A stretch of DNA of 64,000 nt, from contig CBFFRP010000016.1 in NCBI GenBank assembly GCA_965644295.1, positions 89,900-153,899 on the forward strand. Direction: 5' to 3'. This stretch comes from Paraphysomonas bandaiensis (lineage: Eukaryota; Protista; Chrysophyceae). The translations under genes were made by a program, and so were the position numbers. The notes beneath the pieces are model-generated. The model worked only from the letters and a program-made list of their open reading frames with translations, made no database searches and was not told where the DNA came from. Positions 1 through 64,000 of the stretch are shown in pieces. How positions within the stretch are numbered: the stretch's first letter is position 1; every line of letters starts with the position of its first letter.

Positions 1-778
1 GAGAGGTACTGTGATACTGGTGAAACATAAGGCTGTGGTGACATTAAAGACATGTATTCACAATGGTGTGTAATATGACAGTAATTCATGGATTTGTTGA
101 TCGAAGAAGAGATGCAGAAGTATCGGATGACTGGCTTGCAAAATTTTAGAATGTGCTATTGTCTATAATGTTTCACTTGTTGTAGTCAATAAAATATATA
201 TCTGTGTAATTGAAGAACATTAAAACTTCAAGTGGAAGTATTTCTTTTTACACATGATGAGATAAGTATTTCTAATAATCTCTATTATGAATGAAAGTCA
301 GAGGATTGTTGTCGAGAGCTTATTCAATGCAAATATTTGTCGTCTAGTAGAAAATATTCTTAGAAATGTTCACCAGCTTACACCATATGTTCGAAGGCTT
401 GGAACTTTCATGCAGGTACATGTATTGCAATAGGAATTGATTTGCACACATCTTTATCGAAGCATATTTAGTGTACCAAGCACAAGATGCGACTAGGTGT
501 AAAGGACCCAGGGATAGGAAACAATATATATTCGTTTGAATAACTGGAACATTTTTCTCATATACTCTAAAATAATTGCATCGATACAGTAATATATTGA
601 ATCTTAAAAAAATTTAGTACTGAGATTTTAGCGGCAGGATAACGCTGGTTTATCTTTTCATATCTGCCTTCTAACTGGCGATTACGACGACTCCGCTCCT
701 TCTAATTTTGACGCTTACATCCTTACATCATACCCCGACGAGAAATAGCTACAGTATAAAACAGTACTAAGAATAATC

Positions 779-1205
779 TGGGGGATAAATAACTGAGATA
801 TTTCTCCTGGAAGCTAAGGTGAGCCGCATATATAGTCCGCAGATATTGTTCTGTTCACTCATAGCCAAATGCTTGTGTGGTATGTGGTGATACAAGGGAC
901 ACTAATAAGTGTGTCGTGCGTAGACGTCTTTGATCTTTGGGCCTTGATGAATAAACAGACATCCGGGAATGGACCCACCTCAAGGGCATCCGGGGTGTTG
1001 GGCTGCCTGCTGAAGCCAAGCATCCGGGCTGTTCACCTTAAGGACAGAGTGGGAGAGTGGTTGCACGGTGATGCTTGCGGTGACGAAACAAGCAGCTTTC
1101 GTAGCGCAAAATAATAGGATATCAGAGTTAAGCGCTAATTAGTTAAATTGTTTTGCTGCACTAGTTCTGAGTCTTACAATCCTATAGCTAATAGTCAGAT
1201 ATTCA
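779..1205 (+). repeat. Dispersed structured repeat family, copy 1
   Basis: Homologous to 12066-12505, 19069-19220, 23532-23720 and 41500-41825 (shared TAGGATATCAGAGTTAAGC...TAGTTCTGACTCTT block; CATCCGGG motifs). Ends are approximate. Confidence 0.85.
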
Positions 1206-1433
1206 CTATTCACTACTAGTACTAAGAATGCGATGTATTCCTTCTACCACAATGACGTCACAGCTTAACCGTGACTTTCCATGTCATAGAATGAACATAT
1301 ATTTTGCAATTGAGTTTAATAGAAGTAGTTCACTTTGGTAGTAGCCATATGCGAAAAGTTATGTAGACTACACCGTCATCAGTACATTATTGATGAAATA
1401 CGGCACAACCATCCCATCGTAATATTACGGCGC

Positions 1434-3043
1434 TTAATTTTCGGGTGAAGTGTTATTTCCTTTTGGTGGTGTGCGCTTTTCAACCGTTTCCTCAATTACC
1501 CACTTAAGGTAATCGGTACTCCCTCCTTTCACATCCACAGAAATAACTTCAGGAACATCATAAGAGTGTACCTCTTTTATAGCCGCAGTCGTCTCATCTA
1601 CTAGTTCTGAACTCGTCTGGAAATAGACCACGTGGATTAAATAGGGTAGAAGGTGTACACACTGTTACCTTTATGACCATCATTGCCTCGTCTCCTTCCT
1701 CCACTTGACCTTCCCACTCATACACGGACACGACTCTGGGCACAATATTTACACAAGCGGCAAGTTTCCTCTTAAGAAGATGCTTGGCTACAACTTTCGC
1801 TTCTTCAATGGACGGTGCGGTGCTCAATAGCACAGATACCTTGGGAGAGGACTCATCAGGTACATTAACACGTGAAGGCGAATTAAAAGCAGCCCATCTA
1901 GATTCCTAGATGAGCATTAAATTACCATTGACAGGACATGAGAGTGTGTGTGCAACCTGTGTGTTCGGGTTGTAGTAATAAGGGTAACCATCTGGGGATA
2001 CGTACAGGTCCCATTCACTGTCCGTTGTCACTGAAGGTTCACTCAACCGAACAAACTGTGAGCAAAAGAGTGAGATATGAAGTCAACTTCTCGTTAGGAT
2101 TACACCTGTTCCGCTCCAGGGTATTCAGGAAGATGTAAGTTGTACTTCTTAACCAACGCAGGAGGAACAAACCTACGTTATAGAATTAGCTAGAATATTA
2201 AAGTACATGATAGCATTATACCTCCCGCCGAGGTAGTGAACTCCTGTGTATGCCCGCATGCACTCCTTTGGAGCGGTCAGAGATATTACCGCTAGTTCAA
2301 TTCACAACACCACATTAAACGTCAAAGAAGACAACAAAGACGCACCTACCTGCAGGTGTAAAGCCAGTGTTGTGTATGTCACCATCGTCAACACTCCATC
2401 CCGATGGTACATCCACTGAAAGCACAGGAACTGGGCTGGACGCCATGGCAGTAATTAGTTCACCGTACGGAGGTTTGGCTGGTCCTTTGAATGAGAAACC
2501 AAAGAGAGCATCCACCACTGCATCGTACTGACTCAGAGAAGGAATCTCATTAATCACAGGAATGCCAAGATCCTTGCATTGAACCACAAGATTCTCAAAA
2601 ATAGGTGCCTTTCCCTGCTTCATGTATAAGATAGTAGGCTCCATTCCGAAGTGGTACAAATGACGTGCCGCCACTAGGCCGTCTCCGCCATTATTCCCGG
2701 GACCGCATACTATCAGCACTCTTTTCTTTTTCCCCGTATTTTTAACTATGAAATCACGAGTTGCTGCAGCGACACTCAAGCCAGCCAACTCCATCAGCTG
2801 ATCGATGCTGAATCCAGGGGAAGACATGAGCTGGACATCAATGTCCTTTGCTTGAGAGGCATCGAGATACGACAGAGTTGAGTCTGGAGATGCTGATGCC
2901 ATGAACGACATGCGAGGTATGAAGATGCTCATGAATGCACCTAAACGCAGTTTCGAGTTTGTCTTCTTAGTGAACCCCTGCGAGGATATCGCTGTAACAG
3001 CTGCGAGGGCTGTGATGGTTAGATTACGGTAAGATCTGAACAT
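1434..3043 (-). CDS. NAXE: NAD(P)H-hydrate epimerase (YjeF_N) - WW - CutA fusion protein, 6 exons (3043-2350, 2291-2222, 2172-2106, 2055-1957, 1905-1669, 1616-1434)
   Basis: Epimerase motifs GPGNNGGDGLVAARHL, DALFGFSF, SVDVPSGW, SLTAPK, HYLGGRFVP. Hand splicing at GT-AG sites keeps one frame through EWDLYVSPDGYPYYYNPNTQESRW (WW-like) into CutA motifs (LAACVNIVP, SVYEWEG, HSYDVPEVI). N-terminal extension resembles a targeting peptide. Confidence 0.85.
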
Positions 3044-3204
3044 TGTCAGTGCTAGCAATGAGCGGTAAATTAATGGAATAAAACTACTAGAGATTGATGC
3101 ACTATAAGCTACAAAACTTCATGTGCTGCTGTGTTCTTCACATTCCATTCTGCTGCTAGTGAAAGAATGCATCTAGATACAACATACGGCGTACTACTGC
3201 TCTA

Positions 3205-3290
3205 CGTATGTGTGTATGTATGTATGTATGTATGTATGTACGTATGTATGTATGTATGTATGTATGTATGTATGTATGTATGTATGTATG
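3205..3290. repeat. (TATG)n microsatellite between divergent genes
   Basis: Direct reading of the sequence. Confidence 0.98.
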
Positions 3291-3504
3291 TTTGTATTGT
3301 ACAGGAGTACAAGATGTAGAGTACACATCGGATACGACAATAAATGGTTGCAATGCCGAAACTAATCTGTACGGAAGTGAAGTGAGAAGACCACTTCGAG
3401 TGTTATGCTCCGCATCTTTGTCGCAGGGTCGGACAAGGATTGCTGAGTGTAGAGTAAACATGCGTTAGGATTTCTGGCTTCTTCTCGTAGTGATTGTTTG
3501 TTTG

Positions 3505-6500
3505 ATGTATTATATTATCATACTCTGCGCTTTACTCTGCAGCACTGTGTCTGGTTATAATGTGACGTCTGCTGATCGTGTGGTGTGGAGTTCTAATAGT
3601 TTTGGATGTGTGATTCATTCTCCCGGACTGTCTCCATCCTTCTATGTGTTGTCGTCTGCATACAACTGTACGACAGCAGCATGTTGGAGAATGGAATGTG
3701 TACATTCGAACTGCTCTGGTCAAATAAGGGACATTGAGTTATTTTCGGATGGGTCACGGGGCAATCGTAGTGTTATGTTCACAGAGTTTTTATCCGGAAT
3801 GCGTTTTGGTCTCCCATCGATTTCACCCTCGATGATTCACATTTCAGTGGGTGAGCGTGTTGTCTCTGTTTCCCAAGTTCATCAAATTCTAACTGGAAAG
3901 AGTACACTCCCGAGTGTTTATTGTCATCCTTCTTTTGACTCTATATCTACTCGTTTACCACTCAACGCTAACAATTCTTTGTTACGCACCCTTCGGTTAC
4001 CCAATGAGACGATCTGTGAAGACTGTCCATGCGTGCACTTCAGTGGTGAAGACAACAAGTGTTCTTTACGTCTAGTGTGCACAGAGGAAGTAAAGAGTAA
4101 TAATCGAGAAAACACCATGTTTTCATGTTGTCCTGGCCTTGTTAGTGAAGATACTCATTCAGTTGCTTCCCATTCGGCTCCTATTACTGCTACATTCAGC
4201 CCCGATGGCCTCTCGTTCTCAGTACATTTTGTATCTCAATATTTGATTCCAATGAGTTGGTTGGTATCAGATATTTCACATGAGTCCACAAAAAAATGGG
4301 GGCTTTCAACCGCACCCCCGTATGCTAATTGTCAAACTATTTTCTCTCCTGCTACGTATTCTCGGTTACTCCCTCCTAACTACCGTGTGACCAATACCTA
4401 CCCAGTGTGCAAGTGGATGGATGACACAGGAAATAGCGACGCCGTCGTTCTAATGGTGTATTTGCCAAATAATGCACTCATACGAGCAAGTGAATGGTTA
4501 GGATTCTCATTCAATGTGAATTTATCGACCACTGAAACTCGAGGAGGCGCTGTTAGCGAAGCTGTATTGGAACGAGAGTTGCTGAGTCGGTGGGTGGACA
4601 TAAAAAATAGATATGATTCGATTGCAGCTGCTGACCATGAGTCTATCATTTATGCCAGTAACCGCAGTAAATTAGTTGACAGCACTAAAGTTGGAAATAT
4701 ATCGTGGGTCATCAGTCTCTCTAGCTCTAGTAGAGCTCCAACGCGGGCGCCAACTGAACCCCCCAGTATTCGTCCTTCCACTGACCCCTCGTTATCTCCA
4801 TCCTACGTTCCATCTGAAACAAGTCCTAGCCTTTCACCAACACATGTTCTGCATAATGTATCAGCGTACCCGTTTTCTGAAGTCAATAGTTCTGAACATA
4901 TTGACGGAAATAGGACGTCTAATCGGCCCACAGCAGCAGTGCTGAATATGTCATCCACTGCTCAGGGTGCAGTTAATACCACTACCCTTGATATTACAGT
5001 TAATGATTACAATAGCAGCACACATAACAATGGTTCTTTCTTCTTTCTTTTACCTTATTACTCGTTGTCAGTTAATTACTCGACCGTTTTGCTTCCGCCG
5101 CCCTCCGGATGGGTCGAGCCAACACTCCTCCTTTTAGCACCGTCTGAGATTTATTCGCCTTGTTTGTCGTGGCCATGTAGTCAGGCCACCCCTGGAAATG
5201 AGTTGGTACTTGATGCGTCAGCATCATATGGAGGTGGTATTGTCGGATTGTCATTTTCATGGTTTGTCTCGTCTGTGTCATGTACCCAAGTGTCCACCAA
5301 ATGCCTCTACTCCACCGCTGTACTGGATAGTAATATGGCTGCAATTGAGAGTTATATACTGAGAAATTTCGGTGATAGTGACAGCATATTACGAATACCA
5401 TCGCGATTACTTCTCTCAAATACTCTCATCAGTTTACATATTTCACTGTCCAGCGAGCCGAGCAGAACATACGAGTCGACGTATGCAGACGTTGATGTCG
5501 TCATCACTGATCATGTATCGCCTACCGTGACAATTGATGCTTGTTATTTTCATTCAAACTCTAGTAAGATGCATAGAGACCCTCCTAATTTTGTTTTGAA
5601 CGGGCAGAAGACTCCAATTCAACGAAGTATTTTGTGGGATATGAATACCCTTGATCCTCTCCAACCCATCATTGACTTTCCTTTCAACTCCCTTCCGTTA
5701 TCCCATGATGTTCAGTTTTTTTGGGCTGTGTATGATTTCGTTGAGATAAATGCCTCAATGTATGAGAAGAATTCAGCGGCAAATAGTTCCAGTTCAGATG
5801 TAGAGAAATCAGCAACTTATGAAGTTTCACTGACAACAGAAAATAGAAGTGTGAATGGTCGACTGGTTTTCAGTAGTCGAAGTCGATTGTTGTCTATACC
5901 ACCAGGGCTTCTTGAGTGTGGCAGTGTGCTTGAGTGTTCTCCTCGTAATCAGAGTAGATACATTGTCACTTTGGCTGTTGATATGCATAGTCCAAGGGAC
6001 GTAAATCGTGCTGGCGAAACACCTGTTGTAGTTGCATGGCTGAATGTTTTGCCCCTTCGCGTTGCACCTCGTATTATAGGAGGTAGCCGATGCGTTCATT
6101 CTGACACTGCTGTTGTTCTTCAAAATGCTCAAATTAGTGGTATTGATGAGAGTAGGGTTTCATATGAATGGTCATGCTGGGTTGTCGATACACGAAATGC
6201 GGAGATTATGGAGGGTACGCAGTCAGGCCCGATTAATTTTCAAACTCAGTGCAGTACTGGGAACGAATTTTCTTCCATATCGAACGAAATAACATCAGCT
6301 GATATATCTCGCACAGCCAGCTGTACCCCGAGCCTCCGAATTGGGTGCGGCGGCCATAATATTACAACACGACGTCGAAAAAGAGTTCAGTCTACGAGCG
6401 ACTTCTTAATCTTAGAGCCATATAGCTTAGCTGAAGGTGTGCAGTATAAAATATGCCTTGGTTTGCGATTGGGGAGCAGTTCTAGTAACCATCACTGTGT

Positions 6501-9500
6501 GGGAGTGTATGTATATATTCCTGATTTTAGTGATAGTATTGAGTTACACTCCAATGCTAGTTTGCGAGAGAAATCTATTTTCCTAGGTCCCGCTGGCCCA
6601 CCTTCAATGAATGTTGACAGCCGCTTGAAAAGCTTTGCGCCATTTTTGATTCATGCTCCTTTTATTTTCGATATACGAAGGGGACGTCGGCCAACTGGTG
6701 GACATGCTGCTGAAATAAATAGCGAACATCCAGTGAGAGTGCTGGCCCTTATGCAGTCTGTGAACACCTCGTCGCCTGGAATGTATCGATTACCTATTTG
6801 CAGCACAATGTCAACCACGAACACTCCGAGTACGCAGTGGGGCATTTCTCAGATCCTGCCTAAAGTTCATGCTTTACATAAAAATGCACCTGCGAATGCG
6901 GTGGTGTATCTTCAGTCAACCCATTCAGGTCAGCTGTCGATTGCGAGAAATAGTTTCAGCGGTGGACTATCATTTGTATTATCTGTTACTGGTAAATGCC
7001 ATAGCAATGATATGCATGGTTTCGTTGAGCGGGGTTATGCTGAAATTAATGTTGTTGTCCGAACAGAACCCTGGGATGGAAGCTTAAATGTATTTCCTTC
7101 AACTGGGACGGCATTTGAAACAATGTTTTCTGTGCGACAAAGTGACTGGCTGGTCTCAAGCTACGATTCCGACTTACCATTGCAATTTTCCTTTCACTAC
7201 TCTTCGTCGCATATTTTGAATAAAATCAATCCTGACGCTGTATTAGAGAACTTTACTGCTTACTATCACCATGCTTCGAATGAACGTGGAGAACTGATAA
7301 TGCACCCCAATTCGATTTGTTTCCGAGACTGGATGCGAACGCCACACGCAACTCTGCGAGCTCCTCACTTACGACCCTCAGCTGTGGATATATCAAACCC
7401 ATACAATGGGTACGACAATCTCTGGAACGCATCTCTCTTCTCAAACTCATGTTCTATTATTGTTGTGTCTGGCTATGTCAGAACATACGCCGGTGGAATC
7501 GCTGTACGACATGCTGATATTAGTGTATGTCCCCCACCGATTGTGTCCACATCTGTAAATGCTATCACCGAAGCCAAGGTGTACTCCAAGAATCTATCTA
7601 CTATGGCAGCCCTGAAAGTTGTTCATGATTATACTGATAATATATCGACAACTGTACTGTCGAACTACATACGATCCCAGGACACATTGCAGTCGGTCTC
7701 AATGCTGCATTCACTAGCCTCTTTTATGAACACTTATTTACCCAAATCTCCGTGGGGTGTATTCAAGTCCTCATGCAGAAGACGCGAAATGAGAACCACT
7801 ATGATCGCACAGCTGGAGGTGGTAGCATCTTGGCAACTCACACGATCGAACGTCACCATCGAAAAAACAAACTTGGAATTCAATACGGTGGATTTCACAT
7901 ACATGCGACTTGTTCCTTTTGTATTCTCACAAGCATGCATAGAACTTGGTCTCTTCCCCCATGATATGAATGAAGTCGGAAAAAAAAGGCTACTGCGCTT
8001 AGTCTATGCCATAGTTAAGATGCGTTTGGCGGATGCACAACCAACGACAACTAGCCTAGGGTATTCTCGGGAGGAGAATTGTGTGAGTCTGTTTTATAGT
8101 CGGTATGCGTCGTCGGTATCCTATCTCCTAGCTACTCTCGACCATTCTGCCCCTCTGATAGTGAAGACTTATAACGATAGCACGAAATCGCCTATGAGAG
8201 AAATGCGAAGTAATGGATATGATATCAAGGGGTATATTCATGAACTTCCTGGAGCGAACCTCAGTCATGATACTCTGTACAAGCAATCGTTGTTGGGGTT
8301 GAGACAGATTTTGGTGGGTTGTTCGCTATTGGGTGACACGGTGGGAAGTGGGGTTGATCAGACTTTATATTCTCTTCCCTTACCACAGCCACAACTCCGC
8401 ACAAATACTCCAACTTTGAGTCCTACTTCACACACTAGTGGACCGTTTAACAATATGACACTGAATAGGCCTGACGATTCTCTACGGTACAATCAAAATA
8501 TTACAAGAAATTTTTCCAATAGCTCTTTTTTTGTTAACTTTACTTTAAACGAGCTCGTGAATTCTACTGCAGATGATTTTAGCTTATCGCCTACTCCTTC
8601 TCAGACGCCGTCGGTATATACGTCTTTGCAATCACAGGAGTTCGTTGAGTTTCTTTACGAGGGAGGAAGTCAAATTGCAGCTCTGAGACAGCCAGCATTC
8701 ATTGATATATCTCAGGCATCTGTTGTTGTGGGTGAAAACCAGAATTCTGGTGGTCCAGATGATATTGAATATCGTCCACCTGGATTTAGTGCGGAGAGCA
8801 GTATAGATCCTTCTACCCACTCGTTTTTACAACTTCCTTGTGAATCTTCGAATTCAGCTGATTGCTATTCCTCGTCATCGCTAATTACACGCTCGCGAAA
8901 AAGTCTTCATGCATTGTCACTGCATGAAGTGTTTGAATTGACAGCTTCTTCTGAAGGATATATCGATATATCTTTGTTTAATATCGCTCAGCGAGATGTC
9001 AGCGGACAGGAACTGTCAGCGTCTGACACATTTACTAGTAGGAGTACCTCTTCATCATGGGGAGAAAGAAACGAAGAGTACTTGGGCAGGTCGTGGATAC
9101 CTCATTCTGGTGACGATCGCGGTGTATCGGATGCTGTCATTGTTGAGTTTAAGACCTATGGCGACGACGTCGAACCTCTCTATAATCTATCACGACCAGT
9201 TGAGGTTGGAGTCAAAGTTTCTCGTCCAGACGTGCTCTGGAAGCTAGTGGTGATAGAAGATGAAGATTTATTCGATGGCGTGTCGAAACAATACAGGCCA
9301 CCTTATCTACGCTCTTCTGGCGCAAGTGTTGTAAATATTACTCGCGACAACGAATATTTAGAGGGATATTTGTCTTTTTCTCCTCGATGGGTTAGGTGCG
9401 AAATGTTCGACTCTGATAGTATGACTTGGGTGAAGCCTTCTTGGCTGGATGGATGGTGGTCACCTGACGTTGTTTCTTTCACAAGTCGGAAGGAGCTTGA

Positions 9501-10566
9501 GAGTGCTGCGGAGCAACACATGATGAGCTTTGGAAGCATGAATTCCGGAAGAAGATTAGATGAAAATGTCCGACAGAATGGTGAGAGTGTATATCTCGCC
9601 CTGAACAGCAGTGTTGATATGCTTCCGACGTCCCTTAGTTGTTTCGTGAATTCGCTGCCGGTGTCGTCGTACCAGCCATGGGATAATGGGACTGCTTTCT
9701 GGCTCCAATGGCGTGTTGTAGTTCAGTCATCTGACCCCTGTGGGGGATGCAGCGATCACGGTGTGTGTGTGTTGTTTCGTACTGCGCCCGTGTGTCTGTG
9801 TCAAAATAACTATCGTGGTCGTTTCTGCGATGAGTATGTTAGCACAAATAAGACTTCTAGTGACACCGAGAAGTGGCTTCTGTCGCGGTCTATTTCGTCA
9901 GGAGGCTTACGCGGCATTGGCTTGCTATCCGCTATACTCCTTGTTTGTTGTATTATATGCGGTGTGGGAAATAAGCTCTTTTATGCCCACCAGCAGGCGA
10001 TTCTATTCAACCCGCAGTATGACTTTGTTAGTCAGGATGATTCGGCTTTTACTTATCAGGGGGAAAACGTCCAGCCAGGGAGGGATATGTACAGTGCGGG
10101 TTGTGACGGCTGTATGTGCGTAGTATGCCAATGTACTCATTCTCAGAGTGGCCGACATGTAGACAGTAAGGAAGAAGACAGCGAGGGTTCAATGCGGTCT
10201 GTGTCGTTTCCTTCGGGTACGGGTGGACGGTCTTTGCTCTTCGACTCATTGAAGTACGCATTCCACGGAAGGGTAATGTACGACATCGCGTCGGATGACT
10301 GTGGAGACATAACTTCGCTCGGGGAATATACCAATGATAATGCGTCTCATATGTACGATGAATGGACCTTAGGAGTACCCATTCAGAACATTGAATCGAG
10401 GGAATTTTTCAATAGCCCATTTTCAAATGAACAGCAGCACAATGATGCAGATTTAAATTATAGCGATGCATGTGCACAAGACATTGAAGATTATGAACCG
10501 CGAGAGAGACGAGAAAATATTCCCGGCCTCAGATATCGTAGTAAAATATATGAGCGATGTTCATAA
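3505..10566 (+). CDS. Large single-pass membrane protein with PKD/REJ-like region and juxtamembrane EGF-like domain
   Basis: Intronless ORF of about 2350 aa. Signal peptide MYYIIILCALLCSTVSG, Pro/Thr/Ser linkers, REJ-like motifs (ELVLDASASY; GSLNVFPSTGTAFETMF...W), EGF pattern CSDHGVC...CLCQNNYRGRFC, then a hydrophobic helix. Confidence 0.75.
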   Translation: MYYIIILCALLCSTVSGYNVTSADRVVWSSNSFGCVIHSPGLSPSFYVLSSAYNCTTAACWRMECVHSNCSGQIRDIELFSDGSRGNRSVMFTEFLSGMRFGLPSISPSMIHISVGERVVSVSQVHQILTGKSTLPSVYCHPSFDSISTRLPLNANNSLLRTLRLPNETICEDCPCVHFSGEDNKCSLRLVCTEEVKSNNRENTMFSCCPGLVSEDTHSVASHSAPITATFSPDGLSFSVHFVSQYLIPMSWLVSDISHESTKKWGLSTAPPYANCQTIFSPATYSRLLPPNYRVTNTYPVCKWMDDTGNSDAVVLMVYLPNNALIRASEWLGFSFNVNLSTTETRGGAVSEAVLERELLSRWVDIKNRYDSIAAADHESIIYASNRSKLVDSTKVGNISWVISLSSSSRAPTRAPTEPPSIRPSTDPSLSPSYVPSETSPSLSPTHVLHNVSAYPFSEVNSSEHIDGNRTSNRPTAAVLNMSSTAQGAVNTTTLDITVNDYNSSTHNNGSFFFLLPYYSLSVNYSTVLLPPPSGWVEPTLLLLAPSEIYSPCLSWPCSQATPGNELVLDASASYGGGIVGLSFSWFVSSVSCTQVSTKCLYSTAVLDSNMAAIESYILRNFGDSDSILRIPSRLLLSNTLISLHISLSSEPSRTYESTYADVDVVITDHVSPTVTIDACYFHSNSSKMHRDPPNFVLNGQKTPIQRSILWDMNTLDPLQPIIDFPFNSLPLSHDVQFFWAVYDFVEINASMYEKNSAANSSSSDVEKSATYEVSLTTENRSVNGRLVFSSRSRLLSIPPGLLECGSVLECSPRNQSRYIVTLAVDMHSPRDVNRAGETPVVVAWLNVLPLRVAPRIIGGSRCVHSDTAVVLQNAQISGIDESRVSYEWSCWVVDTRNAEIMEGTQSGPINFQTQCSTGNEFSSISNEITSADISRTASCTPSLRIGCGGHNITTRRRKRVQSTSDFLILEPYSLAEGVQYKICLGLRLGSSSSNHHCVGVYVYIPDFSDSIELHSNASLREKSIFLGPAGPPSMNVDSRLKSFAPFLIHAPFIFDIRRGRRPTGGHAAEINSEHPVRVLALMQSVNTSSPGMYRLPICSTMSTTNTPSTQWGISQILPKVHALHKNAPANAVVYLQSTHSGQLSIARNSFSGGLSFVLSVTGKCHSNDMHGFVERGYAEINVVVRTEPWDGSLNVFPSTGTAFETMFSVRQSDWLVSSYDSDLPLQFSFHYSSSHILNKINPDAVLENFTAYYHHASNERGELIMHPNSICFRDWMRTPHATLRAPHLRPSAVDISNPYNGYDNLWNASLFSNSCSIIVVSGYVRTYAGGIAVRHADISVCPPPIVSTSVNAITEAKVYSKNLSTMAALKVVHDYTDNISTTVLSNYIRSQDTLQSVSMLHSLASFMNTYLPKSPWGVFKSSCRRREMRTTMIAQLEVVASWQLTRSNVTIEKTNLEFNTVDFTYMRLVPFVFSQACIELGLFPHDMNEVGKKRLLRLVYAIVKMRLADAQPTTTSLGYSREENCVSLFYSRYASSVSYLLATLDHSAPLIVKTYNDSTKSPMREMRSNGYDIKGYIHELPGANLSHDTLYKQSLLGLRQILVGCSLLGDTVGSGVDQTLYSLPLPQPQLRTNTPTLSPTSHTSGPFNNMTLNRPDDSLRYNQNITRNFSNSSFFVNFTLNELVNSTADDFSLSPTPSQTPSVYTSLQSQEFVEFLYEGGSQIAALRQPAFIDISQASVVVGENQNSGGPDDIEYRPPGFSAESSIDPSTHSFLQLPCESSNSADCYSSSSLITRSRKSLHALSLHEVFELTASSEGYIDISLFNIAQRDVSGQELSASDTFTSRSTSSSWGERNEEYLGRSWIPHSGDDRGVSDAVIVEFKTYGDDVEPLYNLSRPVEVGVKVSRPDVLWKLVVIEDEDLFDGVSKQYRPPYLRSSGASVVNITRDNEYLEGYLSFSPRWVRCEMFDSDSMTWVKPSWLDGWWSPDVVSFTSRKELESAAEQHMMSFGSMNSGRRLDENVRQNGESVYLALNSSVDMLPTSLSCFVNSLPVSSYQPWDNGTAFWLQWRVVVQSSDPCGGCSDHGVCVLFRTAPVCLCQNNYRGRFCDEYVSTNKTSSDTEKWLLSRSISSGGLRGIGLLSAILLVCCIICGVGNKLFYAHQQAILFNPQYDFVSQDDSAFTYQGENVQPGRDMYSAGCDGCMCVVCQCTHSQSGRHVDSKEEDSEGSMRSVSFPSGTGGRSLLFDSLKYAFHGRVMYDIASDDCGDITSLGEYTNDNASHMYDEWTLGVPIQNIESREFFNSPFSNEQQHNDADLNYSDACAQDIEDYEPRERRENIPGLRYRSKIYERCS

Positions 10567-12065
10567 TTGGAATTTTTGCTGTATGTTTATATTTTGTGTG
10601 TTTATATTTATTGCTGCTACGAGTATAGAAATATGTGGTGACTAGTGTTAGATTCAGTTTGCAGTCGCATGGTAAAGGCCCTTAATGCCATATTGCTGGG
10701 TAATAAGGAAGCGACTACATATTTTCATCGGATATGCAACAAGATTGGAATGGAATTAAATATTTAGCTTGACAATGATGCGGCTGTATTGTCCGTGTGT
10801 AGGTCGCTTCATAGAATCACACTGTGATGATATCCTGTGTCGGAACCATTGATTCACAGCTGCTGTTCTTTTGATCTAGTCCGAGTAGATGACTGAGTAG
10901 TAAGATTATGATGAATCCCATGTGATGGTAATTCCCTTAGATGTATTATGTGACACTCGGATGACTTAATGGACTCTATCCTAGTATGATCTTAATGGGT
11001 TATGTCCCTAAGAGGATATACCCTCCAGTGAACATGTTATTGATCCTGTTGCTAAAATGGGTCCTAGTCGCTAGTAGCCTCCTACAACTCCATAGGTCTC
11101 CCCTGTCGTCTGTAGTTATAACGTGAATGACTATATATCTAATATCTACCTCGCTAGGCTGAAAGCAACTTCTCATAGTTTAAGTATGATGTCCGATACT
11201 TACAACTGCTGCACTGTTACTTACGCATAGCGAAGTTAAACTTCCGAACGGAAAGCCTTCTTTCAGGATATTTAGCGCACGGGCGGCGATTTGCAAAATA
11301 TCGAAAAGTAATTCTGCTATAAAACATGGTATCTCAGAAGCTGGCATGATTCATCAACAGCACTGTGGCTTGTCTGGACCCCACATTCCTCATAATCAGA
11401 TGGTTGTTTTATTCAGCCCGTTCAAGATGATGCTCATCAGACCCCACTCTACTTCCATATGCTCAATAAGGCACTGTTAAAAACCTCGTCGTCCTGATAG
11501 CCCTTAACTTAAATCGTCGCGTTGCTTGTGTTGCAGGTTCTGATTGTAATCCGAATGATCTCTCTTCTAATTGTTATGGATGCGGATAACAACCATGACA
11601 TCTGTATGCTAAGGATCAGCTTCCTATACATAGTCCCAATGATGACGACCTTTAGAAAATTTTTATTGATATGATTGCTGACTCTACAACATACCGTAGA
11701 GATTTTTCCTCTGGCAGATTGACTTGTGCCGACCGAATAATGTATAGAAAACAGATATTGCTCTACCCACTCATAGCCACAACATGCTCTCTAATTGTGT
11801 TTTATTAAGTCAACAAGAATTAATAATTGGCACACACTGAATAAATTATAAGGAAAAACAATCAGATAGTAGGTTAGTACGGATATTCTACTCGATTAGG
11901 GTTATCTCGAACGCATGTATTGAATACATATGCTGCAAAGTGCTGTAGCAGCAGAGAGAGTCAAGTCTAAATTGCTACCTTACATTGAAGACAAGTCTAT
12001 GTACATTGAAGACAAGACTATCAGTATACCCTCAACAATATCGGACTCGCACCTTTTCGTGGTGT

Positions 12066-12505
12066 TCTGGGGGAAAACTAACGAAACTAACGTGAGCCGC
12101 ATATATAGTCAGCAGATAATTTTCTGTCCACTCATAGCCAATGCTTGTGTGGTGCAAGGGACACTAATAGAAGTGTCACTTGTGTTTGGGGCCCTGACGA
12201 ATAGACAGGCATCCGGGAATGGGCCCACCTCAAGACTCAAGACCATCCGGGGGTAGTGGGCTGCCTGCTGAAGTCAAGCTCCAGGCTGTTCACCTAAAGG
12301 ACTTCAAAATCCTGAAGTCTGCAGATGTCAAGCATATCAACATTCTGCTTGCTCACTGCGTTTGCCTTGAGTGATATAGAGATAGTGGCTGCACAAAAAG
12401 GTTTTTAGCGTTAAATAGTAGGATATCAGAGTTAAGCACGAGCTAGTTAAATTGCAATGCTAAATTAGTTCTGACTCTTAAACGCCTATTGATATAATAA
12501 AGCAT
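12066..12505 (+). repeat. Dispersed structured repeat family, copy 2 (related fragment at about 11700-11790)
   Basis: Aligns by eye to copy 1 from GTGAGCCGCATATATAGTC to TAGTTCTGACTCTT; AATAAA near the 3' end. Confidence 0.85.
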
Positions 12506-12797
12506 TTTGTACTGTCAGTACAGACAGTGATACTGAGACACTCCAGATCCCCAGGGTTATTACATTATTTTTCTAATCGTATTTTCTCTAGATGATGAGC
12601 AATAGTTGTATAGTTATAATCTACTGGTAGATGCAATGTAGAGTCTAAAATATACAATGATACATCGCCATCATTATACTTTCATATCATTGCTATAGTG
12701 CAGGTTTCAAATCGACTTCCCCGTGATAGTGAATGTTAATTAACATTATTGGTAAAGAAATAAAGCAGTTAGTATTGATCTTGCAAATTCACAAGTA

Positions 12798-13398
12798 CTA
12801 TTGACCAGAACTACCTACACTAAATCGACTCAATATACTTCCAACAGTACTTCCTGTTGGCGGAATGTCTTTTGCTGCAGTACTTCGAGCGGCAACAATA
12901 TTGCGTGCTCTTTCCATAGCCCGCTGTGCTGTCCTCTCTCGCTTCAAGCGCTGTCTAGTAGCTGGATTGTCGCAATTACTCCCACCAAACAACTTCTTCG
13001 AGTATTCTTCAGTTACAGAAGAAGTACTCTCCGATGTCCGTATAAGTCCTTTAGGGAGGCCCATACTAGCCGCAATCTCATCTGCTGATGAATAGAGCAG
13101 TCGAGAGGGACACGCCTCTCTCGTCACTGATCGATGACCCTGCACTGCAAGCTTAAAGGCATCTATCTCTGCTTGATCTATGTCTTCAGAGGGGTGCTGA
13201 TCGTGTGCTCTGTCTCTCTGTAGCGGGTGTTATCGTTATATGTATGGATGTATGTATGTGTGTGGGTCGCACCGTATGAGACTTGTGTTTCTTTGATCTC
13301 TTCTTCTTCTTCTTGTGTCTGCTGCTTCTGTCTGATGAATGCTCAGATTCAGAGTGCTTTCTTTTCTTTTTTCCCTCTCTATGATGATCATGCGTCAT
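12798..13398 (-). CDS. Small Lys/Arg/His-rich hypothetical protein, probably 2 exons
   Basis: MTHDHHREGKKKRKHSES...KKKKKRSKKHKSHT, a probable short intron at about 13220-13272, then the 12798-13145 ORF frame. Confidence 0.55.
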
Positions 13399-13985
13399 GA
13401 GTGTGTGTGTATGCGGTATGGCTTCCAACACTCGCAGATATGAAGGAAGAGACATGCAGGACTTGCAGGTACACAGAGAGGCCATGGATCTCACACACCT
13501 GCACTATACACGGTATACGGTATACTAGACTGGTATACGGTGTAGCTGATGCAGAGGGAATACCGTTTTTAGAAGGATAAAAAGTACCTATACTGGTATA
13601 CTATACACTGGTATACATACGTCTACGGATCAGCGGTACAGTAGGTATGAACACCTATGCAATACTGTACCGATAGAGCTATGTACCTATACAACGCTGT
13701 ATGTACAGACGTACATATATACATAAAGACTACAGCGGTATACACAAAAAACAGCACAGTATGCCGACATATCTTTAGCGGTCGTAACTCCTTCAGTTTA
13801 TTCCTAAGCATGTCTTCATTGTTGAGGTATTGAGAGCGAGGCAGGCAGGAGTGCAAGTAGATGCATGTTATTAACCGCACATTTCACCCCTTGCGCTTTA
13901 CACTTCAATATAAGGTAAAGTTGCAGTTGTCACTGTACGAAGGTTCTCTCTGTGAATTAGACAGGCAGTTTATGTGTTGAGTGGT

Positions 13986-15589
13986 ATGGATAACTGGGTT
14001 GTTGTGCTTCAAGTGGTTGCTGCGATTATATTCGCTTATGTTCGCTACAGACTGTCTGTTGCCGAGCGAAAACGCATTGCAATGAATGTTCCTAGTGTTA
14101 CAGGAGGAGTTCCATTCTTCGGTCAAGTGTTCAAGATGCTCAAGGGGAGTCCGTGGGACATCATGAACAAGTGGGCACAAGAATTTGGTCATCGATTCAC
14201 GTTTCATTTGTTTGGATCGGATGCGTTTGTCGTATCAGATCCTGACATTCTGAAAGTGATACTGCAAACAAAGGTGCACATATTTAGGAAAGATCTGGAA
14301 TGGGTATACAGACCGTTCCTTGTTATTCTCGGGAATGGGCTTGTCACAGCTCACGGCGAAAGCTGGCGGCGTCAGCGAACACTTCTCTCCAGTGCCCTTC
14401 GTATTGATATTTTGGACGACATCCCAGCAATGGCTGTACGAGCTGTACAGCGTCTGTGTGTTAAGTTGGACAAGTGCTGTGCTGATGGAACCACAATAGA
14501 GATGGCAGAAGAATTCCGACACTTGACTCTGCAAGTTATCGCTGAAGCTATTCTGTCCCTTAGTCCAGAGGAAAGTGACGAAACGTTTGCTCATATGTAC
14601 CTTCCTATTGTAGAGGAGGGAAATCTTCGCACATGGCACCCGGAACGGATGTATCTACCTACCCCTGCATACTTCAAGCATCAAGCTGATGTCAAGAAAC
14701 TCAATGACTATGTTGTGGGACTTATCACGAAGCGCTGGGATTTGAGACGGGAAGAGAAAGCGAGCAGGAAAAAAACTACTCGCAGACAGGATATATTGGA
14801 TAAAGTATTAAATGCGATTTCTGAGGATGACTGGAATGCGGCCACGATCGCGCAGGTGAGAGACGAAGTCAAGACATTCATATTAGCCGGACACGAGGTA
14901 AGCACTCACGCATACGTATTAATTACTTGTACGTTTCTGCTGTTGATAGCTTGACTGACAATAGATGTTTCTAATACTTGTGCGTTTAGACTTCCGCCAG
15001 TATGCTTGCTTGGACTCTCTACGAACTCAGTATGAACCCCAAACTTCTTGCCACCTTACGAGAGGAGACTGAACAAGTATATGGCGCACCCGTTGCCCCG
15101 GGGGCAGACTTAAGTACATGCATGCCTAAGAAGCGCGAAAGCCTATCGCGACTTGAGTATGCTGATTGTTGTCTTCGGGAGAGTCTGAGAAAGTACTCTG
15201 TGGTTCCTAGTGTCGTGCGGGTGCCCTCGGAGGACGTTGAGATCAATGACCACGTGATTCCGAAAGGGACAAGTGTAATAATCAACATTATGGCTGCGCA
15301 CCACAACGAAGAGAATTGGAAGAATCCGAGTGAATATAACCCGACTAGATTCTTAAAAGGAGAGAGCAGCATCAAACCCTATACTTTTCTACCTTTCGTG
15401 GATGGTCCACGCAACTGTCTCGGACAGTTTCTCTCACTTCTTGAATCTAAAGTAGTTCTATCAATGCTTGTACATCATTATGATTTCGAGGTCACGAACT
15501 TAAATGATGCAGGGCTAACACATCCTTTCATGGTTCCGATTATTCCCAAAACTGGACATATTATGAAAGTAAGTAGACGGAATGGATAG
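13986..15589 (+). CDS. Cytochrome P450, 2 exons (intron 14898-14989)
   Basis: N-terminal anchor; I-helix AGHET|SAS restored by splicing; ExxR (ESLR); PTRF; haem motif FVDGPRNCLG. Confidence 0.95.
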
Positions 15590-17052
15590 TAGCTGTGGAG
15601 CAGCGCTTGTGATAGGTTTTCGATGAATCAGTTTGCTTGTTACGTAATTTTTGAATAAGCAAAACTTACTCGATATGTTTTTTTATGTTTTTGTCTTTAT
15701 GCATGATGCATCTTTTGCATCAAGGACTACAAAATGGGAAATATTATTCAACCTAGCCATTCTTATGTACATTGACTACACACTGTGACTGTTTAAAAAA
15801 AACAGCTCACACCACACAACATATTAATGGCTTACAGAGATCAGAACAAACATTCAAACATAACAATTAACTGTATGCACATATCTACTTAACACAGTGT
15901 ACGTGTATGTCTATCTAGCCTATCTATATAGCTTATAACTATATAGCGATGGGTCCCTTTTGAGTATTATGTGGAAGAGGAGGGGTCAATGAAACTGTCA
16001 ATATAACTCACTCTATGATCTGCAGGGCACCTCTAGATCTTCAGATGTAATGATTGATAATGTATAAATATATATTTGACATGACTAATAAGTCATTCAA
16101 AGATAGAATAAACAGATTAAATATCGATTAAACATTAGTCAACCTTAGATAAACAAAACAGCGAGGTGCATTGAATACTATCATTTTATCAGTCACTAAT
16201 AACTTATTACTTGTTATTATTACCCAAAGCACATACGTCGTAGACATCTCTCCTGTACGAAATGCTTGCCAGTTGTAATGCACTCTTCCCAGAAGTTATC
16301 AGAATTTGGAATTGAGACGCTGGAGCTTAGAACGAGATCCGCGTGCTTTGGATGCGGCTCATACAGCACGCACTGTATAGTGCAGTCTCTCCACTAGAAA
16401 CATACACGGTTGTTCATATTTCTTAGCTTCCATGTCGTTGTTGCCAAATCATTTTACTGTCATACAACCCTCATCAATGACGTTAACTACCACACCTCTA
16501 ATAAGCCACGTTTTGAAGATAGAATCATCAGTATGCATGCATTGACAGGGTTGTTGGTGTCTACATGCATGTATATATGTCCCATTGAACGGTTAGAGTG
16601 GGCCAATCAGATGACAGGAAGTGAACTTAGAATTCTAGAAGTGGGATAGTCTGTTACGTATGTGATGGTATACCAGTGTATACCACTGTATACACGCGCT
16701 GCCTCGCTTGTTCCCCAAAACGTATTATCACTAATACCGCTGTATTGTTGTGGAATACATTGGTATGGAGAGTATACAGTGAGTATAGCGTAGGTATACC
16801 GTGGGTGGGGAGGGAGTATACGGTCCCCTACAGCGGTATATTATGGTCGCCCAGTGAGGTCGAACTTCTGTGTGTGTGTGTTCCCCTGCAGAGGACTCAC
16901 ATCAGTGTGTGGTCGCATGTGCGTATGCAGCTCTATGCTTGTATCTGCCATGAGCTGTTCCCATCTCACGTCAGAAATCGATTTACGAAAGACGGGAACA
17001 ACTCCGTTAATGATCTCAATGGCTGTTCATTATTTATATGCTCTGATACAAG

Positions 17053-18450
17053 ATGCCGACTGCTCCTCTATCATCCGGTCATGCTCATGCCACTCCTGTA
17101 CATGCAGGTGATAAATCTGATGGAAACACCATTGAGTGTCTCTCATATCCTCCATATGATCCAGCTGATATCATCTCTGTCTCTGGCTCCTCTTATGGGA
17201 TAGACTGCAGCCCCTCAGCTAACACTGGGGCTCATAGTAAATTCGGATCACTCACAGAATCTGGTGATGATGATTACATGCAATCCAGATCTGAGACACA
17301 CACCGACACTTGTAGCGCTCAGGTAGTGTCACCACTCTCAAAACCACAAGATGTTCCAATGGACCAGATATCTGATATGTCCGCACGTGACATTGTGCCC
17401 ACGAAACTCATTCAGGTTTATGGCAAAGCCTTTCTCGTACCTATTCACGAAAAGGACGCCGAAACTATCCGTCAGCTGGCACGCATGGGATCGAATGCCT
17501 GTGACATACATATATCTGTGGAGCACATGGCTCCCGACGAACTGGAATCTTTTCTTAATCACATCGACCCACCCGAAAAGAAAGCGAAACAGGGCACACG
17601 TGAAAATCCTGAGCCTGCATTAACACCAAAGCATGTCTATAAGACTTCTTGTGATACCTACCGTGTGCAATTGAGCAAGGGCTCTCGTCTCTTCCCGAAC
17701 AAAAAGTTTAGCCGAAATGCGAGGACTGAGATTGACGCTTTGTGGCTCTGTGAATGTGCGCTTGTTCTTATAGATCAACCGGAAACGTTTCGTGACTTGC
17801 TTCGCAATGGTAATTTTCAGTACCTCTTACAGAAAGAAATTATTTCTTCGGCCGATGACTTTGCTGCTCAACTACAGCGTAGTGTTAAAGAGCTTGGAAA
17901 TCGCAAGAAGCTGAAAGCACATGAGATTGACCAGATCACTTCCACGTTGAAGTGCATTCTGCCATCTTACCCAAACTCTCAGGATAGTCATGCGTCCACT
18001 GGATATGCTACTGGAGTTGAAAGAAATCTAGCGGAACGCACTCGGAGGTCGTTCTCTGCCATCATGTGTGAGCAATGGGGAGGCGTGGGTGGTGGTGATG
18101 TAGATCGCCGAAAGAGGCGCAAATTGCCTCGGGCGACTGTGGAAGATTATCGTCAGCAAGGTACTCAGCACTTATCACCACCGATGAATTATGCTTCGCA
18201 CTACCCTCCAGTTCAACAACATCAACATCACGTGGATTATTCTCATGAACATCAGGGAGATAACATGGTATTTTCTTTACCCTTAGCTGCAATGTACCAT
18301 GCACCTCAGCAACAACATGACAATATGTACTTCCAGCATATTAATCAGTCACAACATCATCAACATCACCTACAGTATCAGATGCAGCAGCAACCTCGAC
18401 CTGACCCATCGTCGCACAATCCTTATGTGTATCTGCATAAAAATCCCTAG
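17053..18450 (+). CDS. Hypothetical protein, possible AP2-like DNA-binding transcription regulator
   Basis: 465-aa ORF. Segment PKHVYKTSCDTYRVQLSKG...FSRNARTEIDALWL resembles the AP2 three-strand-plus-helix pattern; RRKRRK is NLS-like; Q/H-rich tail. Confidence 0.6.
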   Translation: MPTAPLSSGHAHATPVHAGDKSDGNTIECLSYPPYDPADIISVSGSSYGIDCSPSANTGAHSKFGSLTESGDDDYMQSRSETHTDTCSAQVVSPLSKPQDVPMDQISDMSARDIVPTKLIQVYGKAFLVPIHEKDAETIRQLARMGSNACDIHISVEHMAPDELESFLNHIDPPEKKAKQGTRENPEPALTPKHVYKTSCDTYRVQLSKGSRLFPNKKFSRNARTEIDALWLCECALVLIDQPETFRDLLRNGNFQYLLQKEIISSADDFAAQLQRSVKELGNRKKLKAHEIDQITSTLKCILPSYPNSQDSHASTGYATGVERNLAERTRRSFSAIMCEQWGGVGGGDVDRRKRRKLPRATVEDYRQQGTQHLSPPMNYASHYPPVQQHQHHVDYSHEHQGDNMVFSLPLAAMYHAPQQQHDNMYFQHINQSQHHQHHLQYQMQQQPRPDPSSHNPYVYLHKNP

Positions 18451-19068
18451 TCGACTAGTGAAGTGATGAAAAAAGTGATTCCTTCCCTCGTATCGTGGTC
18501 TGGCCTTGAAATTAAGAACAGACACCGAATACATACTTTAACCCAAAGAAAGAAGTAGCTAGCGCCATTTTGATTTATTACGTATTTTGGCTACGCATTA
18601 TGTACACTTCACATGTGTACATCATCCAAGAATGAAACATTTATTGGTTGTGTAGTAGCCATTTCGACTATATATGACGACGACTGTAGTTCAATAGCAG
18701 AAATTAAACTGTGATAACCTCTGCGTAATAGATCTGATGTAATAATTCATTTTGAAAACTCTATTCTTTTCTTTATTAAGCCCAAGTAAAATACCTAGAA
18801 ATTTATTACTGGTTGGGAAATATTATTCAAGCTATTTTTGTGGAATAACCTAGTCAAAGTAATAAATGACTCAACCCAGTCAATTTTGGTATTTAACTTA
18901 CTAGTCGTTGATTACACACTGTGACTGGCTAAGATACCATCTCACACCACACAATATATTACTGATCAATACATTAGTTTTCTGTTAGGCACATAATTAT
19001 CTCCGTAAGTTGGATGTCTTCTATTATAAACTGTATGATGTTATGATAGTAGTAAGAATGGTCACACT

Positions 19069-19220
19069 TAGTGCTTGCAGAGACACACAAACAGTTCTCG
19101 TAGCGCTAAATTGTAGGATATCAGAGTTCGCGCTAGTTAGTAAATGTTAGATGCTTATCTAACTTGACAAGTTTGTTCATCCAGCTACTAATCTGGTTTT
19201 TACTCTTGAATGCCTATTTT
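19069..19220 (+). repeat. Dispersed structured repeat family, copy 3 (3' part, degenerate)
   Basis: GTGCTTGC...CGTAGCGCTAAATTGTAGGATATCAGAGTT...ACTCTTGAATGCCTA matches the other copies. Confidence 0.75.
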
Positions 19221-20024
19221 GCTAGATAAATGATAAACATACGTTAACTACCTGATGTTATTGGTTATATAGGTTCCACATTATAATTCTACTAACCTTA
19301 TTACCTGTCTTCTTTACTGAATTACCTGGACGTGATACACACTACATGCTTAAATTATAAATTATGATTAATATCATTTATTCATTCGTTGTCATTCGCC
19401 AAATTCATATTATTTCAACTACCAGTCGTATTCATACGACCATAGATAGACAAGTACTTATACAGTCAATATATTCCAGTTTCACTACTACCCTATCATC
19501 TCAACAGTTCATTTAGTACTGTAAATCACTACTGTATAGAGTATTCTTCAAGTAACGATCATAATTCAAATACCTTAAAACTACAGCTTATAATTGCTCT
19601 CACAGCAAAAACTCGGCAAGAATTCCTTGAAATGTAAAATATCGTGATATACTTGATGATATAACTTATCATGTCGCCGAAATTTCTACATTCCGAGAGC
19701 GTACCCTAGTGAACTGCTACGTAGTGTTGACAAAGCTAAGAGTAACGTATAGATTATTAATATAAATCTCAGCGTATTCTTTTTGTGTCGGCACCAAGAA
19801 AGCTATATTATATAGAATTACATATATACAAGAGTCATGCATAGTTATGAGAAATTCCACGTAATCTTAGCAAAGCTGAACACGGGTGGGGCAGCAACAG
19901 AATCTGCGTGTGACCTATGCGGTCAGCTACGTTGGTACACGGATAGAATATATTGAACTACAACCAACTCCTACGTGCGTACTTGAAGTTTGGTAAAGCC
20001 TAACGCTAGTAGTTATCCTGTATT

Positions 20025-20540
20025 CTATGTAGCAATGAAATTCAGAATATACATGACTACACTATAGGAGTAGCTATTACAAGTATACAAAGAAACTGAA
20101 AATATAGTAGCTGTTAAAGATCCTTTTTGTAGAATTGAATGTTGATGTTGGTGAATGACGTGGTTCCTAACTCACGGTGCTACAATATCATAATATCAAT
20201 CAGTCAATATTGCACTCTTAAAAGCTTAAGTTAATAGAATCAGTGCTATATCGGTGTTATACGTGGTGCACGTGTGCACCAGTTGGCCTACAATATGGTC
20301 GCGTCCTCGGAATGGGGCACTATGTAGCAATGAAATACAGAATATACGGGACTACACTATATAGCACTATAGCAGTAGATATTAAAAGTATACAAAGAAA
20401 CTGAAAATATAGTAGCTGTTAAAGATACGATTTTTTTGAACAGAATGTTGGTGTTGGTGATTGACGTGGTTCATCAATGACAGTGCTACAACATCATAAT
20501 TTTACTATATCTCTCTTAACGTAATTCAGTCAATACTGTG
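20025..20540. repeat. Local imperfect direct duplication of about 190 bp (20025-20215 and 20320-20540)
   Basis: CTATGTAGCAATGAAAT..AGAATATAC...AAGAAACTGAAAATATAGTAGCTGTTAAAGAT occurs twice. Confidence 0.85.
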
Positions 20541-20978
20541 CTACTACAAGTATAATTTAATACAAATAAGTTTTTAATAGATCCAGACATCAAACGACGC
20601 ATGCAAGCACGCGCTATACCTCGTTATCGCACAGTGTGTGCAAATGATAATATACAGCAAATTGTTGCAAGTATAGTGCAGGGGTATCTAGCGAACTCTC
20701 CTGACAATATGTTTTACAACTATTCTTTGATATATTTAACGATTTACAACTATTCTCCTGTAGTTTCGGTAACACGCTAAAATCGCGAACGCCGGCAAAT
20801 ATTTGAAAAGTACAAAATATCATATAAATGCGGCCATGTAACATATATTTTGGAATTGTGTTCCATGCTAATTAGCTAACACCACCTATACAACTTATAG
20901 TAATACTACAACATTCAGAGCAGAGTAATATGATAATATTATACAACCACCACATTCTAAGTCAAAGAGTGAAACAAA

Positions 20979-21542
20979 TTAACGCTTAGTTGTACGGCTT
21001 CTAGAGGATGCAAAGCTTTCAGGATTAGCTTTTAACCTTTCTTTTCTTTTCTGCTCCGCCACAAATGCGTCTATCCTCTCTTGTGCCTCTCGACTTCGCC
21101 TCATTTCGTCCGTTTCCTCCTGTAGAACTTTAGTTTCAGACTCAGCATAGGCTTGCATGCGTGTTTTTCTCTTTTGGGCAATAGTGCGCCTCTTATGTCT
21201 CTCCAATGCAGAAGGGCATGCCATAAAGCATACCCAGTATAATATTGGAATCTGAAATAATCCTCCTAGAATGGCGAGCCCTAAAATCTTGGGTTGACTC
21301 TGGAAAGCATCTGTCTCGGCCAAGCCAAAGAAAATAAGAAATATGCCCAACAGACAGAGAACCCATGCTACCAGCGTGAAAGCAACCCGAAATCGAACAA
21401 ACGTCTCATCTTCTTCCAGGTCCGTCATATGGGAGTCAATACGATTATAAACCACACCAACTTCAAGATCATTGACATAGTCATCATATAGAATAATATT
21501 CTCATCTTCTTTGAGCTCATCGGGTATAGGAGCAACCTGCAT
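20979..21542 (-). CDS. Hypothetical protein with two predicted TM helices and a charged tail
   Basis: 187-aa ATG ORF with two hydrophobic stretches followed by a coiled-coil-like C-terminus. Confidence 0.7.
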   Translation of the reverse strand: MQVAPIPDELKEDENIILYDDYVNDLEVGVVYNRIDSHMTDLEEDETFVRFRVAFTLVAWVLCLLGIFLIFFGLAETDAFQSQPKILGLAILGGLFQIPILYWVCFMACPSALERHKRRTIAQKRKTRMQAYAESETKVLQEETDEMRRSREAQERIDAFVAEQKRKERLKANPESFASSRSRTTKR

Positions 21543-22280
21543 CCCTCCTCGTAGAGTCTACTTATAGGATTGTATCACCCGCTGGATCTCCTATCTGATG
21601 ATAGGGATATACGCTACACACATATGCCACAGTCAGTATACAACATCACTGGAGAGTACAACAAACATAAGTGATATTTCGATTAAGAGTGTTGGCCGCA
21701 ATGGTGCTCCTGGCCGTATCTGATGTTGTTAATGGATATATATGTGCAGTGGTCCTGTACATACAGGTACATGTGTGCTGTACACGACTGTTACATAGAC
21801 TAGTAGGATGGCATACATACAGACAGCAGAGAGTGTACATCTCTTCTGGAACAATCGTACTATTCGACATGGACATACAGTACCATAAGTACAAGTACAG
21901 CAGTACATATAGTTCACCTGTATACGCAGTGTATTCTAGTCACACTTTACGGGCTACATAACATAACAGATACACGTACGGGCTACACACTTGTACCAGG
22001 ACAAGTGAAACCGTTACCTTGTCATCTGGGTGCTACGTACAGATCCATATATAAGCCCACCACAGCAGTTCACATACATACACAGCACATATACATACAT
22101 ACATATACAGCGCATACATATATGCACACACCTCATGCATCATCTACATCTCCAGACCATAACACCTGGATACATACATACATATATCTACGACCAACGC
22201 ACTACTCTGTGATAGATAGGGCATATATTCTCTTAATTATATTTGCATATTTGGTTCACTATCATTAAATAGTTGCTAAG

Positions 22281-22691
22281 ATGGGTGAGGAAATGAAAGA
22301 ATGGTCGCACATGTGGGGCGCTAAGGTCAGTCCCAAGTCAGTTACCAGATGCGTGGAGCTGACAATATGTACCTCTAGGTCAAGCTTCGTAACGATATGT
22401 CTGATGATATGCTCAGAGACGCAATAGAAACTTCCAGGAGAATTCTGGGTGGTATCGGGAACTTTGATACGGAAGGTTTGCTGCACTCTATTTGAAAATC
22501 TGGTCTTAATGTTGGTTTATTTAGGGCTTCAATGCGCTGAGGATATAAAAAATGAATTCGATTCTCGTTGGTCTCCACACTGGCATGTTATTATTGGTAG
22601 AAATTTTGGATCCTTTATAACGCATGAAGTGAAGTGTTTTGTCTTCTTCTACTTGGAAGATAAGGCTGTGATGCTCTTCAAAGCCGGGTGA
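22281..22691 (+). CDS. Dynein light chain type 1 (LC8 family), 3 exons
   Basis: Spliced product ...DMSDDMLRDAIE...IKNEFDSRWSPHWHVIIGRNFGSFITHEVKCFVFFYL...LFKAG. Introns at about 22326-22378 and 22476-22524. Confidence 0.9.
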
Positions 22692-22938
22692 TGTATTTCG
22701 CTGACACGACCGGGATTACATGATGCTGAAAGTAGTGGGATGATTTTGATGTGTTGGAACTTGCATATAGTAGACCGAAGCACAACGAGTTTCATTGTTG
22801 TTCGTGTTGTAATCTTTAGTTTCATAAAATATTCTCAATAGTAAATAACATAAAAAATACGCGACATTGGCTGGATGAATATGCTCATGTCGTTTAGAGA
22901 ATTTTGAGGCATTTCGTTATGATCGCACATCATTGTAC

Positions 22939-24274
22939 CGGGGCTGCGTATCAATTAATTGTTAGTTATTGAAATTGCAATATTTGAAATGGGGACAGCA
23001 AATCATAATTAGCCATTATAATATTATAATTGACTCCAGCTTCCTCAATTAGTGATAAAAAACACCACTAATTTGGCACTAGTGAGTTGATATTAAACAG
23101 CATTTTGTGTTGAGAAAATCAATTTCTTTACGATAAAAACCGAAGATTTATGTCATTACCACATACCAATAATAGTTATCCGGCCTTGACGCATGATGTA
23201 TATATTGTGTATTAGAAAGCAATAACATCTATTATATTTATCTCACATAAGATGTCGATGTTTCATAGTTCAGCGACATAAGCGATAAACTGGTAGCAGA
23301 AATCACTGCTTGATTGTTCTTCGAGAAAGTAAATGACAACAACGAAGATGTTGCATTAGAGACTTGAAAATTTTGTGAGTGACATGTAGGCCTGTCGGAA
23401 ATAGGATAGGTGTTCTGAGGCTTAAAAGGGTTACGGGTAGAGTAGCTTCTTGCTATCAAACATGATGGCTGAAATACGAAAGCTTTGGTTGCTCAGCGCT
23501 GTGGAGGGTAAATACGTAGTTTAGTTATTTATCCTGGAGTAAGCAGATGTCAGGTATATCAACATTTTATGCTTGCTTTGAGTGAGAGAGCAAAAGTGCT
23601 TGCGGTGACGCACAAGTGGCTTTCGTAGCGCTAAATAGTAGGATATCAGTGTTAAGCTAGTTAGTTAAATTGTTAGTTCTGACTCATAAATTCCAATTAC
23701 TAATAATAAAGCACTCACAACTAGTTTAGTGTTAATTAATTGCAATTTGACTAGATGGAGCAGAAAGTAATAATTGACTATAAATTGTTACAGAGCTTTG
23801 CATTATACACTCTTGACTGTCTTCTTACGGGGAGTCGGACAAAGGTACACTACATTCCACATCGTGGTGTTACTGCGAGCACGAGCCTTGACAATATTAT
23901 TGCTATCACAGAAACCTAGCTTTGATATACCCATCCTCACACTTCCAATTCTTAAGTACGTAGTTCTAGCAACGGAGATTAACTTATGTGCTTTGAGTAG
24001 TGAATTCCTTGTTCTTTATTCAATATATCTTATGTAATTCCAACATGATCGGAAGAACAAAAAACAACATCAAGATGAAAACTATTCATTGGCCCCACAT
24101 CATTAACTGCTAATAATAGTGTCTGTAAATACAGTATTCTTTAAGGGAGAGGTCTCTTTAACTTACGCAGATTGTAGTCAATTATAATTTCAATTTCTAC
24201 TCGCTGTCTCAATTTCAATTATTGCAATTTCAATAACTGACAATTAGTTGAAAATCAATTATTACGAAGCCCTG
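22939..24274. mobile_element. Degenerate hAT-like non-autonomous element with terminal and subterminal inverted repeats
   Basis: Left end CGGGGCTGCGTATCAATT vs reverse complement of right end CAGGGCTTCGTAATAATT. Subterminal GTTATTGAAATTGCAATATTTGAAATGGGGACAGC recurs inverted at about 24203-24240. No TSD visible. Confidence 0.6.
23532..23720 (+). repeat. Dispersed structured repeat family, copy 4 (nested inside the 22939-24274 element)
   Basis: GCAGATGTCAGGTATATCAACATT...GTGCTTGCGGTGACGCACAAG...TAGGATATCAGTGTTAAGC...AATAAAGCA matches copies 1, 2 and 5. Confidence 0.8.
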
Positions 24275-24684
24275 TCAAGTGATGGCAATAATTCAACAAC
24301 TTAGAAATACAGTTTTTACCAATAAGCAAAACTCAGCATTTCTTACCTCTCCTTAAACTAAACAAGGATTATATCTCTGCAATCAAACAACTACTGTGAT
24401 GAAGTACTTCGTACTTAGGATCCATGTTCAATTTCAACTGCTATATTTGAATTAATGTAATATTATCCTCGGGTTTTGACAAGAACATGAGAAAGTATAG
24501 ATTTTTAATACATTTATGACTAATTACCGAATGTATTCGACCACGGTTCGTTAGGATTACGACAAAATTAACTTCAATTGCCAAAGACTATATTATATAA
24601 TATAATACCAGCTACAATATAATACCAGCTCCTATCAGTAGAAGATACACAATCCATGTACATAGCATACTGGATTTGGCACTC

Positions 24685-27610
24685 CTATAGGAGATCATCA
24701 TCATCTTCCTCTTCACCTCCTACCACCTCCATATCTCCCTGGCTTTGGTACATATCCACTATCTGATCAGATGAAGTTGCCCCCTCTGGCTTCTTATCTG
24801 GCCTATCTCTAAGATACCGAGGAAATCTCAATCCGATCCCCCTCCCACTGCTGTCAACTTTTCCCATGCCACCTTTGTGAACACTGGATTTGGATAGATC
24901 AGCTGCCTGGAGCTCCCACACGACATTAGGCTCGAACCAATCATCTGGCGTCAATGGGTCTCCTACACTGTAGTTGGAAGGTTTACGGCCAGTGGATGAA
25001 ATGTGAGACTTCATTTGCTCGGTGAGGCGCTGTAGATCCTCATCTTTAAAACCAGTTCCCACTTTGCAAACACTCTGGAACTCGTCACTGTCTGGGTCAT
25101 AGCACTGCGATGGATACATTTAACTATTATTATTATTTCAGCAAGCGCTAAGTATGAAATTATAACGTAGTGCGACAACACCATCCATACACCACACATA
25201 TACACACCAGCCAGTTCATATGATTGACACTTGACACTTACCGCCATAAGATAAGCACCATATACATTCGTTCTTTTTCCCCGTCCATGGTATCCCCCAA
25301 TGACCACCAGGTCTACCGAATCACACACACCCATTCCGTCTATATAATCCTTTTTGAGTTTTAGCCAATTAAGCGATCTCTTGGAAGGCTCATAAGTAGC
25401 ATTCTGAGATAGGGTTTTGACCATCAAACCCTCACACATCGCCCCGCATGCCTCTTGCATAAAAACTTCAATGGGAGTCGTGTCTCCGTTCTCCATATGA
25501 TCACTACCACTCGCGAAGTGAAAGAAACCCTCTGAATGGGTAAAACTGGCATGTAGAAGCTCTCTGCGTCGAAGAAAGGACTCTTGTAACAAACTCTTTC
25601 CATTTAGATATATCAGATCAAACGCTTGCAATATGACCTTGACTTTTTGGCTGTCCTCTTCTCCGTCCTCAACCTTTCTTTTACGCGTGGATAGCACCTG
25701 GAAGGGCAGCAGGCAACCCTTCTCTCTGTCATAAGCAACCACTTCTGCGTCAACCACACAGGACACAACTTCTTCTCGCTTCGCGTTCCTAATCCATCAT
25801 AGGAAAGAGATTAAATCATATGCCAGTTGTACGATGGGATAACATATAAAAACGATGAAAACACCAATGAGCATTATACAGAACACAGTTGATACAAATC
25901 TGACAGACACCACTCATTTCGGCTTTATCGATTCGTAAAAAGCTCACAGCGTTACCAAGAGCAATATCTCACCTTATGACGTCCATCAGATCAGGATACT
26001 TCGGGGAATTATCTTCACTATTTCTAGAAAAAATCTTGACAGTTCCATCGGAGAGGAGGTGTACCTGTGCCCTCTCTCCATCATACTTGTACTCCATAGT
26101 AAACAACTGCCCTGAGAGTCTCTTGAGAACTTCTGCTACTTGCTTTGTAGGCTTCGCGAGCATTGGCGCAACAGGCACACCAGGAGTGAGTCGGCAGTGC
26201 TTGTGTAGATCATGAAGTGGATGGTGTAGCAACGCATCCACCAATACAGAAAGAGAGGGACATTCAGAAAAGGCACGCTTAACTGCGATAACGGCCATTT
26301 CGTTGCGGACATCGCGGGAGAGACGGCCAGATAGCTTGACAGCCTCAGGTGGGGGGCGGACGGCCACCTTTTCCAGCATTTCCACCATATCCTTCTCGAC
26401 TGCACTATCGCTCTCATTATCATTTTCCTGGGACTCAGTGATATTCTCGAGCGATCTCTTTCTCTTTCCTTTTGCAACTATTACATCGTCTTCATCATCA
26501 CTGTCTACCAAACCATCATCATCTGCCTCGGATACCATAGATTTTACTCCAGTGGGGGAATCTTCCTCCACTCCAGTAAATAATGGGGAGGCAAAAGCAT
26601 TGGCCAGGCCAATGAGAACAGTTTGTGCTGCTGTGCCTGAAAAGCAAAAAAAAATAAGTTGCTGCATAATGATTTCACCACATTTCTCAAGAAACATAAA
26701 AAGGAACAATATCATGACCATTCCTCACAGACGTAATACAACTTCTATATAACACGAGGTAGTACCTAGACGAAGCTTCCCTTGCAGTGCTCTGACGATG
26801 TACTTCGCCTCATTTCCCTGGCAGGCAATCATCATTTTCTTTATGATTCCAACTTTACGATCCATTGATTTGCTACCAGTAGTTCGAGTAATAAGTCTAA
26901 GTTGTTCCAAAACGTTTCGGGCTGTGAGGGCTTTAGGCTTAGCACCAAATCCTAGGGTACTCTGACTTGATCGACTTTGACAAGCGACCGTGCCGAGATC
27001 TCCGTCATTTTTGTACGCTGCTTGCACAGCGGCCCTGTTCCTTCCGGTGGATTCTACCACGGCTTTTATCAGTAAAGCATCACCTATATATATATTACCG
27101 ATAATACTACCTTATCAGAGAGCACTTACCGATCCCCAGTTCCAAACCTTCGTAAGCGGGAAACACCTTATTCGAAGTCAAGTACACCACGCTGTCGAGA
27201 TCTTCCGGAGTAGTAACCGTAACTGCTTTATAAAGCTGACATAGAATTGACTCCTTCTCCAAGCGACTTGATGTATTTCCTATCTTATCAAAGGCTGCAG
27301 CAACCGCAGCATAAGGGACAGGCTCGCCCTTCTTCCATGTTATAATAGCCGCTAAACTAGAGGGAATATCAGACACACTGACAGCAGATGCGCTGATTGA
27401 AGGCGAATCATCAGACACAGCAGTGTCTTGTTTTGTCTGTACGGAAGATATCGTCCGAGCGGATGTGTCTGTGTCTGTGTCGGGTGATTTAACAGGCTTG
27501 GTCTCTACAGCCGCGTGTGTTGATTCATGAGGAGGGGCGTGACTCCCAGCTGTCTCTCTCTTCTTTGATAAGGAGGATTTACCATTGCCAAAAAAATTAC
27601 GAATGTCCAT
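24685..27610 (-). CDS. LIG1: ATP-dependent DNA ligase I, multi-exon
   Basis: N-terminal DIRNFF (PIP-like), DNA-binding domain (ELGIG; IVRALQGKLRLG), PMLAKP, active-site KYDGER, EGLMVK, WLKLKKDY, LRFPRY. Confidence 0.96.
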
Positions 27611-27996
27611 AATCTCCACCCAATAATTATCGTGATGGAGGTGATGTATGCTTTAGTGAGCTCGGCCTATCTCCCATATATATGTATATACATGTACATG
27701 TCCATGCATAAGATCGCTCTATGTAGTGTATATGTACAGCAGTATGTGCGGTGTATGTGCGGTGTATGTATGTGTACATAGGATTGACTGGGAGTTAAAT
27801 TCAAATATTCGAACTGTACGTGGTGTGTGCACTTCATACTGCTGTATATGTGCTGTATTCATGGCTGGATATGGTATACAGTGTAGTGCTGCTGCTGTAT
27901 GTGGTGGGCACATTAACACGCATATCTAGAGGGGGATCATCTATCTTACACAGGCGCTCAACACCCGTCGCCTCTATTATTCTCCTTGATACTGCA

Positions 27997-28923
27997 ATGC
28001 ACAAACTTCTACACTCATGTTTAATTAAATGTTCTGGTAGCTTCATGTGGCGCCGCTTCTGTTCTTCGTCCTTAAAGGACACACTGCATCAAGAGATGAT
28101 AAAGGAAACACTATGGGCTAAAAGTGAGAAGTACCAGAGCTTCTTAAAGACAGTGAGCCAAGTTCCTGAGCGTCATATTATTCAGCCTAGCTTAGAGGGT
28201 TATATGCGAGAGCGGGGTTGTGGAGAGTTCACGCAGGATGATGCGGCCATGCGTATAATATCCACTCTTACAACTCACCCACTAACTTTAGCTTATGGCA
28301 TACAACATATTTTCCCCTCCCCGCTTCCACGCGTGCGTATTCTTGCACTTGGTATGCGTAGTGAGTCTACATTGCCCATGATGTGGTGGCGTGAGACTTT
28401 GCTAGCTACAGAGAAAAGTAGCCAGGTAGAACTTGAAATGCTTGGTCCCGATTTAAGTGAATTGAATCATTCCAAAAGTATTGACTTGCCTAGCGGAGAT
28501 GAGAATACTACCAAGATGCTTATGGTGCACTCACCTACAGAGAATAAAGTTGTATTTCATGAGCACCCTGATCATATGGACAAGCTACGTTCGAGTGACA
28601 TGTTCGTGCTGTTTAACCCGGGCTTTGGAGCGAATGCTATTATGAAAAAGCAGTGGAGAGACACCCTTTCTCTGATCTTACAAACGCGTAAGCCTATTTT
28701 ATGTACAGCTCATAGTGAAGGTGATCTTGCCCGTGATCTCGCTTTCTTGGACTTTTTAACGTCGGAGGAAGACCACGAGAATTTCGGCGAGCCATTAGAG
28801 TTCCTCATGATGCCACACACTAACCCTTTCAGATCCCATAGGCGCAGATTTGATTCCAATGAGGACGGTAATTCTAATATTGTTAGCGCAAATCACAGTA
28901 TATATGCGTTTATACGGAAGTAG
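27997..28923 (+). CDS. MSS51 C-terminal domain-like protein, possibly mitochondrial
   Basis: Motifs LTTHPLTL, ILALGMRSE, FNPGF, W..TL..IL....PILCTAHSEGD, NPFRS; basic targeting-like N-terminus. Confidence 0.65.
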   Translation: MHKLLHSCLIKCSGSFMWRRFCSSSLKDTLHQEMIKETLWAKSEKYQSFLKTVSQVPERHIIQPSLEGYMRERGCGEFTQDDAAMRIISTLTTHPLTLAYGIQHIFPSPLPRVRILALGMRSESTLPMMWWRETLLATEKSSQVELEMLGPDLSELNHSKSIDLPSGDENTTKMLMVHSPTENKVVFHEHPDHMDKLRSSDMFVLFNPGFGANAIMKKQWRDTLSLILQTRKPILCTAHSEGDLARDLAFLDFLTSEEDHENFGEPLEFLMMPHTNPFRSHRRRFDSNEDGNSNIVSANHSIYAFIRK

Positions 28924-29893
28924 TATTCATGGAACATATGGTTGTAAATAATATTTAAGTACTGTGTTTATGGACATTTAATGTAAATGGTTGTATACAC
29001 CATACTATATTTTCAGAATACTTTACGTGGCTAACACTGTTAGCTTGTCTTTGTCTGGAAAACAGCACTTTCTTAGACTGACAATAGCCTTGAAGCTTAT
29101 CAGTGCTGCGAAAATATATTTAATGTATGTAGAATTTCGGTGTTACTCCAACCAACTAGAGTATATGTATGAATACACCCTATGCAGTTAAATAGGGGGA
29201 TATATCTAGAAGCCCACACTAGGCAATCTTCATACGAGAGGAAGAAACACTGGAGATACGTCATTCGTTCACTGTATTATTTTGTAGTAACCATCTATCG
29301 GGTTAATATATGATACGAGCCCTTCATTGTATATGCTTATGCTTGTACATAATTATATGATTGACATGGTACAATTAATAATATTATTATCGACTCTGAA
29401 CCAAGATCTGCTGAGTAATATAACAATGATACGATGACCATACTATCGACATATTCAACAGAAACAGACACAGAGATATCAGAATCCTCATGAAGACTAG
29501 CAATGAAGAATAAAGATGAGAACAAATTCCAACAATCGTTCATGCGGAGATATGCTTTGGTTGAATCAATGTTTATTATGTTCGTGCCAGATGGGCACTA
29601 GCCCAGTGACTATACTTCTTCACGTTGGGTGCTTTCCGTCCTCTCTTAATGGGTGCGGCTTATTCTTATGTGGTTGAAGGATACTGCACACATTGTGTGC
29701 TCGAATTCCTAAAATCCCTATTTTTCGCACTTTCCAATAATTTTTAAGTATATTTTGTGAAAGGAGGGGTTTTGTCAGTGCAGAAAAGTGCTGTGCTGTA
29801 GTATCATGCAGTGTGTATGTCGACAGGGTGATATGGCACACTTATAGTTCTTAACATGCATCTTCCCTTTGTAAGCTCAATACAAGAATACTA

Positions 29894-30289
29894 ATGGGTG
29901 ATAATGCGACCAAATCATGGGAATGGCATAACAATGAAGTTGGCATTGGCTATGCTGCTCGAGGAGTTGTTCGTCAGCGCACAACTGCCTCCGCTAGTGA
30001 TAAAATAATAGATATGAGTCAACCGCGTATAGAGCCTGACAATAGTAAGGATGCAAAATCATCCAAGAAGAAAAAAGAAAAGAAGGATAAAAAAGACAAA
30101 AAAGATAGAAAGGAGAGAAAGAAACATTCGAAATCGAAAAAGTCAAAGAAGAGACACCGCGTGTCCCGCGAGAGTGATAGCGACAGTGCAGCTGAAAAGA
30201 GTTCTGTGAAGAAAATTTGTTTCAATCCATTTTTGCAGATTCTTGCTTCGAAACTGAGTGATACGACGAGAGTGTTTGAAGTAGATTAG
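29894..30289 (+). CDS. Small Lys-rich hypothetical protein
   Basis: 131-aa ATG ORF with a KKEKKDKKDKK tract. Confidence 0.65.
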   Translation: MGDNATKSWEWHNNEVGIGYAARGVVRQRTTASASDKIIDMSQPRIEPDNSKDAKSSKKKKEKKDKKDKKDRKERKKHSKSKKSKKRHRVSRESDSDSAAEKSSVKKICFNPFLQILASKLSDTTRVFEVD

Positions 30290-30471
30290 ACTCGATTGAA
30301 ACATTTTAAGTGAGTATTCTCACGTTTCAGTCATTATTATTTGTGTCTATAATATGGGGATGGTGTATGTACACAAAAATAGGGTGCTACTTATTGATAA
30401 TTGATAATAGTAAATTGTATACGGTTTAGACATACACCTACTAGACTAAACGTGCTAATACTACATGCTAC

Positions 30472-31574
30472 CAGGCTTGCGTAACAATTAATTGGTTATA
30501 AAAGTGATAATTTCAATTAGTATTATTGGTAAATTATATATAGCAACTTACGATACCTAGCTGCTGATCTTAGGTGCACACCCATTATATGTTAGTATAG
30601 TAGTATGGATGTATGTGCACAGTCACGTTATTATTATATTAATCATAATTAGGGTTACAATACACTTGAACCTCAGCATGCAAGAGTAATACATCATGTC
30701 AAAGATCGTTGGCAGAAAACAAACTGAGCACCTCTCTAACGATCGTCTAGATACATAGCATATAAATTATGTGATAGCATATCCAACGGCTTCGATAGAA
30801 TCAAGTATAGTAATGTAAATGACGTTATAAGTGTATCCGTTAGGTACCACTATCAGAGGAAGAGAAGTATGTGTGTGTGCAAGAATACCTTAATACAGAG
30901 GATCCGTAGTGTGGTGTGTGCAACGATAATGGGCTAGAAGCATTGGATAGCCATACTTACCATTCTTATTTATTCAAATGGATGGCATCGAAATGATTTA
31001 ATTCGTCAGTACCTTGGGATGAAATTTCACCGGGGTGCAGACGCGGAAATTGTTCAAAATGCAGGTTTCGAGAGAGCAGTAGTCAAAATTCAGCGCGGCA
31101 GGGAGGAAGAACTGAACCGCACTGAAAACGCACAGGTGCGACGCTTTTTGATAAATGATGTACCTGCACACGAAGGTGAACTTGAAGAGAAAGAGAAGGA
31201 GGAGGAGGAGGAAGACGATACCATTTGTTTACTTAACGACAACAGAAAGCGCCAAAAAGCACGCATCAAACTTCCAACACGATATCGTTGCATGAAGTAT
31301 TTGTATAACATTACCAATGTTTGTGAGAGGTTGTTTAACAAAACTAAGATTGTTATGACTAGATTTTTGCAAGCGAATGACACCTTGAAATGTTGAATTT
31401 TCTGCGTGAAAAATGTTAATGTTTCTCTGGGGTGAGACTATAGTACAGAAAGATATTCTAAAATCTAATATTAGAATTAATTGCATTGCCAATAATTGGA
31501 TGCTTGATTAATAAATACAATTATTATTGTTGGACACCTGTCACCTGTCACCAATTAATTGTTACGCTAGCCTG
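30472..31574 (+). mobile_element. Non-autonomous hAT element with a decayed transposase C-terminus (31019-31440)
   Basis: 25-bp TIRs CAGGCTTGCGTAACAATTAATTGGT / ACCAATTAATTGTTACGCTAGCCTG. The ORF carries FERAVVKIQ and TNVCERLFNKTKIVM (hAT dimerisation-like). Imperfect TSD (CATGCTAC / ATGGCTAC). Confidence 0.85.
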
Positions 31575-32210
31575 ATGGCTACAATCGAGTCATATCCCCA
31601 TATCAAATATACAGTATTACTGCAGGCTTTAAAAGTATTTCAAACTTTCGTATATGTTACAAAAACAAAAATTTTATGGACTTGTGCTGCATATGTATAA
31701 TAAGTAAGTGAAGTATAGTAAGTTGTTACAAAGTGTGAATATAAGTAAGTGTTACTAAGTACTTAGTGAGCTTGCTAGCCTGGGGTATATTCGTCTTTTT
31801 CTAGAAGTAGCCATATTGTATCACGCTGCCTTATTTCGCTGAAAGCATCACTAAATTCCAAATTTATAAGGAGAAGAATTAAAAATTCATTAGCGTGAAT
31901 CTTTTATTATTTTGAGGACACCTATACCACAATATATAGTGAGGGGTCATTTCAACCATACTGACTAGAGGTTCAGTAATATATTTCTCCTAGCATAACA
32001 TGATAAAATCTATATTGCTCTGTCTGGCACCAATGCCGTACAAAACAGAAACCGAGCATAAAAATCTAACTGAAAAAATATATACATATTCAACTGTACG
32101 ACCGAAAATGTCAATGCAGTGTTTGAAGAACACTGCTAAAGTATTTATCACCATCAGGACTACGCAGATTGTAGTCACCCCCGTTCAGCACAAAGACAAA
32201 ATGTGAGCAA

Positions 32211-33053
32211 CTATTCCTTTGACGATAAAATATCCAATGCGAACATCGCATTTTCGAAGTCAATTTCACAGTCATCTGCCAAGCATGAATTCATATCCTG
32301 TGTACTTGTGGCAGTCACATCATGTCCTTGAAACAGGTTGTCCTCTCCAAGTGATGGACAACAAGAAAACTCTATCTCACACACTGGATCCATAGTTGCA
32401 GATTGCATCGACACACGGCGAGATGGGGCTGAGTTTGTACCCATTGGGAGCTCGAAAGACATCGTACTCATCCGTTCGTTTTGTAAATACATCGTCTGTC
32501 GTGACATTAAAGTGTCATCACCTGGGTGCACTTTAGAGGCTTTCGTGTGCCCCATTTGAAATACAATGTTTTTCTTGGGTTTTATAGAGTGAGAAATGGC
32601 CGCTCGGTCGCTTGACTCTTTACGGCGTTCGATAAATAACTCTCTTCTAAACTTAAGAACCATGCGCTTCAGTCGCAAGCCCCACTCATGCTTTCGTTGG
32701 TCGAGGTACAGCGGGCGTTGTTCCTTGACCTTTTCAAACGTATCATACTCTGACTCTCCCTCATGGCAATAAGCCCTATATAATTTCATATACCGAAGTA
32801 AAATAATTGCTGTTCTAGCGTCAAGTTCCAAACCAAGGTGACCCCATGCCCAATCCATAACCAGCACCGGGTCCATAACTTCGTTCCGACTTTCCACAAA
32901 GAGGACTTTCAATAATGCATTTTCCATTTCGCGATCACTCTTAACAGCCTCCATAACCCCTTTAATGGCTTCATATAGATCGCCGCTCTCAAGGCCCAAG
33001 TCATCATCTCTCCACTTGGCCTTAAAGATTCTCTCCCATAGACGACGCAGCAT
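32211..33053 (-). CDS. Hypothetical protein
   Basis: 280-aa ATG ORF with protein-like composition; no recognised motif. Confidence 0.65.
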   Translation of the reverse strand: MLRRLWERIFKAKWRDDDLGLESGDLYEAIKGVMEAVKSDREMENALLKVLFVESRNEVMDPVLVMDWAWGHLGLELDARTAIILLRYMKLYRAYCHEGESEYDTFEKVKEQRPLYLDQRKHEWGLRLKRMVLKFRRELFIERRKESSDRAAISHSIKPKKNIVFQMGHTKASKVHPGDDTLMSRQTMYLQNERMSTMSFELPMGTNSAPSRRVSMQSATMDPVCEIEFSCCPSLGEDNLFQGHDVTATSTQDMNSCLADDCEIDFENAMFALDILSSKE

Positions 33054-33317
33054 AATAGTGTGACAGAAATAGCACTATGAAGTCAATCTCATGCCCTCCT
33101 CACTTGCGTATTAGTGGCAATCGACAGTCTATTGTTAGAATTCAGAGATTATCTAACTGTTGGTAATCCCGCCAGCCCATCGTACTCATTTCCATATACG
33201 TGGGCATATACACAAAAACGGAGGGACGCTGAACCGTGAGAGGAGTGCAGGAATTCTTATGTGTCCGCATCAAGAACAACCTTTCCCATGTACCTAAACA
33301 CTGTACCTACCTACAGT

Positions 33318-34685
33318 GCATACATACATACATACATACATACATACATACATACATACATACATACATACATACATACATACATACATACATACATACA
33401 TACATACATACATACATACATACATACATACATACATACATACATACATACATACATACATACATACATACATACATACATACATACATACATACATTCA
33501 TACATACATACATACATACATACATACATACATACCTACATACATACATACATACATACATACATACATACATACATACATACATACATACATACATACA
33601 TACATACATACATACATACATACATACATACATACATACATACATACATACATACATACCTACATACCTACCTACATACATACATACATACATACATACA
33701 TACATACATACATACATACATACATACATACATACATACATACATACATACATACATACATACATACATACATACATACATACATACATACATACATACA
33801 TACATACATACATACATACATACATACATACATACATACATACATACATACATACATACATACATACATACATACATACATACATACATACATACATACA
33901 TACATACATACATACATACATACATACATACATACATACCTACATACATACATACATACATACATACATACATACATACATACATACATACATACATACA
34001 TACATACATACATACATACATACATACATACATACATACATACATACATACATACATACATACATACATACATACATACATACATACATACATACATACA
34101 TACATACATACATACATACATACATACATACATACATACATACATACATACATACATACATACATACATACATACATACATACATACATACATACATACA
34201 TACATACATACATACATACATACATACATACATACATACATACATACATACATACATACATACATACATACATACATACATACATACATACATACATACA
34301 TACATACATACAGACATACAGACATACATACATACATACATACAGACATACATACATACAGACATACATACAGACATACATACATACATACATACATACA
34401 TACATACATACATACATACATACATACATACATACATACATACATACATACATACATACATACATACATACATACATACATACATACATACATACATACA
34501 TACATACATACATACATACATACATACATACATACATACATACATACCTACATACATACATACATACATACATACATACATACATACATACATACGTACA
34601 TACATACATACATACATACATACATACATACATACCTACATACATACATACATACATACATACATACATACATACATACATACAT
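33318..34685. repeat. (CATA)n microsatellite of about 1.37 kb
   Basis: Direct reading; occasional CCTA, CAGA and CGTA variants. Confidence 0.99.
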
Positions 34686-36030
34686 CATCAAGATATTCCA
34701 AGATATGCTATTCTCTATGTAGGTACAGTACTCTATGGTGGTACCTTACTGCTGACAATTAAGTTGGTGATACTTTACTCAAAAGCAGACAGATAGAATA
34801 GGAGGCATACGCGCATAGTCATTCATTTTTATGTTAATGAATTGGTGGTGGTTACTGTCATATTGTCATGTCTTTGGTGTGGGAATGCGCAAACAGTCAG
34901 TGAAGTTGTAGTTTGTTTAGGCGTGGTTTTCAGTGTGAAGATAGAGTACAGTGTTATGCGTAGTGACTATATGTATATTCTGTAAGGCTCATGTTAGAAG
35001 TATGTTTACAAAGAGAGGGATATAGTTATATTAACCACGGGTAATATGGAGGAAAGAGCCCGACAGTGGATGTTACTCCTTATCCCTAGGTTAATTTGTA
35101 GTTTAATTTCATGATATCTGGATTGTATATCTAGTAGTTTGTTTGATATATGAGGAAATAGGTGTTACCTGAATAACATTAAGAAAACAAATGAAAAACC
35201 AATGTGTATCTACAATATACAATGGTTGCTATTGTACTAGATAAGCTCATAGCAACAATAAATTTTTAAACTTCAATTATGCTAAAACAAGTGTACCCCT
35301 ACCACGGAGGTGTGCTGAGGGGATAGCAAATGCGAGGTTTTGATATACGTACATCAGTATGATGATGAATGTCCAAAATTGTGGTCACATAAGACTTCTT
35401 CTTGTTGTTGGTATCATCATCACATTTATATATAACGCGCCTACCCTCTGCTAGTGTAACTGACTCGAACACTGTGTGTATGATATGAGGCCCACAACAA
35501 GCACGACATGACCCAAACCGTGAAAGCACTGGCTTATTATATGAGTATTGTTTCGTTGTTGTGATTATAAATTATAAATATATCTCACTTGTTCACTTGC
35601 ACTGGAATATTCAGTTGAATCCAATCCAGAAAAAGAAGCACTCCTTTTTAGACAAAATGGAGATAAATAAATACTGAACACTATTATGAATATTTTTTAT
35701 ATATAGGATTCTAATACTATTTCGGCCTTTGCTGGAACTTGAAAACAAAAAGAGGTGAACCAGTGATGCTGCATAATTATAGGTGGACCACGTTTACTAT
35801 GGAACACACACACAAAAATGTTGTGTGTGTGTATGGAGGAGAGGTCACAAAGAATAGTGAAAATCACATGTACTTATCTATGGGTATGGAGGTGCAGTAT
35901 GTCATCTATTCTTAATCTTAAACTTTGGAACTGTCAAGAACGATACGTGGAATCAAGCTACATAGCCACAAATACAAATTAGCCGATGTCATTGTTATTT
36001 TTTATTAGGACTATTCAACATAGCTACGTT

Positions 36031-37524
36031 CAGGCTTGCGTAACCATTAATGGTAATGGCCATTAATGGCCTTCCCCCATAAAATGGAAAAAAAGCAATT
36101 CATTAATGGCCATAAAAATGGGGGAGCGATGTAGTGCCCATTAATGGCCATTAATGGCAATATCCATTAGTTAGTATCCAGTTGTCAGCATCATGTAAGA
36201 ATACGTGACAAGCCACGACCTTCCGGTGCATTATTAGTTATTAATATATTATATACGTATTTAAACAATCTGTTTTAAGAATTCATATAAATTCTATTGA
36301 TGTGATAACATCACAATCATGTTGTGAATGTTAACATGAATTAATTGTACCACCTTCTTTTTTCTAGTTTTAAATTCACAGCCCAGGCACTTGTCAGCTT
36401 AAGCAATAAGAACTTTATGTAATATATTATAATACAAAAAGGTAAAGATATGTAAAGACTGTGAGTATATAGTGAATAAGCAATAAACGGAGACTTTAAT
36501 TTAAACGAGAAGAAATTACAACACGAGTGGCTCGATCATATTTGCAATGTGTAGGTGGCAACGCATATATAATATAATGAACAAATATTGCATTTTTAAT
36601 ACTTATTAAATCGCCATTTGCTCAGAGTTCTCAGTCATGTTGATCTGCAACTTCATCCATCTCTTGTTTATGTTCCCATTTTTTCCCCCTGATTTTTGAC
36701 TTCTGTACCACAGCACCGACGGATCGCGCAAGTAACATCAGACCTTGCTAAGTGCAACGAAGTCGCATTGATGCTGCAGAAATTTTCTGTAGATCATTAT
36801 GTTGTGCGTAGCATGTTCGACAAACTTATTGAAAACTTTCCAGATATGGAACAGTATCTTGGTGCTAATGCTACCATTACAACTAAACCATTATTCGAGA
36901 GAGCTGTTGTGAAGATCCAAAGCCAACTGGAGAATACTCTGACTGTTGCAGAATCTAAAACCGTTAAGGGCTATCTCCTTGCGGCTCATAAGGATGACGA
37001 TAGCAGTGGCGATGATGAAACAGGGGAAACAGGAGGATTTGCTGTGGATATAGTGAGAGAAGCTGTGGCAAAAAAGGCAAAGAACAGCAGGAGAGCCACT
37101 AAATATCGCTCCATGAATCATTTGGTGACGACTTCCAATATTGTTGAGCGATTATTTAGCAGAGCAAAACTTATTATGAGAGACCAGCGCAAGCTAATGG
37201 AACCCCAACATTTGGAGCTGCTACTCTTTTTGCGTTGCAACAAATTCTTATGGAACGAAGTTACCATTGATGATATTATAGTTGCTGATGATGTTTAAGA
37301 GTATTGTTCGCATTAGCTATCTGACCTGACTGTAACATGGGAACGAACTGCTCATCATTGCTGTTAAATAGCTAGTACTTAGTCTAATTATTAACACTTT
37401 CCATTTACTTCTCTCTAAAGCAATAAAGCAATAGTAATCAAACCATAAAAGGTCCATTAATGGCCATAAAAATGGGGGAAGCAATGCGTCGCCATTAATG
37501 GCCATTAATGGTTACGCAAGCCTG
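36031..37524 (+). mobile_element. hAT-superfamily DNA transposon, internally deleted, with 8-bp TSD GCTACGTT
   Basis: TIRs CAGGCTTGCGTAACCATTAATGG / CCATTAATGGTTACGCAAGCCTG. Perfect TSD at 36023-36030 and 37525-37532. Repeated palindromic CCATTAATGG near both ends. Confidence 0.95.
36696..37298 (+). pseudogene. hAT transposase C-terminal fragment (dimerisation domain)
   Basis: TSNIVERLFSRAKLIMRDQRKLMEPQHLELLLFLRCN; the N-terminal part of the transposase is missing. Confidence 0.85.
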
Positions 37525-37905
37525 GCTACGTTATGGCATGTGTATTTGTTTGACTAGTCCATTGGCCTTTGTGCCCATATAATTTAATTGGTATAAGACA
37601 AGAATCCACAATACCTTGTTGGACATCAAAAGTCAGAGAACAATAGATCACGAAACCACAAAAGTAGGGCACATAGAACCCCTACTAAAATTTAGCCAAG
37701 TTGTTTGCAGACAGTAGAATGCAGTATATCCCAGATATTTACTTGCATCACGCACTACACCAAATTCAAGCATACACAAAGTCATTCGCAAACACTAAAC
37801 AGATCGCGCATTATCGCAGCAGGCTACAACTACATATATACATCAGTCTATCACTTTCACGATATGCATACAGGTGAAGTCAACTCATCTTGACCTTTAT
37901 CTATA

Positions 37906-39006
37906 TTAATATAGCGGCCGTAGCCTCCGTGGAACTCCAAGTGGTACAATTAAATCCGCCGAACTTGCACTCTCCGTACAACAAATTTTCTTCTGGGTTG
38001 CAGTTCCAATGGGACGCCTTTTGAGTGGTGTGCCTAGTGGTGGGGTAGGGGCGGTTAAACTATCATGTGATTTCGACACACAATATCTTGGAGGTGTGAT
38101 AAAACCAGCTAAGTGAGAAGGAGTATTGCTATATTGCGGCAACGTCTCACTTGACTGTGTAATCGTCGCATCCACATTGAAATTCGGCACTATGGCATCA
38201 GATTCAGTTGAATTTCTGTTCGGTTCGTCTCCAGTTGTGCACCCTGAATACGTACCCTCAACAAAAGCAGCATTGCTCTCATCTTCAGGGCTATTTATAT
38301 GTTGTGGACTTGATCCACAATTTTCTTCAGGCGTCATATCGCCAATATCTTGGCTATGTTTTAGCGTATCCCTTGTGCTCTCTAGCGATTTTTCAGGTGT
38401 CTCGGCAGGAGTGGAAGGCGTTACACGAGCAGCTCGCTTACACAACCTTTCGTAAAACCTCCTGCGCTGGAGTCTCACCTCCGATGGGTCAGTTTTCTCA
38501 GTCCGATTTTCTTCAGGCTTACGCATGCGTTTCACTGTTGCCTGTAAATGAACACAGTAAACCTAAATATCAACACAACCTAGCAATACAGGAATGCTGA
38601 CCTCGAAAGCGGCATTTTCCCGTCGAAACGCTCTCTCATACTTCAGCTCATCTGACAAGTTAATTTTTCTTTTCGTCTCGATGCTGCGGATAGTCTCAAG
38701 GGTGTGCAAGTAAACAATCTCCGGTACAAATTCTGGTACTTTGTCCCTAAATCCCACTTGACCAGAGTACTTTTTTTGAAGCCTTTTACACTCCACATCA
38801 CTCAGCTGTAACTTTGTATGTTTCCGATCATTATAAGCGCTCAGAATCTTAAGAGCATATTCCGCATTTGCCTTGTCTATAACAGGCTCGTCCACGTCGG
38901 TCATATCATCATACAGAGCCAGTCCCAAGCTCCTCGTTTGGGCTACAAATGCCGCCTCCACATCTACACTATTGTAACTGACTAAGTGGTCACGCTTCTT
39001 CGACAT
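37906..39006 (-). CDS. Hypothetical protein, 2 exons (intron about 38542-38601)
   Basis: Two ORFs joined at GAG|GTCAG ... TTTACAG|GCA; disordered S/T/P-rich tail. Confidence 0.65.
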
Positions 39007-39737
39007 ATGAAACTTTTCCTTGACAGCTCAACTAACTTACTGGTCGACAGGTATACTACACGATATATGCACGTATGTAGAGGATAGAAGGTACTGCATC
39101 AATAATACAATGCACCCCTCATGAAGTGTGATGAGTCAATACGTAAAGACCGTGATATAGTTCTATCTGGGCGCTCTTGAATCCAGTTCTTATGCATGTA
39201 TGTATGTATGTGTATCTCTGTGATAGAATACCACACTACACACTCCACACTACACAGATACGAAAAGCATGCTGCAAGCACTGGAACACTCGTCCTCCTA
39301 AAGTGCTGTACGAGTGCTGTACTGTACGTCATACAGAGCATACAGTGGTTCGTATCGCCGAAACTATGCAGCATATTTAGAAGTATACACTGTATTCCTG
39401 TGCGAAGTGGACACCACATCCTTATCCTGCATATGATCGTATGTTTAGTGCTCTGTGGCGCTGTGTACGGATGGACAGTATATGTATACGTACTCGGTCC
39501 ACTCTATCCGGTGGTGTACGGCTGTATCTGTGTGTACACACATGTCTGTGTGTGTGTCTGTGTGTGTGTGTGTGTGTGTGTGTTGATCTTGTAATTTAAA
39601 TTTATTTCAGTGAGCTGAGTTTCAAAGATATGACAATAACCGCTACAGCAAGCACATCCATGCGCCCCACTGGCTCTCCCTATCTACACTTCATCTCTAG
39701 CTGGATAGTCGTCTTATAGTCGAGTAGTTGAGCTCAA

Positions 39738-40852
39738 ATGAAACGTAAAATAGCCGAAACTGAAAACATTTCCAAGAAGAGCTCTGCGATGCGTAACTGC
39801 TCTACACGACAGGTTCATATGCATATGTTAGCAGTAATCATATCATAATATACTCATAGAGATCGCCGATATTGCTGAGGTCTAGAAAAACACTCACTTC
39901 TGTTGGAAATCTGTCCCATTCAGTGGCTAAGAGGCGTCTCTCATCTGAAATTGCGGATAAGACCTCTATAGAGGTATCTCTGATATACCAGTCTTTTATG
40001 TTGTTTTATTTCTATTTAGAAAAGCGACATTCCGATTGGTATGGACAGTAAACTAACAGTTGAACTCCACAGTGACTCCCATGTCACTCCTGCTTCAAAC
40101 AAATTCTTGTCTTGTTTACAAGTGTCCGACGATATCTCTTCTCCATGTGGGACTAATTTAATTCATTTACTTAAAAGGGCTATCAGTGTAGAGGAACTGG
40201 ATGATACCAGCTGGCTAAGTTCCAATATGATCGATTTGGTCATCTCACAATTCGCGAAGTGGTATCCAGAAGTTGACTTTCTCTCAATTGATTTTGTACC
40301 CTTGGCGCTTAACCCAAATAATCACCACAACTTTGAAGATATCACAGATATACTAGGCCATAGGCTAACGTACGATGGCCGGAGGCCAATCGTCCTACTC
40401 TGTAACAATGGCAATATACATTGGACACTAATACGAGTGCTATTTCTTCCAGTTCCTGAACTTCAACTTTACGAACCTATGGGAAAACCTCCTAACCGAA
40501 CTGGACAGTTAAGTTTTCGCTATGTCCCGCGAAATGTGATTAAGTGGTTGGATACTTGTTGTCCACTATCTGGCGGTAGGACTTGGCTGTCAGTGACCAC
40601 AAGTGCGGTGACATCCCAGCATCAGTACACGTCGTTTGACTGCGGCGTGGCATGCTTATTATATGCTGAAAAGTGTGGCCTGGGCGAGGTATATAATGAA
40701 TTGAATTCTGCATTATTATTGTATAAGTTTTGTGACTTTTAATGACAACCGCTTTGTAGGATAAAGAGACGATTAATGCTTCCACAACTCAACACGACAT
40801 CACCGTCTACCGTGGATACTTACAGGAATTTATTAAGAGAATGAAGGTGTAA
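39738..40852 (+). CDS. ULP1/SENP-family (C48) cysteine protease, probably 4 exons
   Basis: WLSSNMID, NIHWTLI, YEPMG and QYTSFDCGV (His/acid/Cys triad plus oxyanion Gln). Upstream exons splice in frame from MKRKIAE; last exon ends ...KRMKV. Confidence 0.8.
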
Positions 40853-41499
40853 ATTCTTCCGTAAATCATTTTAAGTTAGTGTATAGTACTCTTTCGTTTA
40901 GTTGGTTGGTAGTTTCCCCAGTATATTAGTGCTTTTTATGTATTAGTGATTATCTTTCTGTACATACTAAATTGAAAAGAGAAATTGCACACTGGTAGTA
41001 GAAAATCCTAGAGACCCTTACTTATCTTTAAATAGTGTAAAGAAGTTGGATTTACATATAAATTAACACCGATTTCTTATTTTAGAGGTACCTACTTGCT
41101 TGATATGTAAACCAAAAAACATACGACCTCTATGGACTATGGAAGAGTTATTATAGAATGTCGTTGAAATGCAATATTTACCAGTTGGGTCCGGTGCTAG
41201 CACGCTAACACTGCAAGCACGGGCTGAAGAAAGAGCAAGTTTCCACTGTCAACCCATTGAAAAAACGTCATAAGTGTAATGAATGTGTAGTTACGTGGTC
41301 ACGATTCCTAGAGTCTCATATTTAACTTAATTAGCATTAAAGGGGGGACCACACTATCCATTGTGAGCGATAATATCATGTTAGGTATTAATGGCCTCCA
41401 TAATAGCCGGGAACTAGGCAACTTCTAATGAGCTATTAATGTACATGCGATCTGACTAAGTATTACCTTCACAATCGGTACTACGATCGAAATATCAGT

Positions 41500-41825
41500 G
41501 TGGTACAAGGAACGCAAATAACAAACAAGTGTCACTTGTGTTAGAGTCTTTGGTCTTTGGGCCTTGACGAAAAAAACAGGCATCCGGAAATGGGCCCAAC
41601 TTACGGATAACCGGGGTATTAAGCTGTCTGATGAAGTCAAGCATCCGGGCTAGTTCACCTTAAGGAAGAGAGCGACAGAGGTTGCATCTTTGTGCTTGCG
41701 GTGACGCACAAGCAGCTGTCGTAGTGACAAATAGTAGGATATAAGAGTTAAGCACTAGTTAGGTAAATTGAAATGCTACTTTAGTTCTGACTCTTACATG
41801 CCTATAGCAAATAATCAGACTTTCA
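41500..41825 (+). repeat. Dispersed structured repeat family, copy 5
   Basis: Aligns to copy 1 from CAAGG...GTGTC through TAGTTCTGACTCTTAC. Confidence 0.85.
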
Positions 41826-42278
41826 GAACGTAGAGTTGTTCTCATCGACTAAGAGTTTTGAATGGCATGGCGATTTGCTACTCAATTGGCTGCGAGTGGG
41901 CAGAACATTATCTGCTGACTATATATACGGCTCACGTAAGTTACCCGGAGAAATCTCTCCGGCACTTATCCCCCAGAACACCACGAAAAGGCGAGAGTAT
42001 GTATTACACATGTTCGGAACCTGTAAGATATTATAATACACAATACCGTAATTATTTCTGCAGCTTAGTTAAAGACTCTAAAGCTCTTAGGGGTTGTTCT
42101 GCCACGTATCGTAGCCAAATTGGAATATATTCGCACTAGCAGGTCAAAGAAGGCATGGCACAAAATTTAAACTATCTTTTACTAGCGTAAACGCCATACT
42201 AATTATTGGAAATATCATTACATTATCGAGCACAGTCATCAAGTATGATTCCATCTACAACAAAGCTGACTTCCATCT

Positions 42279-45200
42279 CTAACTTTGCAATACACCTACA
42301 GGAATTTTCATCAACTTTCCCTGATTACCGACTAGCATAAATATTTCCGGGTCACCATCAGCATTAACGTGGAAGCTAGACGAGAATACGTATTCGTCTG
42401 CTGCTATCGTAGTCTTCACTACATTTCCATCAGACGCGGAGAGGGTAAAGAACTGCCCAATGCTGGTAAGGACACAAACTCTGCCACCTTCACTGCTTTT
42501 AAAGTAAACCACAAGCGAACCAGGAACCACAGTGGCCGGGAGAGCACCAAGGCTTAGTTGAGTCACAGGAAGTGAGGAATTCCACTCAATAAGTGATGGC
42601 ATAGATTCACCGCAGCATAATTGGGCCAGATCCTTTGGTTCCACTGGCACGGTTTCTTTGGCGGAGATATCAGATAGCTTTATGCAGTAAACAGCCTCGT
42701 TTCTACCGGTCGGAGTACTAGTGTATACGACAACATGTGTCTCAGTTTCGTCGTCACGAATAAAACAGGCAGATGAGCCTAAGAACTGGTCCATACGCCC
42801 GGACGAGGGATGATATATAGACACGATACACGAAGTCACAGCCTCTGTATATGACGGTACTCCTCCACTTGGAGTCAATCGTGCACACGTTACCATAATG
42901 AACCACCCAGATGTTGAGGAAATAACATCTAGTACTTTCCTTTCAGCCCATCTACATGAAAGATAATATAAATGATATTTATAGTAAACGTATGCAACTC
43001 ATACCTCTTCGGGTCAAGAACATCAATCCTATCGACGATCTTAACGGGACGAGATGACTGTACAGCAGGAACACTAACATCCCACGAGAAAAGGGAGCCG
43101 GAAGTCACGAGCAGTACCTTATTCGGGCCGTCGAAGAGCCAATATACATGAGGCGCAGACATTGGCATCTCAACTATGGTGGTATTTGAGACCACATTCA
43201 TAAGTATTAACTTTTTGGATTTGTAAAAAGCAATTATGCGGCTTTGTGAATCAAGAGTAGGAGCTATGATTGCACTTTCTGCAGATATTGGGTACCTATC
43301 AATCGACAGCTCCTCACCATCTTGAGATGATCCACCATTCGGCATATTGATCACTACAATGCTGTCTTTATCATCAAACGACTGCGCATGATGCGGGGTC
43401 ACTAACGGAAGTCCAGAGGAAAGCGGTCTCCGGCGTATACATCGCACAACTTCTGACACGGATAAGCCCGCGTCAGATAAAGGCCTCGTCGATACCATTT
43501 CATTTGGTTCTATTGGGGCAGACTGGGCAATATCTCCAGAGTCGACGCGCACCACTGAAAGTTGCTTGGTTACGGTTGTTACATCAAAAGAACCTACAGA
43601 TGATCGACGGGACTTAATTGCCTTTTTCGCCGAGGCTGGTGGAGGGGCTAGTCCTCCACCAGGAGGCCTCAAAATACCAGTGGATGGTTTACAACTTTTC
43701 ACAGGAGACTGCTCGGACTCGTTCGTGGGAGCGTTGCCCTCAACAGAATACTTTGACTCTTTACTAGCGGCTGCCGGTTCTTCCTCGTCAACTTTCTCCT
43801 TTTCTTCCTTGGAAGGAGGCAATGCACCGCGAGACTTCGATCGCCCTGGAGGAGGTGCAAGACCAAGACCTTTACTTGGCGCAGACATGACACTAACAGA
43901 CGCACGTCGCCCCTTGGAACGTGGTGGAGCAAGTCCCCCAGGTGCAGGCAATCCTGCAGGCGACGGGAATCCTCCTGGGGATGGAAATCCACCAGGAACT
44001 GGACTTCCTTTAGTTTCATTGTCAGCATCGCTTGATGTTCGGATTCTAGATAAAGGCTGTTTGCTACCTGCTGGAGGGTCATATCCACGGATTTCCAGGG
44101 ATTCCGGAGGAGGACCGAACAACTTCTTACTACCTTTAATGCGGAACTGCATGCGCTTCCTTTTCGAGGCCAACGGAAGATAGTTGTCCCGCATTCCCTC
44201 GATATCAATAGCGGGACGAGAATCCGCCCACACTCTCACCTCAGTCAACCGCCAGCCACTAAGATTGCATCCAACATACATAGTTGTCGTGTTCAAAGCT
44301 TCCTCGTCAAATGACGCACAGTTAAGTACCGCCTTAGTTGACCTATTTCCATTAACAAAGAGCGAAACATTCGCACTTTGCCCATTTCCTCCAGCCGTGT
44401 CCACTACGACGGCAATATGTGTCCAAACAGAAACAGGAATAGCGTCTGTTGGTCCCATGTTTACTTCATGAGGCTCAGTCTTGAGCACTGACATGCCGTC
44501 TTTCCCAAAGGACCAGATAAGAGCGCCGTCGTCGTCTACACTGAGAGTCCATATCGCATTGCTATAGTGATCTTTGTCACCAGATGGCTGGCCACAGCAA
44601 CGCTTCATTAATACATGGCCTTCTGGACCACTTTTTTGACCAACTGCTTCTTCACAACGGAAGATGCTGAGTTCAAGGGTTAGACGATTCCGGTTGCCAT
44701 CTTGATGGTACATTCCCACATCCAGAGCACTCCCTCTACCAACTATCACTCTCATACCAGCCACTGCTATACTTGGATCTGACACAGTATCCTTAGAAAA
44801 TATGAGATCATTCAGACCCTTCACTTTCCCATGATCTTCTCCTGGATCCACAGCAGATGTGGACACCTCCAGTTTAAGCCGTTCTGTAGAGTCAGCAAAA
44901 AGTTCCATAGGTACTGAGTATTTAGAGAGGTCGAATATATTCAGCCGAGCACGTGGCGTTCCAGTAGAAACAAAATCATCTTCGCCCGGGCGAACAATAT
45001 CTGATAACCTCCAATATCCAACGACTTTATCCCACTCCTTACCAGTGCCGACGTCATCCACCCAGGTATCGGGCTTCTCTACACCAGAAGGAAGTATAGC
45101 ATTGTCGTCATCCACAGCTGCAGTCCCAGGGGCTAAACTCTGCAGGCGAGCTCCCCCAGCACTGTCCATAGTTACAACCTCAGGGTACGCTTTCCCAACC

Positions 45201-48200
45201 CAGTCTTCTACAGTGTCCATTGCAAGTATACCGAGTTTGGTCATTGGGCCCAGCCCACCTCTCCTGTTCGCCACATGCAGCCGCTGTGCTTTGTCAGTTG
45301 CCATAAGGTCTATTGCGGGACACTTGGGGTTGTATGATGAGTTAGGCAGTGGGGAAGTCAGTGGCATCGTCGTCATTCGTCTATCTGCATTGCCTATTCC
45401 CAAAACAGGAACACAAAAATCCTCATCTTCATCTGTCATTGTGCTAATAATCTGCGCCAGACCACCACTTTTTCCTTTCAACGCGACCAGTAAGTTCTCA
45501 ATGTCCGGGGCCCTACTTCCCGCTTTGTTCTCAGACTGGATTAATAAAGCAAGTAGTACATCATCTCCCGCTAGGTCCGCTAACTTTCGGGCCATATCCA
45601 GTTGCCCGAGTGAAGCCATGACGTACGCACCGGCAGAGAATTGCCGTGCACACGCACTATTTCTGTGTGGTAGAGTACCCCCACCATAGGACTCAGGATC
45701 AATGAAGAGCTCTTGAAGCTCAGGACGGGCGGAAATTAGATCATTACATGCTTCAGCGAACTTCCCTGCTCTAACTGCTAGTAGGAATTTGGCACCCGGT
45801 GAAATCCATCGGTTGCGCATGAAATCCGCTCCAGTACCTTCATTGGGATTCGCACAGACTCCAGCGGCTATAAGTGCCAGATGAGGAAACCCTGCATCAG
45901 ATACAGCCAGACAAAGGCGACGGGTGGACTGAGACATGGGCAGCGCTCCGCCCTCTGACGAAGCACCTACAAGGGGCTTTGCAGGGATATAGGATATAAA
46001 TAGCGTCTCCAGCAACGAGTTCTTGTAGGATATGATGGTCTCCTCTGCTAATACAGCACTAGGGGCAGGAATAGCAGTTATTGGCTGAGTGGCAAAAGGA
46101 TCCACCGGTGCCTTGTTACGTTTGAGTTCTATTTTAGGAAGAGGTAGATGGAGTAGTGCCAAAGCCAATGGTTCAACGGGAAGACAGGGACGGCACATCA
46201 AAGAAACATACGACTGCCCCGCGACATCTGTAACTGAAGCATAAAGCAAGCGGTCCGGGAGACACCCAATAAGTCTGAGATAACCACTACGCGCTTGGTC
46301 ATGAGAAAGTGTGCATAGGCGTCCACGAGACGTGTCTGACTGAAAGTCCACACCCATTGACCGTGCGAGGCAGTCCATATGTACTGTTCTATGTGAGGAT
46401 ACCAAGTGCGTGTTGCATGGAACAATAAAATCAACCCCTCCTGATTCCAGAGTGAACACGAGGCTGCTGGCAACCCAGCATATGGACAGTGCCCTGTCAG
46501 TTCGGGTAAGAGCGGACTGCTGCAGTCCTTTCCCATCGTTCCAGTACATATTGAGCACACAAAGCTGGGAAGAAAGTATGAGTACTCGATGTGTAGTAAG
46601 CACTCCCACCATGAGACCGCTTGGATCCACCCACATCTGATGACGCGCCGCCGTCGTCTCCGTCTGTGGGAAAGATGTCACAGGGCTCGGCTGCCATAGC
46701 ACTTCTAATATCCTCTCTCCTGGTAAGAATGAAAACTGAGTGGCTGTGCTCGCATCAAACGACATCTCACCCGGCCGAGTGGCATATAGGGTCTGCACTT
46801 CGGAACTGTGCTCGGCATGAGAGCACATGAGAAGCACATTGGGATAATTGATACGGGAAGACCACATATGTGATACGCGCACTGGCAGTTGAGTTCGACG
46901 TCTGTCCACAGCCCTGTCACTCTGAGGAATAAGCTCTACGAACATGCCATCTGTAGATAGGGCCAATATCTCCCACTTTATCCCTTCTGGTGAAGATGTT
47001 TCACCACCAACACAGTAGTATGCTGCGTCCTCATACTGACCAAAGACAGTGTTCATGGTAGAAGTTGCAGCGATGTATTGCACAAAGCATACAGAAGGAA
47101 CAGAACGTAGCTCACCGCCTCCTTCCGCTGATGCCTTAGAGCCATAGTAGGATACTCCAGTAATTAATGCAGTCCAATCACCATTCCCCTCCACGCCACC
47201 GACTACTAAATGGTTTGTCTTAATAACAGTAGGACAAAATAGTCCCGTGATTGCCAAGCTTCCGTTTTCGTCAATGTGTACCCACGTATCTCCGCTTGGT
47301 TTCTCAGCCAGATTAGAAACAGATCCAACCCACACAGCTCCATTTGGCTCTTGAGATGACATGCTAAGTTTAAGTCTATAAAGATTAAAAAAGGAGCACA
47401 TAGGACGCAAAAAGCGGCTCTGTCCGCTGCGTGTGCCCGGTGTGTATACCTCCACTTCAGCCTGAAGCATCAATACTAGTGGCCACCCACCAGTTGTTCC
47501 TGCCGCTCCGGCTTTATTGTGTAGCACCACGTCACCGTCCACATATGCTTCTGGGGGCACCGTGAGTTTCGAAGTTACCGGTGTCAGCCACGTGCATGTC
47601 CGGATCATATCAGAAGAAAGCCCATATGTGTCCATTCTCACAATCTCTCTTCCTGCTCTATCAGAAAGACTATTCGTAGTATGAGAAAGTATTACGACCC
47701 CACCCCCCGTGGGGAGGCAATGTATAGCATACGGTGAGTAATTGAGTGGGTGTTCGGCAATCACCCTCATGTTCGGTTCGAGAAGAGACAGAGCTAACAC
47801 CACAGACTCCCCGCCACCACGAGTGCACAGAGCCAGCACAAAGGGCTCCGATGGATGAATTGTCAGAGATACGACCCTTTCTCCTACCTTCTGAATGAGG
47901 GCATACATACCAAGAGGGGGCTGCTTTGCATCTGAGTTGTTTGGTGTGAATCGAACGTCATAAACACAGATGACGTCACGACGCCCCTCCCCAGCTGACC
48001 ACACCACCGCAGCGATTCGCCCAGCAGGGTCCGTGACTACCTCCCGCGCACTAGTATGATTTTCCTTCTTCGCTGATGGAAGAAGAAGGCCAACTGGAGT
48101 GATTGAATACTTAGAGGATTTGCGGAGCGAGGTTGCATGTTCCGACGCAGTGTCGTCTGCATCAACGTCATCAATTTGCATTCCATCCCCACCTGCGCTG

Positions 48201-48775
48201 TCATCCTCACCACTTTTCATGACAAGAGACTTTCGCAAACTAGAATAATTCCAAATCTGTACATTACCTCGTGCATAACATACAAAAAGAAAGGGTTTGG
48301 TAGGATGGCATGATATACTCGTTATACTCTCTCGATTGCGTTCACCGAGGAGATCCATCCGTATCGGTGACGATGATGTTGCATCGGAACTTGACAGATA
48401 TATTGCAGTCAGAGATGCACTCGTTTTATAAGCCACAAAGAACATGCTATCTCGTGCTTTGGAGGCACATATATGAGATATCTTCTGATTTCTACTCTTG
48501 GAACTGACTCGACATATGGTTGAAGACTTCTCCATATCAAAGTACAGCACCGGGCCTGTGGATGAGTACACCATAAGCTTCATCCCACATACGCATATCC
48601 CAGATACATCAGAGGTGTCAAGGGAGGAGTGCAGGGGACGAATACATCCCTCTATTAGCCCGGAGGACATCTCGATTACATCCATACCAGAGGCGTCTCT
48701 TCTATTAGCTATTAGTTTATCTTCACTGACCACTACAGGGCCCCTGAAGGACGAAGAATTGCGAAGATAAAACAT
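42279..48775 (-). CDS. TSET/TPLATE-complex TTRAY/TWD40-like scaffold with LamG-like and clathrin terminal-domain-like C-terminal modules (intron 42952-43004)
   Basis: Coatomer-type WD40 (CHPTKPFLFVCYARGNVQIWNY). TWD40-like motifs SICWVASSLVF, IGCLPDRLL, EPLALAL and GQLDMAR. LamG-like VGYWRL, WTHIAVVV, LFVNG and EVRVW. Clathrin-like PISAESAIIAP...PVKIVDR. Confidence 0.75.
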
Positions 48776-48897
48776 CGGGGCAGTGGGGTTATGCCCTGTG
48801 TGTAATATGAAACAACCCCAATGAACACCTCTCTGAATATATATATATATATAAGGAGACATAATACACCCACACAAAGGATCGTATCATACATCTG

Positions 48898-49100
48898 TGT
48901 ATGTATGTGTATGTATGTATGTATGTATGTATGTATGTATGTATGTATGCATGTATGTATGTATGTATGTATGTATGTATGTATGTATGTATGTATGTAT
49001 GTATGTATGTATGTATGTATGTATGTATGTATGTATGTATGTATGTATGTATGTATGTATGTATGTATGTATGTATGTATGTATGTATGTATGTATGTAT
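48898..49100. repeat. (TATG)n microsatellite between divergent genes
   Basis: Direct reading of the sequence. Confidence 0.98.
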
Positions 49101-49198
49101 ATATGAAGCAGGACCACAAGAATATTATCATCCAGTTATCTCGTATCGCATTCAATCATAAGTTGTCACATTCATTCCATTACCTCTTTTCTATCCCC

Positions 49199-50898
49199 AT
49201 GTCTGAACCTATACTTGGAGATATGGTGAGCGATAAAGCTATCAGCAAGAGGAAGAAGAGGAAGCTCGAGCAGCTGACTCCCGATCAGCTGGCTGCTTAT
49301 AATTTGGGTGCCTTCCTCACTACATGCTGTAAGGTAAGCTCTTAATAGATGACTGTGATGATTAGAAGATGGCTGAATTCATGTAATGTGACTGTTTATT
49401 TGCAGGATCTGAATCTGGAGGGTGCTGTTGAGGCGTATAAGAAGGCTAAGAGTAACGGTATCTATCCTCCGAAAGATTCCTTCAATCATCTATTGGCTCT
49501 AGCGGCGGGACTTGGAGAGCAGGGATCGGGAAGCTTCCCTGTTAGGGAGCAAGATCCACCGAGTGACATTGAGGCTGCATTCATGGTGTTTGAAGATGCC
49601 AGACGTGCAGGAGCTGCTATTCAAGAAGCTCCCTATAGCGGACTTATTCGCTGCTGCTCTACCCATGGGCGTAAGGAGGATGGCCTGAAATTACTGCGTG
49701 AGATGCAAGGAGCAAATATTACCCCACGAAATCGCACGTACAGTTCTCTTTTATCTGCTTATTGTGCTAGCGGCGAAGAACCTATCAGTGCGCAACTGTT
49801 TGAAGAGATGACGAGTAAATACAATCTCCAGCCACTGGAAAAAGACTATTTGTCAATTCTTCGACTAAGTGTAGATGTCAACAATTCGTCTCGTTTTTAC
49901 CGCACATTACATGGGCTCATGGAGGATATTCTTGTTCCATCGAAAGAGTTGTGGGGTGTTTTGACGGCTTGGTTCTCTCAGGACGACAGGAAGGATAGAT
50001 TTTCTATTCAAGAATGCCCTGTAGATCCGTGCGGCCACATTTCGGCCTGCGAATATACGTTGCGTTCGATTGAGCTGCGGGATAAAGAAAAACGGCTACT
50101 CCTTGGGGAAATAGAGAAAGGTGTGCTAACCGATGAACCCAGCAGAAGGCGGAAGAATGTTGGAGAGAAGTGGGAGGCCTTCAAACGATGGCTAGAAAAT
50201 CAAACAGAACAAAAAACATTTGATGTCATTTTAGATGGAGCCAATATAGGGTATTATCAGCAAAATTTTGCTGAAGCAACAGGGCGCATAGACTACTTTC
50301 AAATTGAGGCAATGGTTCAATTGCTGCGGAGTATGGGAAGGCACCCCATGATTGTGCTCCATTGCCGTCATCTCTTTGCAGATGTCTTGCCTGACCAATG
50401 CAAAGGTATCGTCGACAAATGGAAAGAGGACAAGATATTGTATACAACTCCTGCAGGGTGTAATGATGATACTTTCTGGCTTTACGCCACTGTGTTCCGT
50501 GGATGTGATGTAGTGACTATCGACGAAATGCGTGACCATCATTTCTCCATGCTTAGCCCCAGGTATGGCATGCGTATATAAATGCATCAGTGGCTTGTGA
50601 CTGGTTTGTACGCAGGTGGTTCCTACGATGGAAGGAAAGGCACCAAATCAAGTTCACTTTTGGAAAGCTTACCAACACACTCTCTTCAGGAACACATGGC
50701 CAAAGACTCCGTGAAGTAGAAATAGCTGTACCGCCTCCATATTCTCGCCGAATACAAAAATATGAGGTAACAAGTGGAATAAATAATCAAACTGAGGCCG
50801 CACCTGTTGACGATGTAGAAGCACTAGGCTATTTTGTACCAGCAGAGGGAAGCGAACTCTGGATGTGCATAACACCAAAAAATAAGACAGATAGCTAA
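49199..50898 (+). CDS. PRORP: Protein-only RNase P (PPR plus NYN metallonuclease), 3 exons
   Basis: PPR-like repeats (YSGLIRCC; PRNRTYSSLLSAYC), zinc-site CxxC, DGANIG, NDDTFWLYA, VTIDEMRDHHF and FLRWKERHQ; KRKKRK near the N-terminus. Confidence 0.92.
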
Positions 50899-51553
50899 TA
50901 AAATTTATGCTTATGGTACCCCTTCCCTAATAATATCGATATTCTTGCATTCGACTCCCTCAATCAAATGGTGTTTATATGTTATCTTGTGAATAAGCTG
51001 GAACGTTAGAATTGGAAATTCACTGAAATCATCTTCATCTCTTTGCAGCTGAATCACTTTGATTATTCCATATATCACACAAATTTAAACCGCATTTCAA
51101 TATAATGCTATGATAAAAAAGTAATATCTTCTGCATATATTGCATCCCAACAGAGCTCTGCGCCATATATATTCAAACACAGACATAGTTTGCCCTGTGC
51201 TACTTTATTCTAAGTAATCTATGGCAGGAATCTCGCTAGTAGTCTATGTAGTTGATATAATCTTAACCGATAGTAAAGTCTACTACACACTACACTACCA
51301 AAATACGATACAGCTCACAACATATTTTCATATCGGAGAGAAAACTAATTATTCAAATTTTCACTTTGACATCAATAATATCTATTTCTGAATAAGAAAA
51401 CAAGCCACAACACAACGAGGTAACACTACGATAAACATTATCACGATGACTTATAAAACTCTCCCGAGATCATATCGCAATACCTATAGTCGATACCATA
51501 TGTAGATATGTGGTGCTTCGAAGTCGCACAACACATCGTTTTCGCAAATATCA

Positions 51554-52286
51554 TTACGGGGCCGCTGGATCCATCGCAATTTCATCGAGAATGCTCTTAA
51601 TTTCTTCCCATATTTCTTCCTTAGGTCTGTCGCCGTCAACAGCAAGCATCACAGACTCGTAAAATGGGACAATGTCTGACATGTTTTCATGATACGTTTT
51701 TATTCTTGTAGTTACCTTTTCCACAGTATCATCATCTCTCTGAACCAATCTTTGTCTTATTTCGTCATCATTGGGAGGATCAAACATCAAATGATAAATT
51801 TTCCCAGTCTCTGGATCCGACCTTCTACCAGCCACACGCTCCACCAAAACAGAATCAGGGACATCCAACAAAATAAATGCATCGCATCTCACTCCATGCG
51901 ATTTCAATGCCTCAGCTTGGCGTTTGGTTCTCGGAAATCCATCCATCAACCACCCTCTCTCTTGACAATCGTGCTCTTTGATTCTGTCGAGGACGATGTC
52001 AATGATGGCATCATCAGGTACCAGTTCACCATTATCCAAAAACGATTTAACGAATTGGCCTATTTCAGTCTCATCAGAAGCTGCCCTTCGCAGCATATCT
52101 CCCGTAGATAGATGTACCAACCCGAATTCGTCTCTGTAAGACAACACACCCTCATGTTTATAGGTTTATAATTATGTTTATGTAGATTGATTGCTTGGAT
52201 ATATATAACCAAACTGACCTTATCTGTTCACATTGAGTTCCTTTCCCACCAGCAGGGGGGCCTGCTACGATCACAGATAGTGGCAT
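51554..52286 (-). CDS. adk: Adenylate kinase, 2 exons
   Basis: P-loop GPPAGGKGTQ in exon 1; HLSTGDMLR, GWLMDGFPRT and LVQRDDD in exon 2. Confidence 0.95.
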
Positions 52287-52716
52287 ATTCAACTGCGGCT
52301 TCCTATTGCTTGGTCTCTAGATATGAAGGTGAAGATATGGAGGTGTGTGTCAGTCTCATATGAATTATTTTGGATTGGATAGAATTTTTCTATATGATTT
52401 TTGCCGCTAAAATTGACACTTACGAAATATCGCAACACACTCTGTACACTGCTGTATATCTATTCATAAAATCCCATATTCCCCATTAGTACAACTATCT
52501 GAAAATACAACATATACGACCACAAGTGTAGAAGTACATATGGAAAATATATAGGTACGTAGTCCAAGGTATTCGCCGTATATGAGTTGTAGTGATTGTG
52601 TTCAGTGTTCAGTATGACTGTACAGGAAGTCATCCAGCTGAGCTAACGAAGCATGCAGTCGACAACTGGAGACAGCCATCCACACCACAGTACTTCAAAA
52701 CATCAGGTGAAATATA

Positions 52717-53190
52717 ATGAAATGCTTGACTATTGTACTCGCTTGGTTTTCTTTATCCACTGCCCTGGATTTGATTGGCTCGTATCAAGGAACAGCAGAG
52801 TGGTATGAGTTTCTTGTTGACGAGTCGATGCCTCTTGGTGGAGACATAATATTCTATAACCAAACTAATGTGATCGATATATTGGAGCAAAATGGTAAAT
52901 TCATTCGGGGTAAAGAATATTGGCTTAACAGTAAGTCGGAAAGGGTGTATGTGTGTGATGTCTTCGGTATCTTTTCGATGATATCACACTCTTCTGGCGT
53001 ATGGAAGGTTAAAATTGAGGAATATTTCAATAAAGTAGATATTGAAGGTTCTCATGAGCAAATGGAGACACTAGGTCGATTTGATGGCACCTATGACGAA
53101 AAAAATATGGAGTTTACTCTGGATTACACTGGTCGCACTTTATCGAATCAAAAGTTTGGTGCACAGCATTTCACGGCGACTAGAATTTAA
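52717..53190 (+). CDS. Small secreted hypothetical protein
   Basis: Signal peptide MKCLTIVLAWFSLSTA followed by a beta-rich mature region. Confidence 0.7.
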   Translation: MKCLTIVLAWFSLSTALDLIGSYQGTAEWYEFLVDESMPLGGDIIFYNQTNVIDILEQNGKFIRGKEYWLNSKSERVYVCDVFGIFSMISHSSGVWKVKIEEYFNKVDIEGSHEQMETLGRFDGTYDEKNMEFTLDYTGRTLSNQKFGAQHFTATRI

Positions 53191-54366
53191 ATTACAGAGA
53201 AAGTTTATAATTACATATCTACAGGTACTATTACAAAGTATTTCGTTTACATACTGAGTTTGTTCGTCCTCCTGTCATAAGTAGCAAGTAGTCGCACATT
53301 GCGTTAATGTAACACTTATTAAGCTACTCAATTTTAATATTTTAAAGTGCTTGCTCAATTATTGTGCTGACTAGTATAGGGGACTAAACTTGTTCAAATT
53401 TAGTGTGGAATAGTACTTTGTAGTTTTGTTGCTTGTCTAGCCATGTTTATACGATCATTATTATACACGATAGGTAGTTGTAAAAACTAATGTAGCCTAA
53501 GTATACATAGCCGCTACATTAAAACACTCACACTTTAGTATAATTTTATGTTTGGCAGTATGCACGTATGCACACCTAGTTCTTTCTGTTTTCGTGCTCT
53601 TACACATTTACTAGAAGCTAGAAGTCATATCATGCACGATTGTATGAACTATTCTTTAATAAAAGCATCATATTATGAAAACTCATTGCTGTACCATCGG
53701 TCAATATATTGCTAAAATTGCCCAAGTATTCTCGAATGCTGATATAGCTATGCATGATAGACAATGCATTGTGCTCTTGAATATATGTTCTATGTGACCT
53801 GAATACAGATCCGAGCCACTTGTTCAAAATTCAGTAAAGTTTATGCCTTCAATTGAAGCATCAGATAGTATGTTAATATAAAGGTAGAAGTATGAAATGT
53901 CCATCAGGTCAGCACGACTCTAGCCCTTGTACCCTAATCAATAGTTTGGAGTCAGCTGTTGTGATCGGAAACAACCACAACAACAAGATTATTCACTTGA
54001 GTGCTGTTACGCTATTTCATGTATTTACTTTCCCGAAGGAGTCCATGACGGCACCACATCCTCTAACTGGTCACTGTATCCTTCCGTGTCCACGATCTGT
54101 GCGTCCGTACCTATGAACACATACATAAACCTACAAGTACCTCTGTTTACAATGTACAGCAGTACATATTATAGTGCAGCGGTACTATTCTACACGTACA
54201 CAGGCACTGGAACAACCAGGAACAGGCAGGAGTAGAGTGACATTAACACATACACAGCACACACAATGACAACATGCTCCCACTCGATAGAAACATATAT
54301 AACAACGAATAACCACACTCACCCTGCATGAGGATACTATGACCCTCTTGTAAGGTAACTTCAACA

Positions 54367-55380
54367 ATGCATGTCTCACTCTATGCACTGCTATGCCTCA
54401 CTGTTGTGTTAATGAGCTCTGATAGCTCACATTACCATACAAGAAAACACTCTCTATCAGGAGCTCCATCGCAAAAACAATGTCCCAATATATCCGAGGA
54501 GATCTATCGAGACACACCAATGATTAGACAGCGGCGGAATGACAGTATTCATTTGGACTTGAAGAATAGATGGTTACATATACCAAAAACTGGTACAAGT
54601 TATGTGTTGACTTTTCTCTCTCTATCTTGTCCAGCATTGCCACATGACTTGCACTTTTCCAGTACAGGATATGGCACTAGTACTGCAGAGCTTATACGGT
54701 CCCACAGTAGTATAATACCGCAGTACTGTTCGCTAAAGCCAGGGGTAGAAGTAGAGGGACATCATCCTCTCAAACTTCACGAGCAACTGGCCCTACTCCG
54801 CGCACCGGATGGAGTATTTCTTGAACGCTACTTCACAATGTTGAGAGACCCAGTCGAGCGTATGGTATCTGGTTTCAACCACAACCACCACGATTGCGAT
54901 TATTGCCGGCCCAATACTACACTGATTGAATATGCGGCAATGCATACTCAGTCGCCACACATTGGTCCTGCTGGATGCATGACCAAGATGCTTCTTGGTG
55001 AAGACTGCGGTCGTCGTTATCCCGCACGAGCGGGTCTCGAAAGAGCTAAGAATATCCTCAAAAAGTTCTTTTTCGTAGGAATAATGGAGCAATGGGAGTT
55101 GTCTATATGTTTGACCCATGCTATATATGGGTTTCGAATAGTCGGTGCACCAATGCAGTCCCAGTTTGTTCACGCTCGACAATCTAATATTCCGTCTGAC
55201 AAGGTAATGAAGCAGATAGCAGAGTTAAAAGAATTCTACAAGGCAGATGCCAATGGAATCCGCCCCGATCACTATGATTGGGTTGATGCAGAGCTATATG
55301 AGTATGGCTTAGAGCTATTTTGGGGAAATGTGGAGCGCTTTGGATTACAGTCATATTCACATATAAATAAACATTGGTGA
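54367..55380 (+). CDS. Golgi-type carbohydrate sulfotransferase
   Basis: N-terminal signal/anchor; 5'-PSB motif LHIPKTGTS; 3'-PB motif MLRDPVERMVSGF; FFFVGIME; D.ELY. Confidence 0.85.
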   Translation: MHVSLYALLCLTVVLMSSDSSHYHTRKHSLSGAPSQKQCPNISEEIYRDTPMIRQRRNDSIHLDLKNRWLHIPKTGTSYVLTFLSLSCPALPHDLHFSSTGYGTSTAELIRSHSSIIPQYCSLKPGVEVEGHHPLKLHEQLALLRAPDGVFLERYFTMLRDPVERMVSGFNHNHHDCDYCRPNTTLIEYAAMHTQSPHIGPAGCMTKMLLGEDCGRRYPARAGLERAKNILKKFFFVGIMEQWELSICLTHAIYGFRIVGAPMQSQFVHARQSNIPSDKVMKQIAELKEFYKADANGIRPDHYDWVDAELYEYGLELFWGNVERFGLQSYSHINKHW

Positions 55381-55738
55381 CCGTAGTATGATGAGTATAT
55401 ATCATTTTTGTTGAGAGGTATTTTGATGACGTTTGTAACATTCTGTGCCAGTTATGCTATAAAGTATTAGTCATAAGCGGAGCACTGAAAACAGCTAGAA
55501 AATATTAAGCTAGATATGGTTCACACTGAATGATCTATTTGCTCTACTTATTTATCACATATTGGCTCGCACTCCTGTGGGGGTCATCCAATGTCACCCA
55601 TAAAGAACATTATTCATGGACTTCAAAGTCTACATGGTGGTGTAACATATACACATTTACTATAGCGCCTAAATAATAAAAAACAAACCATTCGACAACA
55701 ACGAAAGGTTCTATGATATTATTTACAAAATACCACAC

Positions 55739-56827
55739 TTATTTTCGCACATGTTGTCTACTCCATATTTGAACCACAACAGGCTGTCTTACTAAACGTC
55801 CACAGAATTCAAACACTGTATTTGGAGGGTGTGTTGTTTCTACTTCCCACTTATATTTACCACACATACAGACACACTTGTCATTCATTGTATCACAGTG
55901 GCAGTTTATTATTTCAGAAGCTCTCTTTAAAAAATTCTCGTGTGCACATCGTGCAGGATTGAGAAATATCATTCGTGTTGGTTTCATTTCAAGGGCGGAG
56001 TGGCATACGAATCGCAGAGGATAGTCACGATCGATGTCATTCGTAGAAGCCCCTTGTGCAGAAAAACCACCCGCCCCTCCACCGCTCGTAAATGGGGGAT
56101 TTGCGACTACAACAACCTCTTTTTGTTCATGGTTTGGAATATGTGAGAGAAGCTCGTCACGGTTTGTACTGAGATAGTCGCTGACACGGATATGACATTT
56201 GTGAGGGAACTCACGTGCAGCATGTTCTGCAGCTTTCGATGCTTCTATAACATCTACATCATTTCCCACTACATAACAAGAATCTGTGCATTTGGCAAGG
56301 GCCACTACAACACGCCCATCTCCACATGACGGCTCAACGAATATGGTATCCTCTGAGTACTGTGATTTCGCTAGACCAACGATATATTCAACATTACTAC
56401 TACTCGAAAAATATTGCTGCAATTCCCGAGGACCAGACTCCATTTGTTTACGTTTAACAATTTTTTCTTTTATTAATCTATACTGCTCTTCATCGCAGAA
56501 CAGATCCATGAGGTAATGTGCATGCAGAGACACCTGAGACAGCCACTCATTCAACACACCAACACTTTTCTTATAGTGAGGCTTCCATCCATCACCATCC
56601 ACACACCATGAGCACTCATCTTTCATTAGATTCTTAACGCGTCCAGTCGGAAATTTTAAAGTGCTTGTGGAGTCCCTGTGAGAGACCTCTCTGGACAACC
56701 ATAACAAGTCATGATAAGACCGATGAAGCAATGAACCTTCAGGGGAACGAAGAAGGAAGTACTTAAAGGTATGGTCTCCTTCACATGTCACATGTAAGCC
56801 GAATACTGAAATGGAAGAGTTGGACAT
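55739..56827 (-). CDS. Class I SAM-dependent amino-methyltransferase-like protein with a PX-like N-terminus
   Basis: Motif I FVEPSCGDG and motif IV VVANPPF; N-terminal RSYHDLLWL...FP...LNEWL resembles a PX domain. Confidence 0.7.
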   Translation of the reverse strand: MSNSSISVFGLHVTCEGDHTFKYFLLRSPEGSLLHRSYHDLLWLSREVSHRDSTSTLKFPTGRVKNLMKDECSWCVDGDGWKPHYKKSVGVLNEWLSQVSLHAHYLMDLFCDEEQYRLIKEKIVKRKQMESGPRELQQYFSSSSNVEYIVGLAKSQYSEDTIFVEPSCGDGRVVVALAKCTDSCYVVGNDVDVIEASKAAEHAAREFPHKCHIRVSDYLSTNRDELLSHIPNHEQKEVVVVANPPFTSGGGAGGFSAQGASTNDIDRDYPLRFVCHSALEMKPTRMIFLNPARCAHENFLKRASEIINCHCDTMNDKCVCMCGKYKWEVETTHPPNTVFEFCGRLVRQPVVVQIWSRQHVRK

Positions 56828-57424
56828 GACCTGACCAGAACTATGTGTGGAATATGTATGTATGTATGTCCCTTCCGTTCACTTCTCTGATGTACAGCAG
56901 TGTATGTACAGTACGTAAAAATAGAAATATCTCAAAGAGAATACGCACCGTTTAATAAAATGTGTTGGAATTCGTATCTCTTTGTACAATCGGATAGAGA
57001 GAGTATGCTGTATGCGGGTATGTGACGGCATGCCGCATGGATAGGCTAGAAAGAGATCAGACAAACAGATTTCTTGAACATTTTAGTTTTTACATCGCGA
57101 AATAGACAAAATATCAAAAAAATCCTATTGTAAAAAATTTCTACAACAAAATTGACCAAATTATTGTACTTCATTATCCTATACTATAAAATATATCAAA
57201 GTACTATTTACAAAATTTCACCCGCTAAAATAAAAAAAAGCAATAAATAAAAAAATTCAAAGAAATATTTTGGTCAAGCATTTCAGACCGGTCACATTGA
57301 CCGATCAATCCACACACAAGCACATTGCAACAATACAACGACAACAACAACTTCAGATCATGAATTCACCAAACTCAGACAATTCTAATAAAAGATAGCA
57401 ATCTACATGTGTGTGATCAATGTC

Positions 57425-57504
57425 CCCTCTATGATTATATATATTATAAATGGGTAATTTACGGCTGAATGTTTCATGTCGATACTCCTGTGTCTATGAG
57501 AGGG
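57425..57504 (+). ncRNA. SNORD16: Box C/D snoRNA, SNORD16 (U16)/snR87-like; first of 23 tandem copies (last at about 63185-63264)
   Basis: Terminal stem CCCTC/GAGGG. Box C ATGATTA at 57431, D' CTGA at 57465, C' ATGTCGA at 57476, box D ATGA at 57496. The 13-nt guide TGGGTAATTTACG is complementary to conserved 18S CGUAAAUUACCCA, and the +5 rule points to the A equivalent to yeast Am436 / human Am484. Confidence 0.88.
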
Positions 57505-57579
57505 TGCAATCCTTGTATGTATTTATATGCGCGCAATTGTCTGTGAGGATACCGATTTTAACGTTTGTGTGTCATGTAG

Positions 57580-57634
57580 GTTTTACCATCAATGTGTTGG
57601 GAGTCAGTTCGATCTTGACTAGTTAACGCGGAAG
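57580..57634 (+). other. Non-coding host-gene exon (55 nt), repeated once per unit; intron example 57635-57841
   Basis: Flanked by TAG| and |GTAACA; TGA, TAG and TAA stops occupy frames 1, 2 and 3. Confidence 0.75.
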
Positions 57635-60600
57635 GTAACATATATATGACACAGTCCCGAATTGTATGCTGTGTGTGATCAATGTCCCCTCTATGATTAT
57701 ATATATTATAAATGGGTAATTTACGGCTGAATGTTTCATGTCGATACTCCTGTGTCTATGAGAGGGTGCAATCCTTGTATGTATTTATATGCGCGCAATT
57801 GTCTGTGAGGATACCGATTTTAACGTTTGTGTGTCATGTAGGTTTTACCATCAATGTGTTGGGAGTCAGTTCGATCTTGACTAGTTAACGCGGAAGGTAA
57901 CATATATATGACACAGTCCCGAATTGTATGCTGTGTGTGATCAATGTCCCCTCTATGATTATATATATTATAAATGGGTAATTTACGGCTGAATGTTTCA
58001 TGTCGATACTCCTGTGTCTATGAGAGGGTGCAATCCTTGTATGTATTTATATGCGCGCAATTGTATGTGAGGATACCGATTTTAACGTTTGTGTGTCATG
58101 TAGGTTTTACCATCAATGTGTTGGGAGTCAGTTCGATCTTGACTAGTTAACCGGAAGGTAACATATATATGACACAGTCCCGAATTGTATGCTGTGTGTG
58201 ATCAATGTCCCCTCTATGATTATATATATTATAAATGGGTAATTTACGGCTGAATGTTTCATGTCGATACTCCTGTGTCTATGAGAGGGTGCAATCCTTG
58301 TATGTATTTATATGCGCGCAATTGTCTGTGAAGATACCGATTTTAACGTTTGTGTGTCATGTAGGTTTTACCATCAATGTGTTGGGAGTCAGTTCGATCT
58401 TGACTAGTTAACGCGGAAGGTAACATATATATGACACAGTCCCGAATTGTATGCTGTGTGTGATCAATGTCCCCTCTATGATTATATATATTATAAATGG
58501 GTAATTTACGGCTGAATGTTTCATGTCGATACTCCTGTGTCTATGAGAGGGTGCAATCCTTGTATGTATTTATATGCGCGCAATTGTCTGTGAGGATACC
58601 GATTTTAACGTTTGTGTGTCATGTAGGTTTTACCATCAATGTGTTGGGAGTCAGTTCGATCTTGACTAGTTAACGCGGAAGGTAACATATATATGACACA
58701 GTCCCGAATTGTATGCTGTGTGTGATCAATGTCCCCTCTATGATTATATATATTATAAATGGGTAATTTACGGCTGAATGTTTCATGTCGATACTCCTGT
58801 GTCTATGAGAGGGTGCAATCCTTGTATGTATTTATATGCGCGCAATTGTCTGTGAGGATACCGATTTTAACGTTTGTGTGTCATGTAGGTTTTACCATCA
58901 ATGTGTTGGGAGTCAGTTCGATCTTGACTAGTTAACGCGGAAGGTAACATATATATGACACAGTCCCGAATTGTATGCTGTGTGTGATCAATGTCCCCTC
59001 TATGATTATATATATTATAAATGGGTAATTTACGGCTGAATGTTTCATGTCGATACTCCTGTGTCTATGAGAGGGTGCAATCCTTGTATGTATTTATATG
59101 CGCGCAATTGTATGTGAGGATACCGATTTTAACGTTTGTGTGTCATGTAGGTTTTACCATCAATGTGTTGGGAGTCAGTTCGATCTTGACTAGTTAACGC
59201 GGAAGGTAACATATATATGACACAGTCCCGAATTGTATGCTGTGTGTGATCAATGTCCCCTCTATGATTATATATATTATAAATGGGTAATTTACGGCTG
59301 AATGTTTCATGTCGATAGTCCTGTGTCTATGAGAGGGTGCAATCCTTGTATGTATTTATATGCGCGCAATTGTATGTGAGGATACCGATTTTAACGTTTG
59401 TGTGTCATGTAGGTTTTACCATCAATGTGTTGGGAGTCAGTTCGATCTTGACTAGTTAACGCGGAAGGTAACATATATATGACACAGTCCCGAATTGTAT
59501 GCTGTGTGTGATCAATGTCCCCTCTATGATTATATATATTATAAATGGGTAATTTACGGCTGAATGTTTCATGTCGATACTCCTGTGTCTATGAGAGGGT
59601 GCAATCCTTGTATGTATTTATATGCGCGCAATTGTATGTGAGGATACCGATTTTAACGTTTGTGTGTCATGTAGGTTTTACCATCAATGTGTTGGGAGTC
59701 AGTTCGATCTTGACTAGTTAACGCGGAAGGTAACATATATATGACACAGTCCCGAATTGTATGCTGTGTGTGATCAATGTCCCCTCTATGATTATATATA
59801 TTATAAATGGGTAATTTACGGCTGAATGTTTCATGTCGATAGTCCTGTGTCTATGAGAGGGTGCAATCCTTGTATGTATTTATATGCGCGCAATTGCCTG
59901 TGAGGATACCGATTTTAACGTTTGTGTGTCATGTAGGTTTTACCATCAATGTGTTGGGAGTCAGTTCGATCTTGACTAGTTAACGCGGAAGGTAACATAT
60001 ATATGACACAGTCCCGAATTGTATGCTGTGTGTGATCAATGTCCCCTCTATGATTATATATATTATAAATGGGTAATTTACGGCTGAATGTTTCATGTCG
60101 ATACTCCTGTGTCTATGAGAGGGTGCAATCCTTGTATGTATTTATATGCGCGCAATTGTATGTGAGGATACCGATTTTAACGTTTGTGTGTCATGTAGGT
60201 TTTACCATCAATGTGTTGGGAGTCAGTTCGATCTTGACTAGTTAACGCGGAAGGTAACATATATATGACACAGTCCCGAATTGTATGCTGTGTGTGATCA
60301 ATGTCCCCTCTATGATTATATATATTATAAATGGGTAATTTACGGCTGAATGTTTCATGTCGATACTCCTGTGTCTATGAGAGGGTGCAATCCTTGTATG
60401 TATTTATATGCGCGCAATTGTCTGTGAGGATACCGATTTTAACGTTTGTGTGTCATGTAGGTTTTACCATCAATGTGTTGGGAGTCAGTTCGATCTTGAC
60501 TAGTTAACGCGGAAGGTAACATATATATGACACAGTCCCGAATTGTATGCTGTGTGTGATCAATGTCCCCTCTATGATTATATATATTATAAATGGGTAA

Positions 60601-63404
60601 TTTACGGCTGAATGTTTCATGTCGATACTCCTGTGTCTATGAGAGGGTGCAATCCTTGTATGTATTTATATGCGCGCAATTGTATGTGAGGATACCGATT
60701 TTAACGTTTGTGTGTCATGTAGGTTTTACCATCAATGTGTTGGGAGTCAGTTCGATCTTGACTAGTTAACGCGGAAGGTAACATATATATGACACAGTCC
60801 CGAATTGTATGCTGTGTGTGATCAATGTCCCCTCTATGATTATATATATTATAAATGGGTAATTTACGGCTGAATGTTTCATGTCGATACTCCTGTGTCT
60901 ATGAGAGGGTGCAATCCTTGTATGTATTTATATGCGCGCAATTGTATGTGAGGATACCGATTTTAACGTTTGTGTGTCATGTAGGTTTTACCATCAATGT
61001 GTTGGGAGTCAGTTCGATCTTGACTAGTTAACCGGAAGGTAACATATATATGACACAGTCCCGAATTGTATGCTGTGTGTGATCAATGTCCCCTCTATGA
61101 TTATATATATTATAAATGGGTAATTTACGGCTGAATGTTTCATGTCGATACTCCTGTGTCTATGAGAGGGTGCAATCCTTGTATGTATTTATATGCGCGC
61201 AATTGTATGTGAGGATACCGATTTTAATGTTTGTGTGTCATGTAGGTTTTACCATCAATGTGTTGGGAGTCAGTTCGATCTTGACTAGTTAACGCGGAAG
61301 GTAACATATATATGACACAGTCCCGAATTGTATGCTGTGTGTGATCAATGTCCCCTCTATGATTATATATATTATAAATGGGTAATTTACGGCTGAATGT
61401 TTCATGTCGATACTCCTGTGTCTATGAGAGGGTGTAATCCTTGTATGTATTTATATGCGCGCAATTGTATGTGAGGATACCGATTTTAACGTTTGTGTGT
61501 CATGTAGGTTTTACCATCAATGTGTTGGGAGTCAGTTCGATCTTGACTAGTTAACGCGGAAGGTAACATATATATGACACAGTCCCGAATTGTATGCTGT
61601 GTGTGATCAATGTCCCCTCTATGATTATATATATTATAAATGGGTAATTTACGGCTGAATGTTTCATGTCGATACTCCTGTGTCTATGAGAGGGTGTAAT
61701 CCTTGTATGTATTTATATGCGCGCAATTGTATGTGAGGATACCGATTTTAACGTTTGTGTGTCATGTAGGTTTTACCATCAATGTGTTGGGAGTCAGTTC
61801 GATCTTGACTAGTTAACCGGAAGGTAACATATATATGACACAGTCCCGAATTGTATGCTGTGTGTGATCAATGTCCCCTCTATGATTATATATATTATAA
61901 ATGGGTAATTTACGGCTGAATGTTTCATGTCGATACTCCTGTGTCTATGAGAGGGTGCAATCCTTGTATGAATTTATATGCGCGCAATTGTCTGTGAGGA
62001 TACCGATTTTAACGTTTGTGTGTCGTGTAGGTTTTACCATCAATGTGTTGGGAGTCAGTTCGATCTTGACTAGTTAACGCGGAAGGTAACATATATATGA
62101 CACAGTCCCGAATTGTATGCTGTGTGTGATCAATGTCCCCTCTATGATTATATATATTATAAATGGGTAATTTACGGCTGAATGTTTCATGTCGATACTC
62201 CTGTGTCTATGAGAGGGTGCAATCCTTGTATGTATTTATATGCGCGCAATTGTATGTGAGGATACCGATTTTAACGTTTGTGTGTCATGTAGGTTTTACC
62301 ATCAATGTGTTGGGAGTCAGTTCGATCTTGACTAGTTAACGCGGAAGGTAACATATATATGACACAGTCCCGAATTGTATGCTGTGTGTGATCAATGTCC
62401 CCTCTATGATTATATATATTATAAATGGGTAATTTACGGCTGAATGTTTCATGTCGATACTCCTGTGTCTATGAGAGGGTGCAATCCTTGTATGTATTTA
62501 TATGCGCGCAATTGTATGTGAGGATACCGATTTTAACGTTTGTGTGTCATGTAGGTTTTACCATCAATGTGTTGGGAGTCAGTTCGATCTTGACTAGTTA
62601 ACCGGAAGGTAACATATATATGACACAGTCCCGAATTGTATGCTGTGTGTGATCAATGTCCCCTCTATGATTATATATATTATAAATGGGTAATTTACGG
62701 CTGAATGTTTCATGTCGATACTCCTGTGTCTATGAGAGGGTGCAATCCTTGTATGAATTTATATGCGCGCAATTGTCTGTGAGGATACCGATTTTAACGT
62801 TTGTGTGTCGTGTAGGTTTTACCATCAATGTGTTGGGAGTCAGTTCGATCTTGACTAGTTAACGCGGAAGGTAACATATATATGACACAGTCCCGAATTG
62901 TATGCTGTGTGTGATCAATGTCCCCTCTATGATTATATATATTATAAATGGGTAATTTACGGCTGAATGTTTCATGTCGATACTCCTGTGTCTATGAGAG
63001 GGTGTAATCCTTGTATGTATTTATATGCGCGCAATTGTATGTGAGGATACCGATTTTAACGTTTGTGTGTCATGTAGGTTTTACCATCAATGTGTTGGGA
63101 GTCAGTTCGATCTTGACTAGTTAACGCGGAAGGTAACATATATATGACACAGTCCCGAATTGTATGCTGTGTGTGATCAATGTCCCCTCTATGATTATAT
63201 ATATTATAAATGGGTAATTTACGGCTGAATGTTTCATGTCGATACTCCTGTGTCTATGAGAGGGTGCAATCCTTGTATGTATTTATATGCGCGCAATTGT
63301 CTGTGAGGATACCGATTTTAACGTTTGTGTGTCATGTAGGTTTTACCATCAATGTGTTACATCTCGTGTTACACCCACTTCGATTGTACACATATACACA
63401 CGTC

Positions 63405-63563
63405 GGCGTCCTGTTTAGAGTCGCACCTATAGCGAATCAATGCTATTAGCGTGTGCTGAAGGGCGCCAATATACCTGCACAGGATGAACCCCTGCGGTGT
63501 GGCTGATGTTATTGCACTTTAGATAGCCGCAGCCATGCCATATGAAGTCGCAGTGGAACATAT
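63405..63563 (+). ncRNA. SNORA3: Box H/ACA snoRNA, SNORA3 (ACA3)/snR11-like, copy 1
   Basis: Hairpin GGCGTCC...GGGCGCC with pocket strands TTAGAGTC and GCT, which pair either side of the UU in LSU rRNA GAGC-UU-GACUCUAG (yeast Psi2416 site). An H-like AATATA/ATATAC lies 13-14 nt from the pocket; a second hairpin CTGCGG/TCGCAG is followed by ACA-TAT. Confidence 0.72.
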
Positions 63564-63754
63564 TTATTACCTCACACCATACAACAACACATCCTACACA
63601 ATTTCATTACGTGGATGACAACTATTCTTACTATTGTATTGGTAGATATGCTGATGGGTGGGATGTGTTACTCATACGGCTCCATTATTGGATATGGCAA
63701 GGTAAGCATATTCTTGTGTTACACCCACTTCGATTGTACACATATACACACGTC

Positions 63755-63913
63755 GGCGTCCTGTTTAGAGTCGCACCTATAGCGAATCAATGCTATTAGC
63801 GTGTGCTGAAGGGCGCCAATATACCTGCACAGGATGAACCCCTGCGGTGTGGCTGATGTTATTGCACTTTAGATAGCCGCAGCCATGCCATATGAAGTCG
63901 CAGTGGAACATAT
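63755..63913 (+). ncRNA. SNORA3: Box H/ACA snoRNA, SNORA3/snR11-like, copy 2
   Basis: Identical to copy 1 and located inside the complete intron 63702-63995. Confidence 0.72.
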
Positions 63914-64000
63914 TTATTACCTCACACCATACAACAACACATCCTACACAATTTCATTACATGGATGACAACTATTCTTACTATTGTGTTGGTAGATATG

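Follow-up and report, generated by a model that had tools for sequence, protein, structure and literature searches.

Tandem arrays of intron-encoded small nucleolar RNAs (snoRNAs) with spliced, non-coding hosts have been discussed mostly for mammalian imprinted loci with orphan guides. In Euglena and trypanosomatids, rRNA-guide snoRNA genes lie as head-to-tail repeats that are read as long precursors. Mammalian host genes with tandem intronic snoRNAs include SNORD116 and SNORD115 at the Prader-Willi/Angelman locus, SNORD113/114, and rat Bsr with RBII-36 (Cavaille et al., 2001, as cited in PMC11028025).

The locus described here lies within a 64,000-nucleotide stretch of a Paraphysomonas bandaiensis contig (the window), and is a variant on this known architecture: it carries a universally conserved rRNA-methylation guide, belongs to a unicellular marine eukaryote, and is seen to be spliced in public RNA data. 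As at SNORD116 and Bsr, tens of near-identical exon-intron units stand in tandem, each intron carries a single C/D snoRNA, and the host RNA is spliced and non-coding. Among the features that mark this type of locus, repeated units of an exon and a snoRNA-bearing intron, splicing between neighboring exons, and a host RNA lacking coding potential were found; long multi-exon molecules made from a single promoter would be a further one. The mammalian loci, however, are imprinted, tissue-specific, and mostly carry orphan guides, whereas here a guide for rRNA sits in a much smaller unit (262 bp) in a marine protist. The initial annotation had considered an array of an rRNA guide unusual in a protist; this was too strong, as tandem snoRNA genes are well described in euglenozoans. 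Those clusters are unspliced polycistrons, whereas here spliced mini-exons separate the units. With UHG and GAS5 of mammals and the UHG-like clusters of Neurospora (PMC2780460), the locus shares short non-coding exons and one rRNA-guide snoRNA per intron at a set distance to the 3' splice site, but in those genes successive introns hold different snoRNAs and no single module is tandemly repeated. In the open-access literature we found no description of such an array in stramenopiles. Our main reading, to which we assign a probability of roughly 80%, is that the whole array forms a single long host gene of the RNA polymerase II type, non-coding and spliced, which was tandemly amplified from a single exon-intron module and has one C/D snoRNA in each intron.

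The 23-copy array with a 262-bp unit that had been proposed for positions 57408-63358 was borne out by three lines of evidence. Tandem Repeats Finder reports this interval (+ strand) as one tandem array with a period of 262, 22.7 copies and 99% matches (score 11720), an anchor word from the array is found 23 times at a spacing of 262 or 261 bp, and an alignment of the 23 units has only nine variable columns, of which a single one falls inside the snoRNA, at a guide position that is unpaired with the target. The array comprises 22 full units and one partial unit. Together they hold 23 snoRNA copies, and exons (55 nt) and introns (207 nt) are complete in 22 cases each. The partial unit (63170..63358) comes last. 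Its snoRNA, copy 23, is intact and has an acceptor after it, but only the first 19 nt of the exon follow before the sequence passes, after 63358, into another repeat with a 350-bp unit.

In unit 1, the acceptor AG (57578-57579) lies 80 nt after box D of the snoRNA and is followed by the 55-nt exon (57580-57634), which recurs in each unit (for example, at 57842-57896), and by the donor AAG|GTAACA at 57635. A branch-site-like TTTTAAC (57556-57562), to which we ascribe a role in splicing from its sequence, precedes the acceptor by ~18 nt. Within the intron, 51 nt separate the donor from the snoRNA, and beyond the snoRNA there are ~57 nt to the branch-like site and 75 nt to the acceptor; such spacing of a snoRNA relative to the branch site and acceptor favors splicing-dependent assembly of C/D snoRNPs. 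Every exon has a stop in all three frames, in agreement with the idea of a host RNA without coding potential. The initial annotation had placed a donor, a C/D cassette with a terminal stem, a TTAAC, an acceptor and an exon in every unit. These features were found, with two exceptions: the last exon is incomplete, and within the array no donor precedes copy 1, which leaves 22 of the 23 snoRNA copies in complete introns.

Each unit carries a predicted box C/D snoRNA, from which a mature RNA of ~80 nt, bound by fibrillarin, Nop56, Nop58 and Snu13, would be expected. Copy 1 (80 nt) spans 57425..57504 on the + strand and copy 2 spans 57687-57766, with further copies every 262 or 261 bp. In copy 1, box C (ATGATTA, or AUGAUUA in the RNA; 57431..57437) lies near the 5' end and box D (ATGA, or AUGA; 57496-57499) near the 3' end, and the two, which can form a kink-turn, are enclosed by a 5-bp terminal stem, CCCTC/GAGGG (CCCUC/GAGGG in the RNA; 57425-57429 and 57500-57504). 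Searched as a whole, the window contains no Rfam family at its gathering score. When the unit was compared with Rfam, the best match was plasmodium_snoR24, which aligns over its entire length and shares the guide, but at 33.8 bits (E 0.012) it falls under the gathering score of 55. The minimum-free-energy fold of the snoRNA alone has a z-score of -0.83 and is uninformative, as expected for C/D RNAs.

Homologues elsewhere back the C/D assignment made in the initial annotation. Three unrelated metagenome contigs (L026, L036 and L046) each have this double-guide snoRNA, present once and within an intron. These homologues and a fourth, L037, share both guides with the array, including the D guide core CCUGUGUC, and their terminal stems differ in sequence yet stay complementary, that is, they covary. 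The boxes themselves depart from the consensus, box C having U instead of G at position 6, and the departure is compensatory: this position and position 1 of box D form a U-A pair in the window as well as in L037 and L026, but a G-C pair in seven other homologues. A satellite that resembles a snoRNA by chance was considered and is ruled out by the conserved homologues and by splicing.

The guide upstream of box D' was expected to fit the 18S site modified by U16 and snR87, and it does. This guide, UGGGUAAUUUACGG (57451-57464), is followed by the box D' CUGA (the two together at 57451..57468), and it is complementary to CGUAAAUUACCCA at 18S positions 426-438, forming 13 consecutive Watson-Crick pairs; no shuffled guide matched this pairing (0/20,000). 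Its fifth position pairs with 18S A429, which corresponds to yeast Am436 and human Am484, and these sites are in turn equivalent to Am438 in Arabidopsis and Am432 in Dictyostelium, the respective guides being snR87, U16, AtU16 and CD8 (PMC8817022, table 1). Based on pairing and conservation, A429 is thus the predicted methylation site of the D' guide. The organism's own 18S was predicted to contain the target, and it does: CGTAAATTACCCAAT occurs seven times in the genome, and the three occurrences examined (on contigs C68, C196 and C551) are all in 18S rDNA, the 18S loci having been found by pattern search and the retrieved loci then compared with Rfam.

The second guide, ACUCCUGUGUCU, precedes box D (AUGA; guide and box together at 57484..57499), and its positions 2-10 pair with 18S through eight Watson-Crick pairs and one G-U pair. 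The fifth position of this guide falls on A447, 18 nt downstream of A429. The scan for targets of the D guide covered 18S, as the assembly holds large-subunit rRNA only as a fragment. Across the whole genome, allowing two mismatches, the complement of the D guide has no more matches than a reversed control. A447 is absent from the methylated sites listed for yeast, human and Arabidopsis (PMC8817022) and from a second table of plant, human and yeast sites. By its pairing, the array snoRNA shares its target nucleotide, and in essence its guide sequence, with U16, snR87, AtU16, CD8 and snoR24, and like CD8 it is a double guide whose second site lies shortly downstream in small-subunit rRNA. It differs from the U16/snR87 family in that it does not reach an Rfam gathering score, in its non-canonical but mutually compensating C and D boxes, and in the extra site predicted at A447.

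The exons of neighboring units are spliced together in RNA. In run X8, an 85-nt RNA contig with a depth of 522.7 consists of the 55-nt exon and 30 nt of the next, mapping to 57840-57894 and 58102-58131. At the 'cut +2' GT..AG ends, the joint from 57894 to 58102 skips 207 nt, the complete intron that holds snoRNA copy 3 (57897..58103). An 85-nt contig in the same cyclic 55-nt form is present in runs X12 and X15. The three RNA data sets come from three studies; one is poly(A) by its record, and two are classed as RNA by guess, with coverage that fits RNA. DNA run X6 covers whole units without an exon-exon joint, and the 24-letter junction word is absent from the assembly. The junction GGAAG|GTTTTAC, which the initial annotation had predicted, is present in all three RNA data sets. 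The evidence consists of assembled contigs in which the repeat has collapsed to a 55-nt cycle, from which neither the ends nor the strand of the transcript can be read, nor how many exons a molecule has; the GT..AG ends read on the + strand of the DNA. A back-spliced circle of one exon is expected to give the same junction.

The exon is the only part of the unit represented in RNA contigs, with no contig from the intron or snoRNA in X8, X12 or X15. The same holds for the upstream flank (56947..57407), a likely promoter region that DNA run X6 covers: it has no RNA contig in the three RNA runs, and no 5' leader was seen. This flank is shared with a divergent neighbor gene on the minus strand (55739-56827), and neither of the two neighboring genes has a Pfam match.

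A polycistronic precursor could account for the array differently. Here, as in plants and euglenozoans, endo- and exonucleases would free most of the snoRNAs with no need for splicing, and the joining of exons would be a side reaction on leftover RNA. Copy 1, with no donor upstream of it, speaks for this, as at least one copy could not be released from a complete intron. However, the spliced product is the sole form of the unit seen in the three RNA data sets, the snoRNA is canonically spaced relative to the branch site and acceptor, and the homologues elsewhere are single intronic copies. We therefore regard release that bypasses splicing as unlikely.

If splicing is accepted, the copies might still be superfluous: a snoRNA-bearing intron could have given rise to a young satellite that is transcribed and spliced, but in which the additional copies add nothing, so that the expansion is neutral rather than an amplification of dosage. 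The units are ~99% identical, and purifying selection thus cannot be read from them. Moreover, a relic locus on contig C309 shows that such units can decay. Its copies share the upstream flank of the array (80% identity), which identifies C309 as a paralogous locus; a transposon origin of the unit, which had been considered for these dispersed copies, is ruled out by the same shared flank. Against neutrality, both guides and all boxes are kept in 23 of 23 copies. Further, the guide with its box D' is found in the assembly in these 23 copies only, making the array the only intact source there of a guide that is universally conserved. A purely neutral expansion is, in our judgment, very improbable.

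We give least credence to the view that the assembler inflated a short locus near the contig end, since, although the array stops 640 bp short of the C16 contig end and contig depth is not a copy number, summed contig depths in X6, an independent DNA sample, are ~300-2400 on the units versus 25-28 on the flank, variants among the nine variable positions are common to non-adjacent units (such as units 17 and 20), and non-array sequence anchors the array at both ends. The excess over the single-copy flank and the sharing of variants argue against an array of only one or two copies, an outcome that the initial annotation had set against its own reading.

Returning to the amplified host gene, we propose that a single module, consisting of the 55-nt exon and the 207-nt snoRNA-bearing intron, was amplified in tandem. 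Transcription would proceed rightward along the + strand, and the identical mini-exons would be joined by the spliceosome, the step that is seen in RNA. After debranching, the excised introns would be trimmed back as far as the 80-nt snoRNA, which its snoRNP protects. Judging from pairing and conservation, the D' guide would bring fibrillarin to 18S A429 for methylation, and the D guide may target A447 for methylation or, at a minimum, contribute accessory pairing at that position. A single transcript could yield up to 22 or 23 snoRNAs, so that each round of transcription gives a higher dose. That the units are nearly identical would reflect either recent amplification or homogenization by unequal exchange.

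The 350-bp array that follows (63359..64000) lies on the same strand and runs into the contig end, and is probably a continuation of the same host gene and transcription unit. A broader proposal, which we offer tentatively and at slightly less than even odds, is that in this free-living stramenopile housekeeping snoRNA genes form a genome-wide system of rDNA-like spliced arrays. The 262-bp array and the 350-bp array (at least 29 units, if the end of C16 is joined to the end of C207) would then make up one composite host gene exceeding 16 kb, with dozens of copies of two different guide RNAs per transcript; copy number would control the dosage, and unequal exchange would maintain the identity of the units.

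These findings suggest that the tandem spliced snoRNA architecture can arise independently, as an ordinary route to more snoRNA output. The array offers a small, tractable system in which to study the ordered splicing of repeated mini-exons, array homogenization, and the relationship between copy number and levels of rRNA modification. As a practical matter, satellite sequences of protist genomes should be checked for snoRNAs before masking.

The 262-bp units at 57408-63358 form a single array of 22.7 copies (period 262, 99% matches; Tandem Repeats Finder), in which a 14-nt anchor recurs 23 times at a spacing of 262 or 261 bp, in agreement with the 23-copy tandem array of the initial annotation. 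Aligning the 23 units (column 1 at 57410) gave only nine variable columns, one of which falls in the snoRNA; it is D-guide position 11, outside the paired core. Variants are shared by non-adjacent units, with units 17 and 20 having three in common, the pattern that unequal exchange in a real array yields. Although contig C16 ends with the window, 640 bp beyond the array, the array is anchored in other sequence at both ends; its last exon stops after 19 nt. The array is a real feature.

Read on the plus strand, each unit carries a terminal-stem strand (CCCTC), box C (ATGATTA), a 14-nt guide (D' guide) followed by box D' (CTGA), a weak C' box, a 12-nt guide (D guide) followed by box D (ATGA), and the 3' strand of the stem (GAGGG). 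The intron then runs on for 75 nt, ending in the acceptor AG, with TTTTAAC some 18 nt upstream of it. Next come the 55-nt exon and the donor AAG|GTAACA, after which a further 37 nt of intron complete the unit. All three frames of the exon contain a stop, as previously claimed, and joined-up exons also remain closed. The picture needs correcting at copy 1: the array has no donor upstream of it and the ~130 bp directly upstream contain no donor-like GTAA, so that 22 of the 23 copies lie within complete 207-nt introns.

Contigs assembled from three RNA runs, from three studies, and one DNA run were placed on 54300-58200. In X8 (RNA by the tool's guess), an 85-nt contig lies on 57840-57894 and 58102-58131. 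Its joint, moved by two ambiguous letters, skips 57897-58103, a 207-nt stretch with GT..AG ends that is exactly the predicted intron, and yields the junction GGAAG|GTTTTAC that had been named in advance as a check. X12 (RNA by the tool's guess) gave an 85-nt contig that goes back 55 nt, as did X15 (a poly(A) metatranscriptome by its record); such a contig is the expected output of a k=31 assembler from a 55-nt cycle. Depths were 522.7, 46.5 and 17.6 in X8, X12 and X15, against 118.9, about 6-9 and about 3-8 on neighbouring genes, where contig depth does not equal expression and the exon is present ~22 times per transcript. No contig from these three runs fell on the intron/snoRNA part or the 460-bp upstream flank, and both neighbouring genes were covered. 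The DNA run, X6, gave whole units with no joint (depth about 300-2400 summed over contigs; flank 25-28), and a word search found the exon-exon junction absent from the assembly. A back-spliced circle of one exon would give the same junction word, and assembled contigs give no transcript ends, strand or exon number. As the joint in RNA has GT..AG ends and its word is absent from the assembly, we conclude that neighbouring mini-exons are spliced on the plus strand. X8 also contains one gapless 2.6-kb contig (54306-56946) spanning two convergent genes, 54367-55380 (+) and 55739-56827 (-), which suggests that their 3' ends overlap; their proteins have no Pfam match.

No Rfam family matched the snoRNA at gathering scores. 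At permissive thresholds, the best match was plasmodium_snoR24 (full-length alignment, 33.8 bits, E 0.012), with which it has the guide and D' box in common, and U54, which has the same UGAUU/AUGA box variant, also matched. The target word, whose presence in the host 18S had been set beforehand as a test, occurs seven times in the genome; an Rfam check of three of these occurrences (C68, C196, C551) placed them in 18S rDNA. The rDNA is fragmentary in the assembly (C196:104298-105966, C516:511-1052, C551): on C196, a complete 18S of 1669 nt is followed by 8 kb that lack both 5.8S and LSU, and a sarcin-ricin-loop word search found only one LSU fragment. The D' guide pairs with the 18S through an unbroken run of 13 Watson-Crick pairs, the fifth at A429, a result that 20,000 shuffled guides never matched. 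By common sequence context and position, this site is yeast Am436 (snR87), human Am484 (U16), Arabidopsis Am438 (AtU16) and Dictyostelium Am432 (CD8) (PMC8817022), bearing out the proposed fit to the U16/snR87 site. Positions 2-10 of the D guide also pair with the 18S, the fifth pair being A447, 18 nt downstream of A429. Shuffled D guides found an equal site in 5% of cases anywhere in the 18S and in 0.7% no more than 40 nt from the first target, so taken alone this pairing is weak evidence.

An exact-pattern scan for guide plus D' found 38 metagenome contigs with one match each. About two dozen resemble C/D snoRNAs, ten of them examined by box and stem; the remaining matches look like chance, eight being one repeated sequence without C/D boxes. 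The window's snoRNA has both guides in common with four contigs (L037, L026, L036, L046), which makes the D guide, otherwise marginal, probably functional. The terminal stems of these four differ in sequence and keep complementarity. The two residues expected to lie opposite one another in the kink-turn, at box C position 6 and box D position 1, read U-A in three sequences (the window, L037 and L026), and seven further homologues have G-C there. Collectively, these data show a conserved double-guide C/D snoRNA gene. The snoRNA lies at 1238-1337 in L037 and, in L026 (5716-5815), alone in an intron of ~180 nt; in L036 (minus strand, 2113-2212) and L046 (172-271), it occupies an intron directly past the stop codon of a putative ribosomal-protein ORF. 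As the homologues are single intronic copies, we infer that this was the ancestral state and that the array is a lineage-specific amplification.

Within the genome, guide plus D' occurs only in the array's 23 copies. Two isolated 262-bp units at C309:7634-9758 (1635-3759 of the extracted stretch L013), 91% identical to array units, are damaged, one in the guide and the other in the D' box. The first has an upstream flank 80% identical to that of the array, and the two are split by an insertion, possibly a small transposon, in which direct repeats of 172 nt enclose a 110-nt palindrome. We rejected transposition as the origin of these units and read C309 as a decaying, relic paralogous locus. 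A 350-bp unit in the same orientation adjoins the right end of the C/D array and continues off the contig end (63359-64000). Its sites GGCAAG|GTAAGC and TTGGTAG| resemble a donor and an acceptor, respectively, and its Rfam matches are all at chance level (best E 1.7). The only other such units, about 27, lie on the opposite strand at the very end of C207 (C207:60802-70281), with AT-rich sequence and a further gene beyond them; C16 and C207 therefore probably join, which is the simplest reading. The C/D array would then form the opening portion of a composite locus of >16 kb. Elsewhere in the window, 49349-50581 (+) is a gene for protein-only RNase P, an intron-free ORF of 410 aa whose product combines a PRORP domain with PPR repeats.

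Distances from the snoRNA are 75 nt to the acceptor and ~57 nt to the branch-like site; Hirose and Steitz, in 2001, reportedly gave about 70-80 nt and 50 nt as spacing figures. This spacing fits the rule for splicing-dependent C/D processing, in which the distance from snoRNA to splice site is important (PMC2780460), and points to release of the snoRNA from excised introns. The locus is built like the SNORD116, SNORD115 and rat Bsr/RBII-36 loci, as referenced in PMC11028025, its predicted function is that of U16/snR87, and its non-coding host resembles UHG, GAS5 and the Neurospora clusters (PMC2780460). In the open-access literature searched, we found this combination described for no stramenopile. 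The released snoRNA would methylate A429 and probably A447, the spliced host RNA would be a disposable by-product, and amplification of the unit may serve to raise the dose.

Follow-up and report, generated by a model that had tools for sequence, protein, structure and literature searches.

The window, by which we mean the whole 64,000-nt stretch of Paraphysomonas bandaiensis DNA that we analysed, ends in two tandem arrays that lie on the same strand. The first is an array of C/D units with 55-nt exons (22.7 copies by tandem repeat analysis of the window). The second begins 7 nt 3' of the truncated last exon of the C/D array and is built from a 350-bp unit: when the window is compared to itself, positions 63716-64000 copy positions 63366-63650 with 2 differences in 285 nt. 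Each of these units comprises one exon and one intron, with one predicted box H/ACA snoRNA per intron. The exon runs from ATATGC to GGCAAG and the intron from GTAAGC to AG. The complete exon in the window is preceded by AG at 63644-63645 and followed by GTAAGC at 63702-63707, and there is a branch-like CTTAC at 63627-63631, 15 nt before the upstream AG. The first-pass annotation had described a 350-bp unit with a 56-nt exon (not a multiple of 3), a 294-nt intron, and a two-hairpin RNA that ends in ACA plus 3 nt, and all of this is borne out by the sequence and the fold (Table 1). The window holds 1.8 copies of the unit and reaches as far as the final base of contig C16. It contains too little of the repeat (under two copies) for TRF to list it; on contig C207, TRF reports a 350-bp period.

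Table 1. Features at the 3' end of the window (positions are those of the window).
Feature	Positions	Strand	Remarks
Truncated last exon of the C/D array	63340-63358	+	First 19 nt of a 55-nt exon, without the 5' splice site; compare the full exon at 63078-63132
Filler between the C/D and H/ACA arrays, 7 nt	63359-63365	.	ACATCTC; TGTGTTACA-type microhomology on both sides
First 350-bp unit	63366-63715	+	Has 18 exact matches among the 26 in-register copies on C207
Predicted H/ACA snoRNA, copy 1, 159 nt	63405-63563	+	From the fold and hairpin 1 covariation; probable ends placed by the stem base and ACA + 3
Hairpin 1	63405-63467	+	Lower stem 63405-63412/63460-63467 (8 bp); upper stem 63424-63433/63442-63453
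5' guide arm UGUUUAGAGUC	63412-63422	+	UAGAGUC is complementary to LSU GACUCUA; one further pair is G-U
3' guide arm GCUGAA	63455-63460	+	Complementary to LSU UUGAGC except for a G-G mismatch; first base is 14 nt before the H-like box
H-like hinge box AUAUAC	63469-63474	+	A-N-A kept; last position is not A
Hairpin 2	63474-63556	+	Large internal loop, 18 nt from ACA (versus 14-16)
ACA box	63558-63560	+	Directly after hairpin 2; 3 more nt give the predicted 3' end, 63563
Non-coding exon, 56 nt	63646-63701	+	TGA at 63652-63654 in frame 1; exon-exon contigs in X1, X2, and X3
Intron, 294 nt	63702-63995	+	5' GTAAGC, 3' AG at 63994-63995; contains snoRNA copy 2
Predicted H/ACA snoRNA, copy 2	63755-63913	+	Identical to copy 1
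First 5 nt of the next exon	63996-64000	+	The window and contig C16 stop here

The units are transcribed and spliced. Our evidence for this is from contigs of four runs (X1, X2, X3, and the DNA-like X17), all of them pre-assembled, which we aligned over 63060-63740. The joint that splicing of successive units was expected to produce, GGCAAG/ATATGC, is present in RNA contigs from three independent data sets (X1, X2, and X3). In X2, a contig over 63644-63701 has a depth of 13,375, as compared to 416 for an intron contig. It has a loose end, ATATGCTG, which gives the joint GGCAAG/ATATGCTG. For an odd joint in X2, the sole match in the genome was a chance hit with one mismatch in coding DNA on C1, and we disregarded it. 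X2 behaves as polyA RNA, as it contains C/D exons and the C/D intron is absent. In X3, which is a polyA metatranscriptome, an 86-nt exon-to-exon contig has a depth of 254, versus 8 for the intron, and has a loose end ATATGGCA before 63644. X1, a random-primed metatranscriptome, contains 58-nt exon-to-exon contigs as well as the unspliced unit. Thus the depth of the exon is about 30 times that of the intron in the two polyA-type libraries (X2 and X3). Another X3 contig leaves the last unit and enters the downstream flank (TGTATTTATG.../TGTATTTATGTATG...), which matches C207. This implies that a polyadenylated transcript exits the far end of the array. The 55-nt exons of the neighbouring C/D array are also joined to each other in the same runs. 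The spliced H/ACA exons have no coding capacity: since 56 = 3x18+2, all frames reach a TGA within three exons (168 nt), as judged from a single exon. As a separate observation, marine metatranscriptomes and several organisms contain the sequence.

The further copies that were suspected beyond the window do exist. Using BLAST with one unit against the whole assembly, we found 27.1 of them at C207:60802-70281, on the minus strand. These copies are 99-100% identical and vary at only 3 positions (24, 143, and 222 of the unit); within the RNA, position 143 alone varies, in one copy. Such uniform copies suggest that the amplification was recent or that the copies evolve in concert. Since C16 and C207 both end inside the array, the array bridges an assembly gap, from C16 (plus strand) into C207 (minus strand). 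The assembly as it stands holds 27-29 copies of the H/ACA unit, and read depth suggests a larger number. In X17, the contig for the C/D unit has a depth of 2193, and the contigs for the H/ACA unit have depths of 10,583-11,217. If X17 is DNA with 22.7 copies of the C/D unit, then this suggests about 110 copies of the H/ACA unit (about 40 kb). X17 does look like DNA: its contigs total about 90 Mb and include a 262-bp genomic tandem joint as well as the outer flanks on either side, of which one corresponds to 57379-57408 of the window. Beyond the last, partial unit, C207 continues with unique DNA, which gives way to a long (ATAC)n run and to coding-looking sequence; we found no third type of unit in the sequence downstream of the H/ACA array on C207. 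The first-pass annotation had proposed a locus of serial snoRNA arrays. This holds insofar as there are two adjacent arrays on the same strand, but there are only two, with unique DNA after the second.

The two arrays do not appear to share an origin. A single-copy paralogue (89% identity) of the H/ACA array's exon, extending 11 nt upstream and about 44 nt downstream of it, is found at C363:255371-255475; it has a 50-nt exon and the same splice sites. The introns of this paralogue gave neither a clean H/ACA fold nor a match in Rfam, and the snoRNA-bearing 239 nt of the unit are found nowhere in the assembly outside the array. Paralogues of the C/D unit lie on C309. As the paralogues are at different loci, the two arrays have separate histories and were juxtaposed.

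The adjacency and the co-transcription of the two arrays are what we infer from the assembly. A competing account, which we regard as possible but rather unlikely, is that they are separate transcription units, with the H/ACA array having its own start, or that their joint on C16 is an assembly error. The different loci of the paralogues would fit with this, as would the truncation of the last C/D exon, which lacks its 5' splice site, and the ratio of H/ACA to C/D exon depth, which ranges between about 1 and 63 depending on the library. Also, the joint (63336-63365) was spanned by no contig in the four runs, including the DNA-like X17. This proves nothing, because contig assemblers typically lose low-depth links between high-depth repeats. 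Similarly, the 3' bias of polyA libraries would, by itself, favour the exons of the downstream H/ACA array. And the arrays are on the same strand and 7 nt apart, which leaves no promoter-sized spacer between them.

We now turn to the RNA within the intron. The segment 63404-63566 is predicted to fold into two hairpins followed by ACA, with a minimum free energy of -59.5 kcal/mol (the mean for shuffled sequences is -47.3; z = -3.0). It has the hairpin-hinge-hairpin-tail arrangement of the box H/ACA class, with a 6-nt hinge. The upper stem of hairpin 1 consists of 3 bp, a bulge, 3 bp, another bulge, and 4 bp, and is capped by an 8-nt loop. The hinge region reads AAUAUAC, and in its best register against the ANANNA consensus (AUAUAC), A1 and A3 are kept and position 6 is C. 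The genome encodes Gar1 and Nop10, which are proteins of H/ACA snoRNPs. The first-pass annotation had equated the 5' pocket with that of human SNORA3 and matched it to the LSU site of yeast snR11. The pocket itself survives folding, as it is formed by hairpin 1, and an orthologue supports this hairpin through compensatory changes (see below). No H/ACA family of Rfam 15, SNORA3 among them, gave a match to the unit at E <= 10 (in a 191-nt stretch) or at E <= 1 (in 8 kb).

The orthologue came from a scan of metagenome contigs with a pattern that fixed the guide arms (TGTTTAGAGTC, a gap of 26-38 nt, and GCTGAAGG) and left the upper stem free. Seven JAABU* contigs carry one copy each, all with the same 32-nt gap, and have a GC content of 66-70%. 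These contigs, which belong to a eukaryote, derive from metagenomes of Antarctic cryptoendolithic rock (PMC7171226). Judged with a covariance model of hairpin 1, the other 19 pattern matches are not homologues; the Ga0209780 group and L044 were unconvincing. The RNA of the window and the orthologue can be aligned without gaps. In this alignment, the upper stem is 100% paired, and 8 of its 10 pairs have changed on both sides. One pair in the lower stem also varies (U-G, G-C, or A-C). Over all of hairpin 1, 9 of 18 pairs have changed on both sides, and 98% of the cells are paired, versus 33-43% in slid controls; this covariation, which compares two lineages only and in which the guide arms are imposed by the search pattern, was reached by no shuffle.

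The orthologue also keeps the bulges, the length of the loop, and the register of the H box (AGAACG). At the 3' box, one contig has ACA and the others have AUA. The orthologue lies on the sense strand in an intron of about 700 nt in a WD40 gene, whose exons match human TBL3/UTP13 (PDB 7mq8_LR, E = 1.6e-21). In the window's own genome, we located only the C-terminal domain of the TBL3/UTP13 gene, on C80. As with the array RNA, Rfam at permissive thresholds gave no H/ACA match to the orthologue. In short, the orthologue shares the guide arms, the architecture of hairpin 1, the register of the H box, and the ACA/AUA box with the array RNA, but it is single-copy and lies inside a protein-coding, TBL3/UTP13-like gene, while the array RNA is multicopy and has a non-coding host. 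Also, hairpin 2 is a nearly continuous stem in the orthologue, whereas in the array RNA it has a large internal loop.

To identify a potential target, we located the genome's own LSU rRNA on C545 (Rfam LSU model, 1500 bits), which contains CCCUGUUGAGCUUGACUCUAGUCCGAC. The pocket of hairpin 1 (UAGAGUC/GCU) is complementary to this LSU at GAGC-UU-GACUCUAG, with the UU left unpaired. On the 5' side of UU, there are 3+2 base pairs; on the 3' side, GACUCUAG forms 7 Watson-Crick pairs and one G-U pair. Among 4.9 kb of the genome's own rRNA, this is the best match to the pocket (score of 11.5, versus 7.5 for the next best), and 81 of 3000 shuffled pockets (2.7%) score equally well somewhere in the rRNA. 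The pocket is bipartite as in known H/ACA guides, with the distance from the start of the 3' arm to the box at the lower end of the 14-16 nt rule. The yeast 25S sequence is the same at this site. In yeast 25S rRNA, the modified positions include Psi2416 (whose guide is snR11), Um2417, and Um2421 (PMC5699541). For these offsets (0, +1, and +5) to fall on the three uridines of UUGACU, position 2416 must be the first U, so the site is the equivalent of yeast Psi2416. The proposal from the first-pass annotation that the pocket fits the LSU site of snR11 is thus supported by pairing with the genome's own LSU, and, by complementarity, hairpin 1 is predicted to act on the uridine that corresponds to yeast 25S U2416. 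A literature search found no paper that links SNORA3 to this LSU site. For hairpin 2, we tried 72 pocket definitions against SSU, 5.8S, and pieces of LSU and found no convincing target, only matches at the level of noise. The best-looking candidates were rejected because they were at positions on C545 that are outside of the rRNA.

Could the array be an ordinary satellite, transcribed and spliced only by accident, with hairpins and an rRNA match that arose by chance and with no functional snoRNA? The lack of matches in Rfam, the non-canonical H box, and the fraction of shuffled pockets that match rRNA as well would all be expected in that case. However, the orthologue in a distant, GC-rich genome has kept the hairpin through nine double-sided changes, with the same arms, and it resides in an intron of a ribosome-biogenesis gene. 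Furthermore, the matched U is a known, conserved site of pseudouridylation, and the geometry obeys the spacing rule. We consider a satellite to be very improbable. We give as little credence to the idea that the units are separate snoRNA genes, each transcribed on its own as happens in plants or yeast, with the spliced exon RNA as a by-product of read-through: transcription starts cannot be read from contigs, but canonical splice sites bound every unit, polyA libraries contain very large amounts of the spliced exon RNA, no spacer or promoter-like element is found in the 39 nt before the snoRNA, and the orthologue is intronic.

We are confident, in view of the spliced contigs and the covarying hairpin, that the locus is a tandemly amplified, spliced, non-coding host gene, each of whose introns carries a predicted guide for LSU pseudouridylation. 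We propose that RNA polymerase II transcribes through the whole array. Because only 7 nt part the two arrays, transcription probably starts at a promoter upstream of the adjoining C/D array. Each 294-nt intron is removed at GTAAGC...AG, as the exon-exon contigs show, and the 56-nt exons are joined into a polyadenylated repeat RNA without a reading frame. The excised intron would presumably be trimmed to a box H/ACA snoRNP with an RNA of about 159 nt. The pocket of hairpin 1, which is complementary to LSU on either side of the first U of GAGC-UU-GACUCUAG, would then offer this U to Cbf5/dyskerin, which would convert it to pseudouridine. Hairpin 2 appears to be structural.

To our knowledge, snoRNA arrays made of repeated exon-plus-intron units are known mainly from imprinted loci of mammals. 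In the SNURF-SNRPN locus (SNORD116 and SNORD115) and in MEG8 (SNORD113 and SNORD114), a long non-coding host is built from repeated modules, each with a short exon and a snoRNA-bearing intron, and the exons are spliced together. The snoRNAs in these arrays are of the box C/D class and are mostly orphans, the arrays are imprinted, and the copies have diverged. The P. bandaiensis array shares the layout of the modules, but it carries a box H/ACA RNA whose predicted target in rRNA is canonical, has copies with 99-100% identity, and follows immediately on a C/D array. In trypanosomatids and Euglena, the genes for guide RNAs of both classes are also found as tandem repeats. Those clusters yield polycistronic precursors without exon-intron modules, and the H/ACA-like RNAs of trypanosomatids have a single hairpin and an AGA box. 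In contrast, the array described here consists of exon-intron modules, and its predicted RNA has two hairpins and an ACA box. Four features set it apart from the published arrays known to us: the box H/ACA class, a predicted canonical rRNA target, near-identical copies, and a position directly behind a C/D array.

As for snR11, in yeast it is a single, independently transcribed gene, as compared to tens to about a hundred intronic copies here. The array RNA has no detectable similarity to snR11, either in sequence or with covariance models. It belongs to the same class as snR11, whose target corresponds to the uridine predicted here, the first U of GAGC-UU-GACUCUAG; the neighbouring Um2417 and Um2421 fit this sequence as well (PMC5699541).

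More speculatively, the two arrays may reflect a broader strategy, in which guides for rRNA modification of both classes are kept in the manner of rDNA, as long, homogenised tandem arrays. A single Pol II unit of over 45 kb would then comprise the C/D array and about 110 copies of the H/ACA unit, and the spliced RNA of 56-nt repeats could have its own function. The guide might have left an intron of a ribosome-biogenesis gene, the setting in which the distant orthologue is still found, for a dedicated, amplifiable module that was borrowed from another host gene, as the paralogue on C363 hints. We view this joint reading as tentative, and it is less likely to be right than wrong.

The mammalian C/D arrays have no known rRNA targets, which makes the logic of this design hard to study. 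Here, the same design serves a box H/ACA guide with a conserved predicted rRNA target, in a free-living marine protist that amplifies C/D guides too. A single pseudouridine would provide an assayable product with which to study copy-number dosage, how guide genes evolve in concert, and what becomes of a spliced repeat RNA. The array RNA and its orthologue also define an uncatalogued family of H/ACA RNAs, and the two covarying lineages are enough to seed a model of it.

A short distance 5' of the ACA/AUA box, both the array snoRNA and its single-copy orthologue from Antarctic rock metagenomes carry the motif AGUCGCA, which is similar to the guide arm of hairpin 1 (GAGUCGC). The motif lies nearer to the box than a pocket arm could. 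The orthologue lies in an intron of a TBL3/UTP13-like gene, and in one metagenome contig (JAABUV010000333.1), the exon directly 3' of this intron seems to be tandemly duplicated, as two near-copies of ~100 nt.

In X2, an RNA run that behaved as polyA RNA, we identified a 290-nt contig with a depth of 416, versus 13,375 for the exon contigs. After a splice junction between two exons (GGCAAG|ATATGCTG), the contig resumes abruptly with TTTAGAGTC at window position 63414. This deletion spans 110 nt and shows CTG microhomology; lost with it are the 5' splice site and most of one exon, as well as the lower stem's 5' strand in hairpin 1. This contig may represent a variant unit from the unassembled part of the H/ACA array, or it may reflect template switching by reverse transcriptase.

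We also found relatives of the array sequences, and further features, elsewhere in the assembly (G000).

Locations of the features described
Feature	Sequence	Position	Position in extracted stretch
Paralogue of array exon	G000:C363	255371-255475	L013 3381-3475
C/D unit, first copy	G000:C309	8150-8393	
C/D unit, second copy	G000:C309	9493-9758	
(ATAC)n microsatellite	G000:C207	59248-59832	L011 7249-7833
LSU rRNA fragment	G000:C525	9816-10317	
290-nt X2 contig	window	63411-63701	
AGUCGCA motif, array	window	63545-63551	
AGUCGCA motif, orthologue	L054/L032 (3' tails)		
Apparently duplicated host exon	JAABUV010000333.1 (minus strand)		L051 ~6400-6600

About 1 kb past the end of the H/ACA array is a perfect microsatellite of 585 bp. 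On C525, a fragment of LSU rRNA (model positions 818-1347) immediately precedes a complete SSU gene of the same orientation, which reflects either an unusual organisation of the rDNA or an assembly error. Nuclear LSU sequence is dispersed across several contig ends.

The neighbouring C/D unit has two copies on C309 (91-92% identity), spaced 1343 bp apart. They may represent an earlier form of the C/D array, or a higher-order one.

The array exon has a single-copy paralogue (89% identity) of 50 nt. In the introns on either side of it, we found neither a clean snoRNA fold nor an Rfam match. The paralogue has the same splice sites as the array exon (AG|ATATGC...GGCAAG|GTAAGC), and the first ~44 nt of the following intron are common to both. 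As judged from these sequence similarities, this suggests that the array took its amplified module from a different non-coding host gene.
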